Positions 1 through 64,000 are shown, counted from the first letter of the stretch. The stretch: DNA of 64,000 bases from Takakia lepidozioides (GCA_030704615.1 CM060733.1:23560001-23624000); one strand, 5' to 3'. Notes: generated by a model not told the origin, from the sequence alone. Translations and numbers: made by a program.

Positions 1-418
1 AGTCCATAACCGCTTGGGGCTAAAACAACCTAATGCAAAGACAAATATTGTGATTGGGATGTCACTATATTTACACTTGGAAATTTTGTGTAGTGCTTTA
101 TATTTCACGTCAAAGTAAAGTTGACATGAGAATACTAACAGCCGGCACGGCACGAAATCATGTGCAAAAACTATTCTCTATGACCAAACAAAACTTGGGT
201 GGCCAAAAATAATGACTCAATGACAACACTTAACTTAGCAATATTCTAGTCTACATCTCATTGTTTTGGTCCTCTCACATATTAGCAATAAATAAGATTG
301 ATCGTCACAACTCACACACATGTCTAGGCACTCCTTACTCATTTTGACTTCCTCTCATTGTTACAATTGTTCTAAAATCCCAAGTTAAGAAAAAGTTTTA
401 AGGCGGGAATCAGGTGCC

Positions 419-1381
419 ATGGCTACACTTTCGTCATTCTTGAGAAGTTTGGCACTGGGACTTGTAATGGCATGCGCTGTAGGCAACTACATAATGTCGA
501 AAGTTGAGTGCTTCCCGCTAGAAAAATTCAATACTATTGGACCATACTATTGGACGGATGTTCTTTTCTATCCCAATCAAACTGATTTTGTAATAGCAAG
601 GATCAATGGAACGGCAACCCAAGATAACTTTGGAGCATTCCAAATCTTTAACGATCCTCTCAGATTGGGTCCCAATGCAAATGACGCACTTCTAGGCCGT
701 ACTGAAGGCCACTTAGCACTTGTGAGTGCTTAACTTCCATATATCAATATTACAATGGTCATGTCTATAATGCACAATATGCTTAATTTACATGTACCAC
801 GACTGTTCATGTGTAGATTTTGCAAAACTTTACAAATTCAGTGTATTCAAGTATTGAAGCTTATAGGTTTTTCTTGTTCCTTGTTTATGTAAAATTACAA
901 GCTTACATTTAATTTGCATGCATATATGTCTATCTACTTTTATTGAACCCGTTGGTGGATCACAAATTAACAAACTAATTCAATAGATTTGCAAGAGTGT
1001 AAAAATAAAAAATAATAATAACTATGTTTCGAGTTAAATATGTAAGATCCAAACTTTTGCAACTTTCATAGTACATATTGTTTACAAGTGAATATTGTAA
1101 GACTCACCTATGGGTTTCTGGCTCTAAATTATCTACAGAGCAGCGTCGACGCACTTGATGGACCAATACAATTCACATTTGTATTGAACAATGGTACCAT
1201 CACCTTTGGAGGATACTTGGCGTACCCTTATGACAACCGCTATGGAATCATTACGGGAAGTGGTGCCTACAAGAACATTATTTGGGGCTACACTGATACG
1301 ACTTTTAGCTCGTTCGGCCTTGGCTTTGATCAGCTAGTACTCAAGGGCACTGTTTATTACACCACGTCCCATGACTACTAA
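419..1381 (+). CDS. Dirigent-like secreted protein, copy 1 (exons 419-721 and 1139-1381, about 181 aa)
   Basis: Hydrophobic N-terminal signal-like segment. FGAFQIFNDPLRLGPNANDALLGRTEG matches the dirigent FG..DDP...GRAQG motif, and GTITFGG...YGIITGSGAY matches the GGTG.F motif. Phase-0 intron with GTGAGT at 722 and CTACAG ending at 1138 joins the two ORFs in frame. Confidence 0.8.
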
Positions 1382-3054
1382 ACTCTTGATCAGCTTTTGA
1401 TAAGAGATGCAGTGCACTTTCAAATTTTTTGATGAAGTTGCTTGAAGGTATTGTGATTGAAATTTCATTGTAGTCATGGCTGGAAACATATCATCTACTG
1501 ATTTATGTAGTGATTTGTATGTCTTCACATCCATAAGTTATATGGATATTTAGAAAATAAAATAAAATAAAAGAGGAATAGGGAAAATAGGGACATCCAT
1601 AGCTCTGAGCATTCAGTAGCCTTATAGAAATTAGCATAGTTAATTGCGAAGTCTAGCATGCTGTCTAATCATATTCAGTTGGATTGGAGATAAACCATCT
1701 TTTAGGACATTCTCACAACACTTTTACTTCAAATCCTTGATGCTAGGTTAAAAGTTTGGAATCATTGTGTAGTTCCGAGCACCAAGACATTATATTGTAA
1801 CTTCATGTTGTGCTCACACACCATGTCAACCCCATTTTCAACTTGATGAGTAACTAACTTAATTTTTCTACATAGAATGATATTCCTTCCATCAAACCAA
1901 AGACTAGTTTCATTGTATCGTAAGTAAGACTCTACTACATCGTACACAATGGACTACATGCAGTCAAATAAATGATTGTACGTCAATGATACATATTGTC
2001 ATTTGGTTCATGATTCATAAACTCATAAGGTGAAAATAATTGAAATACAAAATAACATGACATGTGCGACACGAAAGTCATGAATGAGTTGGAAGACTTT
2101 TGCCGAAGCAAATGTAATTTATGGTGTCGCTTCACCCCGAATGTTTAATGTCTTCTATTTGAAAGGTGAACAAATCAAATCAACCATGTTCAATTCTTAA
2201 GCGGAGGTTGGTATCGCGTGAACACAAACTGACATGAGCAAGATACCACATCAACACAATCCATGGTTATAAGGGTAATATATTTGGAAATGGAATTAGA
2301 AATCATACGCAGACATATGGCATAGTATCAATAGGGTTAGTTACTTAAATACTAGGGTAGCCTATGCCGTTGGCCCAAGTGTCTAGTGTCATTTAAGCCC
2401 AAGTGCAATCCCCTATGTGTCCAAGTACATCTCCTATGTCGAGGCCCGTGTGTGAAGAATTTGCTATTTTTCACGAATTTCCAGTGCAATCTCCAATGTC
2501 ATTCCAACACTTAATTTTGTAATTTAAACCCTATTTTAACTAATTATGGACTTTTGGCTTAAATCCAGACCAAACTTAATATATATTTGAATTAAAATTA
2601 ATTCAAATGTTAATAATATCATGGTGTAATGTGTGATTGAACTTTGTGAAATTTCAGGTGATGTCATACTTGCTTCAAAATGTGACATATAAGATGTCCA
2701 TTTGACATTGAAGTGCTTGTGAAGTTGCAGTACTGAACAATTCATTGAACGTCCATTGAGAAGTCGAATGATATAATATTACATTATGTAATCACGATAA
2801 AGAAATGTGTCGAATCGAACATGGGGTAGACTCCTACTCTACCATACTCGATACAACTTGATAATAATTTTGATTGAATTTTCATGTTGACAAGCACAAT
2901 ATTCAGAGACAATGCCATTGGAATGATGTTTTGGGTGTGAGAATGACAGTAAAATATTAAAATAGCTTGAAACATTAGGAAGATGACCTAATATGGTAGT
3001 AAAATAAGGTTTGGGAGATATATTAAGTGCAATAAGGTCCAAGTTTGTGGTGAG

Positions 3055-4100
3055 GAGAACGGTTTAGGGTTTGGATTTAGGGTAGAAAGAGAAAAACAAA
3101 TATGAAAGACTCACCTCCGTAGAGTGTAAAAATGTAAGGAGAATTTGATATCCATGTAATCATTCTATCATACGTTATCCAACAAAATTTTAAAAAAAAA
3201 CATTAAAAGAGAAGATACATTTACAAGAGGTAACATGGTAGTACAATAAGGTTTGGAGTTTAAGTAGGGTATTACACTAAGGTTTTTGGTATATGGTAAG
3301 AGTAATGGTTTAGGGTGCTAAGGGTCAAGCTTAAGCTTAGGGTAACAATTAAGGGAAGGGTAAAGGGAAGGGTAAGGGTGTAGGGTTTGGATTTAGGGTA
3401 GAAAGGGACAAATATGGAAGACTCACACATGGTAATACACTAACTTGGTTTGGAGTGTAAGTAGGGTAGTACACTAACTTGGATTTTGGTATATGGTAAG
3501 AGTAATGGTTTAGGGTAGTAAGGGTCAAGCTTAAGCTTAGGGTAAGGATTAAGGCTAGGATAAAGGGAAGGATAAGGGTTTAGGGTTTGGATTTAGGGTA
3601 GTACACTAAGGTTTTTGGTATATGGTAAGAGTAATGGTTTAGCGTACTAAGGGTCCAGCTTAAGCCTAGGGTTAAGGGGTGATGGTAAAGGTACAAATGG
3701 ACAAACAAATATGGAAGACTCGCACTCACTAGAACTTGGTGTGTATGATAAAAAAATGAAAATAAAAATGGAGAAACGAATGTTATGGAAGAGTCATTGA
3801 GACGGACAAGTATTTAAATTAACGACTCGTCATTGGAACCTGGTCTTAAGATACATAGAAAGCACACTAGTATGCAAAGGTAAGTGCATGTGAATCCAAA
3901 ACAAATGAGAAAAGTAGCGCAAAAAGGAAGGGAGAAGAGATTTGGATTACCATAAGGTCCATAACCATTATTGGTTATGGTATGGATAGTACAATCCTAT
4001 TTGCAAAAGGAATGGTAAGGGTTTAGAAAAAAATGCTTAAGGGTCTTTTAGGGTAAAGGGTGTTACTAGGATAAGGTTTTACTAAGGGTTTTGGTTTAAG
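3055..4100 (+). repeat. Degenerate telomere-like (TTTAGGG/TAAGGG-rich) tract with local sub-duplications
   Basis: Recurrent GGTTTAGGGTTTGGATTTAGGGTA, TAAGGG and TTAGGG words. Interstitial and imperfect; also present in the duplicate at about 45620-46660. Confidence 0.6.
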
Positions 4101-4999
4101 TTAGAAATCGACAAACAAACATGGAAGACTCCACTCGCTAGATATAGACTCGCTTAGAGGAGGAAAATGAGGAGAACATGAGAGGTATAAGTTAAGGAGT
4201 GGCAAATTGAAAAGTATGGCAATAATGATAGGGTAAGGGTCCTCTTAGTGGGAGACCTCAGTTGGAGACTTGGCTTGAGTCAAGTGCAAGCATTGAGAGA
4301 CGGATTGGAATCGGCACAATGACAGGACATTGGAAAAAAACATTTAGACCGGATTGGAAAAGAAAGAATCCAGGGGTTGTGCAAGCATTTTTTTTTTTTT
4401 TGTGCACTGTCTGTTTTGTAAGTTCGAATCCCTCACACGAATATTTGTAGATGAATAGAACGTACAGCAGTGCAGAGTCCAGCACGCAAAAAAAAACTGG
4501 CCACTCAAGGTTAAGTGCGACAGAAAAATAAAACAAGAAGGATCCCCAAACGCAAACACGAAGGGAAAAAAATATAAAGAAATTTTTATATCTTAAAACA
4601 AAGGACCGGAAATGACCTCAACATTTAGTCCACGGACGGAAAATGGTTCGCAAGAAGGTAACCTTCAAGTATCTGGCTGAAGGTTAGCCTCATCCAAATT
4701 CGCGTACGCCTTCACTGCTTCCACCGCTGTAATTCTCTTTGTGCTATTTCTTGTCGTATTTTTTCGTGGCATTGTCCACACGACATTGTTCACGTGGATC
4801 CATTGAGCATGATCTGACGGGTTGTACTCCCAAACTTTTGACCAACAATCCATGTACCTCTCCAAGTCGGAGGGGTTACCTCATTTCTTCGGTCTCCACC
4901 ACTCCACCTTCACTTTCTTAAAATAAGGATCCTCTCTTCATCGGATGACATCTGAAATTGCCATTCTCATCCAGATCGGGCAAGTCGTTGGGTCATGAG

Positions 5000-5915
5000 G
5001 GCGAACGAGCACAAGAAATCCTTTCTCAATATCCTTGAACGGACTCAAGGGTATCATTGAACGCTCGCACCTAGGGCCACAGAAAGGTTATGGAACTTCA
5101 TCCTCATATTCTATATCATGCAATATCTGTGGCTTGATGCCATCCCTCCGATGGTTTGAGGACCAATTTGTTTTCCGCCAGCCTCAAGAAGTTGAATACG
5201 CTCCGGAATTTCCTGCATTGGCTTATCCAATTCGGCGAGAACATTTCCTTAGTATTGGTCATATTGTTCCATTACATCTCGGTAATGATCGTCAAGCAAC
5301 ATTTCTTTGGTCCAAACATCTCTGTATTTCTTAATACCATTTTTTTATGAAGGACTATTTTTCGGAGGAGTCGTCCCCGACTCCCCATATCGGTCTTCTT
5401 GGAACGGCATCTGGGTGTCCTTCAGGGAGATTTGGAGTCTCGTCAGGGTTGGACTTCCACATCTTAACGCTGGAGTTTTTTTGAAGCCACTCCGAATCAA
5501 TAACTGACTTCTTGTACTTCATAACGGGCCAGCCATCCACATCCTTAAAAAATCGAAAGACGTGCATCTCTGAGATCTCCACCAAAGCCTCATTTCCATT
5601 AAGAATACAACCCTTAACAAACTTCTTGAAGTCGGGAACCTCCTGAATAATTTGAGGAATGAATTGCATATCTTGGGAGATGATGAATGACCTCATCAAA
5701 TCCGGAAGAATGTAGGTGTTGCGTTCCTTTAGGTTCTTTGAGAGATAGCTGAAGAATCCGTCAATATCCTCATGGGTGTGCCCGACCATGAGAACCTAGC
5801 TGGATCTCTGCAAAGACATCTTGGGCAGTGAGGAGGGATAGGAAAACAAGCATCCATCTGTTCTTATTGTCCTTGGCGGAGTTGTCCATCTGCTAATAAA
5901 ATCGTCTAGGAAGTG
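5000..5915 (-). pseudogene. Degraded DDD-type transposase (Sola1/DUF7869-like)
   Basis: Minus strand reads PLPRRFY*QMDNSAKDNKNRWMLVFLSLL...IQLG, then after a frameshift MVGHTHEDIDGFFSYLSK. DN..KDNKN and GHTHEDID are signature motifs of this transposase class. One stop and one frameshift are visible. Confidence 0.65.
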
Positions 5916-6918
5916 GTCGAGCACCACATTTATCTTGCGGCCTGCAGGGTTTCAGAGCCTCCAACCATCTCGATTTACCTACTCATGAGCGCTTTAAAGA
6001 AATCATTTTGAACTGAAGTGTCAAAAATGTTCTTGGATTCCCGGTATGTCGGCTTTTCAAGTTGGCGCAGGCACCGAGCCAACGACCCAATTGTGAAGTT
6101 TGAATTTCCTTTCCAGAACTCAAGAAAAAATTGAGCGTGCGGATTATGACCTTTCTATCAAACAACGTCTTCATTGGAATTATGTTCCGAGGTAATCCGT
6201 TCATTATGTGTGCATTCCATTCAGGATGTGGAGTGCTCAAGGGACAATTTCCATTCCGTTCCCCTATGGAATCTGGACAAGGACAATGACGAAACAATTG
6301 CAACTTCTCGACTTCCCGACCCTGCAGTGTTGGCGCAATGTTCTGCACCAAGGAAGCGGCATAGAGCCCCCAAACCATTTCCATCTCTTATACAAATCGG
6401 TTCCACCAGAGAGCAGTCTGTCTTCAAAACAAAGCAGACTCGAGGAAAAAAATGAATACCTCGGACATACCGAGGTCTCGTCAAAACACGTCCGTTGGGA
6501 TCCCAAGTCCGTCAGCGAGACATTCTAATAAGGCTACATCGGTATTATTCGATATCATTTCTTTACTTTCTTCTCTTTTGTGTTTGTTTGGTTCTGCACT
6601 AATTAACTCTATCTTTTATCAACAGGCTGGGATGCAACACGATACATTCGTCAGTTTCCCTCCGTACAAGGTACTTTCTTGAACCTCCACTTGGCAGTCG
6701 ACGTTCCTCTTCTTCGCAATATTTTCGCTCCTCTCGAAACATTTCAACCCGCAACACGTACAGGTTTTGGCCACTTATTGCACGTTCATGTTGATCTTCC
6801 ATACACTAAATCATTCTGGGTCATGGGTATTTTCATGGCAGAAACACTAATGTCAGTGTGTGATTAACTTGCTCAGGATAACTTTATCTCTCATCATTTA
6901 CATGCAACAGCGGGGAAG

Positions 6919-7496
6919 ATGAAACGGATGTTGTTAATTTTGAGTGTCAACGGACTCTTCTGCTATCGGCCACCCCCAACCGGCGGTGAACTGTTTAAGG
7001 AGAAATTTTGTTTCAGGAATGTGACACTTCGAGTTCCTGACGGACCGTTTGTGGTGCCTCGGCCTGGAGTCTTAGAGTTTCTGGACCTTGCATTGAAGCA
7101 TTTTCACGTGGCCATTTGGTCATGCGCTGATAGAGGTGTTCTTTGTAAGATGTTGGAGAGCTTCGTCCCCCGAAAATAACGAAGAAGTTTTGCTTCATAT
7201 GGTCAGCCAAGGATTGCAAAGATACTACCGGTTATATCAGGTCCGGGATGAAATATCCCGTGAAGGATATTTGCAGTGTTATTGCCAAGTTCCTTGGTAG
7301 ACCGTTTGCTATGCATGGGCAAAACCTTCTTGTAGATGATGAGCCATCAAATGGCCTGCGAAACCCACAAAATACTGGATTCTTCCCTTTCTCATTCAAG
7401 CCATCACCAAATGGCTTGCGTGATCGGGATGATATGACAAAGGTAGTGTGGCCATACATATCGGAGATGGCTGGAGCTTCAACAGTCGTTGATTAA
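6919..7496 (+). pseudogene. FCP1/NIF-like HAD phosphatase homology remnant (frameshifted; motif-I Asp absent)
   Basis: LLILSVNGLF, RPGVLEFL...HFHVAIWS and NLLVDDEPSNGLRNPQNTGFFP match FCP1-homology motifs (LLvLDlNG, RP...FL...F.vaiWS, lLiDD.p.k...NP). Split over two ORFs. Confidence 0.65.
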
Positions 7497-8539
7497 ATTA
7501 GCGATAACCGGGCAAAGTGTTCTCATAAGCTTAAGGTCGAGACCATGCCTGCTGGGCCTGGTATGGAAGATATCGTGATCCTCGTGTTTGGATCCCACAA
7601 CAAAAAAAAAATGCTTACCTTGCTAGGCACGTGGATCCCACTATTCTGTTGTTTGTTTAGAATTGGATTTTCCAATTCTTTTGTATTTGCATTTGCACTC
7701 TTACCTGAACAAATTCTCATTATGCAAAACTTCCACTTTGGGCCTAACATTTGTCATTTCCACCGTTTGTCCCCAGTTACATTCAAGGAACGAATTCTAG
7801 AAGAAAAAGAAGAGTTGCGTGATTGGGAAGAATGGCAGGCGTATCGGAAGGCTTCAAGGGCATCAAGTAGAGTTGGCAGTAACATTTCAGATGACAATGT
7901 CAGCCGGTTTCACCTTCCTGAAAATATCTCCGTTTCTTTTGGTGCGAAGACCATTGCTAACCGGAGGCGTCTTCGGACACATTGACTGCGAGCCGTTTGG
8001 GAGGAGGCTCAGTATTATTAATGAGTTAGTGTAAGCCGTAACAGTTCTATGGCTTCAGAATCTATGGCTTAACAGTTGACATTATTTTTTTTGTTGGTTC
8101 ATCGCCAATGATACAATCTCAAATAAAATATGTTTGATATCATCAATCAGGTCCCAACCGACTCATTTTTCCATGTTGTCATCTTCATCACGTGCCATCA
8201 TTGTTTCATATTTGGTTCTGCCATTGTTCCATGTTTGTTTGTGTATGTCATTTTGGATATCGGAGCTCTCATCATTGTTTGATTCATTGCATCTTTCCAT
8301 TCCTTTTAATGAACGTCAACTTGGCAGTGGATGTTCCTCTAAGACCACAATACATACTTGTATTTCTGCGTAGAATGTGTGGAGGATTATATAATTCGTT
8401 GTTATATAGTGCACAAATAACCAAATAATTATAGATATATCTCTTTATTTATATTATAGATTATGTTTATTCATATATCTTATATTATTTCTGGACCAAA
8501 CAAAAGCGCAGAATTCGTTAAAATAATGTTTTTAGCTGA

Positions 8540-10480
8540 ATTTTCAGCGACCAAAATTGTTCATATTTCTATAATTCTCGACCCATAGGTCCAAATTTTG
8601 TGAAACCAAGTCGGTCCATCCCTACTCATCGAGGGCTTTCCAACGGTACCAAAATTGTGGCCTCTATCTAAGCCCAAGTGCAACCTCCAGTATCATTCCA
8701 ACACTTGATTTTGTAATTTAGTTGAATTTTCAGCGACCAAAATTATTTATTATTGCATAAGTCTCGGGCCAATCATTGTTGAAGTCCACTTTGCTATTTT
8801 TCACGAATAATTTCCGGTGACCTAAAGTACTTGAAACTCCACATCTCCCCCACCGTAGGTCCAAAAATCATGAGACCAAGTTGGTGCACCCCTCCTCGTG
8901 GAAGGCTTTCCAACGGTACCAAACACCAAGGCTGGGCCCGTAGTTTGGGAGATCTCAATGCTACAAAATAAACAAACTATCTTGCTTCATATATTGACTA
9001 GGGTAGCCTGTGCCGTTGGCCCAAGTGTCAAGTGTCATCTAAGCCCAAGTGCGTCTCCTATGTCGAGGCCCAAGTGCGACCTCTAGGGTAACCTCTGTCG
9101 TTGGCCCAAGGGTCCAATGTCATCTAAGTCCAAATGCATTTTTTTTTTCTACAGAGCCTACGACCAGATTTGAACTGGAGACCTTTCCCTTGATATCTCT
9201 CTCCTCTCGAGGCTCCAACCATTGTCCCAAGAAAGCCCACTTTGCTATTTTCGGAATTTCCAGTGACCCAAAGTACTTGAAATTCCACATCTCCCACACC
9301 GCAGGTCCAAACATCATGAGACCAAGCTCACCCCTCCTCGTCGAGGGCTTTCCAATGGTACCAAGCACCAGGGCTGGGCCTCGCAGTTGGGGACATCTCA
9401 AATCTACAAAACAAACAAAACAAAACAAACGCCTCGCTTCATATATTGATATGAAGCAAGGTAGTTTGTTTGTTTGTTGGCTCCTCTATAGAATAAAGAG
9501 GAGACTATGCATCAGTGTCAAAAATCGCTAAGCCGTTGTTGTGCCTTCCCCAAGTATCACCTCATCTCCTTTGTTAAAAACTTCTTCATGCCTCCAGGTA
9601 ACATCTCCCTCAGATAACATCTCTCTTATTGAACAATTTATGAAAGAATAAATGGATGAAGTTTTAAGTTTATTATGGATAAAAGTAGATTTCGCTATCA
9701 CAAAGAGGAGCCATACGCAACTAGTCACTTGTTTGTTTTGTTTTGTTTGTTTTGTAGCGTTGAGATTTACTTTTGGTCGTCGGAAATTCGCGAAAAATAG
9801 CAAAGTGGGCTTTCTTGGAACAATGATTGGATATATTACTACTCAATAAATTCATGGAAAAAATAAATTGGTTTGTTCAATATCAAGGTAGTTTGTTTTG
9901 TTTTGTTTCGTAACGTTGAGATCTCCCAAACCGCAGGGACCCAGCCCTGGTACTTGGTACTGTTGGAAAGCCCTTGATGAGGAGGGGTGCGCACAGACTT
10001 GGTCTTATAATTTTGGTCTCAGCAGATGAAGCGAGGTACAAAATCAAGTATTTTTTTCAAATTCTTCACACTTGGGCCTCGACATAGGAGATGCACTTGG
10101 GCTTAGATGGGCCTCGACATTATATTAAATATTATTAAAAGACTGCATGTGAAAAAAATCTGTGAATCAAGGTTGTTTGTTTGTTTTACTTTGTTTCGTT
10201 TGTTACGTGGAGATCTCCCAAACTGCACAATTTTAGTACTATTGGAAAGCCCTCGATGAGTAGGGGTGCACCGACTTGGTCTCAAAAAATTTGGACCTGC
10301 GGTGTGGGAGATATGGAATTTCAAGTACTTTTGGTTGCTGGAAATTCCTGAAAAATAGGCTTTCCTGCAACAATGCCGTGGAGATCTCCCAAACTGCAGG
10401 GTCTCTAGATACATAAGGGATTGCACTTGGACTTAGATGACAAATGGACACTTGGGCCAACGGCACAGGCTATCCTAATA
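8540..10480. repeat. Cluster of modular dispersed-repeat (MITE-like) fragments in both orientations
   Basis: The module GAGGGCTTTCCAACGGTACC / CCACATCTCCCACACCGCAGGTCCAAA recurs forward (about 8590-9370) and inverted (about 9920-10390). GGGTAGCCTGTGCCGTTGGCCCAAGTG occurs at about 2355 and 9000, and inverted at about 10470. Confidence 0.6.
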
Positions 10481-10756
10481 GTATATGATGAATATGATAA
10501 TATTCTTACTTAAAAACATAAACAGATAAAAATCTTTTCTTCGTATATTTTTTCTTCGTATTATTGAAAGAAGAAAACCCTTATAGTGCCATGATAATAT
10601 TTTAGTAGTTAAATGATACTTTAACTATATTATAATATCATAAACCACATCCAATTTGTGCCAACGAAGTATAAGATAACTCGTTCAACAGGGCCTCTTT
10701 CCTATCTTCTTGCTCACTTCTAACTCAGCATCTGCCAAGATATATCACATCTATTT

Positions 10757-10949
10757 TTATAAAAAAAATACAATTCAGGCCTTGAGGAGGGGGAAAAATT
10801 AACCCCCTTTCAGATAAGCCATTAGGCACACAGGTGGGAAATGTCACCACCAGACCAACCGGTCACGAACGATCCACACACCAGGCAGGGCAGCGGGTTT
10901 GAACCCCGAACCACTAGGGCGACACACTGTGCACTTACCAGCTGATGTG
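10757..10949 (-). mobile_element. Probable tRNA-derived SINE (about 190 bp)
   Basis: Minus strand has an A-box-like TCAGCTGGTAAG, a B-box GGTTCAAACCC and a T/A-rich tail. Flanked by the direct repeat CATCTATTT (10748-10756 and 10950-10958). Confidence 0.55.
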
Positions 10950-12229
10950 CATCTATTTGCCTTCTAGAGGGTTTCATTAGCGAAACTAGGGCTTCGCGTT
11001 GCTCCGCACTACTAGCGACGAATTCTGAGAACTACGTTCAATTTGCACAAAAGGGGTGGGTCATTTCCCATGGTGTTGCATCTGTTTATTGTTCAAAGGT
11101 AGGCTCCCCACCCTTAGTTTAAATTTCAGTCCACTGCCAACTGTATGTTGGCCCTTCATATCATCCTTTTAAGGTCTTCATGCTCAACTTCATTTCTGCC
11201 TTTCCCTCAAAGCCTGTTTAACATGACGGTCTTCCTTCCAATAAATTATCAGAATTAGATCAACATCAGTAACCTAGTTTAACCTGGCAAAGGTTCTATT
11301 TTTGAGCGGGCATGCCTATTATATTAATCACTGAAGATGGCAAAGGTTGAAATATCAAAATTACTAGAGACTCTTTCAAAATTGATTTGCCCAGGTGGCA
11401 TGGTTGCAATGAAAACTCTCGAGATCTCTAATGTTGACACAATATTCCTATGAGTATGATTATGATTCGCTAGTGCCTGTAAAGCTAAGAGGGAAGGTTA
11501 GTGTATATTTCAGACGTAGCCCAAACGTTATCATTGAAAACTGGCAAAGATGGCCAATGATTGAGATTGAGGGTTACGGCGGAGTGCTGCACAGGTCAGT
11601 ACACATCCCCAGGAAACAATAAAAACTCATTTTGTAGAAAGACCATGCAACAATCATTTACATTTTCAAGCAAGAAGTTCAATATGGATATTCACAGGGT
11701 AAAGGTCGAAGAGGGAAAGAGAAACATATGATCAGGTGTAGAGGTAATTGGCTGCCATCATTAAGTTCCAGCATAATTTTAGGTTCAATATAAAACTCGG
11801 TCTGCTTACCATTGCAATGCCAGCAAAATGCAAAGTCAACTCCAGACCTAAATTGGAAAGTATGAACAAAAGAGCACATGTAAGGAGTGTCACCAAATTT
11901 GGACTATCAACATCTTGAAGAGACTTAATTAGTAGCTAGACCTCTTCACTAATTTCATTAGCTATTAGGACCAACAAAAGTACTGACAAACTTTCTGAAG
12001 AATGGGTGTACTGATCTCTGGAAATCTTACTTCACCTAACTCCATCTCCGTAAAACTTCCTGTCACAATTACATGAGGTTCTTGTAGAGAGTTTCCTTCT
12101 GGAGAGTATCCTTCTGAGCCGGTTTGCTTTCCTCACTCTCCCTCTTGATACTCTCCATTGGCTTACATAAGCTCTAGTTCAGACTGCAGACCCCAACTTA
12201 CCAGGACAAACCCTCAATATGCTGTTAAC

Positions 12230-13440
12230 TTAAAGAGCAGTGACCATGGGAACTCCCATTATACTGGGAAGTTGTAGAGCATACATGATAGATTTTGCAT
12301 GGTTGAACAAACAGGCAAGACACAGACAAATGACAGCATGGATTTCCTTAATTCTGGGATGCAACTTGTCATCTACAAAAAAGGTGTGCACCCTGTTGCC
12401 AACCTCAATGCAGAAGCAACCTGGCTCCCTTCTAACCCCTCTAACCTTCACCATTTTCTCACCTTTGCAGTATCATCCCACCTACCAGCTGCAGCATAGA
12501 TGTTTGATATCAACACATAAGTCGCGGCATCCTGTTCATCCCACTTGAGGAAAGATGTTGCCGCACGTTCAGCCATCTCCACATTGTCGTGGATTCTGCA
12601 GGCACCAAGCAAGGCCTTCCACACCACAACATCTGGATTGATTGGCATTTTATTAATCAGGTTCACTGCCTCATCCAGTTGTCCCGCACGTCCAAGAAGG
12701 TCCACCATGCAGCCAAAGTGCTTTACTGTCGGAGTAACACCATGATCTTGACTCAGGGAATCGAAGTAGCGTCTTCCTTCATTCAGTAGGCCAGTGTGGC
12801 TGCATGCAGAGAGAACACATATAAAGGCGATATTGTCCGGCTTCAAGCCGTTCTTTTACATTCCTTCAAATAGTTGCAGGACCTCCCTATGACAACCATG
12901 TTGGGCATATCCTGCGATCATCGCATTCCACGACACCACATTTTGTTCAGTCACATTGTCAAATATTCCCTTTTCATCCTTAATGCACCCACATTTCGCA
13001 TACATGTCCACCAGGGCAATGTCCAGAATGATATTTGGTACAATTCCAACTTTGAGGATGTCACCATGCACCTCTTTGCCCTTTTCCAGGGCTGCCAAGC
13101 TTGCACAAGCATTGCAAACTCACACAAATGTGATGTTGTTGCGCTTCACCCCTTCCCCCATCCTTTGCTCATAGGTCTCCAAGTCCTCCCGCCCACGCCC
13201 CTGTTGTGCATATCCTGCAAGCATGGCGTTCCATGACACCAAATCTCGTTCAGCCATATTGTGTAGCACTCCCTCGGCATCCTCAATGCTCCCACATTTG
13301 GCATACATGTCCACAAAGGTATTGTCCAGAATCACATCTGGTACAATTCCAGTTTTGGCGATGCAACCATGCACATCTTTGCCCTTTTCCAGGGCTGCAA
13401 GGCTTGCACACGCACTACAAACGCACACAAATACACACAC
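12230..13440 (-). pseudogene. PLS-class PPR protein pseudogene with E/E+ domains
   Basis: Repeated motifs DMYAKCG..., VSWNAMIAGYAQHG, KPDNIAFICVLSACSH, HFGCMVDLLGRAG and VWKALLGACRIH, plus E+ (EPGC..IEV..RVHTF). Broken into four ORFs by stops and frameshifts. Confidence 0.9.
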
Positions 13441-14043
13441 ACTATATGTCTGCTGCTGGGAGGCGGGTTTGAAGATCTAACATCAGCGTAAAACATTATC
13501 GTACCTTGTAAAAGTCGGTGGGACCGATGCGTGAGAGAAAACTGCCCTCGGGAACATGAACCACCATGAATCGTATTTCAAATGCATCAAAAACCTGCCA
13601 ATCTCCGTTGCTAATGAATTAATTCAAGAGAGCTTACCCTAGGCCGAGTAAACGAGTACTAAGATCTTTCATTGTATATCAGGAAAGTTGCCATCAAGGA
13701 TCATATCTCCAGCCAACAACTCAACAGGTGATTGCACGCCAATGGTCGCCAGACCTATTCAGTAATTATGGCATTTCAATAGAAATGATGTAAACAAAAC
13801 TAGTTGCATCTCAACATTCTCCATTACCTGTGCCAAGGGGGTGGCCTGAAGCCTATGCGAAGACAGACCCGGGAAAAGAGATGGTCCGGAATCAAAGTGA
13901 TAGAATAGATTGAATGTCAAAAAAATGTGAGAAGATTCGCCTGCAATCTCTATCCCTAGATCATAACGAAACTTCAGCAGGTCTATACACGACTCGCGTG
14001 AGCTGTGTCTTTCAGGTTCTCGTGCTTGACATGTAGTTTGTTA

Positions 14044-14065
14044 GAGCATCTCCACCGGGGGTACA
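14044..14065 (+). mobile_element. Possible PIF/Harbinger-type terminus (orphan)
   Basis: TTA followed by GAGCATCTCCA, a typical Harbinger TSD and TIR start. No partner end was seen. Confidence 0.3.
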
Positions 14066-15019
14066 CTAAACACCACTGCACGGTAACCTCCCGCGGCCTC
14101 GAACACTCCCCTCCCCCAGCGGCAACTCCATCAAACTACCATGCACATGTAATTTTTGATGACGTGCCTTACTGCGGAGGGACCACCTGGCAGACACCAC
14201 CTTACCATCAAGCCATAAATGCGCTTTTTAGTCACTCCAGCATGTACCGGCCGGGCTGACGAGGGACCGTATCCTGCACCAAAGTGCGGACCCCGGGGGT
14301 GTGCGGATACCATGGCCGGGGGCTCAAGTACCGTTGCCGTGGCATTTAGGGACACCGGTGGGGACGCTCTTAAGAGGAAGACACACATACCCACGCCCCA
14401 AGTGCTCCGACAGGTACGCCCGTTGAGGGAATTACTTCGGGCAATATAGGCAGCTCAAAGTAAAATGATGACGAGGATGTGGCTGACAATGATGATGTGG
14501 CACTATGGCACCCTATTCGCGCTCCACGCTAAATTAGCTCTCGACCTTCCGTCGTCGCTAGAATATATTAAATAAACGTAAAGAATTTTGGGAAAAAATC
14601 CTTTGTATTTTGCGGGGCCTTATACTTGTGAACACCACTCTAGGGTTACGTGCAGGGAGGTTCACAAGTGGAACGCACTCGCCAGGCTGTCAGCGACCCC
14701 TCCCTTCTTTCCCTCTTCTTTTCAACTTCTTCCCCCAAGCATTAGATGGGGCCCTGGAGTTCAATGCGAGGGAGCCGGTTCTGCCAGCATGGACCCCCCG
14801 CCACCCCATGCCCACCCCCGCCTCCGTCGCCCGCACACCGCGCGGCACGCCTCCCGCTGTGGGGACATGAGACGTGTCCTCACCCGCATCCCCATACCGC
14901 CTCCCATCCTGGGCATGCCATCGTCATCCATCCCCCATAGTACATGCTATCCCAAGCATACATGGTATCCTAAGCATACATTATGCCCTGTTTCAAAATC
15001 ATTCTGACAGGAATTCAAA

Positions 15020-15420
15020 CACTACAACAGATGAGCATTTTTATGACTGCAAACATGACTATTTTTTCAGTCATATATGCGTTCATGACTACATGACTCT
15101 GAAGTGAAAAAAACGGCGTGATAGCGACTAGTCTTTAGGACTGCATTTTGCAAGTCATAGCCCTGACTGCGTGCGTGGCACCTGGAGTCATGCAGAAGAG
15201 AGTGATGTAGTCACAACTCTATAACTTACATATGACTAACTATATGACTACATTGTCTGCTGAGCGTTGCCTACATGGAGAGGCTTCAGTGGAACACATG
15301 CACCACTGCGCAGGCGACACGTCACGCATCCGTGAAGGGATCATATGACTATATGTCTGCAGAGCGATGTCTACATGGAGAGGCGCCGGATGGACACGTG
15401 CGCCACTGCGAATTTGACAC
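15020..15420 (+). mobile_element. CACTA-like terminus with subterminal ATGACT repeats
   Basis: CACTACAACA at 15020 followed by many (C)ATGACT/AGTCAT words. A similar end starts at 33427. Confidence 0.45.
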
Positions 15421-16519
15421 GTCATTTTAAAATATTTTTGAATAATGTTTTTAATTTTAATAAAATAAATTATAAAATTACAACATTTAGATTATTAATT
15501 GATTTAAATTCTTCATTATATTTTTGGGAAAATAGAATGGAAGGCCAACGGGGCTTGTACAAGTCCTGCAAATCATATTACAAAATTCCAAATTGGACAA
15601 GCATCCCCGCGGATGCCTCAAAGTCTAATGCGGAGCAAAAATTAAGCAAACCGACACAAGGGCAGAAGTTTTTTAGTACTACTACAGTTCTGGTACTACT
15701 AGAATGAAGGACTCTATTTACAACTATCGAGTGCAATACTCCTTACAACTGCATTTGGCCAACAACTCCGAAACGAACTTGGTGGCAGTGTGGCAGTCAC
15801 CACACACCCGAAGATTTTTCACAAGATGTAGAGACATCCCTGCAGCTCATCAGCCCAAAACCTCGATTGTCCCACCATTGACTGGGGTTAGAAAAGTTCC
15901 ACAGCTTCTCCTCGTCTCTGTTACCTATTTTTGGATACTTTCCTGTTGTCACGTTGGCAATTTCATGTCAAAGTCACTCCAAACTATCAAAGGTTCACTC
16001 AACCAGCTAACTTGCAGAATTCATAATGAAAATTGAGGGCCAATTCTGATAAGAGGGGAAAACAAGGTGAAATGTGTTGAAGAAGGTGCCCTGATTAACA
16101 GTGCCTGATTTGATCAATTGTGTCGCTGCTGCTGCGGCTTCCAGTTGACCATCTATCTATGCAGGTTTCCTGTACCTATCCTTCCACAGCGAATCATAGG
16201 TAATCTGGAGCATGAAATTCGGCCCTCTTGGATGAATCTGGACCCACACTGTATCCCTGCTCCTTCAGCTATCCATGCCTATGCACAAATCATGCATACA
16301 TCCTCGCCTTGCTTCTAGCAGCTGACAATGACAGCCTAGAAGTGTTCCAGCAAACACCCCAACCCTACTTATCACACTAGTTCATATGCTCAATTGCATC
16401 TGCTACTCTCTATAATCCAACAGGCGTTCACCTTCTTGCCTCGATTGTCCCACCATTGACTGGGTTAGAAAAGTATTCATTCCACAACTTCTCCTCGTCA
16501 TTTGCCCTTAGGTCTCCAA

Positions 16520-17570
16520 AGCCTCCATCCCGCGCCCTTGCTGTGCATACCCTGCAATCATCACACTCCATGACACCACATGTCGTTCAGCCATACTGTC
16601 GAACACTCACAATTCATGCTTTGACGATGTCAGCATGGACCTCTTTCCCCTTTTCCAGGGCTCCCAGGCTTGCACACGCATTGCAAACACCAACAAAGGT
16701 GATGTGGTTGGGCTTCACCGGCCCTTCGCGCAACATTTGCTCATAGGTCTCCAAAGCATTCCTACCACACCCATGTTAAATCATGCCAACATTATATTCA
16801 ACGTGATCAAAGTTCGTTGAGGCATTCCGTTGAACACTCGGTGTGCATTCATGATGCTTCTGCACTTAACATACATGTTCACAAGGGTGTTGAGGAGAAA
16901 AACACTTGGCGTGAATCCACTTTGGATAATGTGAGTGTGCACCTGCTTTCCAACTTCCAGACCCTTCATTTTGACGCACTTACGCAAGAGACAGATATAC
17001 ATATCTGAATCTGCTGAAATGCTCCTTGTTTTAAAGGTTGTAGAGCCTCTTTCAGTATGCCTGCCTCACAAAGCATCTTCACATGCCCAGAAGAGCCAAA
17101 AGAGGCATTATGGACTCCCTCTCTTGATCCTCTTTTAGAAGTTGTGGTCATGGTTGAGGTGCCTGATTTAAATCAGGGCTGCCAGGCTTGCAATGCACAC
17201 AAACATGATGTGGCCGGGCTGAACCCCTTCCCCCATCATTTGCTCATAGGTCTCCAAAGCCTCCATCCCACGTTCTTGCTGTGCATACCCTGCAAGCATC
17301 GAACTCCACGACACCACATCTCGTTCAGCCATAGTGTTGAACACTCCCTTTGCATCCTCGATGCACCCACATTTTGCATACATGTCCACTAGGGTATTGT
17401 TCACATTTGGTACAATTCCAGCTCTGAAGGTGTCACCATGGACCTCCTTCCCCTTTTCCAGAGCTGCCAGGGCAATGTTTAGAATGACATTAGGTACAAT
17501 TCCAACTTTGATGATATCCCCATGCACCTCTTTGCCCTTCTCAAGGGCTGCCAGGCTTGCACGAGCATTG
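16520..17570 (-). pseudogene. Fragmented PLS-class PPR remnants
   Basis: GKQVHTHII...NTLVNMYVKC, LEKGKEVHGDI and DMYAKCGCIEDAKGVFNTMAERDVVSW. Scrambled and frameshifted, paralogous to 12230-13440. Confidence 0.8.
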
Positions 17571-20261
17571 CAATGCACACATGGGACAAAGTAGAACAAC
17601 AAGAAACCCACATCACAGAGGAGAGAGAGGTTCTCACCTTATCACGACCTTCGACAAACACAGGAATGGGTTGGTTGGTGTCAAGAGGGCGAGGTCGGAT
17701 TCGGCGGCCACCAGAATCAACAGGAGTGGATGCAAGCATACACTTTTTTTTCTTTGTCACTGACAGAGGAGCTTCCTCCTCTTCTTGGCCTACCACTTTG
17801 GGCATCAGCTCTTGCTCCTTCAAAGGATTCTCCGTATGTGTGATAAGTGCATGTGCCTCATCCCAAACTTGTCTCTCTGATAAGAATGCTTTGCTTGGAC
17901 ATTCAGCAATTGATTCATACCTGCTCTCGGGCTGGGGCCAGGCACACACATATCAGAAAGAAAGACAAAGGATATGCCACCATCTGTAACCCTTGGCCAT
18001 AATACATTAAGGGCGTACTCCCTGCAGGATGCCTTTTTGGAGCTATTGTAAGGCTTTGAACCGCAATATATAAAACCAAGTCAAGAGTGCTGAATTGCTT
18101 ACAACAATCCCAAAAAAGGGAACGCATGAGTAAGAGAGAGAGAGAGGGTAGACCCTGGCTGAAATAGACAAGCTAGTAAGAGCAGAAAAGACTGCATACC
18201 TCTCTATGGGACAACTACTGATCCATGCTTGGGTCAACTGGGAGAGAGGAACTCTCTGCACACAGGGAGGCCATCATTTGCTGGCGACTGAGGGTTTTCC
18301 CCTGTAACAGCATACCTTCTTGGAAGCTCAAAGTTTCAGCATGCATCTTATCTCCCACTGTCCTCTCAAGAGGAGACTCTACCACCGTCTCCAATACCTT
18401 CCCATTTAGGCTCTCTGTGTGCTCAATATCTGTAAACTTATCTAGTTTCAAAGCCTCTGAGAGTGCTGCCCCATTTTCTGGTTGCAGTCCCCCTATTTGC
18501 TCTAGATCTATGCTTAAGGTCTGCACAAGAGCCTCAACCTCCTTTCCCAGAGCTGATGAATGGTCAGAGTGCATTGCTACAGCCATCGCCTCTTCTTTGT
18601 GGAGCATGGATACCATATCATGTATATCTGATGAATTCTCCACTAATTTTTCTTCGTTTTCTGCGGATGAACACCCACCTCAGTACTTTTGGTGTTCTCT
18701 GTAAGATCTGTCTAGTCCACCTTAGAAACACATGGGTTGCTCTTCACAGTTGCCTCCTCCTCCATACACTTTAAGCCACCATCCGCAATCCCTCCCACTT
18801 CACTTGTGAGAGGGCAAAACAGGCTGAAATAGGTCAAAGAAGAAGGTGCCCTCACCACATTGTCCTTGAGCTTGTGTCATGACTTGACCGACCATCAACC
18901 CAAAATGACCTCTTGTGTGTGCTGCTTATGTCTGTAGTCAGGTAATGTCAGAGTAGTCTATGAGATCGAACCACCACGGTGCAGCTGGGGGGTGCTATTC
19001 CGTGAGCCCGGAGGCGTGAGCCTGTGAGCCCAGGAAACCGTGAGCCCAGCACAGGCTCACGCCACGTCAGCATGCATACAGGGCCTATTTCCGCGGGTGT
19101 CACCTATTACCGCGGGTTGAACAGCCATTTCCCGGGAATGCAGACTGGATGTATTACATCCATTGTATCCATCCTTTGTATCCATTGCATCCATCTAGAC
19201 GTTATCAAAGACTTTCCTTCATATAAAGAATTAATCCAGGTTTTCCAGATATCCTCTAGAAATCCCTTCACACAAGCATCAATCTGCTGTGTGTAATTTG
19301 CCCAAAAACTAGGCCTCAGGAGGGCCTGGGCTTTTGGCTCAGCCTCGAGACTATCGGGAGCTTAAGGACGGAAAGCCAAACTCTGCATTGGAATGTGGGT
19401 ACGTCGTGAGGAGGTGCACACTGACATCATCTAAAGCGGATCCCTGCGAAATCTTTTCTTACTCACCACCTTTGCGAACATGCCAAGTATGTGCGGGAGC
19501 ATCATGGATGCTCACCAGATTTGAGAATGCCTGAATGATCTTTGATCACGTGGACTTCACCTCGATGGATTCACCAAGCATTCTTCTAGCAGGAATGGTT
19601 TGGAGACAAGCGAGCAAATGATGCGAGAATGCTGTACACGAACCAAAGTCGATTGTTTGTTTTTGAAATGCACTCAAGCCTGTGAGGTCCACAAAACTCT
19701 AAATAGATTGAAGGAACAATCCGGGCAGTCCATGCAACCCCCATCTCCAATAATAGTTTGTTCCCATGAAGTTGCATCCCACGCACACATTGCAAACAGG
19801 ACAACAAGGACACACAACCATCCCATTTCAAATTTGGCCCCGAATAAAACCAAAAGAAAACTTCATATCAAGTGTCACAGTCATCAGAATCACTCTCGAC
19901 CTCCTGTGCTATGTCATCCACAAAGATTCTGGCCCCAACACCACGTCTTCTACCACGGCCGTCAATGGGTGGACAGCGAGTGCCTCACAAGTTTAGGGAA
20001 TGGACATGCTTGTTGCGAGTGCCTCCGCATAGACAGGTTGCACGTAAGACCGAGGAGGACTTGAAAGAAGTCCAAATAGGTGTGATAGCCCTAGAGGGTA
20101 GTGGAAGCACGCGGATTCCTGCACATATCGACAAAAACCCATTTTGAACACAATGATGCAATACACAAGTCCAATGAAGAGGATGTTTCCCATGTGCACT
20201 TTGCCTCAAGAACAGTGATTCTGGATATTGAAACAACAATACAAGCATCCACAGGTTGAAC

Positions 20262-21937
20262 TTACTCACAGGCAAAGTCGGAGTCCAGCTCCTTGTCGGA
20301 AGTCTCCCCTGTATCAATATCACCGAGAAGGGGCTTTGGAAGGATTTGAGAAGTGTGTCCACCCAAACCCATCAGGAGGTTCTTGTAAATCTCGGCATCC
20401 CCTTCAATCCCAAAGAGATGTTGCGCACTGGCCTTGCAAGCGTAGTACAAAGCATCTGCAGTGGAACAGAATGAAGAAAACAGACATTGAAGACACATTT
20501 GGAACGGTGTGAAGTTATGAAAGTGCAAGCTCAAACAAAAACCTCATGAAATGTGAATGTTGAAGAGACGAACCTGTGCCCTTTGACAAATCCAGAACTC
20601 TGGCGTCTGTGTAGGTGCAACACTCCACAATTGTTTGAATGAAAGCCGAGCTCTTCTCCCTCGCCCCTCTCCAAGGAACCCCATTCCCCCTTCGCAAGCA
20701 CACGTTGCTATCGACGTAGTTGTGGTGCATGTCATCCGTGGGAGGATCTGTCCTCTCGTCTATGAACTTGCCCCCATGAGTGATGGCGAACTCCGGAATG
20801 ATGGCCGGAGTCGTAGGTGGATGCACTCGGACGAGACAAACAGTTTCAAACAAACGAGTCTGCGAACAGGACATGCACGAGGAACTAAGAAGCTCCAAAG
20901 CCAGGCCCCAACATATGAGTTTGAGCGACCTATACAACTCCATCCGAGAACCAGCAAGAAGAGGAACAAGAAGGCAAATTTACCATCTCTCCCGGACGAT
21001 CCCCCTTCGTCAGGTACATGTTGTTCACACAATTCCATGTCTTCACGACCCTCATACCGGAGGCTTTCAAATAGCTGGCAAGTGCACGGCGACAGTGAAG
21101 GTCGATGGACTGGATGAGCACCAAAACACCTGCATCGCACAGATATAAATTGCAAAAGGAGAAAACCCACCGCCAGTAGCGCTCATCAAAAGCATTCCAA
21201 CCCGGACAAGCACCCGATGGAGGGACATCCGGAACTGGCAACCCATCAGGGATGTCCAAGATGATGAGTTCGGCTGCATATGGCTTCTCCTTCCCGTTCA
21301 CCCAGGATTTGGTCATTTTAGCCTGCAAACAAGAATACAATGGAATGCTCAAGAGGATTGAAATGATCTATGCCCACAACAGACAAGAAGCAAAGACAAC
21401 ACGCACCGTGCCGAGGAACTCCACAATCCTCTCCCACACTGGTGATGGCTTGCCCTTGTAATCAGATTTCCTGGACTCCATCATGGCAAGGAACCCGATG
21501 TTGGCCATCTCCAACCTGGTAGGGCGAATGACCCTCATGGGATGTTCCACTGCATGGTACGGGTCCTTGGGATCAACCACCCCCTTGTTCTTTCTCCCGG
21601 ATCCCCTACCATGCGGTGGAGTCTGCTGGACATGCACCACAGGGCCAGGTTCTGCAACACTTCCCTGCCCACCTGCCTGCCCTTGTGCCCCCTTCCCCCT
21701 ACCCCTTCCTTTCCCCACACCACCAGCAACATCTTTTCCCTTTGCCTTTCTACCTCTACACGGGGTATCCTGAGCGGGAGGCTCCTTCTCTGCAAGAGTC
21801 CTCAAATTTCTATCATGAATGTCGAGGTCGGCTGCTGCGGCGGTGGCTGCTATACGCTCATTCTCTCTCCTCAAAGACACCTCCAGAGCTGGGGTCTCAG
21901 AAGGAGGGCAATCCAAATACCATGGGAGTTTTGACAA
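20262..21937 (-). CDS. Intron-containing beta-class DNA amino-methyltransferase-like gene of element A (5'-truncated relative to element B; may be a pseudogene)
   Basis: ELIILDIPDG at the motif IV position. EKSSAFIQTIVECCTYTDARVLDLSKGT splices (GT 20573, AG ending 20456) to DALYYACKASAQHLFGIEGD. PWYLD and intron positions are shared with the element B gene. Confidence 0.65.
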
Positions 21938-22007
21938 CTATGGGAGTTTTGAGCATGCATACTGGCCCTGTTAGGCCCAATTTCACATAGAAAAACAAGC
22001 ACGAACG

Positions 22008-25000
22008 GGGCTCAAAACAGTGTGCGTTGCCGCACACTGTTTGAGCTTCCAATAAGGGTTGGATTCAACCTGCCAGAGTGGCCCCAGGGGACCGATTTTC
22101 AAATCAAAAGCAATCACATAAGGAAGCTCAAACAGTGTGCGTTGCCGCACACTGTTTGAGCTTCCAATAAAGGTTGGATTCAACCTGCCAAAGTGGCCCC
22201 AGGAGACCAATTTTCACATCAAAATCAATCACATAAGGAAGCTCAAACAGTGTGCGTTGCCGCACACTGTTTGAGCCTGTAATAAGGTGTGATTTTAATA
22301 TGGCATAGTGGCCATAAGTGGCCAATTTGAAATAAAAGAAAAGGCAGTGAAGGGGGCTCAAACAGTGTGAGTCGGCGCACACTGTTTGAGCTTCCATTTT
22401 GGAGTCGAATGAACTTGCCAGACTAGCCGTAGGTGCACAATTTTCATATCCATAAACAAGCAAATCAGGGGGCTCAAACCGTGTGCGTTGACGCACACCG
22501 TTTGGGCTGCCAGGTAAGTGTGAATTGAACCTGACAGAGATGACCTTTGTGGTCGATTCTAAAATGCCAGCTGCCAGGTAAGTGTGCATTGACGCTCAAA
22601 GAGATGCCCTATGTGGCCGATTTTCAGATAAAAAAAAACAATGACATGGTGGGCTGGAACAATGTGCGTTGACGCACACTCTTTGCGTTGCCAGGTAAGT
22701 CTGCATTGAACCTCAAATACATGCCCTATGTGGCCGATTTTCTCGTGAAAAAAACAATGACAAGTTGGCTCAAACAATGTGCGTTGACGCACACTGTTTG
22801 GGCTGCCACGTAAGTGTGTATTGAAGCTCAAAGAGATGCCCTATGTGGCCTATTTTCAGATAAAAAAAACAATGACATGGTGGGCTGGAACAGTGTGCAT
22901 TGACGCACACTCTTTGAGCTGCCATGTAAGTCTGCATTGAACCTCAAATACATGGCCTATGTGGCCGATTTTCACATGAAAAAAAACAATGACAAGTGAG
23001 GCTCAAACAGTGTGCGTTAACGCACACTATTTGAGCTGCCACGTAAGTGTGCATTGAAGCTCAAAGAGATGCCTTATGTGGCCGATTTTCAGATTAAAAA
23101 AACAATGACATGGTGGGCTGGAACAGTGTGCATTGACGCACACTCTTTGAGCTGCGAGGTAAGTCTGCATTGAACCTCAAATACATGCCCTATATGGCCG
23201 ATTTTCACATGAAAAAAACAATGACAAGTTGGGCTCAAACAGTGTGCGTTGACGTACACTCTTTGAGCTGCCACGTAAGTGTGCATTGAAGCTCAAAGAG
23301 ATGCCCTATGTGGCCGATTTTCAGATTAAAAAAACAATGACATGGTGGACTCGAACAGTGTGCGTTGACGCACACTGCTGGAGCTGCCACGTAAGTGTGC
23401 ATTAAAGCTCAAAGAGATGCCCTATGTGGCCGATTTTCAAAAAAAACAAAAAAAAAAACAAAAAAAAAAAAACATGGTTGGCTGGAAAAGTGTGCGTTGA
23501 CGCACACTATTTGAGCTGCCAGGTAAGTCTGCATTGAACCTCAAATACATGCCCTATGTGGCCAATTTTCACATGAAAAAAACAATGACAAGTTGGGCTC
23601 AAACAGTGTGCGTTGACGCACACTGTTTGAGCTGCCACGTAAGTGTGTATTGAAGCTCAAAGAGATGCCCTATGTGGCCTATTTTCAGATAAAAAAAACA
23701 ATGACATGGTGGGCTGGAACAGTGTGCATTGACGCACACTCTTTGAGCTGCCATGTAAGTCTGCATTGAACCTCAAATACATGCCCTATGTGGCCGATTT
23801 TCACATGAAAAAAACAATGACAAGTGAGGCTCAAACAGTGTGCGTTGACGCACACTATTTGAGCTGCCACGTAAGTGTGCATTGAAGCTCAAAGAGATGC
23901 CTTATGTGGCCGATTTTCAGATTAAAAAAATAATGACATGGTGTGCTCAAACAGTGTGCGTTGACGCACACTGCTGGAGCTGCCTTGTGAGTGTGCATTG
24001 AAGATCAAAGAGATGCCCTATGTGGCCGATTTTCAGAAAAAAAAAAAAAAAAAAAAAAAAAACATGGATGGCTGCAACAGTGCGCGTTGACGCACACTAT
24101 TTGAGGTGCCAGGTTAGTCAGCATTGAACCTTAAATACATGCCCTATGTAGCCAATTTTCACATGAAAAAAACAATGACAAGTTGGGCTCAAACAGTGTG
24201 CGTTGACGCACACTATTTGAGCTGCCACGTAAGTGTGTATTGAAGCTCAAAGAGATGCCCTATGTGGCCTATTTTCAGATAAAAAAAACAATGACATGGT
24301 GGGCTGGAACAGTGTGCATTGATGCACACTCTTTGAGCTGCTAGGTAATTCTGCATTAAACCTCAAATACATGCCCTATGTGGCCGATTTTCACATGAAA
24401 ACAACAATGACAAGTTGGGGTCAAACAGTGTGCGGTGACGCACACTGTTTGAGCTGCCACATAAGTGTGCATTGATGCTCAAAGAGATGCCCTATGTGGC
24501 CGATTTTCTGATTAAAAAAACAATGACATGGTGGACTCGAATAGTGTGCTTTGCCGCACACTGCTGAAGCTGCCACGTAAGTGTGCATTAAAGCTCAAAG
24601 AGATGCCCTATGTGGCCGATTTTCTTGAAAAAAAAAAAAAAAAAAAAAAAAAAACGTGAATGGCTGGAACTGTGTGCGTTGACGCACACTATTTGAGCTT
24701 CCAGTTAAGTCTGCATTGAACCTCAAATACATGCCCTATGTAACCAATTTTCATATGAAAAAAACAATGACATGTTGGGCTCAAACAGTGTGCGTTGACG
24801 CACACTGTTTGGGCTGCCACGTAAGTGTGTATTGAAGCTCAAAGAGATGCCCTATGTGGCCTATTTTCAGATAAAAAAAACAATGACATGGTGGGCTGGA
24901 ACAGTGTGCATTGACGCACACTCTTTGAGCTGCCAGGTAAGTCTGCATTGAACCTCAAATACATGCCCTATGTGGCCGATTTTCACATGAAAAAAACAAT

Positions 25001-28000
25001 GACAAGTTAGGCTCAAACAGTGTGCGTTGACGCACACTATTTGAGCTGCCACGTAAGTGTGCATTGAAGCTCAAAGAGATGCCTTATATGGCCGATTTTC
25101 AGATTAAAAAAATAATGACATGGTGTGCTCAAACAGTGTGCGTTGACGCACACTGCTGGAGCTGCCTTGTAAGTGTGAATTGAAGCTCAAAGAGATGCAC
25201 TATGTGGCCGATTTTCAGAAAAAAAAAACAAAAAAAAAACATGGATGGCTGCAACAGTGTGCGTTGACGCACACTATTTGAGGTGCCAGGTAAGTCTGCA
25301 TTGAACCTTTTATACATGCCATATGTAGCCAATTTTCACATGAAAACAACAATGACAAGTTAGGCTCAAACACTGTGCGTTGACGCACACGGTTTGGGCT
25401 GCCACGTAAGTGTGTATTGAAGCTCAAAGAGATGCCCTATGTGGCCTATTTTCAGATAAAAAAAACAATGACATGGTGGGCTGGAACAGTGTGCATTGAC
25501 GCACACTCTTTGAGCTGCTACGTAAGTCTGCATTCAACCTCAAATACATGCCCTATATGGCCGATTTTCACATGAAAAAAACAATGACAAGTTGGGGTCA
25601 AACAGTGTGCGTTGACGCACACTGTTTGAGCTGCCACGTAAGTATGCATTGATGCTCAAAGAGATGCCTTATGTAGCCTATTTTCAGATTAAAAAAACAA
25701 TGACATAGTGGACTCGAACAGTGTGCGTTGACGCACACTGCTGGAGCTGCCACGTAAGTGTGCATTAAAGCTCAGAGAGATACCCTATGTGGCCGATTTT
25801 CTTGAAAAAAAAAAAAAAAAAAAAAAACACGGTTGGCTGGAACAGTGTGCATTGACGCACACTATTTGAGCTGCCAGGTAAGTCTGCATTGAACCTCAAA
25901 TACATGCCCTATGTAACCAATTTTCATATGAAAAACAAATGACAAGTTGGGCTCAAACAGTGTGCGTTGACGCACACTGTTTGGGCTGCCACGTAAGTGT
26001 GTATTGAAGCTCAAAGAGATGCGCTATGTGGCCTATTTTCAGATAAAAAAAGCAATGACATGGTGGGCTGGAACAGTGTGCATTGACGCACACTCTTTGA
26101 GCTGCTAGGTAAGTCTGCATTCAACCTCAAATACATGCCCTATATGGCCGATTTTCATATGAAAAAAACAATGACAAGTTGGGGTCAAACAGTATGCGTT
26201 GACGCACACTGTTTGAGCTGCCACGTAAGTGTGCATTGATGCTCAAAGAGATGCCCTATGTAGCCGATTTTCAGATTAAAAAAACAATGACATGGTGGAC
26301 GCGAACAGTGTGCGTTGACGCACACTGCTGGAGCTGCCACGTAAGTGTGCATTAAAGCTCAAAGGGATACCCTATGTGGCCGATTTTCAGGCAAAAAAAT
26401 AAAAAAATAAAAAAAATAAAAATAATTGGCTGGAACAGTGTGCGTTGACGCACACTATTTGAGCTGCAAGGTAAGTCTGCATTGAACCTCATATACATGC
26501 CCTATGTAACCAATTTTCATATGAAAAAAACAATGACCAGTTGGGCTCAAACAGTGCGCGTTGACGCACACTGTTTGGGCTGCCACGTAAGTGTGTATTG
26601 AAGCTCAAAGAGATGCCCTATGTGGCCTATTTTCAGATAAAAAAAACAATGACATGGTGGGCTGGAACAGTGTGCATTGACGCACACTCTTTGAGCTGCC
26701 AGGTAAGTCTGCATTGAACCTCAAATACATGCCCTATGTGGCCGATTTTCACATAAAAAAAACAATGACAAGTTAGGTTCAAACAGTGTGCGTTGACGCA
26801 CACTATTTGAGCTGCCACGTAAGTGTGCATTGAAGCTCAAAGAGATGCCTTATGTGGCCGATTTTCAGATTAAAAAAATAATGACATGGTGTCCTCAAAC
26901 AGTGTGCGTTGACGCACACTGCTGGAGCTGCCTTGTAAGTGTGCATTGAAGATCAAAGAGATGCCCTATGTTGCCGATTTTTTTAAAAAATAAAATAAAA
27001 AAAAATAATAATAATAATAAAAACACATGGATGGCTGCAACAGTGTGCGTTGACGCACACTATTTGAGGTGCCAGGTAAGTCTGCATTGAACCTTTTATA
27101 CATGCCCTATGTGGCCAATTTTCACATGAAAAAAACAATGACAAGTTGGGCTCAAAAAGTGTGCGTGGACGCACACTGTTTGAGCGGCCACGTAAGTGTG
27201 TATTGAAGCTCAAAGAGATGCCCTATGTGGCCTATTTTCAGATAAAAAAAACAATGACATGGTGGGCTGAAACAGTGTCCATTGACGCACACTCTTTGAG
27301 CTGCTAGGTAAGTCTGCATTAAACCTCAAATACATGCCCTATGTGGCCGATTTTCACATGAAAAAAACAAAGACAAGTTGGGGTCAAACATTGTGCGTTG
27401 ACGCACACTATTTGAGCTGCCACGTAAGTGTGCATTGATGCTCAAAGAGATGCCCTATGTGGCCGATTTTCAGATTAAAAAATCAATGACATGGTGGACT
27501 CGAACAGTGTGCGTTGCCGCACACTTCTGGAGCTGCCACGTAAGTGTGCATTAAAGCTCAAAGATATGCCCTATGTGGCCGATTATCAGAAAAAAAAAAA
27601 AAAAAAACAAACAAACAAAAACATGAATGGCTCGAACAGTGTGCGATGATGCACACTATTGGAGCTGCCAGGTAAGTCTGCATTGAACCTCAAATACATG
27701 CCCTATGTAACCAATTTTCATATGAAAAAAACAATGACAAGTTGGGCTCAAACAGTGTGCGTTGACGCACACTGTTTGGGCTGCCACGTAAGTGTGTATT
27801 GAAGCTCAAAGAGATGCCCTATGTGGCCTATTTTCAGATTAAAAAAAAATGACATGGTGGGCTGGAACAGTGTGCATTGACGCACACTCTTTGAGCTGCA
27901 AGGTAAGTCTGCATTGAACCTCAAATACATGCCCTATGGGCGATTTTCACATGAAAAAAACAATGACAAGTTAGGCTCAAACAGTGTGCGTTGACGCACA

Positions 28001-30420
28001 CTATTTGAGCTGCCACGTAAGTGTGCATTGAAGCTCAAAGAGATGCCTTATGTGCCCGATTTTCAGATTAAAAAAATAATGACATGGTATGCTCAAACAG
28101 TGTGCGTTGACGCACACTGATGGAGCTGCCTTGTAAGTGTGAATTGAAGCTCAAAGAGATGCACTATGTGGCCGATTTTCAGAAAAAAAAAACATGGATG
28201 GCTGCAACAGTGTGCGTTGACGCACACTATTTGAGGTGCCAGGTAAGTCTGCATTGAACCTTTTATACATGCCCTATGTAGCCAATTTTCAAATGAAAAC
28301 AACAATGACAAGTTAGGCTCAAACACTGTGCGTTGACGCACACTGTTTGGGCTGCAACGTAAGTGTGTATTGAAGCTCAAAGAGATGCCCTATGTGGCCT
28401 ATTTTCAGATAAAAAAAACAATGACATGGTGGGCTGGAACAGTGTGCATTGACGCACACTCTTTGAGCTGCCAGGTAAGTCTGCATTGAACCTCAAATAC
28501 ATGCCCTATGTGGCCGATTTTCACATGAAAAAAACAATGACAAGTTAGGCTCAAACAGTGTGCGTTGACGCACACTCTTTGAGCTGCCACGTAAGTGTGC
28601 ATTGAAGCTCAAAGAGATGCCTTATGTGGCCGATTTTCAGATTAAAAAAACAATGACATGGTGGACTCGAACAGTGTGCGTTGCCGCACAATGCTGGAGC
28701 TGCCACGTAAGTGTGCATTAAAGCTCAAAGAGATGCCCTATGTGGCCGATTATACGAAAAAAAATAAAAAAAATAAATTTAAAAATAAAATAAAAAATGA
28801 ATGGCTCGAACAGTGTGCGTTGACGCACACTATTTGAGCTGCCAGGAAAGTCTGCATTGAACCTCATATACATGCCCTATGTAACCAATTTTCATATGAA
28901 AAAAACAATGACAAGTTGGGCTCAAACAGTGTGCGTTGACGCACACTGTTTGGGCTGCCACGTAAGTGTGTATTGAAGCTCAAAGAGATGCCCTATGTGG
29001 CCTATTTTCAGATAAAAAAAACAATGACATGGTGGGCTGGAACAGTGTGCATTGACGCACACTCTTTGAGCTGCCAGGTAAGTCTGCATTGAACCTCAAA
29101 TACATGCCCTATGTGGCCGATTTTCACATGAAAAAAACAATGACAAGTTAGGCTCAAACAGTGTGCGTTGACGCACACTATTTGAGCTGCCACGTAAGTG
29201 TGCATTGAAGCTCAAAGAGATGCCTTATGTGGCCGATATTCAGATTAAAAAAATAATGACATGGTGTGCTCAAACAGTGTGCGTTGACGCACACTGTTTG
29301 AGCTGCCACGTAAGTGTGTATTGAAGCTCAAAGAGATGCCCTATGTGGCCTATTTTCAGATAAAAAAACAATGACATGGTGGGCTGGAACAGTGTGCATT
29401 GACGCACACTCTTTGAGCTGCCAGGTAAGTCTGCATTGAACCTCAAATACATGCGCTATGTGGCCGATTTTCACATGAAAAAAACAATGACAAGTTAGGC
29501 TCAAATAGTGTGCGTTGACGCACACTATTTGAGCTGCCACGTAAGTGTGCATTGAAGCTCAAAGAGATGCCTTATGTGGCCGATATTCAGATTAAAAAAA
29601 TAATGACATGGTGTGCTCGAACAGTGTGCGTTGACGCACACTGCTGGAGCTGCCTTATAAGTGTGCATTGAAGCTCAAAGAGATGCCCTATGTGGCCGAT
29701 TTTCCAAAAAAACAAAAAAAACATGGATGGCTGCAACAGTGTGCGTTGACGCACACTGTTTGAGCTGCCACGTAAGTCTGCATTGAACCTCAAATACATG
29801 CCCTATGTGGCCGATTTTCACATGAAAAAAATAAAGACATGTTGGGGTCAAACAGTGTGCGTTGACACACACTGTTTGAGCTGCCACGTAAGTGTGTATT
29901 GAGGCTCAAAGAGATGCCCTATGTGGCCGATTTTCATATAAAAAAAAACAATGACATGGTGGGCTGGAACAGTGTGCGTTGACGCACACTGTTTGAGCTG
30001 CCAGGTAAGTCTGCATTGAACCTCAAATACATGCCATATGTGGCCAATTTTCACATGAAAAAAACAATGACAAGTTGGGCTCAAACAGTGTGCGTTGACG
30101 CACACTATTTGAGCTGCAACGTAAGTGTGCATTGAAGCTCAAAGAGATGCCCTATGTGGCCGATTTTCACATGAAAAAAAACAATGACAAGGTGGGCTCA
30201 AATAGTGTGCGTTGACGCACACTGCTGGAGCTGCCAGGTAAGTTTGCATTGAACAACAAAGAGATGCCCTATGAGGCCGATTTCCAAATGGAAAAAACAA
30301 TGACAAGGTGGGCTCAAACAGTGTGCGTTGACGTACACTGCTAGAGCTGCCAGGTAGGTGTGCATTGAAGCTCAAAGAGATACCCTATGAGGCCGATTCC
30401 AAATGAAAAAAACAATGACA
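22008..30420. repeat. Tandem satellite: about 116-bp monomer, roughly 70 copies, 5-monomer higher-order repeat of about 590 bp, each monomer with a 36-bp palindrome
   Basis: Core GCTCAAACAGTGTGCGT-TG-ACGCACACTGTTTGAGC. Monomer starts are 116 bp apart (23603, 23719, 23835). Near-identical spurious ORFs recur at multiples of about 590 bp. Confidence 0.95.
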
Positions 30421-30701
30421 AGGTGCAAAACACAACCTCATTACATTCGGGGTCTTCCTGTTTACTGCTCTCTAGGGTTGTTGTCGTCTTTCCATAATTG
30501 ATGGTTTCATGTCATGTTTAGGGTTTGTTTTTCATCCAAATACAACACGGCTTCTTGTGGCTTCTTGTCACGCTAAACAGTTTTTCTGGTTGGTGTCTCT
30601 TAGTGTGGTTGTCTGCGAAGTTCGGTGCATGTCATTCCTACATCCTTTGCAGGCATCGCCCACAGTCTTTGGGTTAGTGCTAACCTTATTGACCTCAGTG
30701 T

Positions 30702-32003
30702 TTGTTTGTGGTGGATCCTCTTTCGAGAATTACGGGCTATCAGTTCGGGGATTCCGTTGTGAATCGCAATTTTTGGTCAGTGGAGGAAAACATGTCGAGG
30801 GAGCAAGATAGACTCGCTCGATTTCATTCCAATGCAGGTAGTCTTCCACTGACTACCACTACAGACGACAATGGGTTTGCAATTGTTCATGAGGATGAGC
30901 TGGTTACAGTGTTCCCGTTGGAATTGGGTTCTCTGCTTGTTCAAAAAGAGGTGTATGACGAGGATGAGAATTTGGATTCTGGGCACTTGGAGAAACCATT
31001 GGTTGGTGAGTGTGGAAGGAAGTGGAGAGTCCTTCCAGGCACATCCTGTGTCCTTGGAAAAGAGAGAAGACAATCAGCAGGATCAGTAGTTACCCCTGGC
31101 ACTGAAGCATCAGTCGTGCAGCAGAAGGGCACAGTTCATGTGAAACAAGAGGTGAGCACATCCACTACATTCGTGACTCTTTCAGACTCGTCCTCGGAGG
31201 ATGTTTCTGAGATTCCTCCGCCAGTGCAGACTCCCATCTTGGATGATGACGAATTGCAGGAGATAACGAGTGTCATTCCGAAATTGAAAGCCCTCGCAGG
31301 GGTGCCTGGGTGCAAGAGCGAGCTGCGTTTTGTTGATTGGGAGTCCCTTCGTGTGCAGCGGTTCAATACGTGCCAACAAAGTTTGATGGGACATCTTGTT
31401 TGAGCTCAACCCTCCCACGTCTTCCAGTGGACTGGCTAGGCTTCTGCAAGGCATGGACAAGAAACATGACGGACACCCTTGGTGCATGACAAAAACATCG
31501 AACATCCACAACGACATTGGATTGAAATTTCGAAGGTCGGTTTGCGTTGGGCATTGCAAGTGCGTGAATATTTCTTGCCCTCGGCTGAGAAACAGCGCTA
31601 ATCGGCTGACGACGAATCGGGTGCAGATCACAAATGCAAGATGGAATCGGCTAGAATTTTGCAGGCTCGGGTGACTCGTATCACCGAAGTCCTTGCCCCG
31701 GGGTATGGACGGATTTACACAGTGCTGTCTATTGGCTCAATTCTTCATGGCAAAGAATATCAGGTTACCGTGGGGAATTTCCCTAAATGCACTTGTCCGG
31801 ATTTTGTAACGATGCGTGAGGGCGCTCTCGGCATGAGAGGGAAGTGGATCCTCTGCAAGCATCAATATTACATATACCTTGTAATTATGTGTTGCGACGG
31901 TAAGAGAGACCAATTCATTCACCAAGCCACACTAGGCTACGGAGAAGTCATCACCCTTCTGCAGCGGGACACCTCACGTGGGGCTCCGCCAAATTCTCTT
32001 TGA
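30702..32003 (+). pseudogene. Internally deleted MULE-like transposase of element A
   Basis: MDKKHDGHPWCMTKTS...CVGHCKC aligns with MDRKHDGHPWCVTKTS...CAGKLRC of element B, then jumps straight to a SWIM finger (PKCTCPDF...CKH). The DDE core is missing and there are frameshifts. Confidence 0.8.
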
Positions 32004-32544
32004 ACACATACGAGCCATGCCCGCTTCCCATGCTGGTTTCCAGGTTACCGTGTGAAGACTTTGCATTTATGACAAACACATACATTTCGTTCACGGAACC
32101 AGGGCAAATGCACATGCCATTCATTGTAAGCGTCTATCTGTGAATTCAAATAAAGTGTGTCAATCATTCTGAGCTCAAATCTGCCATATTTTCATATTCC
32201 TCTTTTTGTGCAGGCATTGCAGACACGGTGCATGGTGGCCCCCTTTGTTTTGTCCACGGTAATAGGCCCTCTTCCTGCAATCCTCGCCTATAGGACCTGC
32301 TTCTCCAGCAGATTTGTGCCGCTCACGCTTCCCTGAAGTGTGAGCTCAGCTCATGCTTTGCAGCTTCAACGTGAGCTCAGCTCCCAGGCTCACGGGGCTG
32401 GGCTCACGCCGTAGCTACGCTGCGGTGCAGCTGAGTAGGGAGAGATTGAAACACGGCCTGCTAAGACCAAGCTAACTCTCCCAAGAACGGCGAGCTCGCA
32501 AGAATGTTGTGAGCTTCTCCTCGTCTCATCTCCTCCTCCTCTCC

Positions 32545-33405
32545 TCCTTCCTGCATCATTTGCTCAACGCCTCCATCCCACGCCCCTGCATATCTTGCGA
32601 TTATTGCGTTCCATCCCTCGGCTACATGGTAAGGCGCAGGAGACAAAAAAAACGCCAAGTCCCAACCCTCCTTTGTGTTCACGATTACCCTAATGGGCAA
32701 CCTTATTAGCAACTTCTTAACTTTTTTAATCCTAATGGGCAACTTATTAGCAACTTTTTGATTTTTTAACCTTTTGCACTTTGATTCATTCTAGGTCAAA
32801 GGCTAAAATCCTGCTACCAAACTTGTCTAGAAACCAAAACACCACGTAAACAAACATTTGATAGTGTTAGTAAAATATATTACCATTGGGCTGGTTTGAA
32901 CACTTGCTAGTAAAAACTTTCACTTTGAGTTATTGAAAATAAAATATGCATTATAAATTATATTTTCATAATTACAGCTGTCAATGTTTGACTTAGGGGT
33001 GGTAGAATAAAGGACTCCGTAATGAAACTTTTGATAGTTATAGTGAATTGTTCTATTAATATCAGCACATTTCACTACGTGGTGCTAGAAATAGTGAAAA
33101 GTGCACGTGTCATTTCGAAGGCACATACACGAATGTATTCATCCATTGGATAAGTTCATTCATCAATGATCAAAGTGCAAAAGGTTAAAAAAATTCAAAA
33201 AGTTGCTTATAGGGTTGCCCATTAGGGTGCCAGCCGTGAACAAAGGGCTAGGACTTGGCCTCCTTTTGGGCTTTTTTTTGTCTCCCGCCACACCATATGT
33301 TTTCTTAGTATCCACAAGCCTAGAGCATGGAACGCAACGATCGCAAGATGTGCAGAGGCGTGGGATGGAGGCTTTGCAGACCTATTCTTGAGCATGCAGG
33401 AAGGG
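32545..33405. repeat. Foldback/MITE-like element with imperfect inverted arms of about 240 bp
   Basis: About 32545-32786 is the reverse complement of about 33168-33405 (for example GCCTCCATCCCACGCC / GGCGTGGGATGGAGGC and AACCTTTTGCACTTTGAT / ATCAAAGTGCAAAAGGTT), around an AT-rich centre. Confidence 0.75.
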
Positions 33406-33426
33406 GCAAGGATAGACACAACGAGG

Positions 33427-33750
33427 CACTACAACACACTACGGTTTTCAGCACCGTCGGTATTTTACTATGAATTTCAGTCGTATAATTAGAGCTCTGA
33501 AACCATATTCAGTCATGAAGTCATACGATTCTAGGAAAATTCATCCACGTGTAGTCCTCCATATGACGCGAGTCATATAAACCATCCCTGTCATCAAGGT
33601 CAACAATGTTTGACCAATGTTCCCTACCTTTCCGGAGTCATGTAGTGATATCCATTACTACTGAGTGATAAAACTATGACTGCAACGCATTTCAGCGTTC
33701 TATAGTCGTGTACCTAATGCCGTTTTTATGACTCCGCAAAAGCCGTAGTC
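33427..33750 (+). mobile_element. CACTA-like terminus with subterminal ATGACT/AGTCAT repeats
   Basis: CACTACAACA at 33427 followed by the same subterminal words as at 15020. Confidence 0.45.
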
Positions 33751-35859
33751 CTAAAAATGCTCTTTGTCTGGGTCCATGCCTAGAGTCCAAGGACCCCACT
33801 CCTCATTTGGGGCCTCAAGGAACCTAGAACGCAAAACCAGAGTGTTGGACATCATGGCATCCCCTGCATTGTTTGGGTCATAAAATCCGCACCATGCCAA
33901 CCTGCCAACAAACTCAAAAGCTCTCACAAGAATATCCCCTCGCATGGGTTTGGAATAGTCGATGCAGTGGTCCATCATCCAAATGCGTCGTGCGACGAAG
34001 GGAGTGAGGTTGCCAAGCATACCTGCATCAGGCTGCTAAATGGAACGGGGGCCACGGCCATTGGATGAGCTCGCACTTGTGGGCATGGTGTTGGTTGAAG
34101 ATGGTGTGCTGCAGAGATGAAGGAATCAAAACAGGTTGAAACCAAGAGGGCGTCAAGAAATGAAGACAAGAATGCAAGAGTGCTCAAAATCAGCAAGAAG
34201 GCTGAACCCTAAACTAGAATGAAATAGGGGTGCTTAAAGGGAAGAGACCTCAGGCTGAGGCTCAGGCTGATCCAAGAATGAAAGAGGACTGAAAGAAAGC
34301 ATGAGAGGAAACTAGAGGGCTTCTTGTATGCATGAGAGGAAAACAGGAGGGATGCAAGAAAGCTAGAATGAAAGAGGCCTCCAAGAAATACAGATCGCAA
34401 TGCAATAGGACTCAAAGAAAGAAACAATGAAAGAGGGCTCCAAGAAAGCAAGAGAGCAAAGCAAGAGGACTCAAGTAAATAAACAATGAAAAAGGGATGA
34501 AAACAACCCTAAACTTAAGCTCAATAGGCGGGAAACTGTTGGCATGTCATGGGAAGTCATGGCAAGTCATGCCTCATCCTTTTTTTATATAAGTATGCAC
34601 CAACTTATGAACCCAAACTGGCAAGTCATAGAAAGTCATGGCAACTTATGCCTGTATGCAAATGCCTGTCATGGCAATTTATGGCATGTATGCGAATGCA
34701 CATTGTATTTGAGGCGAACAATATTACCCAACCCTAATCCGTAGCGTTTCATCTCTCATTCAACATTTTGTTCCCTCACTCTTCCCCTCATGCACTCTTC
34801 CCCTCTTCCCCTCTTTCACTCTTCCCAGGTACCCATGGAGTATGTAGACATTTATGGAACAACGGAATGCTCAAGAGCACACATTGCACAGATTGTGGAG
34901 AATGGCTTTTGGTCTGCAGCAGAATGAGCTCCACGGATATGCATTGGCATTTGTTGTCCATGGTGGAGTCCTATGCAGGGCAAGACAAAGCATGGGCGTA
35001 CGCTGTGAAAGAAGGGGTACGCACCCTTACCATGGAGTTGGGGTCATTGGAGTATGCGTACACGATGGACGAGGACGAGCAGAAGGGTGTCATCATCCTC
35101 CATGTGCTTCTTGGCCTTGTTGAGAAGGTGATATTCCGCACATTCAAGGAAATGCATTCTCGTTACGATGGCGTGTATTTGGAGTGGGGCGAGCACATTG
35201 CAATGGACTCACCATGGGTGCAGGACATCTTGGCATGGATTCCCCAATCCATGGTGTTTGTGGACCCGTTTGCACCACATGCAGTGGAGTAGTGGCAGTG
35301 ACCTTGCCATGCTTTAGGGTTCATTCCTTATGATGTAGAGACAGATTGACTGTGTGCTAATGAAGGCACGGTTGTATGATTCACTTGTTTGTTAGTGCTT
35401 CAGAAATGGATTGTCATGTTGTCTTGAACTCAGTTTCCAGATTTTGATGAGTTCAAATGGCACTTCGTGAGGGTCACCATGCCATGCCCTTGGTGAATGA
35501 CTTTGGGCCTTGGTGGCAGTACATATGCAATATATCTTTGTGGGTTCCGTGTCCTCTGATGCTAGCATGGCAGGAGAACTGGTGCGCATGCATTCGAAAA
35601 TGGATGTGATGCGGATAGTGGACCACGGCAGTGCCTTCTCTTTATGAGGCATCACGTCGTCAGGTGTTGGGGCAAGCAATGTATCTCAATTGCTTGACCT
35701 GGATTATCAGCTTGGCTATGGCTGAGCAACGTAGAGTGCGGAGTGCACTTCCCTTGACGGTCTCTCTGCCTACCGAGACGGTACAGGCAGCGAGTGGGGG
35801 CGAGCCGGTGAGGACCACGAGGTGTAGACATCCATGGCACACGTGGGAGGTGCTCGAGG

Positions 35860-38800
35860 TTTAGAGGGAGTTGGTAGCCAAGGCAGCTGTGATGGATGAG
35901 GTTGGGGATTCTTCTCGGGATGAGGAGGTTCTCAATGATGAGATGATCAGGCAGGATGAGGCCTTGTCATTGACTGAGCAGGAAGGGAGTACTGCTCAAG
36001 AGGTTGCAGCATAGCAACCACGGGACGCGTCCTCTACCTCTAAGCCCACTGGACTTAAGGTTGCAGTTACGGAGGACAATTGGGAGCCTGACATTGGACC
36101 CATTGTCACCAGAGGAGAGAGACGACGTATACGGCGGTTCCTGAGGGCTTACAGGAATTGCTTTGCCTTTAGTTTGAAGGACTTGGGAGCACTGAAGGGT
36201 CAAGAGATCCGTATTGAGTTGGCCACTGACACGCCAATCTTTCGGAGACCCTATAGATACAGTGACATGGAGAGGTCTTTGATTCAGATGAGGACTCAAG
36301 ATCTCTGGGAGGCAGGTTTGGTGGAGCTCACTGGTGGAGAGTATGCTTCAGCCACAGTGATGCCAGCTAAGAAGGATGTCTATGGCAATTGGACGGAGAG
36401 ACGTATGTGCGGTGATTACCGGCCTGTAAATCGTCAGACCAAGTCCGATAGATATGCCATGCCGACACCAGAGGAGATCTTTGATGCCATTGGGCATTCC
36501 AAGGTCTTTAGCACGTTGGATTTAGGATCCGGATATCACCAGTTGCCGATCAAGGAGGCGGATAAGCAAAAGACGGCATTCTGGGGGATCAATGAGCACG
36601 GGAAGGATTGCCTATACCAGTGGCGGTTCTTACCATTTGGGCTTAAAAACGCTCCCGCTGAGTTTCAAAGAGTCATGGACAGGATTCTAGCAGGGGTGGA
36701 GTTTGCTCGGTGCTACATAGATGACATCATCATCTTTAGTGCTACGGTGGAGGAGCATGAGAGACACCTTCAGGGGGTATTTGAGCGCCTGAGGGCGCAC
36801 GGATTGAAGTTACATCTAGGAAAGTGCAAATTTTTCAACAACCAGATTGGAGATCTGGGTCACATGATATATCCTGGAGGATAGGGGGTACAGCAGACTA
36901 AGGTAGAGTCCATTGCACAGGTTCCACGCCCCACGGATGTGAGCCGAGTTTGAGCTTTCACGGGGTTAGCAAACTATTACAGACGGTTTGTTAAGGGATT
37001 TAGTGCCATTGCAAAGGCTCTAACCAAGCTGACCAAGGTGGACCAGGAATGGCAGTGGGAAGATGAGCAAGAACAAGCTTTTTCAAGAGCTCAAGGCGAG
37101 GTTGACCTCGACGCCCATCTTGAGACGACCTATCAGGGGGCGTCCTTTTCAGCTGCATACAGATTGGAGCATGCTGGGGCTTGGAGCGGTGCTCACACAG
37201 GTGGATGATGAGGGAAGAGAGTTCGTAGTGGCTTATGCTAGCCGCTCGAACAATGCTACAGAGTCTAAGTATAGCTCATATGAGGGAGAATGCTTAGCTG
37301 CAGTCTGGGCCGTGGCACACTTCAGGTGCTATCTATAGGGCAATCTCTTCACCCTTGTCACGGATCACCAACCACTCAAGTGGTTGATGGAGTCAGACAA
37401 GCTTACGGGGAAGCTTGCACGGTGGGCACTCATCCTTCAAGAGTATGACTTTCAGGTGGTGCATTGACCGGGTTTGGTCAATCGCAATGCAGATGGGTTG
37501 AGTCGCAATCCATGCACGAGCCAACAGGATGACACTGGAGCTCGGTGGCATGGTGAGACGGACGAGGAGATGGTGCCCGGATGACATGCATCTGCATTTC
37601 TGTGTATCTTGGCAGCGGAAGGCCAGGTTGGACCTGCAACAGGGATGACTGTAGATCAAGTGTCTGAGGACCCTGAGGCCAGCAATGAGCAAGGTGGCGC
37701 CAAAGATATACATGAGGATTCAGTTGTGTTGGACTACCTCCGCACTGGAGACACTGCAGCCACTGTGACTGCTAAGGAGAGGGATCGGATCCTACAACGA
37801 GCCAAGAGGTTCAAGTGGGAGGGGACACACCTGCTCCGAGTGTGGGAGGATGGTCGAGTGAGGATTGTGCCTCACCCAACACAGCGGGCACGGTTAGTGC
37901 GGCATGCCCATGAGGAGTTGGGGCATTTTGGGGTGCGACGCACTCATAGTCTACTGCAGGGGCAGTATTGGTGGCGTGGTATGCACACAGAGGTGCAACA
38001 ATTTGTGGCTAGGTGCATGGTGTGTGACAGGGTGCGTGCTTCATTCAACGCCCCTACTCCACAATTGCACCCTCTTCCGATCATGGGATTGGGCTAGAGG
38101 TGGAGTCTTGACTTCGCAGGGCTGTTGCCACTGACCATGCGCCACAACAAGTACGTGTTGGTGATGGTGGAGAACTTCTCCAAGTGGATTGAATTGGTTC
38201 CATTGCCTGATAAGGCTAGTGAGGGAGCTGCATATGCATTCTTGGATTGTGTGCTTAGCCGATTCGGTGCTCCAGCTGAGGTACTCACGGACCAAGGGAG
38301 AGAGTTCTTGGGGGAGTTTCAGGCTTTGTGTGACAAGGCTTTGATAGACCACCGCACCACTTCTCGGGATTATCCTGAAGCCGATGGCTTGGCAAAGAGA
38401 GTTGTTCAGACAGTAAAGCGGGGTTTGCGCAAGTATGGCTTGCAGAAGGGACACCTAGGAGATTGGGACCTTCAGTTACCCTGGTTAGCCATGGGCTACA
38501 GGTTCAGCAAGCAAGCATCACTTGCCTCCTTCTCACCATACTTTCTTCTCTTTGGCCGAGAGCCGGATTTACCTACATCCATTCGCAGAGAAGCTGCTAC
38601 AGTTCTTAACCTTGACGATCCGGATGTGTGGGCACGTGCATGTGAGCAGCGTGCAGAGTTGTTCAAGAAAGTCATGCCAATGGCTTTTGAGAACCTTGCC
38701 ATTGCACAACACCGTGATACGTTGAGGTATGCTACCATACGTGGTGGGGGCTATCGTCCTGGGGTTCGGAGATTCAACCCTGGTGACTACGTCTATTTGC

Positions 38801-39150
38801 AGCAGACTGCTCCTACGACCTTGGATGCGACTGCAGGACGTGTTATTTTGAGGGTTCGAGAGGTCTTGCCCTCAGGCGTCTTGGTCTTGGACGGTCGGGA
38901 TGGCATAACTTGGAAGGACCATGTGCGTAATTGTGCGCCATGTCACCTTCCGAATGTCGATGGCAGGATAGACCCAAACTTGGCAGTGGTATCTGCAGGT
39001 TTGAGGTGCATGTTGTGTGGGTCTGCTAGAGGGGCAGCCACCATGCTGGTGTGTGATCGATGCTCTAGAGGTTGGCATATGGGATGCTTGACTCCACCTC
39101 TTGAGATGGTTCCGGATGGGGATTGGTTATGTCCACATTGCATTGGATAG
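35860..39150 (+). mobile_element. Ty3/gypsy pol remnant (RT-RNaseH-integrase) with C-terminal PHD finger
   Basis: RT: RMCGDYRPVN, LPFGLKNAPAEFQR, YIDD. RNase H: LHTDWS. Integrase: HEELGH..CMVC, LTDQGREF. C4HC3 PHD at 39007-39141. Several in-frame stops. Confidence 0.93.
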
Positions 39151-39410
39151 TGGGAGTGGATACAACCATGGAAGGCTAACAAGCAACGCAAGGCCCAACT
39201 ACTAGGAGACTTTGAACACACGAGGTCCTGGCTCAAGTTCACAGATTGCAAGACGGCGACTAACGATGGGGCTACTCTTGTACCCGGCCTCTTGGTCTAT
39301 AGGGTTTGAGTGCAATAGGGACAGTGATAGAGGACTTAGTACGGTTGTGGCTATTACATCGTGTAGCTATCTGGAGTTAGAGGGACCTATCCACCAGCTA
39401 GGGGGGCGAT

Positions 39411-39941
39411 TGTGGCAGACTACTTTATTGTGCATATATGTGTGGTGTGGTTTGGACAGCGATGTAGTTGTGTAGCGATATGTATGCGCACGACACCTGT
39501 CAAGTTAAATAAGCACAGTGTGAAAACAACTAGAATAAAGCTAGTTATTTGTATTTAACACTTGGATTTAGGTCAAGTGTTAAATCAAGTGTCAAATGTA
39601 GTTTGACACCTGAACCGCCTTATCTTCACGAGAGCGGCAGTCGCGTAGCTCATCTCTCTCGAGTTGAGCCTGCGCGACCGAGCTCCTTCATGCGTTTAGA
39701 ACTGAGTGTGCTCATGATGGTAGTGTAGGTTGTTGTGGGGTGGAGTCCCCACAGCTTGGGGTGCCCCTGGCTCGACTTCTGTTTTAACGAGTGATGCTGT
39801 TGGATTCATGTTGTTTCTTGTGTGAACAGTGTGTTTTCTAGCTTTCTTATCATTGTGGCAGACTACTTTATTGTGCATATATGTGTGGTGTGGTTTGGAC
39901 AACGATGTAGTTGTGTAGCGATATGTATGCGCACGACACCT
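39411..39941 (+). repeat. Direct repeat of about 88 bp (39411-39498 and 39854-39941) at the gypsy/copia junction, probably LTR-derived
   Basis: TGTGGCAGACTACTTTATTG...GCACGACACCT occurs twice. The first copy follows a purine-rich AGGGGGG tract. Confidence 0.7.
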
Positions 39942-39960
39942 CCTTCAGGTTCAGGGAACC

Positions 39961-41360
39961 ATGGATCTAACTTTAACATGTTAGATGCTAGAGTGGAGGA
40001 TAGATTTGATGGGACTAATTATCATACTTGGAAATTTAGAATGGATATGATCCTCCTAGACAAGGACTTGTGGTCAGTAGTTGATGGCACTTTAGTGAGG
40101 CCAACCACAACCAATGGTCAACCTGCATGGGACAGGAAAGATCAAAGGGCTAGAACAAGTCTTATAACAAGTCTCAGAGATAATCAAATGCACTTAGTAA
40201 CTAGTGCTTCCATTGCAATGGCGATCTGGGACAAGTTGGCCACAATATTTGAGACTAAAGATGTCACGTCAAATGTGTTTGCCACTACTCGTTTTTATAG
40301 TCTAAAAATGAGTGAAATAGAGAATGTAGAGTTACACTTGAGTTCCTTCAATGTCTTGAGAAGACAACCAGAAGCAGTAGGAACTAAGGTTTCAGATGAA
40401 CATGCAGCAGTAGTGTTGCTTGGGTCATTACCAGAGTCTTATGACGGGTTTGTAGTGTCACTAACAGGGCAAAACAACCTATCGGTGGATAATGTCATAG
40501 GGCTATTACTTAAAGAGGAAATAAGAAGAAAATGCCAAACATCTACAGGAGTAGATAAGGCATTATTCTCTGGAAAGTTTGGTAATAAGAAGAAGTCTTG
40601 GAAGTCCCCTCAAAAACAAGAGGTAGGAGAATCTAGTGAGTCTGGATATAAGAAGAAGTCTAAAATAAAATGCTTTTACTGTAAGCAACCTGGTCATATG
40701 ATCAAAGACAGCAGAAAACGAATGGCGGAGGAAAAGCAAAATGATGAAGTAGATCATACTCTTGAAGATGAAGAGGAGGATGAAGCTAGTGATGAACAAG
40801 TAAGTCCACTTCTGTGAAGGTCACGAAGGGAGAGAAAAGTTCCTGAGAGGCTTATCATGTCGATGACAGCTGTTGAAGCCGTGAGAGGAGAAATCCCATT
40901 GACAGAACCTGCTACCTACGAAGAAGCAATGACAGCCCCTGATAAGGTTAAGTGGGAGTAGGCAATAAACTCTGAATTCAATTCGCTAATATAGAATCAA
41001 ACATGGTCACTTACTGACCTACCCCTAGGACGTAAAGTTGTTGGGTGCAAATGGATCTTTAAGATCAAGCTCAAGTCCGACGGGAGTGTTGACAGGTATA
41101 AAGTGCGGCTGGTTGCTAAGGGTTTCTCACAGGTACAAGGTGTTGACTACAACGACACTTTTTCACCTGTTGTAAAAATCACTTCAATAAGAGTATTAAT
41201 GGCATTGGCAGCCGAGAATGATTTTGATGTCCATCAAATGGATGTCAAAACAACGTTTCTCAATGGCTACCTACAAGAGACCATTTACATGGATCAGCCT
41301 CAAGGTTTTATCAAACCAGAGACCAGAGACAAAGTATGTAAGTTACATAAGACGCTATAA
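39961..41360 (+). mobile_element. Ty1/copia remnant: gag fused by deletion to a partial RT
   Basis: Gag: FDGTNYHTWKFRM, LLGSLPESY, degenerate knuckle CFYCKQPGHMIKDS. RT: CKWIFK, RLVAKGFSQ, HQMDVKTTFLNG. Protease and integrase are absent; stops are present. Confidence 0.92.
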
Positions 41361-42612
41361 ATATATTTGTTTTGCATTTTGTTTGGGTTGGAATTTGAAT
41401 CGGAATTAGGTTAGGCATCATGTAGTTCTATTGCGGACCATACATTTTAAGTAATTCTGATAATTCACAAAGGGTACATTACATTATGTATGTATGGCTC
41501 GTCAACGAACCAAGCCCTTATCTGTTTCTGACCTTTAAACCCATCATAGATCCGAGACAACCTTCTTGGTACGTCCGAACCTACAAAGTTCGGCGAACTT
41601 GCAAGTTTTGAGTATATTCTCATATGTGAATCTAAAGAATTTTGGCCACTCTCACACTCACCAAAGTTCAGTCCTCTTCTCCTAGAGGGAGAAGTAGATT
41701 ATTCTTCACGGAGCTCGATTTCGATGGCTGGGCCCTGGGAACAACTGCTCACGTGAAATATGAGGTCCAAATGTCTCTTATGTTATATCATTATCTTTTT
41801 ATTCATTACTATTGTAGGACTTCATTGCTCTAAATGTAGATACAACTCTAAATGGTTGTAGTATATGTTGGTGATAAGTAGGTCACCATGTTAATTATGA
41901 AGAATATTGGTCATTCAAAAGATTGGAGGTTGTCATGAATTCCAAGTGCCAACTCATATGTCAGGTATTTTCGCTCTTGTACTAGGTTTTGCGACTCTAT
42001 CTTATTCCACGGATGCCATGATGATTTTTTTGAAAATTGTTTCGACAAATTTTTTCAGATTAGTGGCAAATATATTATACTAGACTATTGTTTTTATGAA
42101 CTAAGGCGCCCCCAACTTGCACTTATATATGAAAATATGTGTATGGTAAGGTTCCCTTGAGGTAACCTTCTTTGATTTGATCAATCATAAGATTAATGAG
42201 GACATGGCCTGAGGTCTTTAGGGGAAAACCAAAGATAGGCCCGACGAAGGGAACCACGTATATGCCAATGCAATATCCTGTCAGCTCGTCGCCACGTCAC
42301 CCTCAAGCATTGGCACCACAACTATTCTTCTCATCACCGTGGTTGTCTTAACACTATTAATAAAGGTTTAAGACAATAATTGGCTGAATTTTGCTTGGGG
42401 ATTGTTCCTGAAAAACAAAGACAAAAACTTGATTAGTCTTAAAAGAGGATGTACAAAAAGGGGTGAAGTTCTTATTCAAGGACGCCTCGCCCTTTGTCAT
42501 GACCTCTAAATCTAGGAAAGTTCAAGGGCAAGAACTTTATCTAGCAAAGCTCAAAAACTTACTATTTAGCCCTATTTTGCCGGATTTTGAGAAGGCCCTA
42601 GCTAAGGATTGT

Positions 42613-45600
42613 AGTCCATAACCGCTTGGGGCTAAAACAACCTAATGCAAAGACAAAATATTGTGATTGGGATGTCACTATATTTACACTTGGAAATTTT
42701 GTGTAGTGCTTTATATTTCACGTCAAAGTAAAGTTGACATGAGAATACTAACAGCCGGCACGGCACGAAATCATGTGCAACAACTATTCTCTATGACCAA
42801 ACAAAACTTGGGTGGCCAAAAATAATGACTCAATGACAACACTTAACTTAGCAATATTCTAGTCTACATCTCATTGTTTTGGTCCTCTCACATATTAGCA
42901 ATAAATAAGATTGATCGTCACAACTCACACACATGTCTAGGCACTCCTTACTCATTTTGACTTCCTCTCATTGTTACAATTGTTCTAAAATCCCAAGTTA
43001 AGAAAAAGTTTTAAGGCGGGAATCAGGTGCCATGGCTACACTTTCGTCACTCTTGAGAAGTTTGGCACTGGGACTTGTAATGGCATGCGCTGTAGGCAAC
43101 TACATAACGTCGAAAGTTGAGTGCTTCCCGCTAGAAAAATTCAATACTATTGGACCATACTATTGGACGGATGTTCTTTTCTATCCCAATCAAACTGATT
43201 TTGTAATAGCAAGGATCAATGGAACGGCAACCCAAGATAACTTTGGAGCATTCCAAATCTTTAACGATCCTCTCAGATTGGGTCCCAATGCAAATGACGC
43301 ACTTCTAGGCCGTACTGAAGGCCACTTAGCACTTGTGAGTGCTTAACTTCCATATATCAATATTACAATGGTCATGTCTATAATGCACAATATGCTTAAT
43401 TTACATGTACCACGACTGTTCATGTGTAGATTTTGCAAAACTTTACAAATTCAGTGTATTCAAGTATTGAAGCTTATAGGTTTTTCTTGTTCTTTGTTTA
43501 TGTAAAATTACAAGCTTACATTTAATTTGCATGCATATATGTCTATCTACTTTTATTGAACCCGTTGGTGGATCACAAATTAACAAACTAATTCAATAGA
43601 TTTGCAAGAGTGTAAAAAATAATAATAATAATAACTATGTTTCGAGTTAAATATGTAATATCCAAACTTTTGCAACTTTCATAGTACATATTGTTTACAA
43701 GTGAATATTGTAAGACTCACCTATGGGTTTCTGGCTCTAAATTATCTACAGAGCAGCTTCGACGCACTTGATGGACCAATACAATTCACATTTGTATTGA
43801 ACAATGGTACCATCACCTTTGGAGGATACTTGGCGTACCCTTATGACAACCGCTATGGAATCATTACGGGAAGTGGTGCCTACAAGAACATTATTGGGGG
43901 CTACACTGATACGACTTTTAGCTCGTTCGGCCTTGGCTTTGATCAGCTAGTACTCAAGGGCACTGTTTATTACACCACGTCCCATGACTACTAAACTCTT
44001 GATCAGCTTTTGATAAGAGATGCAGTGCACTTTCAAATTTTTTGATGAAGTTGCTTGAAGGTATTGTGATTGAAATTTCATTGTAGTCATGGCTGGAAAC
44101 ATATCATCTACTGATTTATGTAGTGATTTGTATGTCTTCACATCCATAAGTTATATGGATATTTAGAAAATAAAATAAAATAAAAGAGGAATAGGGAAAA
44201 TAGGGACATCCATAGCTCTGAGCATTCACTAGCGTTATAGAAATTAGCATAGTTAATTGCGAAGTCTAGCATGCTGTCTATTCATATTCAGTTGGATTGG
44301 AGATAAACCATCTTTTAGGACATTCTCACAACACTTTTACTTCAAATCCTTGATGCTAGGTTAAAAGTTTGGAATCATTGTGTAGTTCCGAGCACCAAGA
44401 CATTATATTGTAACTTCATGTTGTGCTCACTCACCATGTCAACCCCATTTTCAACTTGATGAGTAACTAAGTTAGTTTTTCTACATAGAATGATATTCCT
44501 TCCATCAAACCAAAGACTAGTTTCATTGTATCGTAAGTAAGACTCTACTACATCGTACACAATGGACTACATGTAGTCAAATAAATGATTGTACGTCAGT
44601 GATACATATTGTCATTTGGTTCATGATTCATAAACTCATAAGGTGAAAATAATTGAAATACAAAATAACATGACATGTGCGACACGAAAGTCATGAATGA
44701 GTTGGAAGACTTTTGCCGAAGCAAATGTAATTTATGGTGTCGCTTCACCCCGAATGTTTAATGTCTTCTATTTGAAAGGTGAACAAATCAAATCAACCAT
44801 GTTCAATTCTTAAGCGGAGGTTGGTATCGCGTGAACACAAACTGACATGAGCAAGATACCACATCAACACAATCCATGGTTATAAAGGTAATATGTTTGG
44901 AAATGGAATTAGAAATCATACGCAGACATATGGCATAGTATCAATAGGGTTAGTTACATAAATACTAGGGTAGCCTGTGCCGTTGGCCCAAGTGTCTGGT
45001 GTCATTTAAGTCCAAGTGCAATCCCCTATGTGTCCAAGTACATCTCCTATGTCGAGGCCCGTGTGTGAAGAATTTGCTATTTTTCACGAATTTCCAGTGC
45101 AATCTCCAATGTCATTCCAACACTTAATTTTGTAATTTAAACCCTATTTTAACTAATTATGGACTTTTGGCTTAAATCCAGACCAAACTTAATATATATT
45201 TGAATTAAAATTAATTCAAATGTTAATAATATCATGGTGTAATGTGTGATTGAACTTTGTGAAATTATAGGTGATGTCATACTTGCTTCAAAATGTGACA
45301 TATAAGATGTCCATTTGACATTGAAGTGCTTGTGAAGTTGCAGTACTGAACAATTCATTGAACGTCCATTGAGAAGTCGAATGATGTAATATTACATTAT
45401 GTAATAATTTATGATAATAATTTTGATTGAATCTTCATGTTGACAAGCACAATATTCAGAGACAATGCCATTGGAATGATGTTTTGGGTGTGAGAATGGC
45501 AGTAAAATATTAAAATAGCTTGAAACATTAGGAAGATGACCTAATAGGGTAGTAAAATAAGGTTTGGGGTGTAACTAGATATATTAAGTGCAATAAGGTC

Positions 45601-48110
45601 CAAGTTTGTGGTGAGGAGAAGGGTTTAGGGTTTGGATTTAGGGTAGAAAGAGAAAAACAAATATGAAAGACTCACCTCCGTAGAGTGTAAAAATGTAAGG
45701 AGAATTTGATATCCATGTAATCATTCTATCATACGTTATCCAACAAAATTAAAGAAAACATTAAAAGAGAAGATACATTTACAAGAGGTAACATGGTAGT
45801 ACAATAAGGTTTGGAGTTTAAGTAGGGTACTACACTAAGGTTTGGTATATGGTAAGAGTAATGGTTTAGGGTGCTAAGGGTCAAGCTTAAGCTTAGGGTA
45901 ACGATTAAGGAAAGGGTAAAGGGAAGGGTAAAGGTTTAGGGTTTGGATTTAGGGTAGAAAGGGACAAACAAATATGGAAGACTCACACATGGTAGTACAC
46001 TAACTTGGTTTGGAGGTAAGTAGGGTAGTACACTAACTTGGATTTTGGTATATGGTAAGAGTAATGGTTTAGGGTAGTAAGGGTCAAGCTTAAGCTTAGG
46101 GTAAGGATTAAGGCCAGGGTAAAGGGAAGGGTAAGGGTTTAGGGTTTGGATTTAGGGTAGTACACTAAGGTTTTTGGTATATGGTAAGAGTAATGGTTTA
46201 GCGTACTAAGGGTCCAGCTTAAGCCTAGGGTTAAGGGGTGATGGTAAAGGTACAAATGGACAAACAAATATGGAAGACTCGCACTCACTAGAACTTGGTG
46301 TGTATGGTAAAAAAATGAAAATAAAAATGGAGAAACGAATATTATGGAAGAGTCATTGAGACGGACAAGTATTTAAATTAACGACTCGTTGTTGGAACCT
46401 GGTCTTAAGATACATAGAAAGCACACTAGTATGCAAAGGTAAGTGCATGTGAATCCAAAACAAACGAGAAAAGTAGCGCAAAAAGGAAGGGAGAAGAGAT
46501 TTGGATTACCATAAGGTCCATAACCATTATTGGTTATGGTATGGATAGTACAATCCCATTTGCAAAAGGAATGGTAAGGGTTTAGAAAAAAATGCTTAAG
46601 GGTCTTTTAGGGTAAAGGGTGTTACTAGGATAAGGGTTTACTAAGGGTTTTGGTTTAAGTTAGAAATCGACAAACAAACATGGAAGACTCCACTCGCTAG
46701 ATATAGACTCGCTTAGAGGAGGAAAATGAGGAGAACATGAGAGGTATAAGTTAAGGAGTGGCAAATTGAAAAGTATGGCAATAATGATAGGGTAAGGGTC
46801 CTCTTAGTGGGAGACCTCAGTTGGAGACTTGGCTTGAGTCAAGTGCAAGCATTGAGAGACGGATTGGAATTGGCACAATGACGGGACATTGGAAAAAAAC
46901 ATTTAGACCGGATTGGAAAAGAAAGAATCCAGGGGTTGTGCCAGCATTTTATTTTTTTTGGTGCACTGTCTGTTTCGTAAGTCAGAATCCCTCACACAAA
47001 TATTTGTAGATGAACAGAATGTACAGCAGTGCAGAGTCCAGCACGCAAAAAAAAAAGATTGAGAACATCCACTGGCCACTCGAGGTTAAGTGCGACAAAA
47101 AAATAAAACAAGAAGGATCCCCAAACGCAAACACGAAGGGAAAAAAACATAAAGAAATTTTTATATCTTAAAACAAAGGACCGGAAATGACCTCAACATT
47201 TAGTCCACGGACGGAAAATGGTTCGCAAGAAGGTAACCTTCAAGTATCTGGCTGAAGGTTAGCCTCATCCAAATTTGCGTACGCCCTCACTGCTTCCACC
47301 GCTGTAATTCTCTTTGTGCTATTTTTTGTCGTATTTTTTCGCGGCATTGTCCACACGACATTGTTCACGTGGATCCATTGAGCAGGATCTGACGGGTTGT
47401 ACTCCCAAACTTTTTACCAACAATCCATGTACCTCTCCAAGTCGGAGGGGTTACCTCATTTCTTCGGTCTCCACCACTCCACCTTCACTTTCTTAAAATA
47501 AGGATCCTCTCTTTCTCGGATGACATCTGAAATTGCCATTCCCATCCAGATCGGGCAAGTCGTTGGGTCATGAGGGCGAACGAGCACAAAAAATCCTTTC
47601 TCAATATCCTTGAACGGACTCAAGGGTATCATTGAACGCTCGCACCTAGGGCCACAGAAAGGTTACAGAACTTCATCCTCATCTTCTATATCATGCAATA
47701 TCTGTGGCTGGATGCCATCCCTCCGATGGTTTGAGGACCAATTTGTTTTCCGCCAGCCTCAAGAAGTTGAATACGCTCCGGAATTTCCTGCATTGGCTTA
47801 TCCAATTCGGCGAGAACATTTCCTCAGTATTGGTCGTATTGTTCAATTACACCTCGGTAATGATCGTCAAGCAACATTTCTTTGGTCCAAACATCTCTGT
47901 ATTTCTTAATACCATTTTTTATGAAGGACTGTTTTTCGGAGGAGTCGTCCCCGACTCCCCATATCGGTCTTCTTGGAACGGCATCTGGGTGTCCTTCAGG
48001 GAGATTTGGAGTCTCGTCAGGGTTGGACTTCCACATCTTAACGTTGGAGTTTTTTTTAAGCCACTCCGAATCAGTAACTGACTTCTTGTACTTCATAACG
48101 GGCCAACCAT
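42613..48110. repeat. Duplicated block, copy 2 (matches 1-5536)
   Basis: AGTCCATAACCGCTTGGGGC starts at 42613. Homology stops abruptly at 48110, inside the Sola-like transposase remnant. Confidence 0.97.
43032..43994 (+). CDS. Dirigent-like secreted protein, copy 2 (exons 43032-43334 and 43752-43994)
   Basis: Same structure as copy 1, with GT at 43335 and AG at 43750-43751. Four amino-acid differences. Confidence 0.8.
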
Positions 48111-49449
48111 TTAGAGTGTGAGTGTGCCATGAAAAATCCACAATTCTGTTTCTAGAACCTTTTCTGGTCTATATGAGAGACAAATCTGTGGATATCCTTC
48201 TTGTATGGCTGGGGGAAATGAGGACGTAATTGAAGGGCAGGTCTCTTCTCTTAGCCTGTGCACCCAAGGGGACAAGATTTATGTCTCTCAAGGAACTCAG
48301 ACTGATTTCAGTGGAGAACAGTTGGACGAGTTGATTGCATACTGGGAGTCAAACATTAGTAGTATACAACAAACTGTTGTAGTTGGCGTTGAGGGCCTCA
48401 ATGTTGCTTTGGACAGTCAGAACTCTGTTGGAGCAAGCAGTTCTGCAGCTGTAAGTGAAATACCAAAGTGGGTGAAAGCTAGGCTTGGCCAAGGTGTTCA
48501 GCCACAAGGCTATGGTGTACTGGAGCAGAGGAGCAGGAGCTACACAAGTTTGTGCAATCAGACATGGTTGCAGCCGGACACACTCTGCACAAGGCAACCA
48601 TGAGCGGGGGTTCATTAGCAATGACAAGTTTGTTTTGCTTGAGGGAGATGCAGTCATTCACAATGAGGACACCCACAACCGTCTCAAAGCTTTCGAGTTG
48701 AGAGACTATCAGACCCTACCTTTGTTTTCTTTAGTGTTCAGTGAACGGGAGATAGGGGAGTATTGCTTTGTCTCTACCTGGCAGAAAGAGGAGGAGGGTT
48801 GGTTAGAATGAGCTACTGTAGCTTGGGACAAGGTTAGTGGCAGGTTTGTGGAAATAGATATACCTCCTATACCTTACCATCATGCAGAGCGAGACACTTT
48901 GAGAGAAGTCTGGCAGTTGATAGCATAGATCAGGATTAGATCTTGCTTGGTCGAGCTTCTATTCTTCCCCTCCATCTCTGTACTATTCTCATTACCTTGT
49001 ACTTGTAGTTGCCAAAGCCTCTCTTGGTGGAGGCCAGTCAGTCCGGGGTTGTGGGCCGGGATATTCTGCAGGATCAGCATTGCAGCTGGATTTTGGTGTG
49101 GGGGTGTTGATGTTTTGGTTTCTTGTGTTTGGATCCCCCCCCCACACCTGCATGTTTGACTGTTCGCCATGTTGGTTTTGTGTGGGCGCTTGCTTTCATA
49201 GGGATTAGGCCGGATTTGATCACCGGTCAATCCTAGAGTATGCTGTCGGTGGTGAGGCTGGAGTGATGACCAGCAAGACCACCAATGTTTCTTCTATGGT
49301 GAGGCTGGATTGATGACCAGCCAACCATAGGAGTTCTTGCGGTGGATGCAAGTGCAGGTGCCCTTAGCCACTGGGATATGACCCTTAATCCACAACAGGT
49401 GCTCACCCGTGTCACTATTAGAATTAGTACTAGAGCCTTATAGTGTCAC

Positions 49450-50350
49450 GTGGGGGAGGTGCGGGTTGTGAGTGTCATCACGGAGTTACCCAAGGGTTTT
49501 GAGGGGAGTACGGCTAGAGGTAGTAGCAGTGAGAGTGGGTTCACCAGACGAGGTGTTCGTTTCAGACCACCTTCACCTCCACCCTCAACTAGTGCAGAGT
49601 CAGACACAGACTCGGAGGCTTCATCAACAGGTGTTCAGTTTCATTCGCCATTGTTGTGGGACGACATGGAGGAGATGTATGGAGCTATCAAGGGGCCTCG
49701 TAGGTACTCTGGAGCTGCGGGCACAATTGAGCTGGATGACTTTATCCAGGAGTTCAACAGCTGGTGTGATTTGCAGCAGATGCGCAATCCACAGCTGTTC
49801 ACCCCATTCATGGCGTGGAAGGGACTGTTCCAGCATTTGGAAGGCCCGCCTATGGACGATTACCACGAGTTCAGGCGAGGACATGAAGCAGAGATTGAGG
49901 AGTGGAGGATGTATTGGTCACCTGACTACGTCTCCATTACTCGAGGCACAACGCGACCAGTAGCTGCATCAGTACCAATATCTCCCACTGCCAGCAGTAG
50001 TAGTGGAACAGTAGTGCCGGTACTTCTGCAGGTGGTTCCAGTTCAAAAGGTGCTACTACTCCTCCTGCCACGACTACAATACATGTGCCTAGATTCAACC
50101 CGGTGGTGGAGTTCTTCTAGGAGTTGCGGAGGAACTACCAAGGTGTACGGACAGAGAAGCTGCGAAGTTTGCAAGACTTCCAGCGCAAACCCAGTGAGAG
50201 CTTGCGAGAGGCCCACACTCGTATGAGGCGCTTGATAAGTGTGACCCAAGGGGTTACTGAAGCTCAGGCAATCCAGTTCTGGTATGGAATTTTGGACAAG
50301 GAGCTCAGGAGAAGGGTGCGGGATGCAACCCTGTTACAAGCAGCCCAACC
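49450..50350 (+). mobile_element. Retrotransposon gag-like remnant (probably Ty3/gypsy) interrupted by element B
   Basis: RYSG...ELDDFIQEFNSWC and LQDFQRKPSESLREAHTRMRRL...FWYGILDKELRRRV are gag capsid-like. Frameshifted, and cut at 50350 by the element B terminus. Confidence 0.7.
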
Positions 50351-50813
50351 GGGGGCTGCTATTTCATGAGCCATGAGCCATGAGCGGCATGAGCCATGAG
50401 CAGAGTCGTAAGTGTGGAAAAAAACATGAGCAGCACTATTTTCCGGAAATGAGTGTCCGCGGGAATAGGGTTTAGGGTGCCACGGTCATAGGGGGAGAAG
50501 GACCTCCCGATGAAGGAGGTTCGGCAATGTTATTTAGAATTATATATTGAAAGGCAATGTTTCGCGAATGGTAGGGTGGTATTGCTCTGTACAATGGGGG
50601 CCCATTTCAGCCTACCAGCCATTTGCAAAATTCACCCACACTCCCAATCCCAAACGAAATGAGCAATGACGCATTCTCGGAACAATGGACACAGAATAGA
50701 ATAAAAAGAGGGCACAATGAGGTTTTTATTGATCCACATGAATTGCATTTGAAGCACGTCTACTGTGCTGATTGTGCCCTCAAATCTTGAGCCCTGTGCC
50801 TACTGAATACAAG

Positions 50814-51488
50814 TCACGTTGTCAATGGGACTTCGACTGCTCTCAGAACTAGCTCATGAGTCCTGGGGCTCCTCCATGTAAAGTCGATTGCAGCCGTTGT
50901 ACCGCCCCTAGTGATGTTCACCACAATGTCCTGCCCTTCAATCATACCACCATCGAATATGGAAATCTTCACGTTTTCGTCGTCCACACCAATGCGAATG
51001 TCCCCATACAATGGAGAAGAGGAGCGCACTCCTCGAGGAGAATAGGTCTCTCCGATGGAGTCCACCCACGTCCAGTGGCAGCAGTTCCACCGCAACAGCA
51101 TAGCAGTGCGCCTTCTTCTGCATGGGTGACCGTCGTAGCTGGGAAAATCGGAATCGAGGATGCGCAGGAGCCACGGACTCCTCAGACCAAGATCGTCACC
51201 CCGCTCGAAGGCGTAGTGGCCTACGATATACTCAAAAGCCACCAATGTTTCCACAATCGAACCAGTATCTTCTCTGTAATCTGTGTACCAGATAACAATG
51301 TCTCCCGATGTGGCCGAATACATTGCATAATCGATGCCTCCAAAGGGGCAGTCGTCCCGGTTCCGGAAGCACGGCATCCTTGCAAAGGAGGACCTGAGGA
51401 CGACTTGGATGCCGATGACCTTGCGGACAGCTACGAAGCCCTTAGATTTTGGAAAAGATACGAAGCGGAAGAGCAGTCCGGCCTCCAA
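50814..51488 (-). CDS. Hypothetical protein inside element B (224-aa ORF; true start uncertain)
   Basis: Uninterrupted ORF with protein-like composition between the left terminus and the first palindrome array. No recognised domain; the opposite strand is also open. Confidence 0.35.
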   Translation of the reverse strand: MEAGLLFRFVSFPKSKGFVAVRKVIGIQVVLRSSFARMPCFRNRDDCPFGGIDYAMYSATSGDIVIWYTDYREDTGSIVETLVAFEYIVGHYAFERGDDLGLRSPWLLRILDSDFPSYDGHPCRRRRTAMLLRWNCCHWTWVDSIGETYSPRGVRSSSPLYGDIRIGVDDENVKISIFDGGMIEGQDIVVNITRGGTTAAIDFTWRSPRTHELVLRAVEVPLTT

Positions 51489-52004
51489 AATGGAGCATCT
51501 GGGTCACACGTACCCACCGACGGAGGTGGAACGTGTTCATCACGCCAGCGGTGGATGAACCCATACATCTTTCTCATCAACAAGTTATAGTTTGAGATCT
51601 GCCACCGAAGTCCATCCCCCCGGATGGAAATTCGGCGCCGCATTTACATCGAAGAGGGGATGGACTTCGTCGTGTCCAGTGGCTATCGGCCCACCTGGCA
51701 GTGAATGCCCATAGTTTGCGCAGCAGGGTAGGAAACTGAAACGGCTACATTCATGCAGCAGCCAATCTTCATCGGTCCAGGATCCTGTACGGGGGAAATT
51801 TAAATGTGCCCTGGAGTGTGCCCTGGAATGTACCTCACTTCTGTATGACTGTGTTTCATTGTGTTGAATAACTCTCGGATTTGGCCCACTGTTTACAATT
51901 TGATGTCTCATTTCTACAATTTGTCTGTCCGGTTGAATAAAGCAGAGTAACCGGTATGTGAGTCATGTGTCAAGAATATACCAGAGTAACGCCATGTCGG
52001 ACAT

Positions 52005-52851
52005 TAAAATGCGGCACCGCATTTCCATGTCGGCATGGAAATGTGGCGCCGCATTTCCATGTCGGCTTGTCGGCTTGGAAATGCGCCGCATTTCCATGTG
52101 CATCGAAATGCGGCACAGCATTTCCATGTCGGACATCGAAATGCGGCACCGCATTTCCATGTCGGACATCGAAATTCGGCACCGCATTTCCATGTCGGAC
52201 ATCGAAATGCGGCACCGCATTTCCATGTCCGAAGAAAATGCGGTGCATCATTTCCGTCCAGGTACACGAAATACCAACACGGGTCTATAAATTGATCAGA
52301 AAACGAGGTTGGCATTGCAAATGCGGCGACGCATTTCCAGCTTGGCAATGGAAACTTCTTTTTGGACAAGGGAATGCGGTGCCGCATTTCCGTCCAACAC
52401 TTCGAAAAGTGCACCTATTTCCGACCAGCGCGATGGAATGCGTTACCGCATTTCCGAGAGAGGGTCTGCAAATGGACAAATTGCGATGTCCGTTCTGGAA
52501 ATGCGGCGCCGCATTTCCATGTCCGTCATCGACTTTTTTTTACAATGGAATGCGGTGCCAATTTTTGCTGATGGGTCTGCAGTTCGAACAACGACCATCC
52601 CCAATATGGAAATGCGGCACCGCATTTTCAATCCCGCCATGTCGGCCTCCTTGTTCGACCTCCTTGTTCGACCTCTGTAAGCGTGGTGGCATCCATGCAA
52701 TGAGCGGGAGAGGCCAAAACTGGCGTGTGGACAAAGGAAATTTTGGAAATGCGGCACCGCATTCCCAATTCAGATTACTTTTTACTATGCCAACATTGAA
52801 ATGGAAAAATTAGTCCCTCCCCTGTTTTGGAAATGCGGTGCCGCATTTCCA
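52005..52851. repeat. Palindrome cluster B1: GAAATGCGGCACCGCATTTCC copies (33-bp period first, then irregular spacing)
   Basis: The unit ATGCGGCACCGCATTTCCATGTCGGACATCGAA is tandem at about 52108-52230, with further dispersed copies up to 52851. Confidence 0.92.
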
Positions 52852-53038
52852 AAAGAGGTTCTTAGAGTTGCCAAAATTTTGGAAATGCCCTGACCCATTT
52901 CTGATTTTGGGAGCGTCCTGGTTTGGGCGATTGTGTGGCTGGAATGCACACTGGAGAGGGGTCACGAATGTCGGGCAGAATTTTCTTTATATACTCTGGA
53001 AGAGAATTTACATTTACAGAGACTTCATTAAAATTCTA

Positions 53039-56000
53039 TTAATCTTGAAAATCATCCGAATCCTCATCCTGTTCTAGACTGTCCTGCTCCTCCTCCACCC
53101 CCTCAGTGCCTCTCTCATCTCCAGCGGACTGCTCGTTGGCCAGGCTTTCGAAAATCCCATCTTCCCCTTGCGGAACTGTCCATCTCACCTCCGTTGGGTC
53201 GTCTTCCTCCCTGTCTGCGTCGCTCTCATCCGCTGAATCACATATGTACTTTCGTACCCGTCTACCTGTCTGAGCTGCTGCCAACTCTTTCCTTATCCTT
53301 CTGTCCTCCCTAGCCCTCTCCAAAATCTGCTCTACTTTACTGGGATTCTCACTTCTTCTAATCGCTGTATTTGCGAGTTTAGCTGCATAACTAGGAAGGG
53401 AGTAGTCCCTCACCGGGCTCGTCATGAAGTCGGCCCTCGCAAAGAACGGGACATTCTTCCTGGCAGGAAGTGTAGGCCCTACATGTTTCGACCCGGACCC
53501 TGCAATCCTGCACATGACAATCATCAACGAGACTAATGAGAACCACAGTCGGGAAATTCCTTTGACATAAATGACCCAGAAGGCTTTGCAAACTTACAAT
53601 GTTTGCACTCACTCGTATTCCGGGTTCTCCTCTGCATCAATGTCCACTGTGTCTTCCTCGGACTCCGACGAATCCGAGGAGACTTCCGCTCTGTCGGGAG
53701 CCTTCACATTCCGTTGCAGCCCCTCCAGATGGGATCCCCACACGGATGAATCCTCCTCGTAGGCAAAGAGGTGCCGGTCGGAAAACCGCCCAGCCCACAT
53801 TGAGGCACCTGTTACAATGCCATCCACACATTACCACATGGCGCTTCAGATGTTGCGAACTACATCCTAACGAGAATTTGCAGAACAGCAGAGATCAAGA
53901 TTCTGCATACCTGTCCCACAGATGAGGTCCAGCACTGTGCCCTCCACGTCTGTGCATGTCTCCATAATTGTCTGAATGAAGGCAGGGCTCCGAGTCCGTG
54001 AGTACCGCAGGGGTTCCGTTGAAGTGAGGCTATGAGGGAGAAGTTCCTTGGGAACGTTGTTGAACAGAACGTCGTAATCGAGTGGGTCGCAGTTCGGGTC
54101 AACCTTTCCTCCCTCCTTCCGGAAAGCAAAGGTGGAGTTTTCCTTCACAAAGCAGTATGCATCGAACTGCTTCGTCTGCATACACAGGGGGAAAACGATT
54201 AGAAACCGAATGCGGCACCGCATTTGAAAGCACCCAAGCAAATGAATGGACGAGTGCCAGTGTCGTAATCACCTTCTTCCCTTCCGACCGAAGGCCCAGT
54301 GTGTTGATGCACGTCCACTTCTTTTTCAGAATCGGGACGGCGCTCTTGCGGGTCCACTTCGCAATTCCTGTCTGAGTGTTTTTTCCTCTGCTCGCCAGGA
54401 CAACCACACAGCCTCTGTCGTCCAACACCATGCGGGCAAGCCCGAATCCTTTCTTCCAAAAGTCCTCCGAGTACCTGTTCCAAGATGGCAAAGCTTGCAG
54501 TCCTTCCACAGGCTCTCCGTCCGGAATATCCAAGATGATCATATCGCAAGACCACTCGGTGGCATTTCCGCCCCTCCTACAATCCTTGTCTGCACACACC
54601 CTCTCAAAGAACGAGACCATATTCTGAAATCCTGGGGTGTCGGAAGGCTCTTCGGCAGTCGCCTTCTTCAGTGCTCTGCCCTTCAGACCCTCCATGGTCT
54701 TCATGTATGCCAACTTGGCTGCCCGTCCATCCAAAGCCGCCAAGAAACTCTCATTTACACACTGGACTACAGTTTCGGGAGCCACTTTCGGCCTCTTCAT
54801 TTCCACCGGCTCGAAAGGGTGCCCCCCTGGGGGGTTGAAGAGTGCCTTCTTTGCCGAGCCAGTTCTCGTGCCTCTCGTGACAACGGTGGGCACAGGGGAG
54901 GCAGCCTGCGTTTGGGGGGGTGGGCTGGTTGCAAAGTCTCCATCGGAGTCCTCTTCCTCACCCTCTTCCTGAACAGGCTGTTTCTGCTTCTTCGTTTTGG
55001 CGGGTGTCACAACAGCTGCTCCTTGCTGGCGAGTCCTCTTCTTCGACCCCTTCTGTTGGGCCTGCACAGCTGCATCCACCGTCTTTTGTGCCATCTCAGC
55101 TGCCTTTCTGGATTCTTCCAGAGCAGCAGATTCCTTTGCCGACTTTGGCCCAGCAGGGACACGTCTTTCCTTTCTCTTCTCTTCTGCCAAGGCGTGCAGA
55201 TCTTTCTCAGACTCGTCAACAATACCGCCAGACATGTCCAGGTACCACGGGCATCCAACGAGATGCGCGGGATGCCATTGTTTCTGCATCTCGGGTGTGT
55301 AGACACAGCTTGGGCCCGCCACGGTCCAAGCCATGAAGAACGGGGGCTCTTGAGCCAGGGCCCCTGTCTGAAGGAGCACGTATTTCATATACCTGCAAGG
55401 CAGTCAGCATGCGTGAGCAAAAGTTGAGACCAACCTACTGGCAGAGTGCCACCGAAAACATAAAATGCGAATGCGGTGCCGCATTTCCGAGACAAACCTC
55501 GTAACCAGGCTTCGCATACAAGGGCAGCTGTGCTTCACCTGTAAACAATTCGCATTGCAGCTTTCCCCGCTCCCTCCTGATGTGTAAACTCCACGCTCCT
55601 TCTTGCTGTCTGTAGCTCTCTGGCGAAAAGGTTGTCCTTGTACGCACATCTGAAACGTGTCACGTAGTCTTCCAATGTCTGTGTTCCATCCCATTTGACG
55701 TACAAGCCGAACGAATTTGTGTGCATTACGACTTGCTCCTTCGCATTCGACATTACCTGCGATTCCCAAATGCATTGTCACGTAGCAGTTCAGGGAATTC
55801 ATGTCAGAAAAGCAAATCTGGGGAAGTACCTTGAATTACCTGGAACCACCAAGTCATACGGTTGAGCCACACATCCACTGCAGGGTCGGAAACTTCCAGT
55901 GGAAAAGACCACATTGTCCTTATGCTCTCGGATGCATTCCAGATCGACAGCCACCGTGTCTGCCATTTCCGATCCAATGTCAGTGGCTGGAAGAGAGTGG

Positions 56001-58162
56001 CTATTGCTAGGAAGGAAATTCAGTGCATTGAAACCTCACCTTCTCTTTCGCCTCCACACATGCCGTTGAGAGGTGATGCAGTTTCTCCAATTGCATGGTC
56101 GGCTGCATGGCCCGAGAATAGTGTTTTGCAATCTCGGGGATGAAGTCCTTTCCAAGTGCCGGATCTGCAATTGCCACCAGCTTCACAAGCTTTGACTTGT
56201 ATTTGGTTCTGGACTTGACACCGGCTTCCTTCAAGTGCTCAGTCAATGACTGCAACGTTTTGACCTGCCCCTCACTTTCCATGAAGAAGCGTTTGGCATG
56301 GGCCAAATCCAGCTTGATGTTTGACTGCCAACAAAAACATGCAGAAGCGTTACATTCGATTCATGTGGAAACATTACTGGAAATTGGGGAAGGATGAGCA
56401 GAGGGAAATTGGAGCACGACTTACTTCGTATATCACCTCCACCATTCCATCCATAGTGAGACGATACCATGTCCGGTCTGTTTTTGCAACGGCTTTCTGA
56501 ATGAGCTCGGCTCCAGCATTTCCGCAAACATCTGCGGATCAGTAAGACCAGTTTTCCTCACCCTGTACAGCATATGTGCCATGTGGGTATGCACGTACGC
56601 ATTCTCAGTGACCCTGCAAGGCACACTCTCCAGTTCAGTACACGGAAGCACGGAATCAAACCAGAATGGAAACCGAAATGCGGCACCGCATTTCGAACGT
56701 GCTAGGGAGGGTATGAGTATCTTACGAGTTGAGGTCCGCCATGGCATTCTTGAGGAGGGAGGAGTCTGCCGCCTTCACCTTGAGGATGACACACTCCACC
56801 ATGTAATGCCAGCCAATGTGCTTGGCATGGTTCTGCTTGATGTACTCCCACCAGGCGAGAAGTCGGTGATTCCCGTCCCACACAAAGAACATTTTTCCCG
56901 ACATATGGCCGAAGTCGGGATCACCCTTCAGCGTCGCCTCGAATTCGTGGTTGCGAGTGTGCCAGTGGGTATCCCACGTTGACAATTCATCGGCAGTGGG
57001 TCCACGGGTTTCGCCGTCCTCATTCTCTATGGAAACGTAAAACGCTGCCGATCCCAGACGGTACCCTTCTCGAAATGCGAACTTGAGCTTATCCACATCT
57101 CCGGGAAGGGCCTGCCTGACGATGGGAAGGGAGACCATGCGACAGAGTGGGATTCGAAGAGTCCGCTGGAATACCCTGCTGCCCAGAACTCTGCCAATGC
57201 TACTGTGTGTCTCCTCCAACATTTTATCCGCTGCACTTTTGAAATCCTCCGGAGACATGTCTGTAGGTGCCGGTAGTGGCTGAGCAGCTGGAGCATCCTC
57301 AACTGGAGCTGCACTCTGGGGCCTGTGTGCGGGCAATTCTGCCATTGCAGAGGCCTCCTCCGGGCCTGCTAGCTCATCGGTGGTGAGGTCTGCCTGCGAA
57401 CGTTCAGCGGCAGCACCCTCCTCCGGTACCAAATCGAGATCAACGGTCGATCCCATTGCCTTCGCTGCAGCAGAGTCGGCCCCAACATCTGCAGGCGGGA
57501 AATCCTCCAGGAACTGAGCTTCAGCTCGTGGAAGCGGTTTTGCGGGAGATTGTTCGCCCGTCGCCCTGATTGCCTTCTGCTTCCTCATCCTTGCAGGTGA
57601 AGGTGTCTGCTGCAATTGAATCTGTCTTCTACCCTGCTGCTTCATTCGCGTTGGGGGGGGTGAATCGGCCTGAGCCGGTTCAGAAGCCAGTAGAGGGACG
57701 GGCTGCTTCTTCTTCGACTTTGCTGGAGAAGGGCCCGACCCCTGCTGGCGATTCTCCATGATCGAAGAACGCGAGTCGATCTCTGAGACTTTGAACTTGC
57801 CCTTCGAAGACGCGTCTTTGAATCGCAGAGGGCTAGGCCCGGCAGGAGTACCCGCGCTCGGGGATCGGGTGGGTGTACGTGCTGCAGCTAGCTCCTCGGA
57901 CTCTTCCTGCGGCTCTTCGGATTCCTGCGATCCCTCCAGCACGTCCACCTTTCCTGTTAGGCATGCAAACATGTTCTGCATTCAAGTCTCCTAGCATTCA
58001 GTCTAAGAATTACAGAAGCAAAATGGGGGGTTCGGTGCTCGATCAGCTGCGCGCAGCCCGATCGCATGGAGCTCTCACTGGTGGCTGGGTTGCCTGAGTG
58101 GCCTGCTGCTCGGAGATGGCAATCTCCTCCTGTAGACGCATCTGCTTCCTCCCCTTCGGCAT
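53039..58162 (-). CDS. Multi-exon gene: ParB/Srx-like N-terminal domain plus beta-class DNA amino-methyltransferase-like C-terminal domain
   Basis: FFVWDGNHRLLAW (about 56863-56880) is the ParB/Srx GxxR motif. DMIILDIPDG lies at 54516-54530. RSPAFIQTIMETCTDVEGTVLDLICGT splices (GT 53910, AG ending 53809) to GASMWAGRFSDRHLFAYEED, which matches the SAM-binding motif I region. Exons are linked by GT-AG introns. The 5' end is uncertain and a 1-nt frameshift near 56510 is possible. Confidence 0.7.
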
Positions 58163-58599
58163 TGGCCTACGTCCGAAGTATAATTTCCGGAGCTTGCGAC
58201 GAGGTCTCCTGTCTGGTGCACGAACTCCCCCCCTCTCAGGTTCGAGCATAAGAAGAACAGAGAGAGGGAAAAGGGGCAAAGAGTGCAGATGGAAAGGGCG
58301 CGAGAGGGGTGACTGAGGAGACACGACAAAAGTAGATGAAACGGCGGTGATGCACCACTTGGGTTCGAAAGGTTGGACGAAAGTGTCTCCTCGTGGAGTT
58401 TGCGTCATTACGAAATTCGAATCGTTGAGGGTACGCCTGCCGTCCGAAAATCAAACATCATTATCCAACGGTCAGGCCGCGCCGCCTCATGCCCCTTCAG
58501 TCAGATAGAGTGCCGACATGTGCAGCAATTCCGTTGCTCCACGTGTTCACATTTCAAGGCATTTCCGTCCCAGCGTCTGATGAGTTGGAGCGAGAATGC

Positions 58600-60195
58600 G
58601 AATGCGGCGCCGCATTTCCGTTAAGTACGATCACTCTGCTACACATCCGTACTTGTTGGAAGAAAATGCGGCACCGCATTTCCGTTCCACCTTCACATAC
58701 CTTAGTTGTTGAACGGAAATACGGTGCCGCATTTCCGTCCCACAGCTCCATGTATGAGATTCAGAAGGGAAATGCGGCGCCGCATTTCCGTTCCCACTTC
58801 ACATACGTTAGTTGATGAATGGAAATGCCGTGCCACATTTCCGTTCGGGAAAGTATAGAGGTCTCACCTGGACAGAAATGCGGTGTCGCATTTCCGGTCT
58901 GGAAAGGTTGAAGGTCTCACATGGATGGAAATGCGGCAACACATTTCCGTAGCACAGCTCCAGGCCGAATATACAAAACGGAAATGCGGCGCCGCATTTC
59001 CGTTCGAGAATGTCGGAAGGTGCGACTCGAACGGAAATGCGGTGCCGCATTTCTGTACCCGTTGCGCACGATTTTCAGTCAGAATGGAAATGCGGTACCG
59101 CATTTCCGTTCTGTAGAGTATTAACGTCTGACGCTGGCGGAAATGCCTTCCCGCATTTTCGTTCCACAGCTCCATGCCTCACATACAAAACGGAAATGCG
59201 GTGCCGCATTTCCGTTTTGGAATGTCGGATGGTGGGACTCCGACGGAAATGCGGTACCGCATTTCAATTCCGATGTTTCAGGATATTTCATCAGAACGGA
59301 AATGCGGTGCCGCATTTCCCTTTTAAATCTAATACATTCCGTTCTGGAATGTTGGGAGGTGCGACTCGGATGGAAATGCGCTGCCGCATTTCAGTTCCGA
59401 TGGTTCACGATTTTCAGTCAGAACGGAAATGCGGTGCCGCATTTCCGTTCTGGAATGATGGTAGGTGCGACTCGGATGGAAATACGGTGCCGCATTTCAG
59501 TTCAGATAGTTCACGATTTTCAGTCAGAACGGAAATGCGGTGCCGCATTTCCGTTCTGGATAGTGTGAATGTCTCAACCGGTCGGAATTGCGCTGTATGA
59601 AGCTGTCGGAATCTTACTCGGCTCCAGGCATCAGATACAAAATGGAAATGCGGCGCCGCATTTCCTTTATGGAATGTCGAAAAGTGCGACTCGGACGGAA
59701 ATGCGGTGCCGCATTTCTGTTCCCGTTGTTCATAATTCTCAATCAGAACGGAAATGCGGTACCGCATTTCCGTTCCACTTCACATACCGTGCTTGTTGAA
59801 TGAAAATGCGGTACCGCATTTCCGTTCTCGAGAGTATGAATGTCTTTTAAGGACGGAAATGTGCTGCAGCATTTCTATCCCTCAGCTCCATGCATCAGAT
59901 ACAAAATGGAAATGCGGCGCCGCATTCCCGTTCTGGAATGTCGAAAAGTGCGACTCGGACGGAAATGCGGTGCCGCATTTCTGTTCCCGTTGTTCATAAA
60001 TCTCAATCAGAACGGAAATGCGGTACCGCATTTCCGTTCCACCTTCACATACCGTGCTTGCTGGATGGAAATGCGTTACCGCATTTCCGTTCTGGAGAGT
60101 ATAAAGGTTTCCCCCGGACGGAAACTCGGTGCCGCATTTCCGTCGCTCTGTTGCATGACCAAGATGCAATACGGAAATGCGGCGCCGTATTTCCG
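58600..60195. repeat. Palindrome array B2: 22-bp GGAAATGCGGTGCCGCATTTCC every 53 bp (about 30 copies) with 31-bp variable spacers
   Basis: Starts at 58981, 59034, 59087, 59140, 59193, 59246, 59299 (53-bp steps), then 59373, 59426, 59479, 59532. Spacers fall into about five recurring classes. Confidence 0.95.
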
Positions 60196-60623
60196 TCCAC
60201 CAGCAATCGACAGAATCACTCGGGACGGGAAATCTGGAACCTCAATGGGTTGCATTGTTCCGAAACAACACAATTGCGGCCAGTCTTGATGAGCACAACT
60301 TGGTTGTCTGACCGTTTTAACCAGCAGTCCTGGCACTTGTCAGTGCGAACGTTCCTGTCTGCACCGAGAATACTGCTGGATCCACCCTCAGGAGAAACTG
60401 TCAGGAGATGTTATTTCGTCGCCGAATCGGCCATCATTGTCCTACTCACTGGCTATGGAATCAAACCTCCCACCTTCATGCATGTAGCTTGAAACAATAC
60501 TTTCCACTTCAATGTGCGACTTCCAATTGTCGATGGACTCCGCAGATCCACTTAGATGGTGCCTGTGAGCCTTGGTCTGTCGCTATACTGAACCTCGCAC
60601 TTGCCAACTCCGTGCGGTGTTCG

Positions 60624-63600
60624 ATGGCTCCGAATTCCTACGCTATAGTTTGCTGTCCTCCGCAACTTGGGAGAGCCTGGATCCCAAACGAGGGAGGACT
60701 TTGCAGAGTGACTGAAACTTACCTTTGTTCCAAATTCAAGCTCAAACCGGGCACAGTTTATTTGGAAGAAGAAAGGAAGGATGTTCCTGGACAGGTTGAC
60801 GAGACCATTGTCGTGCTAGGTAACGACGGAGGTTGCGGAATCGAATGGCACGTTCCCCCGTCAGACACCATCCTGTACCGAGCTGTGGGAATGCCCATTC
60901 CCTTTCCGAATCAGTCGCTGCCCACACCATCCACAAAGGAGTCCGGAAACCGAGAGGCGGCCACTGCCAACAGAGAGGTATGCAACGATAATCATTCCCG
61001 ACCTGGACCGTCAAGACCCTCCATAGCTTCTCGTGTGGACGTATTCGACATTTCCGACGAGGAAGATGATTGCATTGAGGTACCCATGTCCTCCACACGG
61101 TCGTTCAAATCCGGCATGGACGTCTCTGTAGGTGCTACGCATGTGCCCTCGAGCATAACTCCAACCCGGTCCATTGTGCAGCTCCTACGACAACATCACC
61201 TCGATGGTTCTCGCTCCGAGCTGGCTGCTCTCGACTATGCCAAATTCCCAGTCAGAAAGGTAACTTTTCTGCCTCCCGAAGTCGATGGCAATGTCATCTT
61301 CGAGTTTCCACCTGTTTCTTCGTCAAAGAAAGCCTCCGGGATGTTAACAGACATGGATCGAAAGCATGACGGACACCCCTGGTGTGTGACGAAGACCAGT
61401 AGCACGAAAATTGCTGATGGTGTTCGTGTACGATATGTCCTCTGTGCGGGGAAGCTGAGGTGCCTCAATCCCACCTGCTTCCACTTTCTCTCCAAAGGAG
61501 GGCGGAGAAACGAGACGGATTGGACTGGCACAACGCATCATCCATTCATTGTCTCCAGCCAAGCTCCTGCGGGTTCTTTCAAGTGTGCACATTGCAAAGA
61601 ACCACCGACGTGCATGTCCATGTGCAGAGCCAAGCAATATTACGTAATCCATTTGCTCCCGGACTTGACTAGAGCTTGCATACACGTTGGGGTCCACTGC
61701 CACCCCTTGGCGAGAGGCAACATGCGTGAGGCTGTGCAGGAAGCACACGACATCATAAAAGAGGAGGTGAAATTGAGCCCCGGAGCCAGACCAAAGCAGA
61801 TTCAGCTGAAGGCAGCCCACAAGATTGCTCTTGGCAAAATCATGTCTGAAGATGGTTCCGACCGAGAGCCCTTGACCGAAGACGAGATGCGTGACCTCTT
61901 GGAGTCCGTCTCGCACGTTTGTAGTCCGAATGTGCGGAATCACATCGTATCTTGCAAGCAGGAGTTCGGCAGGGGGTCGGACATGTACTCAATCCTGGAG
62001 GTGAAACGAATGACTGGATATGACTACATCCAAGGTAGCAGGTTTCCAGGGCAAGGCAGCGAATCCGATCGTTGTTACATTTTCAAAATGTCGACGTGTG
62101 GGCCTGGGAGTGGAGTCGACTTGGTCACTCGCATGACAACTGGAAACTTGTCGAATGCTTGGGTGATGTTTGATCACATCAAGCGAATTACAAACCATCA
62201 GTGGGTGACTATGGGTGCGCATGTTTATGACTATCACTCCAAGAGGCTCATGACGATTGCAATCTGCGAGATGAAAGGGGAGGACACACAGTCCGAGATG
62301 CATCTGTGGGAGGGCATAAACGAGCAGATGGCAAGGGCGGGATTGCCAGAGCCCAATTTCAGGGGATTCATGGCAGACAACGCTCAGGCCAACTGGGCAG
62401 CGGTGCGGCGTGTGTACGGTGAGGACCCCAATGTTCCAATGGAGGGGAAAGAGAGATCCTGTGGATTCCATTGGATGCAGAGTCTATCCCACTACACTAC
62501 CAAATTTGTTGCTAGCTCATTCCAGGCTGAACACCGTGTCCTTTGTACGGCGTGGAAGGATGCACCCACATTTGATGACGCGGAGGTTAAGTTTGCTATC
62601 ATCGAGGCTTGGTGGAACACGTCAGGTGCAGTGGAGACAACCAATCTGGGAGCATTGCACAGCTGGTTGGGGTGGTGGCATTTTCGGTATCGACAGTTCG
62701 GACAGTACATGCGGGAGGTAGGCTGCTGTCAATTTCGTTCATTTGTCTTTCTGTTACGGACATTTCGATTGGTCCCTCACCGTTGTTTGTGTCCTTCTAG
62801 GAGCGGTGCTTGGATTCCGACACGGACATGCCGAACACGAATATGGCAGAATCGGTCCACTCCTCCTGGCGAGCGTCTTCTGCCGCACATCTGGTGGACG
62901 TAGTGACGGCCACAACGGAGGACATCGACAGAGCAATCATGCAGCAAGCCACGTACTACAAGTTCCTGAGCGGCAAACAATGGGGCTTTGGGCCGGACAG
63001 GGAGGAATTGTTGGTACGAACAGCTTCGAGGTCCAAGAATCCAGTGAAATGGGCGACAGCATTGCGAGAGAAGATCAAAGGGACGCCTCTGCACCGCAGA
63101 GGTGAACACCTAGAGGGGGACGTCCGGACTCGCCCTGTCAGGCGGAGGATTGAAGAGGAACCCGGGTGCGAAGAGGATTCCTGGAGATCCGACAGGAACA
63201 TTCGGACAGCACCTCGAGGTCCCGTCATGTTGCCGCACAATGTGTCTTCCAGCAGTGGAAGCCCAAGAAATTCCAGATCGCCGTCGCCTTCAACCGGGGA
63301 TTTCGTGCAACAAATTCCCACCGCTCCCTTGCCCCACATTCCGCCCGCTGTTATGCAGTATGGCCAAGCCATTGTGGAGACGACTGTGTCTGCCTCACAG
63401 TGGAGAATTGCTCGCACAAAGCCGTCGTTTCGAGGAAGGTGTTCCGCAATTCGTGTGGATACACGGCAACGTTGTTTAGAGATGATAAGGAGGAATCCAG
63501 ATGGGGCTGTCCCTGCTCCTACTTTTACAGGAAGATTTGTCCATGCAAAGTTTGCGGAGGCGACAACCACCCAGTTCTGGTTCTGCAGGCACGACATTAT

Positions 63601-64000
63601 GACTTGCGTGTATGGAAAGCCCAAGTACGGCATACAGACAATGCCAGAGGCTCCCCCGGTGTGGCCGGTGGAACCAGGCTGCGATCTGAGTCAGGTTGAG
63701 GCCGACGCCCTTACCGCCGCAGGATTTCGGATGGTGCAGCGCACTGACGTCCCCAGACAACCATTTCCGCTTCCACAGCCTCCACCACCGACCCCTGTGA
63801 GAGCAAGAACAATGGGACACGACAGCTCTAAGCATCCTACACACCGTTGGGGGAAACCGAAGAGGCGGCGACCTCCCTCAAAAGTGAACGAGACAAGGAT
63901 GGGGAATGCACTTCGGATGAACTGTACAATCCAGAGCTCGACAGAAGTGCCCCCACCAGGATTCGGGCGTGTGTATCAGATGGCCACGGCGGGCTCAGCT
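60624..64000 (+). CDS. MULE-like DDE transposase with GCM/WRKY-like zinc domain (exon 60624-62717, then 62801 to the window end)
   Basis: WVMFDH (D1), FMADNAQAN (D2) and CGFHW (CxxH). After a phase-0 intron (GT 62718, AG 62800) comes TNMAESVHSSW (E), and the frame stays open to 64000. The end (PPPGFGRVY) aligns with the pre-SWIM region of element A. The start codon is inferred. Confidence 0.88.

Follow-up and report, generated by a model that had tools for sequence, protein, structure and literature searches.

Gene structure and domain linkage

The window, which is the whole stretch of 64,000 nucleotides from Takakia lepidozioides, carries on its minus strand a gene of nine exons (57981-53042) with eight GT-AG introns of 80-146 nt, as checked by script. 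The predicted protein is ~1,370 aa. The gene lies head to head with a transposase-like ORF and is bordered by arrays of the palindrome GGAAATGCGGYRCCGCATTTCC. Several features are described by their matches to relatives in other contigs, among them L005, a colinear copy of the whole gene, and P0018, an uninterrupted relative of 596 aa. From the gene's upstream side to its downstream side, the features are:

60408-62903, plus strand: transposase-like ORF of 831 aa, divergent from the minus-strand gene; partner gene of the element
58594-60196, no strand: upstream palindrome array between the gene and the transposase-like ORF, ~30 copies, mostly with a 53-bp period
58079-58162, minus strand: candidate 5' exon E0, 28 codons with an ATG at 58162, read from the sequence; no homologue
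56726-57981, minus strand: exon 1, an open ORF of 419 aa with homologues P0043 and P0044 at 43-48 % identity, and L005
56425-56613, minus strand: exon 2, where the gene has its sole frame break; matched by tblastx in L005, L002 and L003
56040-56324, minus strand: exon 3, conserved middle region, 43 % identity to L005:4918-5121; open and in phase
55840-55959, minus strand: exon 4, conserved middle region, 42 % identity to L005:5110-5238
55539-55756, minus strand: exon 5, conserved middle region, 40 % identity to L005:5381-5539
54273-55392, minus strand: exon 6, with 23 HMMER matches; colinear with residues 67-429 of P0018
53911-54175, minus strand: exon 7, aligning to residues 439-523 of P0018 and, at 39 % identity, to L005:7051-7386
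53613-53808, minus strand: exon 8, aligning to residues 522-579 of P0018; motif II-like RHLFAYEED at 53776-53750
53042-53507, minus strand: exon 9, an acidic C-terminal tail; open and in phase
54208-56693, no strand: the palindrome as a single copy in each of three introns, namely intron 6 (54208-54225), intron 5 (55469-55486) and intron 1 (56676-56693)
51628-52901, no strand: downstream array of the same palindrome, partly with a 33-bp period

Exons 3 to 9 read open and in phase over 2670 nt to a TAA stop at 53041-53039, and the junction of exons 1 and 2 is also in phase. Exon 1 begins with ~270 aa of low complexity, followed by a conserved domain of 145 aa (57159-56726) that runs from IPLCRM through MFFVWDGNHRLLAW to DLN and contains DGNHR at 56877-56863. 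Exon 6 encodes, in order, a conserved FMAW...CPWYLD block, a K/E-rich linker and the first half of a methylase-like domain, with the motif IV equivalent LDIPDG (54533-54516, within a 429-aa ORF), PSWN and VLDDRGCVVVLAS. Exon 7 contains a target-recognition-like stretch and the SAM motif I VLDLICGT-G (53935-53911), and exon 8 ends at a GTGAGT donor, beyond which a TGA (53611-53609) would be read if the intron were left unspliced. Thus DGNHR, LDIPDG, VLDLICGT+G and RHLFAYEED all lie on the minus strand where the earlier note had placed them, and its proposal that DGNHR is linked to the downstream motifs through GT-AG exons is borne out by a nine-exon model that is in phase apart from one frame break. 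A 103-nt GT-AG intron in phase 0 could connect the putative E0 to exon 1 at 57975, so that the gene may have ten exons. Homologues of each exon occur in the same order in other contigs (in L005 exons 3 and 4 have no intron between them), and the exon structure is far beyond chance. By eye, a tail ORF resembling exon 9 is also seen downstream of the gene in L001.

The summed exon length of 4115 nt leaves a remainder of 2 on division by 3, i.e., it is one base short. Colinear tblastx matches to L005, L002 and L003, in which both halves of exon 2 are in one frame, locate a single break between 56478 and 56472, adjoining an A5 run at 56485-56481. The frameshift that had been suspected near 56510 is therefore real and single, but its position is 56472-56486, beside the A5 run. 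Unless the A5 run is misassembled, this one frameshift in exon 2 makes the copy a very young pseudogene. Being one base from intact, it would be a handy template on which to test expression and binding.

The DGNHR domain and the methylase-like domain appear to form one conserved colinear unit, a conclusion supported by L005, by 19 metagenome loci in which the methylase-like domain lies downstream of the DGNHR domain on the same strand, and by the gene model KAI5060227.1 from Adiantum ferns, which spans both parts. The earlier note had joined a ParB side and a methyltransferase side in one gene, and as far as the linkage of the two parts is concerned these data agree with it. Two separate genes or transcripts that are merely adjacent inside the element could account for database ORF calls, which are fragments, and for the long charged linker between the halves. 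Nevertheless, all exons join in phase through GT-AG introns with no stops apart from the one frameshift, conservation extends to the middle exons, L005 and the metagenome loci preserve the order, and the fern model covers both halves, all of which makes separate genes quite improbable. From exon phases and conservation we infer a single transcript.

A methylase-like domain with an altered catalytic motif

The C-terminal part has, as predicted from models and profiles, a beta-class, circularly permuted amino-methyltransferase fold of the N6_N4_Mtase type. The structural evidence supporting this assignment comes from P0018, which is ~22-25 % identical to the window protein and colinear with exons 6-8. 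With an AlphaFold model of P0018 (pLDDT 72), Foldseek returned CcrM as the top match (E 4.6e-8), together with M1.HpyAVI, M.BceJIV, MboIIA, PvuII, MTA1 and METTL3, the matches being confined to beta-class amino-methyltransferases, and all ten of the nearest ESM Atlas clusters were 100 % PF01555. A family profile searched against the PDB also gave CcrM as its best match (E 0.0055), aligning DlP-x to DPPY, PkWN to hWD and LdDsGalvil to LkDdGaiwvi. At the level of sequence models, P0018 matched Pfam PF01555 weakly (E 4e-4; 20.8 bits, under the 26.7 cut-off) and matched 12 PADLOC type II methyltransferase (MTase_II) models, the best at E 6.6e-6, in the C-terminal stretch aligned with exon 8. The sole matches in a tblastn search of phages were DNA methylases. 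The window's own exons were unrecognised by Pfam, NCBIfam and PHROGs, and none of them matched PF01555. The amino-methyltransferase match sought in profile and structure searches was thus obtained through the relative P0018 and the family profile, by way of CcrM, PF01555 and PADLOC.

The order of motifs is that of the beta class, with the catalytic-like LDIPDG in exon 6 preceding VLDLICGTG (exons 7/8) and RHLFAYEED (exon 8). This order, which had been read from the sequence earlier, holds in the exons, in the alignment with P0018 and in the family profile alignment with CcrM. Motif I is finished only at 53808-53807, after the 102-nt GT-AG intron 7, and the codon of its last glycine is split; completion of the SAM motif by splicing, as originally proposed, is confirmed, and the intron that splits the SAM loop is at a position common to L001 and L005, which represent two other lineages. 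The pattern hhDhxxGTG followed by hxhhxxE(E/G)D is kept in the window, P0018, L001 and L005, and the motif I stretch of P0018 aligns to the motif I region of DpnA/M1.HpyAVI. SAM-binding motifs I and II therefore seem, as far as sequence can tell, to be retained.

The classical catalytic tetrapeptide of amino-methyltransferases is (D/N/S)-P-P-(Y/F/W). In the window the tetrapeptide is D-I-P-D, not DPPY, and ~30 family members carry (D/N/Q)-aliphatic-P-x, a single one of them having an aromatic residue. Since the canonical tetrapeptide is replaced family-wide by D-aliphatic-P-x, methyltransferase activity is doubtful; a motif IV that lacks its aromatic residue and its first proline speaks against methyl transfer of the classical kind, and the consistency of the alteration across the family points to changed or lost chemistry. 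Of the amino-methyltransferase in the earlier note, then, the fold stands and the activity is in doubt. The same non-canonical motif disfavours the suggestion that the gene is a reservoir for plant 4mC enzymes, and the family gives no support to the seeding of such enzymes by genes of this kind.

The DGNHR domain and the question of ParB

In a conservation profile of 37 family sequences, MFFVWDGNHRLxAW is the most conserved block. A conserved G-x-x-R arginine motif appears to follow a beta strand in this domain, and such a motif alone does not establish membership of the ParB/Srx fold. ParB_N (PF02195) was not matched by the window domain, P0043, P0044 or P0014 in Pfam, NCBIfam, PHROGs or PADLOC, and PDB searches with profiles of 4 and 23 sequences of the domain returned no ParB. 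Profile-profile comparison by hhalign with a set of 10 Pfam-checked phage ParB_N domains placed its best local match at VWDGNHRLLAW against viaGHxRlxAak, with a probability of 0.2-0.5 %; the score of this match was reached as well in 40/160 and 23/200 column shuffles (25 % and 12 %). An AlphaFold model of the domain built from 4 sequences had a pLDDT of 44, too low for a meaningful Foldseek search, and no HTH domain was detected. The ParB part of the original description, which draws solely on the motif, is therefore not established, since every statistical test was at chance level.

If the N-terminal domain is unrelated to ParB, DGNHR would be a chance or convergent feature of a lineage-specific domain, and prokaryotic character would be limited to the methylase-like fold. 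The uniformly negative profile, profile-profile and structure results are in line with this, as are a 45-residue insert that splits the putative core and our failure to find bacterial or viral relatives. Weighing on the other side are five colinear motif correspondences under greedy realignment with ParB_N, a predicted strand-helix order that fits the ParB/Srx fold, and the prior from phage ParB-methyltransferase fusions and algal reports, which favours ParB. We regard an N-terminus unrelated to ParB as possible, at rather less than even odds.

At the opposite pole, the protein could be a true, active ParB-methyltransferase of phage or plasmid type, in which a CTP-dependent ParB clamp loads at the palindromes and the C-terminus writes 6mA/4mC on the element. 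Its domain order is that of verified phage ParB_N+N6_N4_Mtase fusions, DGNHRLxA resembles phage aGHxRLxAA exactly where hhalign places its best local match, palindrome arrays adjoin the gene, SAM motifs I and II are kept, and algal transposon proteins have been so described. However, the ParB similarity at chance level, the family-wide change from DPPY to D-aliphatic-P-x with loss of the aromatic residue, and the lack of a detectable HTH domain make an active enzyme of this type unlikely.

A transposon-borne gene and its known counterparts

The palindrome GGAAATGCGGYRCCGCATTTCC, with the core GCGG-YR-CCGC, is matched 74 times in the window (0 expected), always within 51.6-60.2 kb, and the palindrome array of L005 has the same core. 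Head-to-head pairing with a transposase-like ORF, as seen in this window, recurs in six further contigs (L002 and five metagenome loci), in agreement with the earlier proposal that the unit travels with a transposon; in L002, the homologous gene has a divergent ORF that matches the 831-aa ORF at 40 % identity across 515 aa. Neither ORF has a Pfam or PDB match, even at E 10. Assignment of the 831-aa ORF to the Mutator-like elements (MULE) is not supported by these searches, in which no MULE transposase domain was matched in Pfam or PDB. A D...D...C-x-x-H pattern can be made out by eye in this ORF and is a lead only.

Metagenome contigs contain at least 135 relatives of the gene, mostly decayed, further relatives occur in Adiantum ferns, and a second, diverged fragment of the family lies within the window. 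Because relatives reach ferns and metagenome contigs and introns are common to lineages, the family is apparently old in non-seed land plants. Horizontal acquisition, as the gene's origin was first explained, is plausible from the bacterial and phage neighbours of the fold, but the searches turned up no relative by sequence in prokaryotes or viruses. Domestication as a host gene, in place of a role as transposon cargo, would be consistent with the almost intact window copy and with the annotation of relatives as genes in fern genomes; the many decayed copies, the conserved pairing with a transposase-like ORF, the private repeat arrays flanking the gene and the second family fragment render it most improbable.

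Our preferred reading, to which we assign a probability of roughly 0.6, is that a cut-and-paste DNA transposon family of non-seed plants has this locus as its accessory (second) gene, which would encode a palindrome-recognising protein with a methylase-derived domain. The protein would consist of a disordered N-terminus, the 145-aa domain with IPLCRM and MFFVWDGNHRLxAW, the middle region, the charged linker and the methylase-like domain. Its N-terminal domain may be a module of very divergent ParB/Srx type, or at least one that binds DNA; by recognising the GCGG-YR-CCGC-cored palindromes of its own element, it would recruit the methylase-like domain to the element's DNA. There the latter might use an unorthodox active site to methylate N6 of adenine or N4 of cytosine; more likely, it would bind SAM and DNA and transfer nothing. 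Either way the element would be marked or shielded.

A DNA-binding module and a DNA-modifying fold beside arrays of their own binding sites would allow an element to set its own epigenetic marks or to block them. In its strongest form, a divergent ParB-type clamp on phased palindrome arrays would carry a methylase-derived domain with a re-engineered active site and thereby mark or shield the element, giving land-plant transposons a self-recognition module. If true, plants would have a counter-silencing or partition-like system encoded by a transposon, and we think this strongest form unlikely to hold in full. We know of no tested precedent for a self-recognition or counter-silencing module in plant transposons, and to our knowledge self-marking was raised briefly for algal transposons and never tested.

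Phage and plasmid fusions of ParB_N with N6_N4_Mtase, such as the Wolbachia phage WO methylase (L008:454-1683) and that of Streptococcus phage Javan424 (L009:688-1944), also begin with a small domain bearing G-x-H/x-R-L-x-A, after which comes a beta-class methylase whose motif IV precedes motif I, and their methylase fold neighbours are identical to those of the window family. However, they are ~410 aa, intron-less, pass Pfam for both domains and have a canonical motif IV, whereas the window protein is predicted at ~1,370 aa, has long inserts, passes neither Pfam model and carries D-aliphatic-P-x. The eukaryotic 4mC methyltransferases of prokaryotic origin, Marchantia MpDN4MT1a/b (bioRxiv 10.1101/2021.02.12.428880, which does not mention ParB) and bdelloid N4CMT (PMC8885841), likewise represent a prokaryotic-type methylase family in a eukaryote with intron-containing genes. 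Unlike the window family, they group with prokaryotic N4C methylases, retain the catalytic motifs and are active enzymes of the host.

The closest parallels are described in algal transposons. No algal protein was among those of the 23 HMMER matches that had a visible source. Like those accessory genes, the gene in the window is divergent from a transposase-like ORF and has adjacent inverted-repeat arrays. The Plavaka accessory gene PAG3 of the red alga Bostrychia encodes a protein with a ParB-like N-terminus (Petroll et al. 2025, bioRxiv 10.1101/2025.02.11.637652); tandem inverted-repeat arrays adjoin it and its protein is proposed to bind its own transposon. Unlike the window gene, it encodes a 2OG-dependent oxygenase without a methylase fold, and the methylase (PAG2) is a separate gene. 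In the Ectocarpus transposon Sola1-1_Ec32, the accessory protein is ParB-like and a DNA methyltransferase (Dinatale et al. 2025, PMC12477816). Its gene is large, spliced and divergent from the transposase of a big DNA transposon, its product by description joins a ParB-like N-terminus to an N4C/N6A-type methylase C-terminus, and the proposed role, binding and modifying the DNA of its own element, is likewise similar. In contrast to this algal element, the window family has a host of non-seed land-plant type with relatives in Adiantum ferns, a different partner transposase that Pfam does not recognise, and a non-canonical catalytic motif. The copy in the window would thus extend the algal-type accessory-gene design to non-seed land plants.

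Exon structure and evidence for a single gene

The earlier note had described motifs of both domains lying on GT-AG exons of one strand, an observation that was confirmed by ORF listing, direct reading and script-checked splice junctions. A 419-aa open exon on the minus strand (57981-56726) contains FFVWDGNHRLLAW, a 429-aa minus-strand ORF (55388-54099) contains ILDIPDG, PSWN and VLDDRGCVVVLAS, a short minus-strand ORF ends in VLDLICGTG with GTATGC immediately after it, and a further minus-strand ORF starts with ASMWAGRFSDRHLFAYEED. Splice junctions were derived by hand and then checked by script, giving the exons listed below.

Exons of the gene and a candidate 5' exon
58162-58079, minus strand: candidate extra 5' exon, which would join in phase
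57981-56726, minus strand: exon 1
56613-56425, minus strand: exon 2
56324-56040, minus strand: exon 3
55959-55840, minus strand: exon 4
55756-55539, minus strand: exon 5
55392-54273, minus strand: exon 6
54175-53911, minus strand: exon 7
53808-53613, minus strand: exon 8
53507-53042, minus strand: exon 9, followed by TAA

The eight introns, each of them GT-AG, measure 80-146 nt, exons 3 to 9 are open and in phase over 2670 nt, and the junction between exons 1 and 2 is also in phase. These in-phase GT-AG junctions support the proposal that the gene is spliced. The summed coding length of exons 1 to 9 (4115 nt) is a multiple of three minus one base.

Comparison by tblastx of the interval from exon 1 to exon 3 with related contigs revealed, within exon 2, a pair of conserved blocks: TENAYVHTHMAH...KPLQKQ ending at 56478 and TWYRLTMDGMVEVIYE starting at 56472. 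The two blocks share one frame in three related contigs (L005, L002 and L003) but occupy different frames in the window, indicating a single frame break in the window copy, a few bases from a run of five A (56485-56481). Thus, a frameshift previously suspected near 56510 does exist, as judged from the tblastx frame switch, but lies about 30 bases from the suspected place; it may be either a genuine mutation or an assembly error in the homopolymer.

From four lines of sequence comparison, we infer that the DGNHR half and the methylase-like half form one gene. First, exons 1, 3, 4, 5, 6, 7 and 8 have a colinear but degenerate counterpart on one strand of L005, within 3.7 kb. Second, a profile of the methylase-like region gave same-strand matches downstream of the DGNHR exon in 19 metagenome loci. 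Third, an annotated fern protein of 866 aa (KAI5060227.1) is colinear with exon 1 and both ends of exon 6. Finally, the last glycine of the SAM loop is divided by an intron that occupies an identical position in the window, L005 and another related contig, L001; P0018, an uninterrupted 596-aa relative, continues across it. Intron content differs by lineage: P0018, which comes from a Logan contig of SRR18067442 and may be a transcript or an intron-poor genomic copy, is continuous where introns 6 and 7 lie in the window, and in the P0007 cluster, P0007 is continuous across the intron 6 position and ends at the intron following the SAM loop.

Fold and active site of the methylase-like domain

Residues 67-429, 439-523 and 522-579 of P0018 correspond to exons 6, 7 and 8 of the window, respectively. 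Pfam PF01555 matched P0018 with an E value of 4e-4 (20.8 bits, below the 26.7-bit threshold), and 12 PADLOC type II methylase models matched through the C-terminal motif I region (best E value 6.6e-6). The best PDB match of a 19-sequence family profile was CcrM (E value 0.0055), in an alignment that pairs D-l-P-t with D-P-P-Y, PkWN with hWD and LdDsGalvil with LkDdGaiwvi, together with the motif I strand. An AlphaFold model of P0018 residues 315-570 (pLDDT 72, pTM 0.71) retrieved CcrM (4.6e-8), M1.HpyAVI, M.BceJIV, MboIIA, M.PvuII, a type III Mod subunit, MTA1 and METTL3. All 10 of the nearest ESM Atlas clusters, which are bacterial or phage, carry PF01555 in 100 % of their members, and DNA methylases were the only matches in tblastn searches of phages. 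For the family, the beta-class motif order and the methylase fold are therefore well supported; they extend to the window protein by colinear homology, with P0018 as the relative that provides the structural evidence.

The active site departs from that of canonical amino-methyltransferases, in which the flipped base, together with its amino group, is held by two prolines and an aromatic residue. The (D/N/S)PP(Y/F/W) position reads (D/N/Q)-aliphatic-P-x-(G/N) in about 30 family members; a single sequence has an aromatic x, which is otherwise D, E, S, T, G, R or N, and the window tetrapeptide is D-I-P-D. The family keeps the motif I pattern hhDhxxGTG and, in motif II, the acidic position (FAYEED, AALEED, AMEGD). 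These motifs suggest that the domain probably still binds SAM and that methyl transfer is doubtful or altered, and the conserved D and P of the tetrapeptide argue against a free-drifting relic. Accordingly, of the amino-methyltransferase proposed earlier, the fold stands, while enzymatic activity is doubtful given D-I-P-D in place of (D/N/S)PP(Y/F/W).

The DGNHR domain and the extent of the gene family

Searches in this analysis used single exons or relatives that are naturally uninterrupted. Scans of the window's individual exons against Pfam, NCBIfam and PHROGs gave no match, the 429-aa exon had none in a word-index protein search, and phmmer with exon 1 against PDB returned only noise; the sole word-index match to P0018 was P0005. 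With exon 6 as query, an exhaustive HMMER search across 1.84 billion representatives gave 23 matches, among them two proteins of Adiantum capillus-veneris, one of A. nelumboides and numerous fragmentary ORFs in Logan, ENA and JGI assemblies. Two homologues of exon 1 (43-48 % identity) both end where exon 1 ends, so intron 1 is shared. Scanning metagenome contigs with an IPLCRM pattern yielded no confirmed relative. Alignment A5 was too variable to yield a scan pattern, and alignment A6 was used instead; in JGI metagenome contigs its MFFVWDG and NHRLxAW blocks recovered at least 135 relatives that tblastn confirmed, and 80 loci among them (L018-L097) were kept. Most of these loci contain stop codons in the DGNHR exon, as expected of decayed transposon copies; stop-free HSPs of this exon occur in only about six (L019, L022, L018, L045, L042 and L037). 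Within the window itself, a diverged second copy of the methylase-like region (20572-21298, minus strand; 31-35 % identical to exons 6 and 7) lies 33 kb from the gene and adjoins an ORF at 21368-21937 (minus strand).

The most conserved block of the N-terminal domain, MFFVWDGNHRLxAW, resembles the aGHxRLxAA of genuine ParB_N domains. As a comparison set, we aligned ten sequences taken from GenBank (alignment A4), which comprise ParB-like nucleases as well as ParB-methylase fusions of phages; Pfam verified two of the fusions as ParB_N plus N6_N4_Mtase. When the plant family (5 and 37 sequences) was compared with this alignment by hhalign, the best local match fell exactly at the MFFVWDGNHRLxAW block, and greedy realignment placed five motifs in colinear order, with an hhalign probability of only 0.2-0.5 %. 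The hhalign score was matched by 40 of 160 and 23 of 200 column-shuffled controls, and by such controls neither the comparison with single phage ParB-methylase proteins nor that with the ten-sequence alignment exceeded chance. PDB profile searches with 4 and 23 sequences found no ParB, sulfiredoxin or related chain, and PADLOC, Pfam and other libraries gave no match for the domain. An AlphaFold model built from a 4-sequence alignment had a pLDDT of 44, too low for its Foldseek matches to be meaningful. The earlier assignment to ParB is thus unproven; motif, domain order and context make it a reasonable guess.

The earlier note had also proposed a horizontal origin. The DGNHR domain had no tblastn match at an E value of 10 among 50,697 phage records, and DGNHR-pattern scans of bacterial and archaeal genomes and viral contigs gave pattern matches, none of which was confirmed as a relative, leaving this origin unsupported. 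Because no prokaryotic sequence relatives were found in these searches, we reject a recent prokaryote-to-plant transfer.

Transposon surroundings and comparison with known systems

Carriage by a transposon is supported by an 831-aa ORF (60408-62903, plus strand) that is 40 % identical over 515 aa to an ORF preceding the homologous L002 gene in divergent orientation, an arrangement that recurs in five further loci. By eye, its sequence looks like a DDE transposase; since no Pfam match at an E value of 10 and no PDB match was obtained, we do not endorse the label "Mutator". Within the set searched, a transposase of this type lies upstream in six loci only (L002 and five metagenome loci); the cargo gene may therefore be carried by more than one transposase. 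Another decayed element of this family is suggested by a fragment at 31390-31605 (plus strand), which matches the transposase-like ORF over its residues 295-366 at 39 % identity. The window also holds retrotransposon remains (36174-40817, plus strand), comprising a reverse transcriptase (36174-36884), an integrase-PHD finger fusion that is worth a look (38125-39150) and a copia-type gag with a zinc knuckle (39822-40817).

The gene is flanked by arrays of the palindrome GGAAATGCGGYRCCGCATTTCC, which occurs 74 times in the window versus 0 expected (both strands, up to 2 mismatches), always between 51.6 and 60.2 kb.

Copies of the palindrome
51.6-52.9 kb: downstream array, partly with a 33-bp period, including within 52001-52254
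54208-54225: single copy in intron 6
55469-55486: single copy in intron 5
56676-56693: single copy in intron 1
58594-60196: upstream array in the stretch separating the gene from the next ORF, mostly with a strict 53-bp period and variable spacers

Three of the eight introns thus hold exactly one copy each and the exons none; the intronic copies may be internal binding sites or traces of intron origin. Long and short ORFs across the arrays (GNAAPHF and MEMRCRIS repeats) are not genes but translation artefacts of the repeat sequence. In L005, seven copies of a different palindrome, ATCCGCGGTGCCGCGGAT, lie upstream of the gene copy (positions 1764-2619); this palindrome has the core GCGGTGCCGC in common with GGAAATGCGGYRCCGCATTTCC, indicating that the core is conserved and the arms are subfamily-specific.

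Overall, the earlier observation is confirmed and its interpretation partly supported. The idea that such genes are a reservoir for plant 4mC enzymes is unsupported; ParB is not reported for the Marchantia 4mC enzymes (bioRxiv 10.1101/2021.02.12.428880). ParB-linked methylases of chlorophytes and phage ParB-terminase loci have been listed (Iyer et al. 2016, PMC4738411), and in red algal Plavaka elements ParB-like PAG3 genes adjoin tandem inverted-repeat arrays (Petroll et al. 2025, bioRxiv 10.1101/2025.02.11.637652). In the Ectocarpus transposon Sola1-1_Ec32, an accessory gene on the strand opposite the transposase encodes a 1104-aa protein with ParB-like and N4C/N6A-type DNA methyltransferase domains (Dinatale et al. 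2025, PMC12477816). We found no description of a transposon gene of this ParB-like/methylase design for land plants in the literature, and the window gene places a recently described, experimentally still-untried algal transposon design in a new host group.
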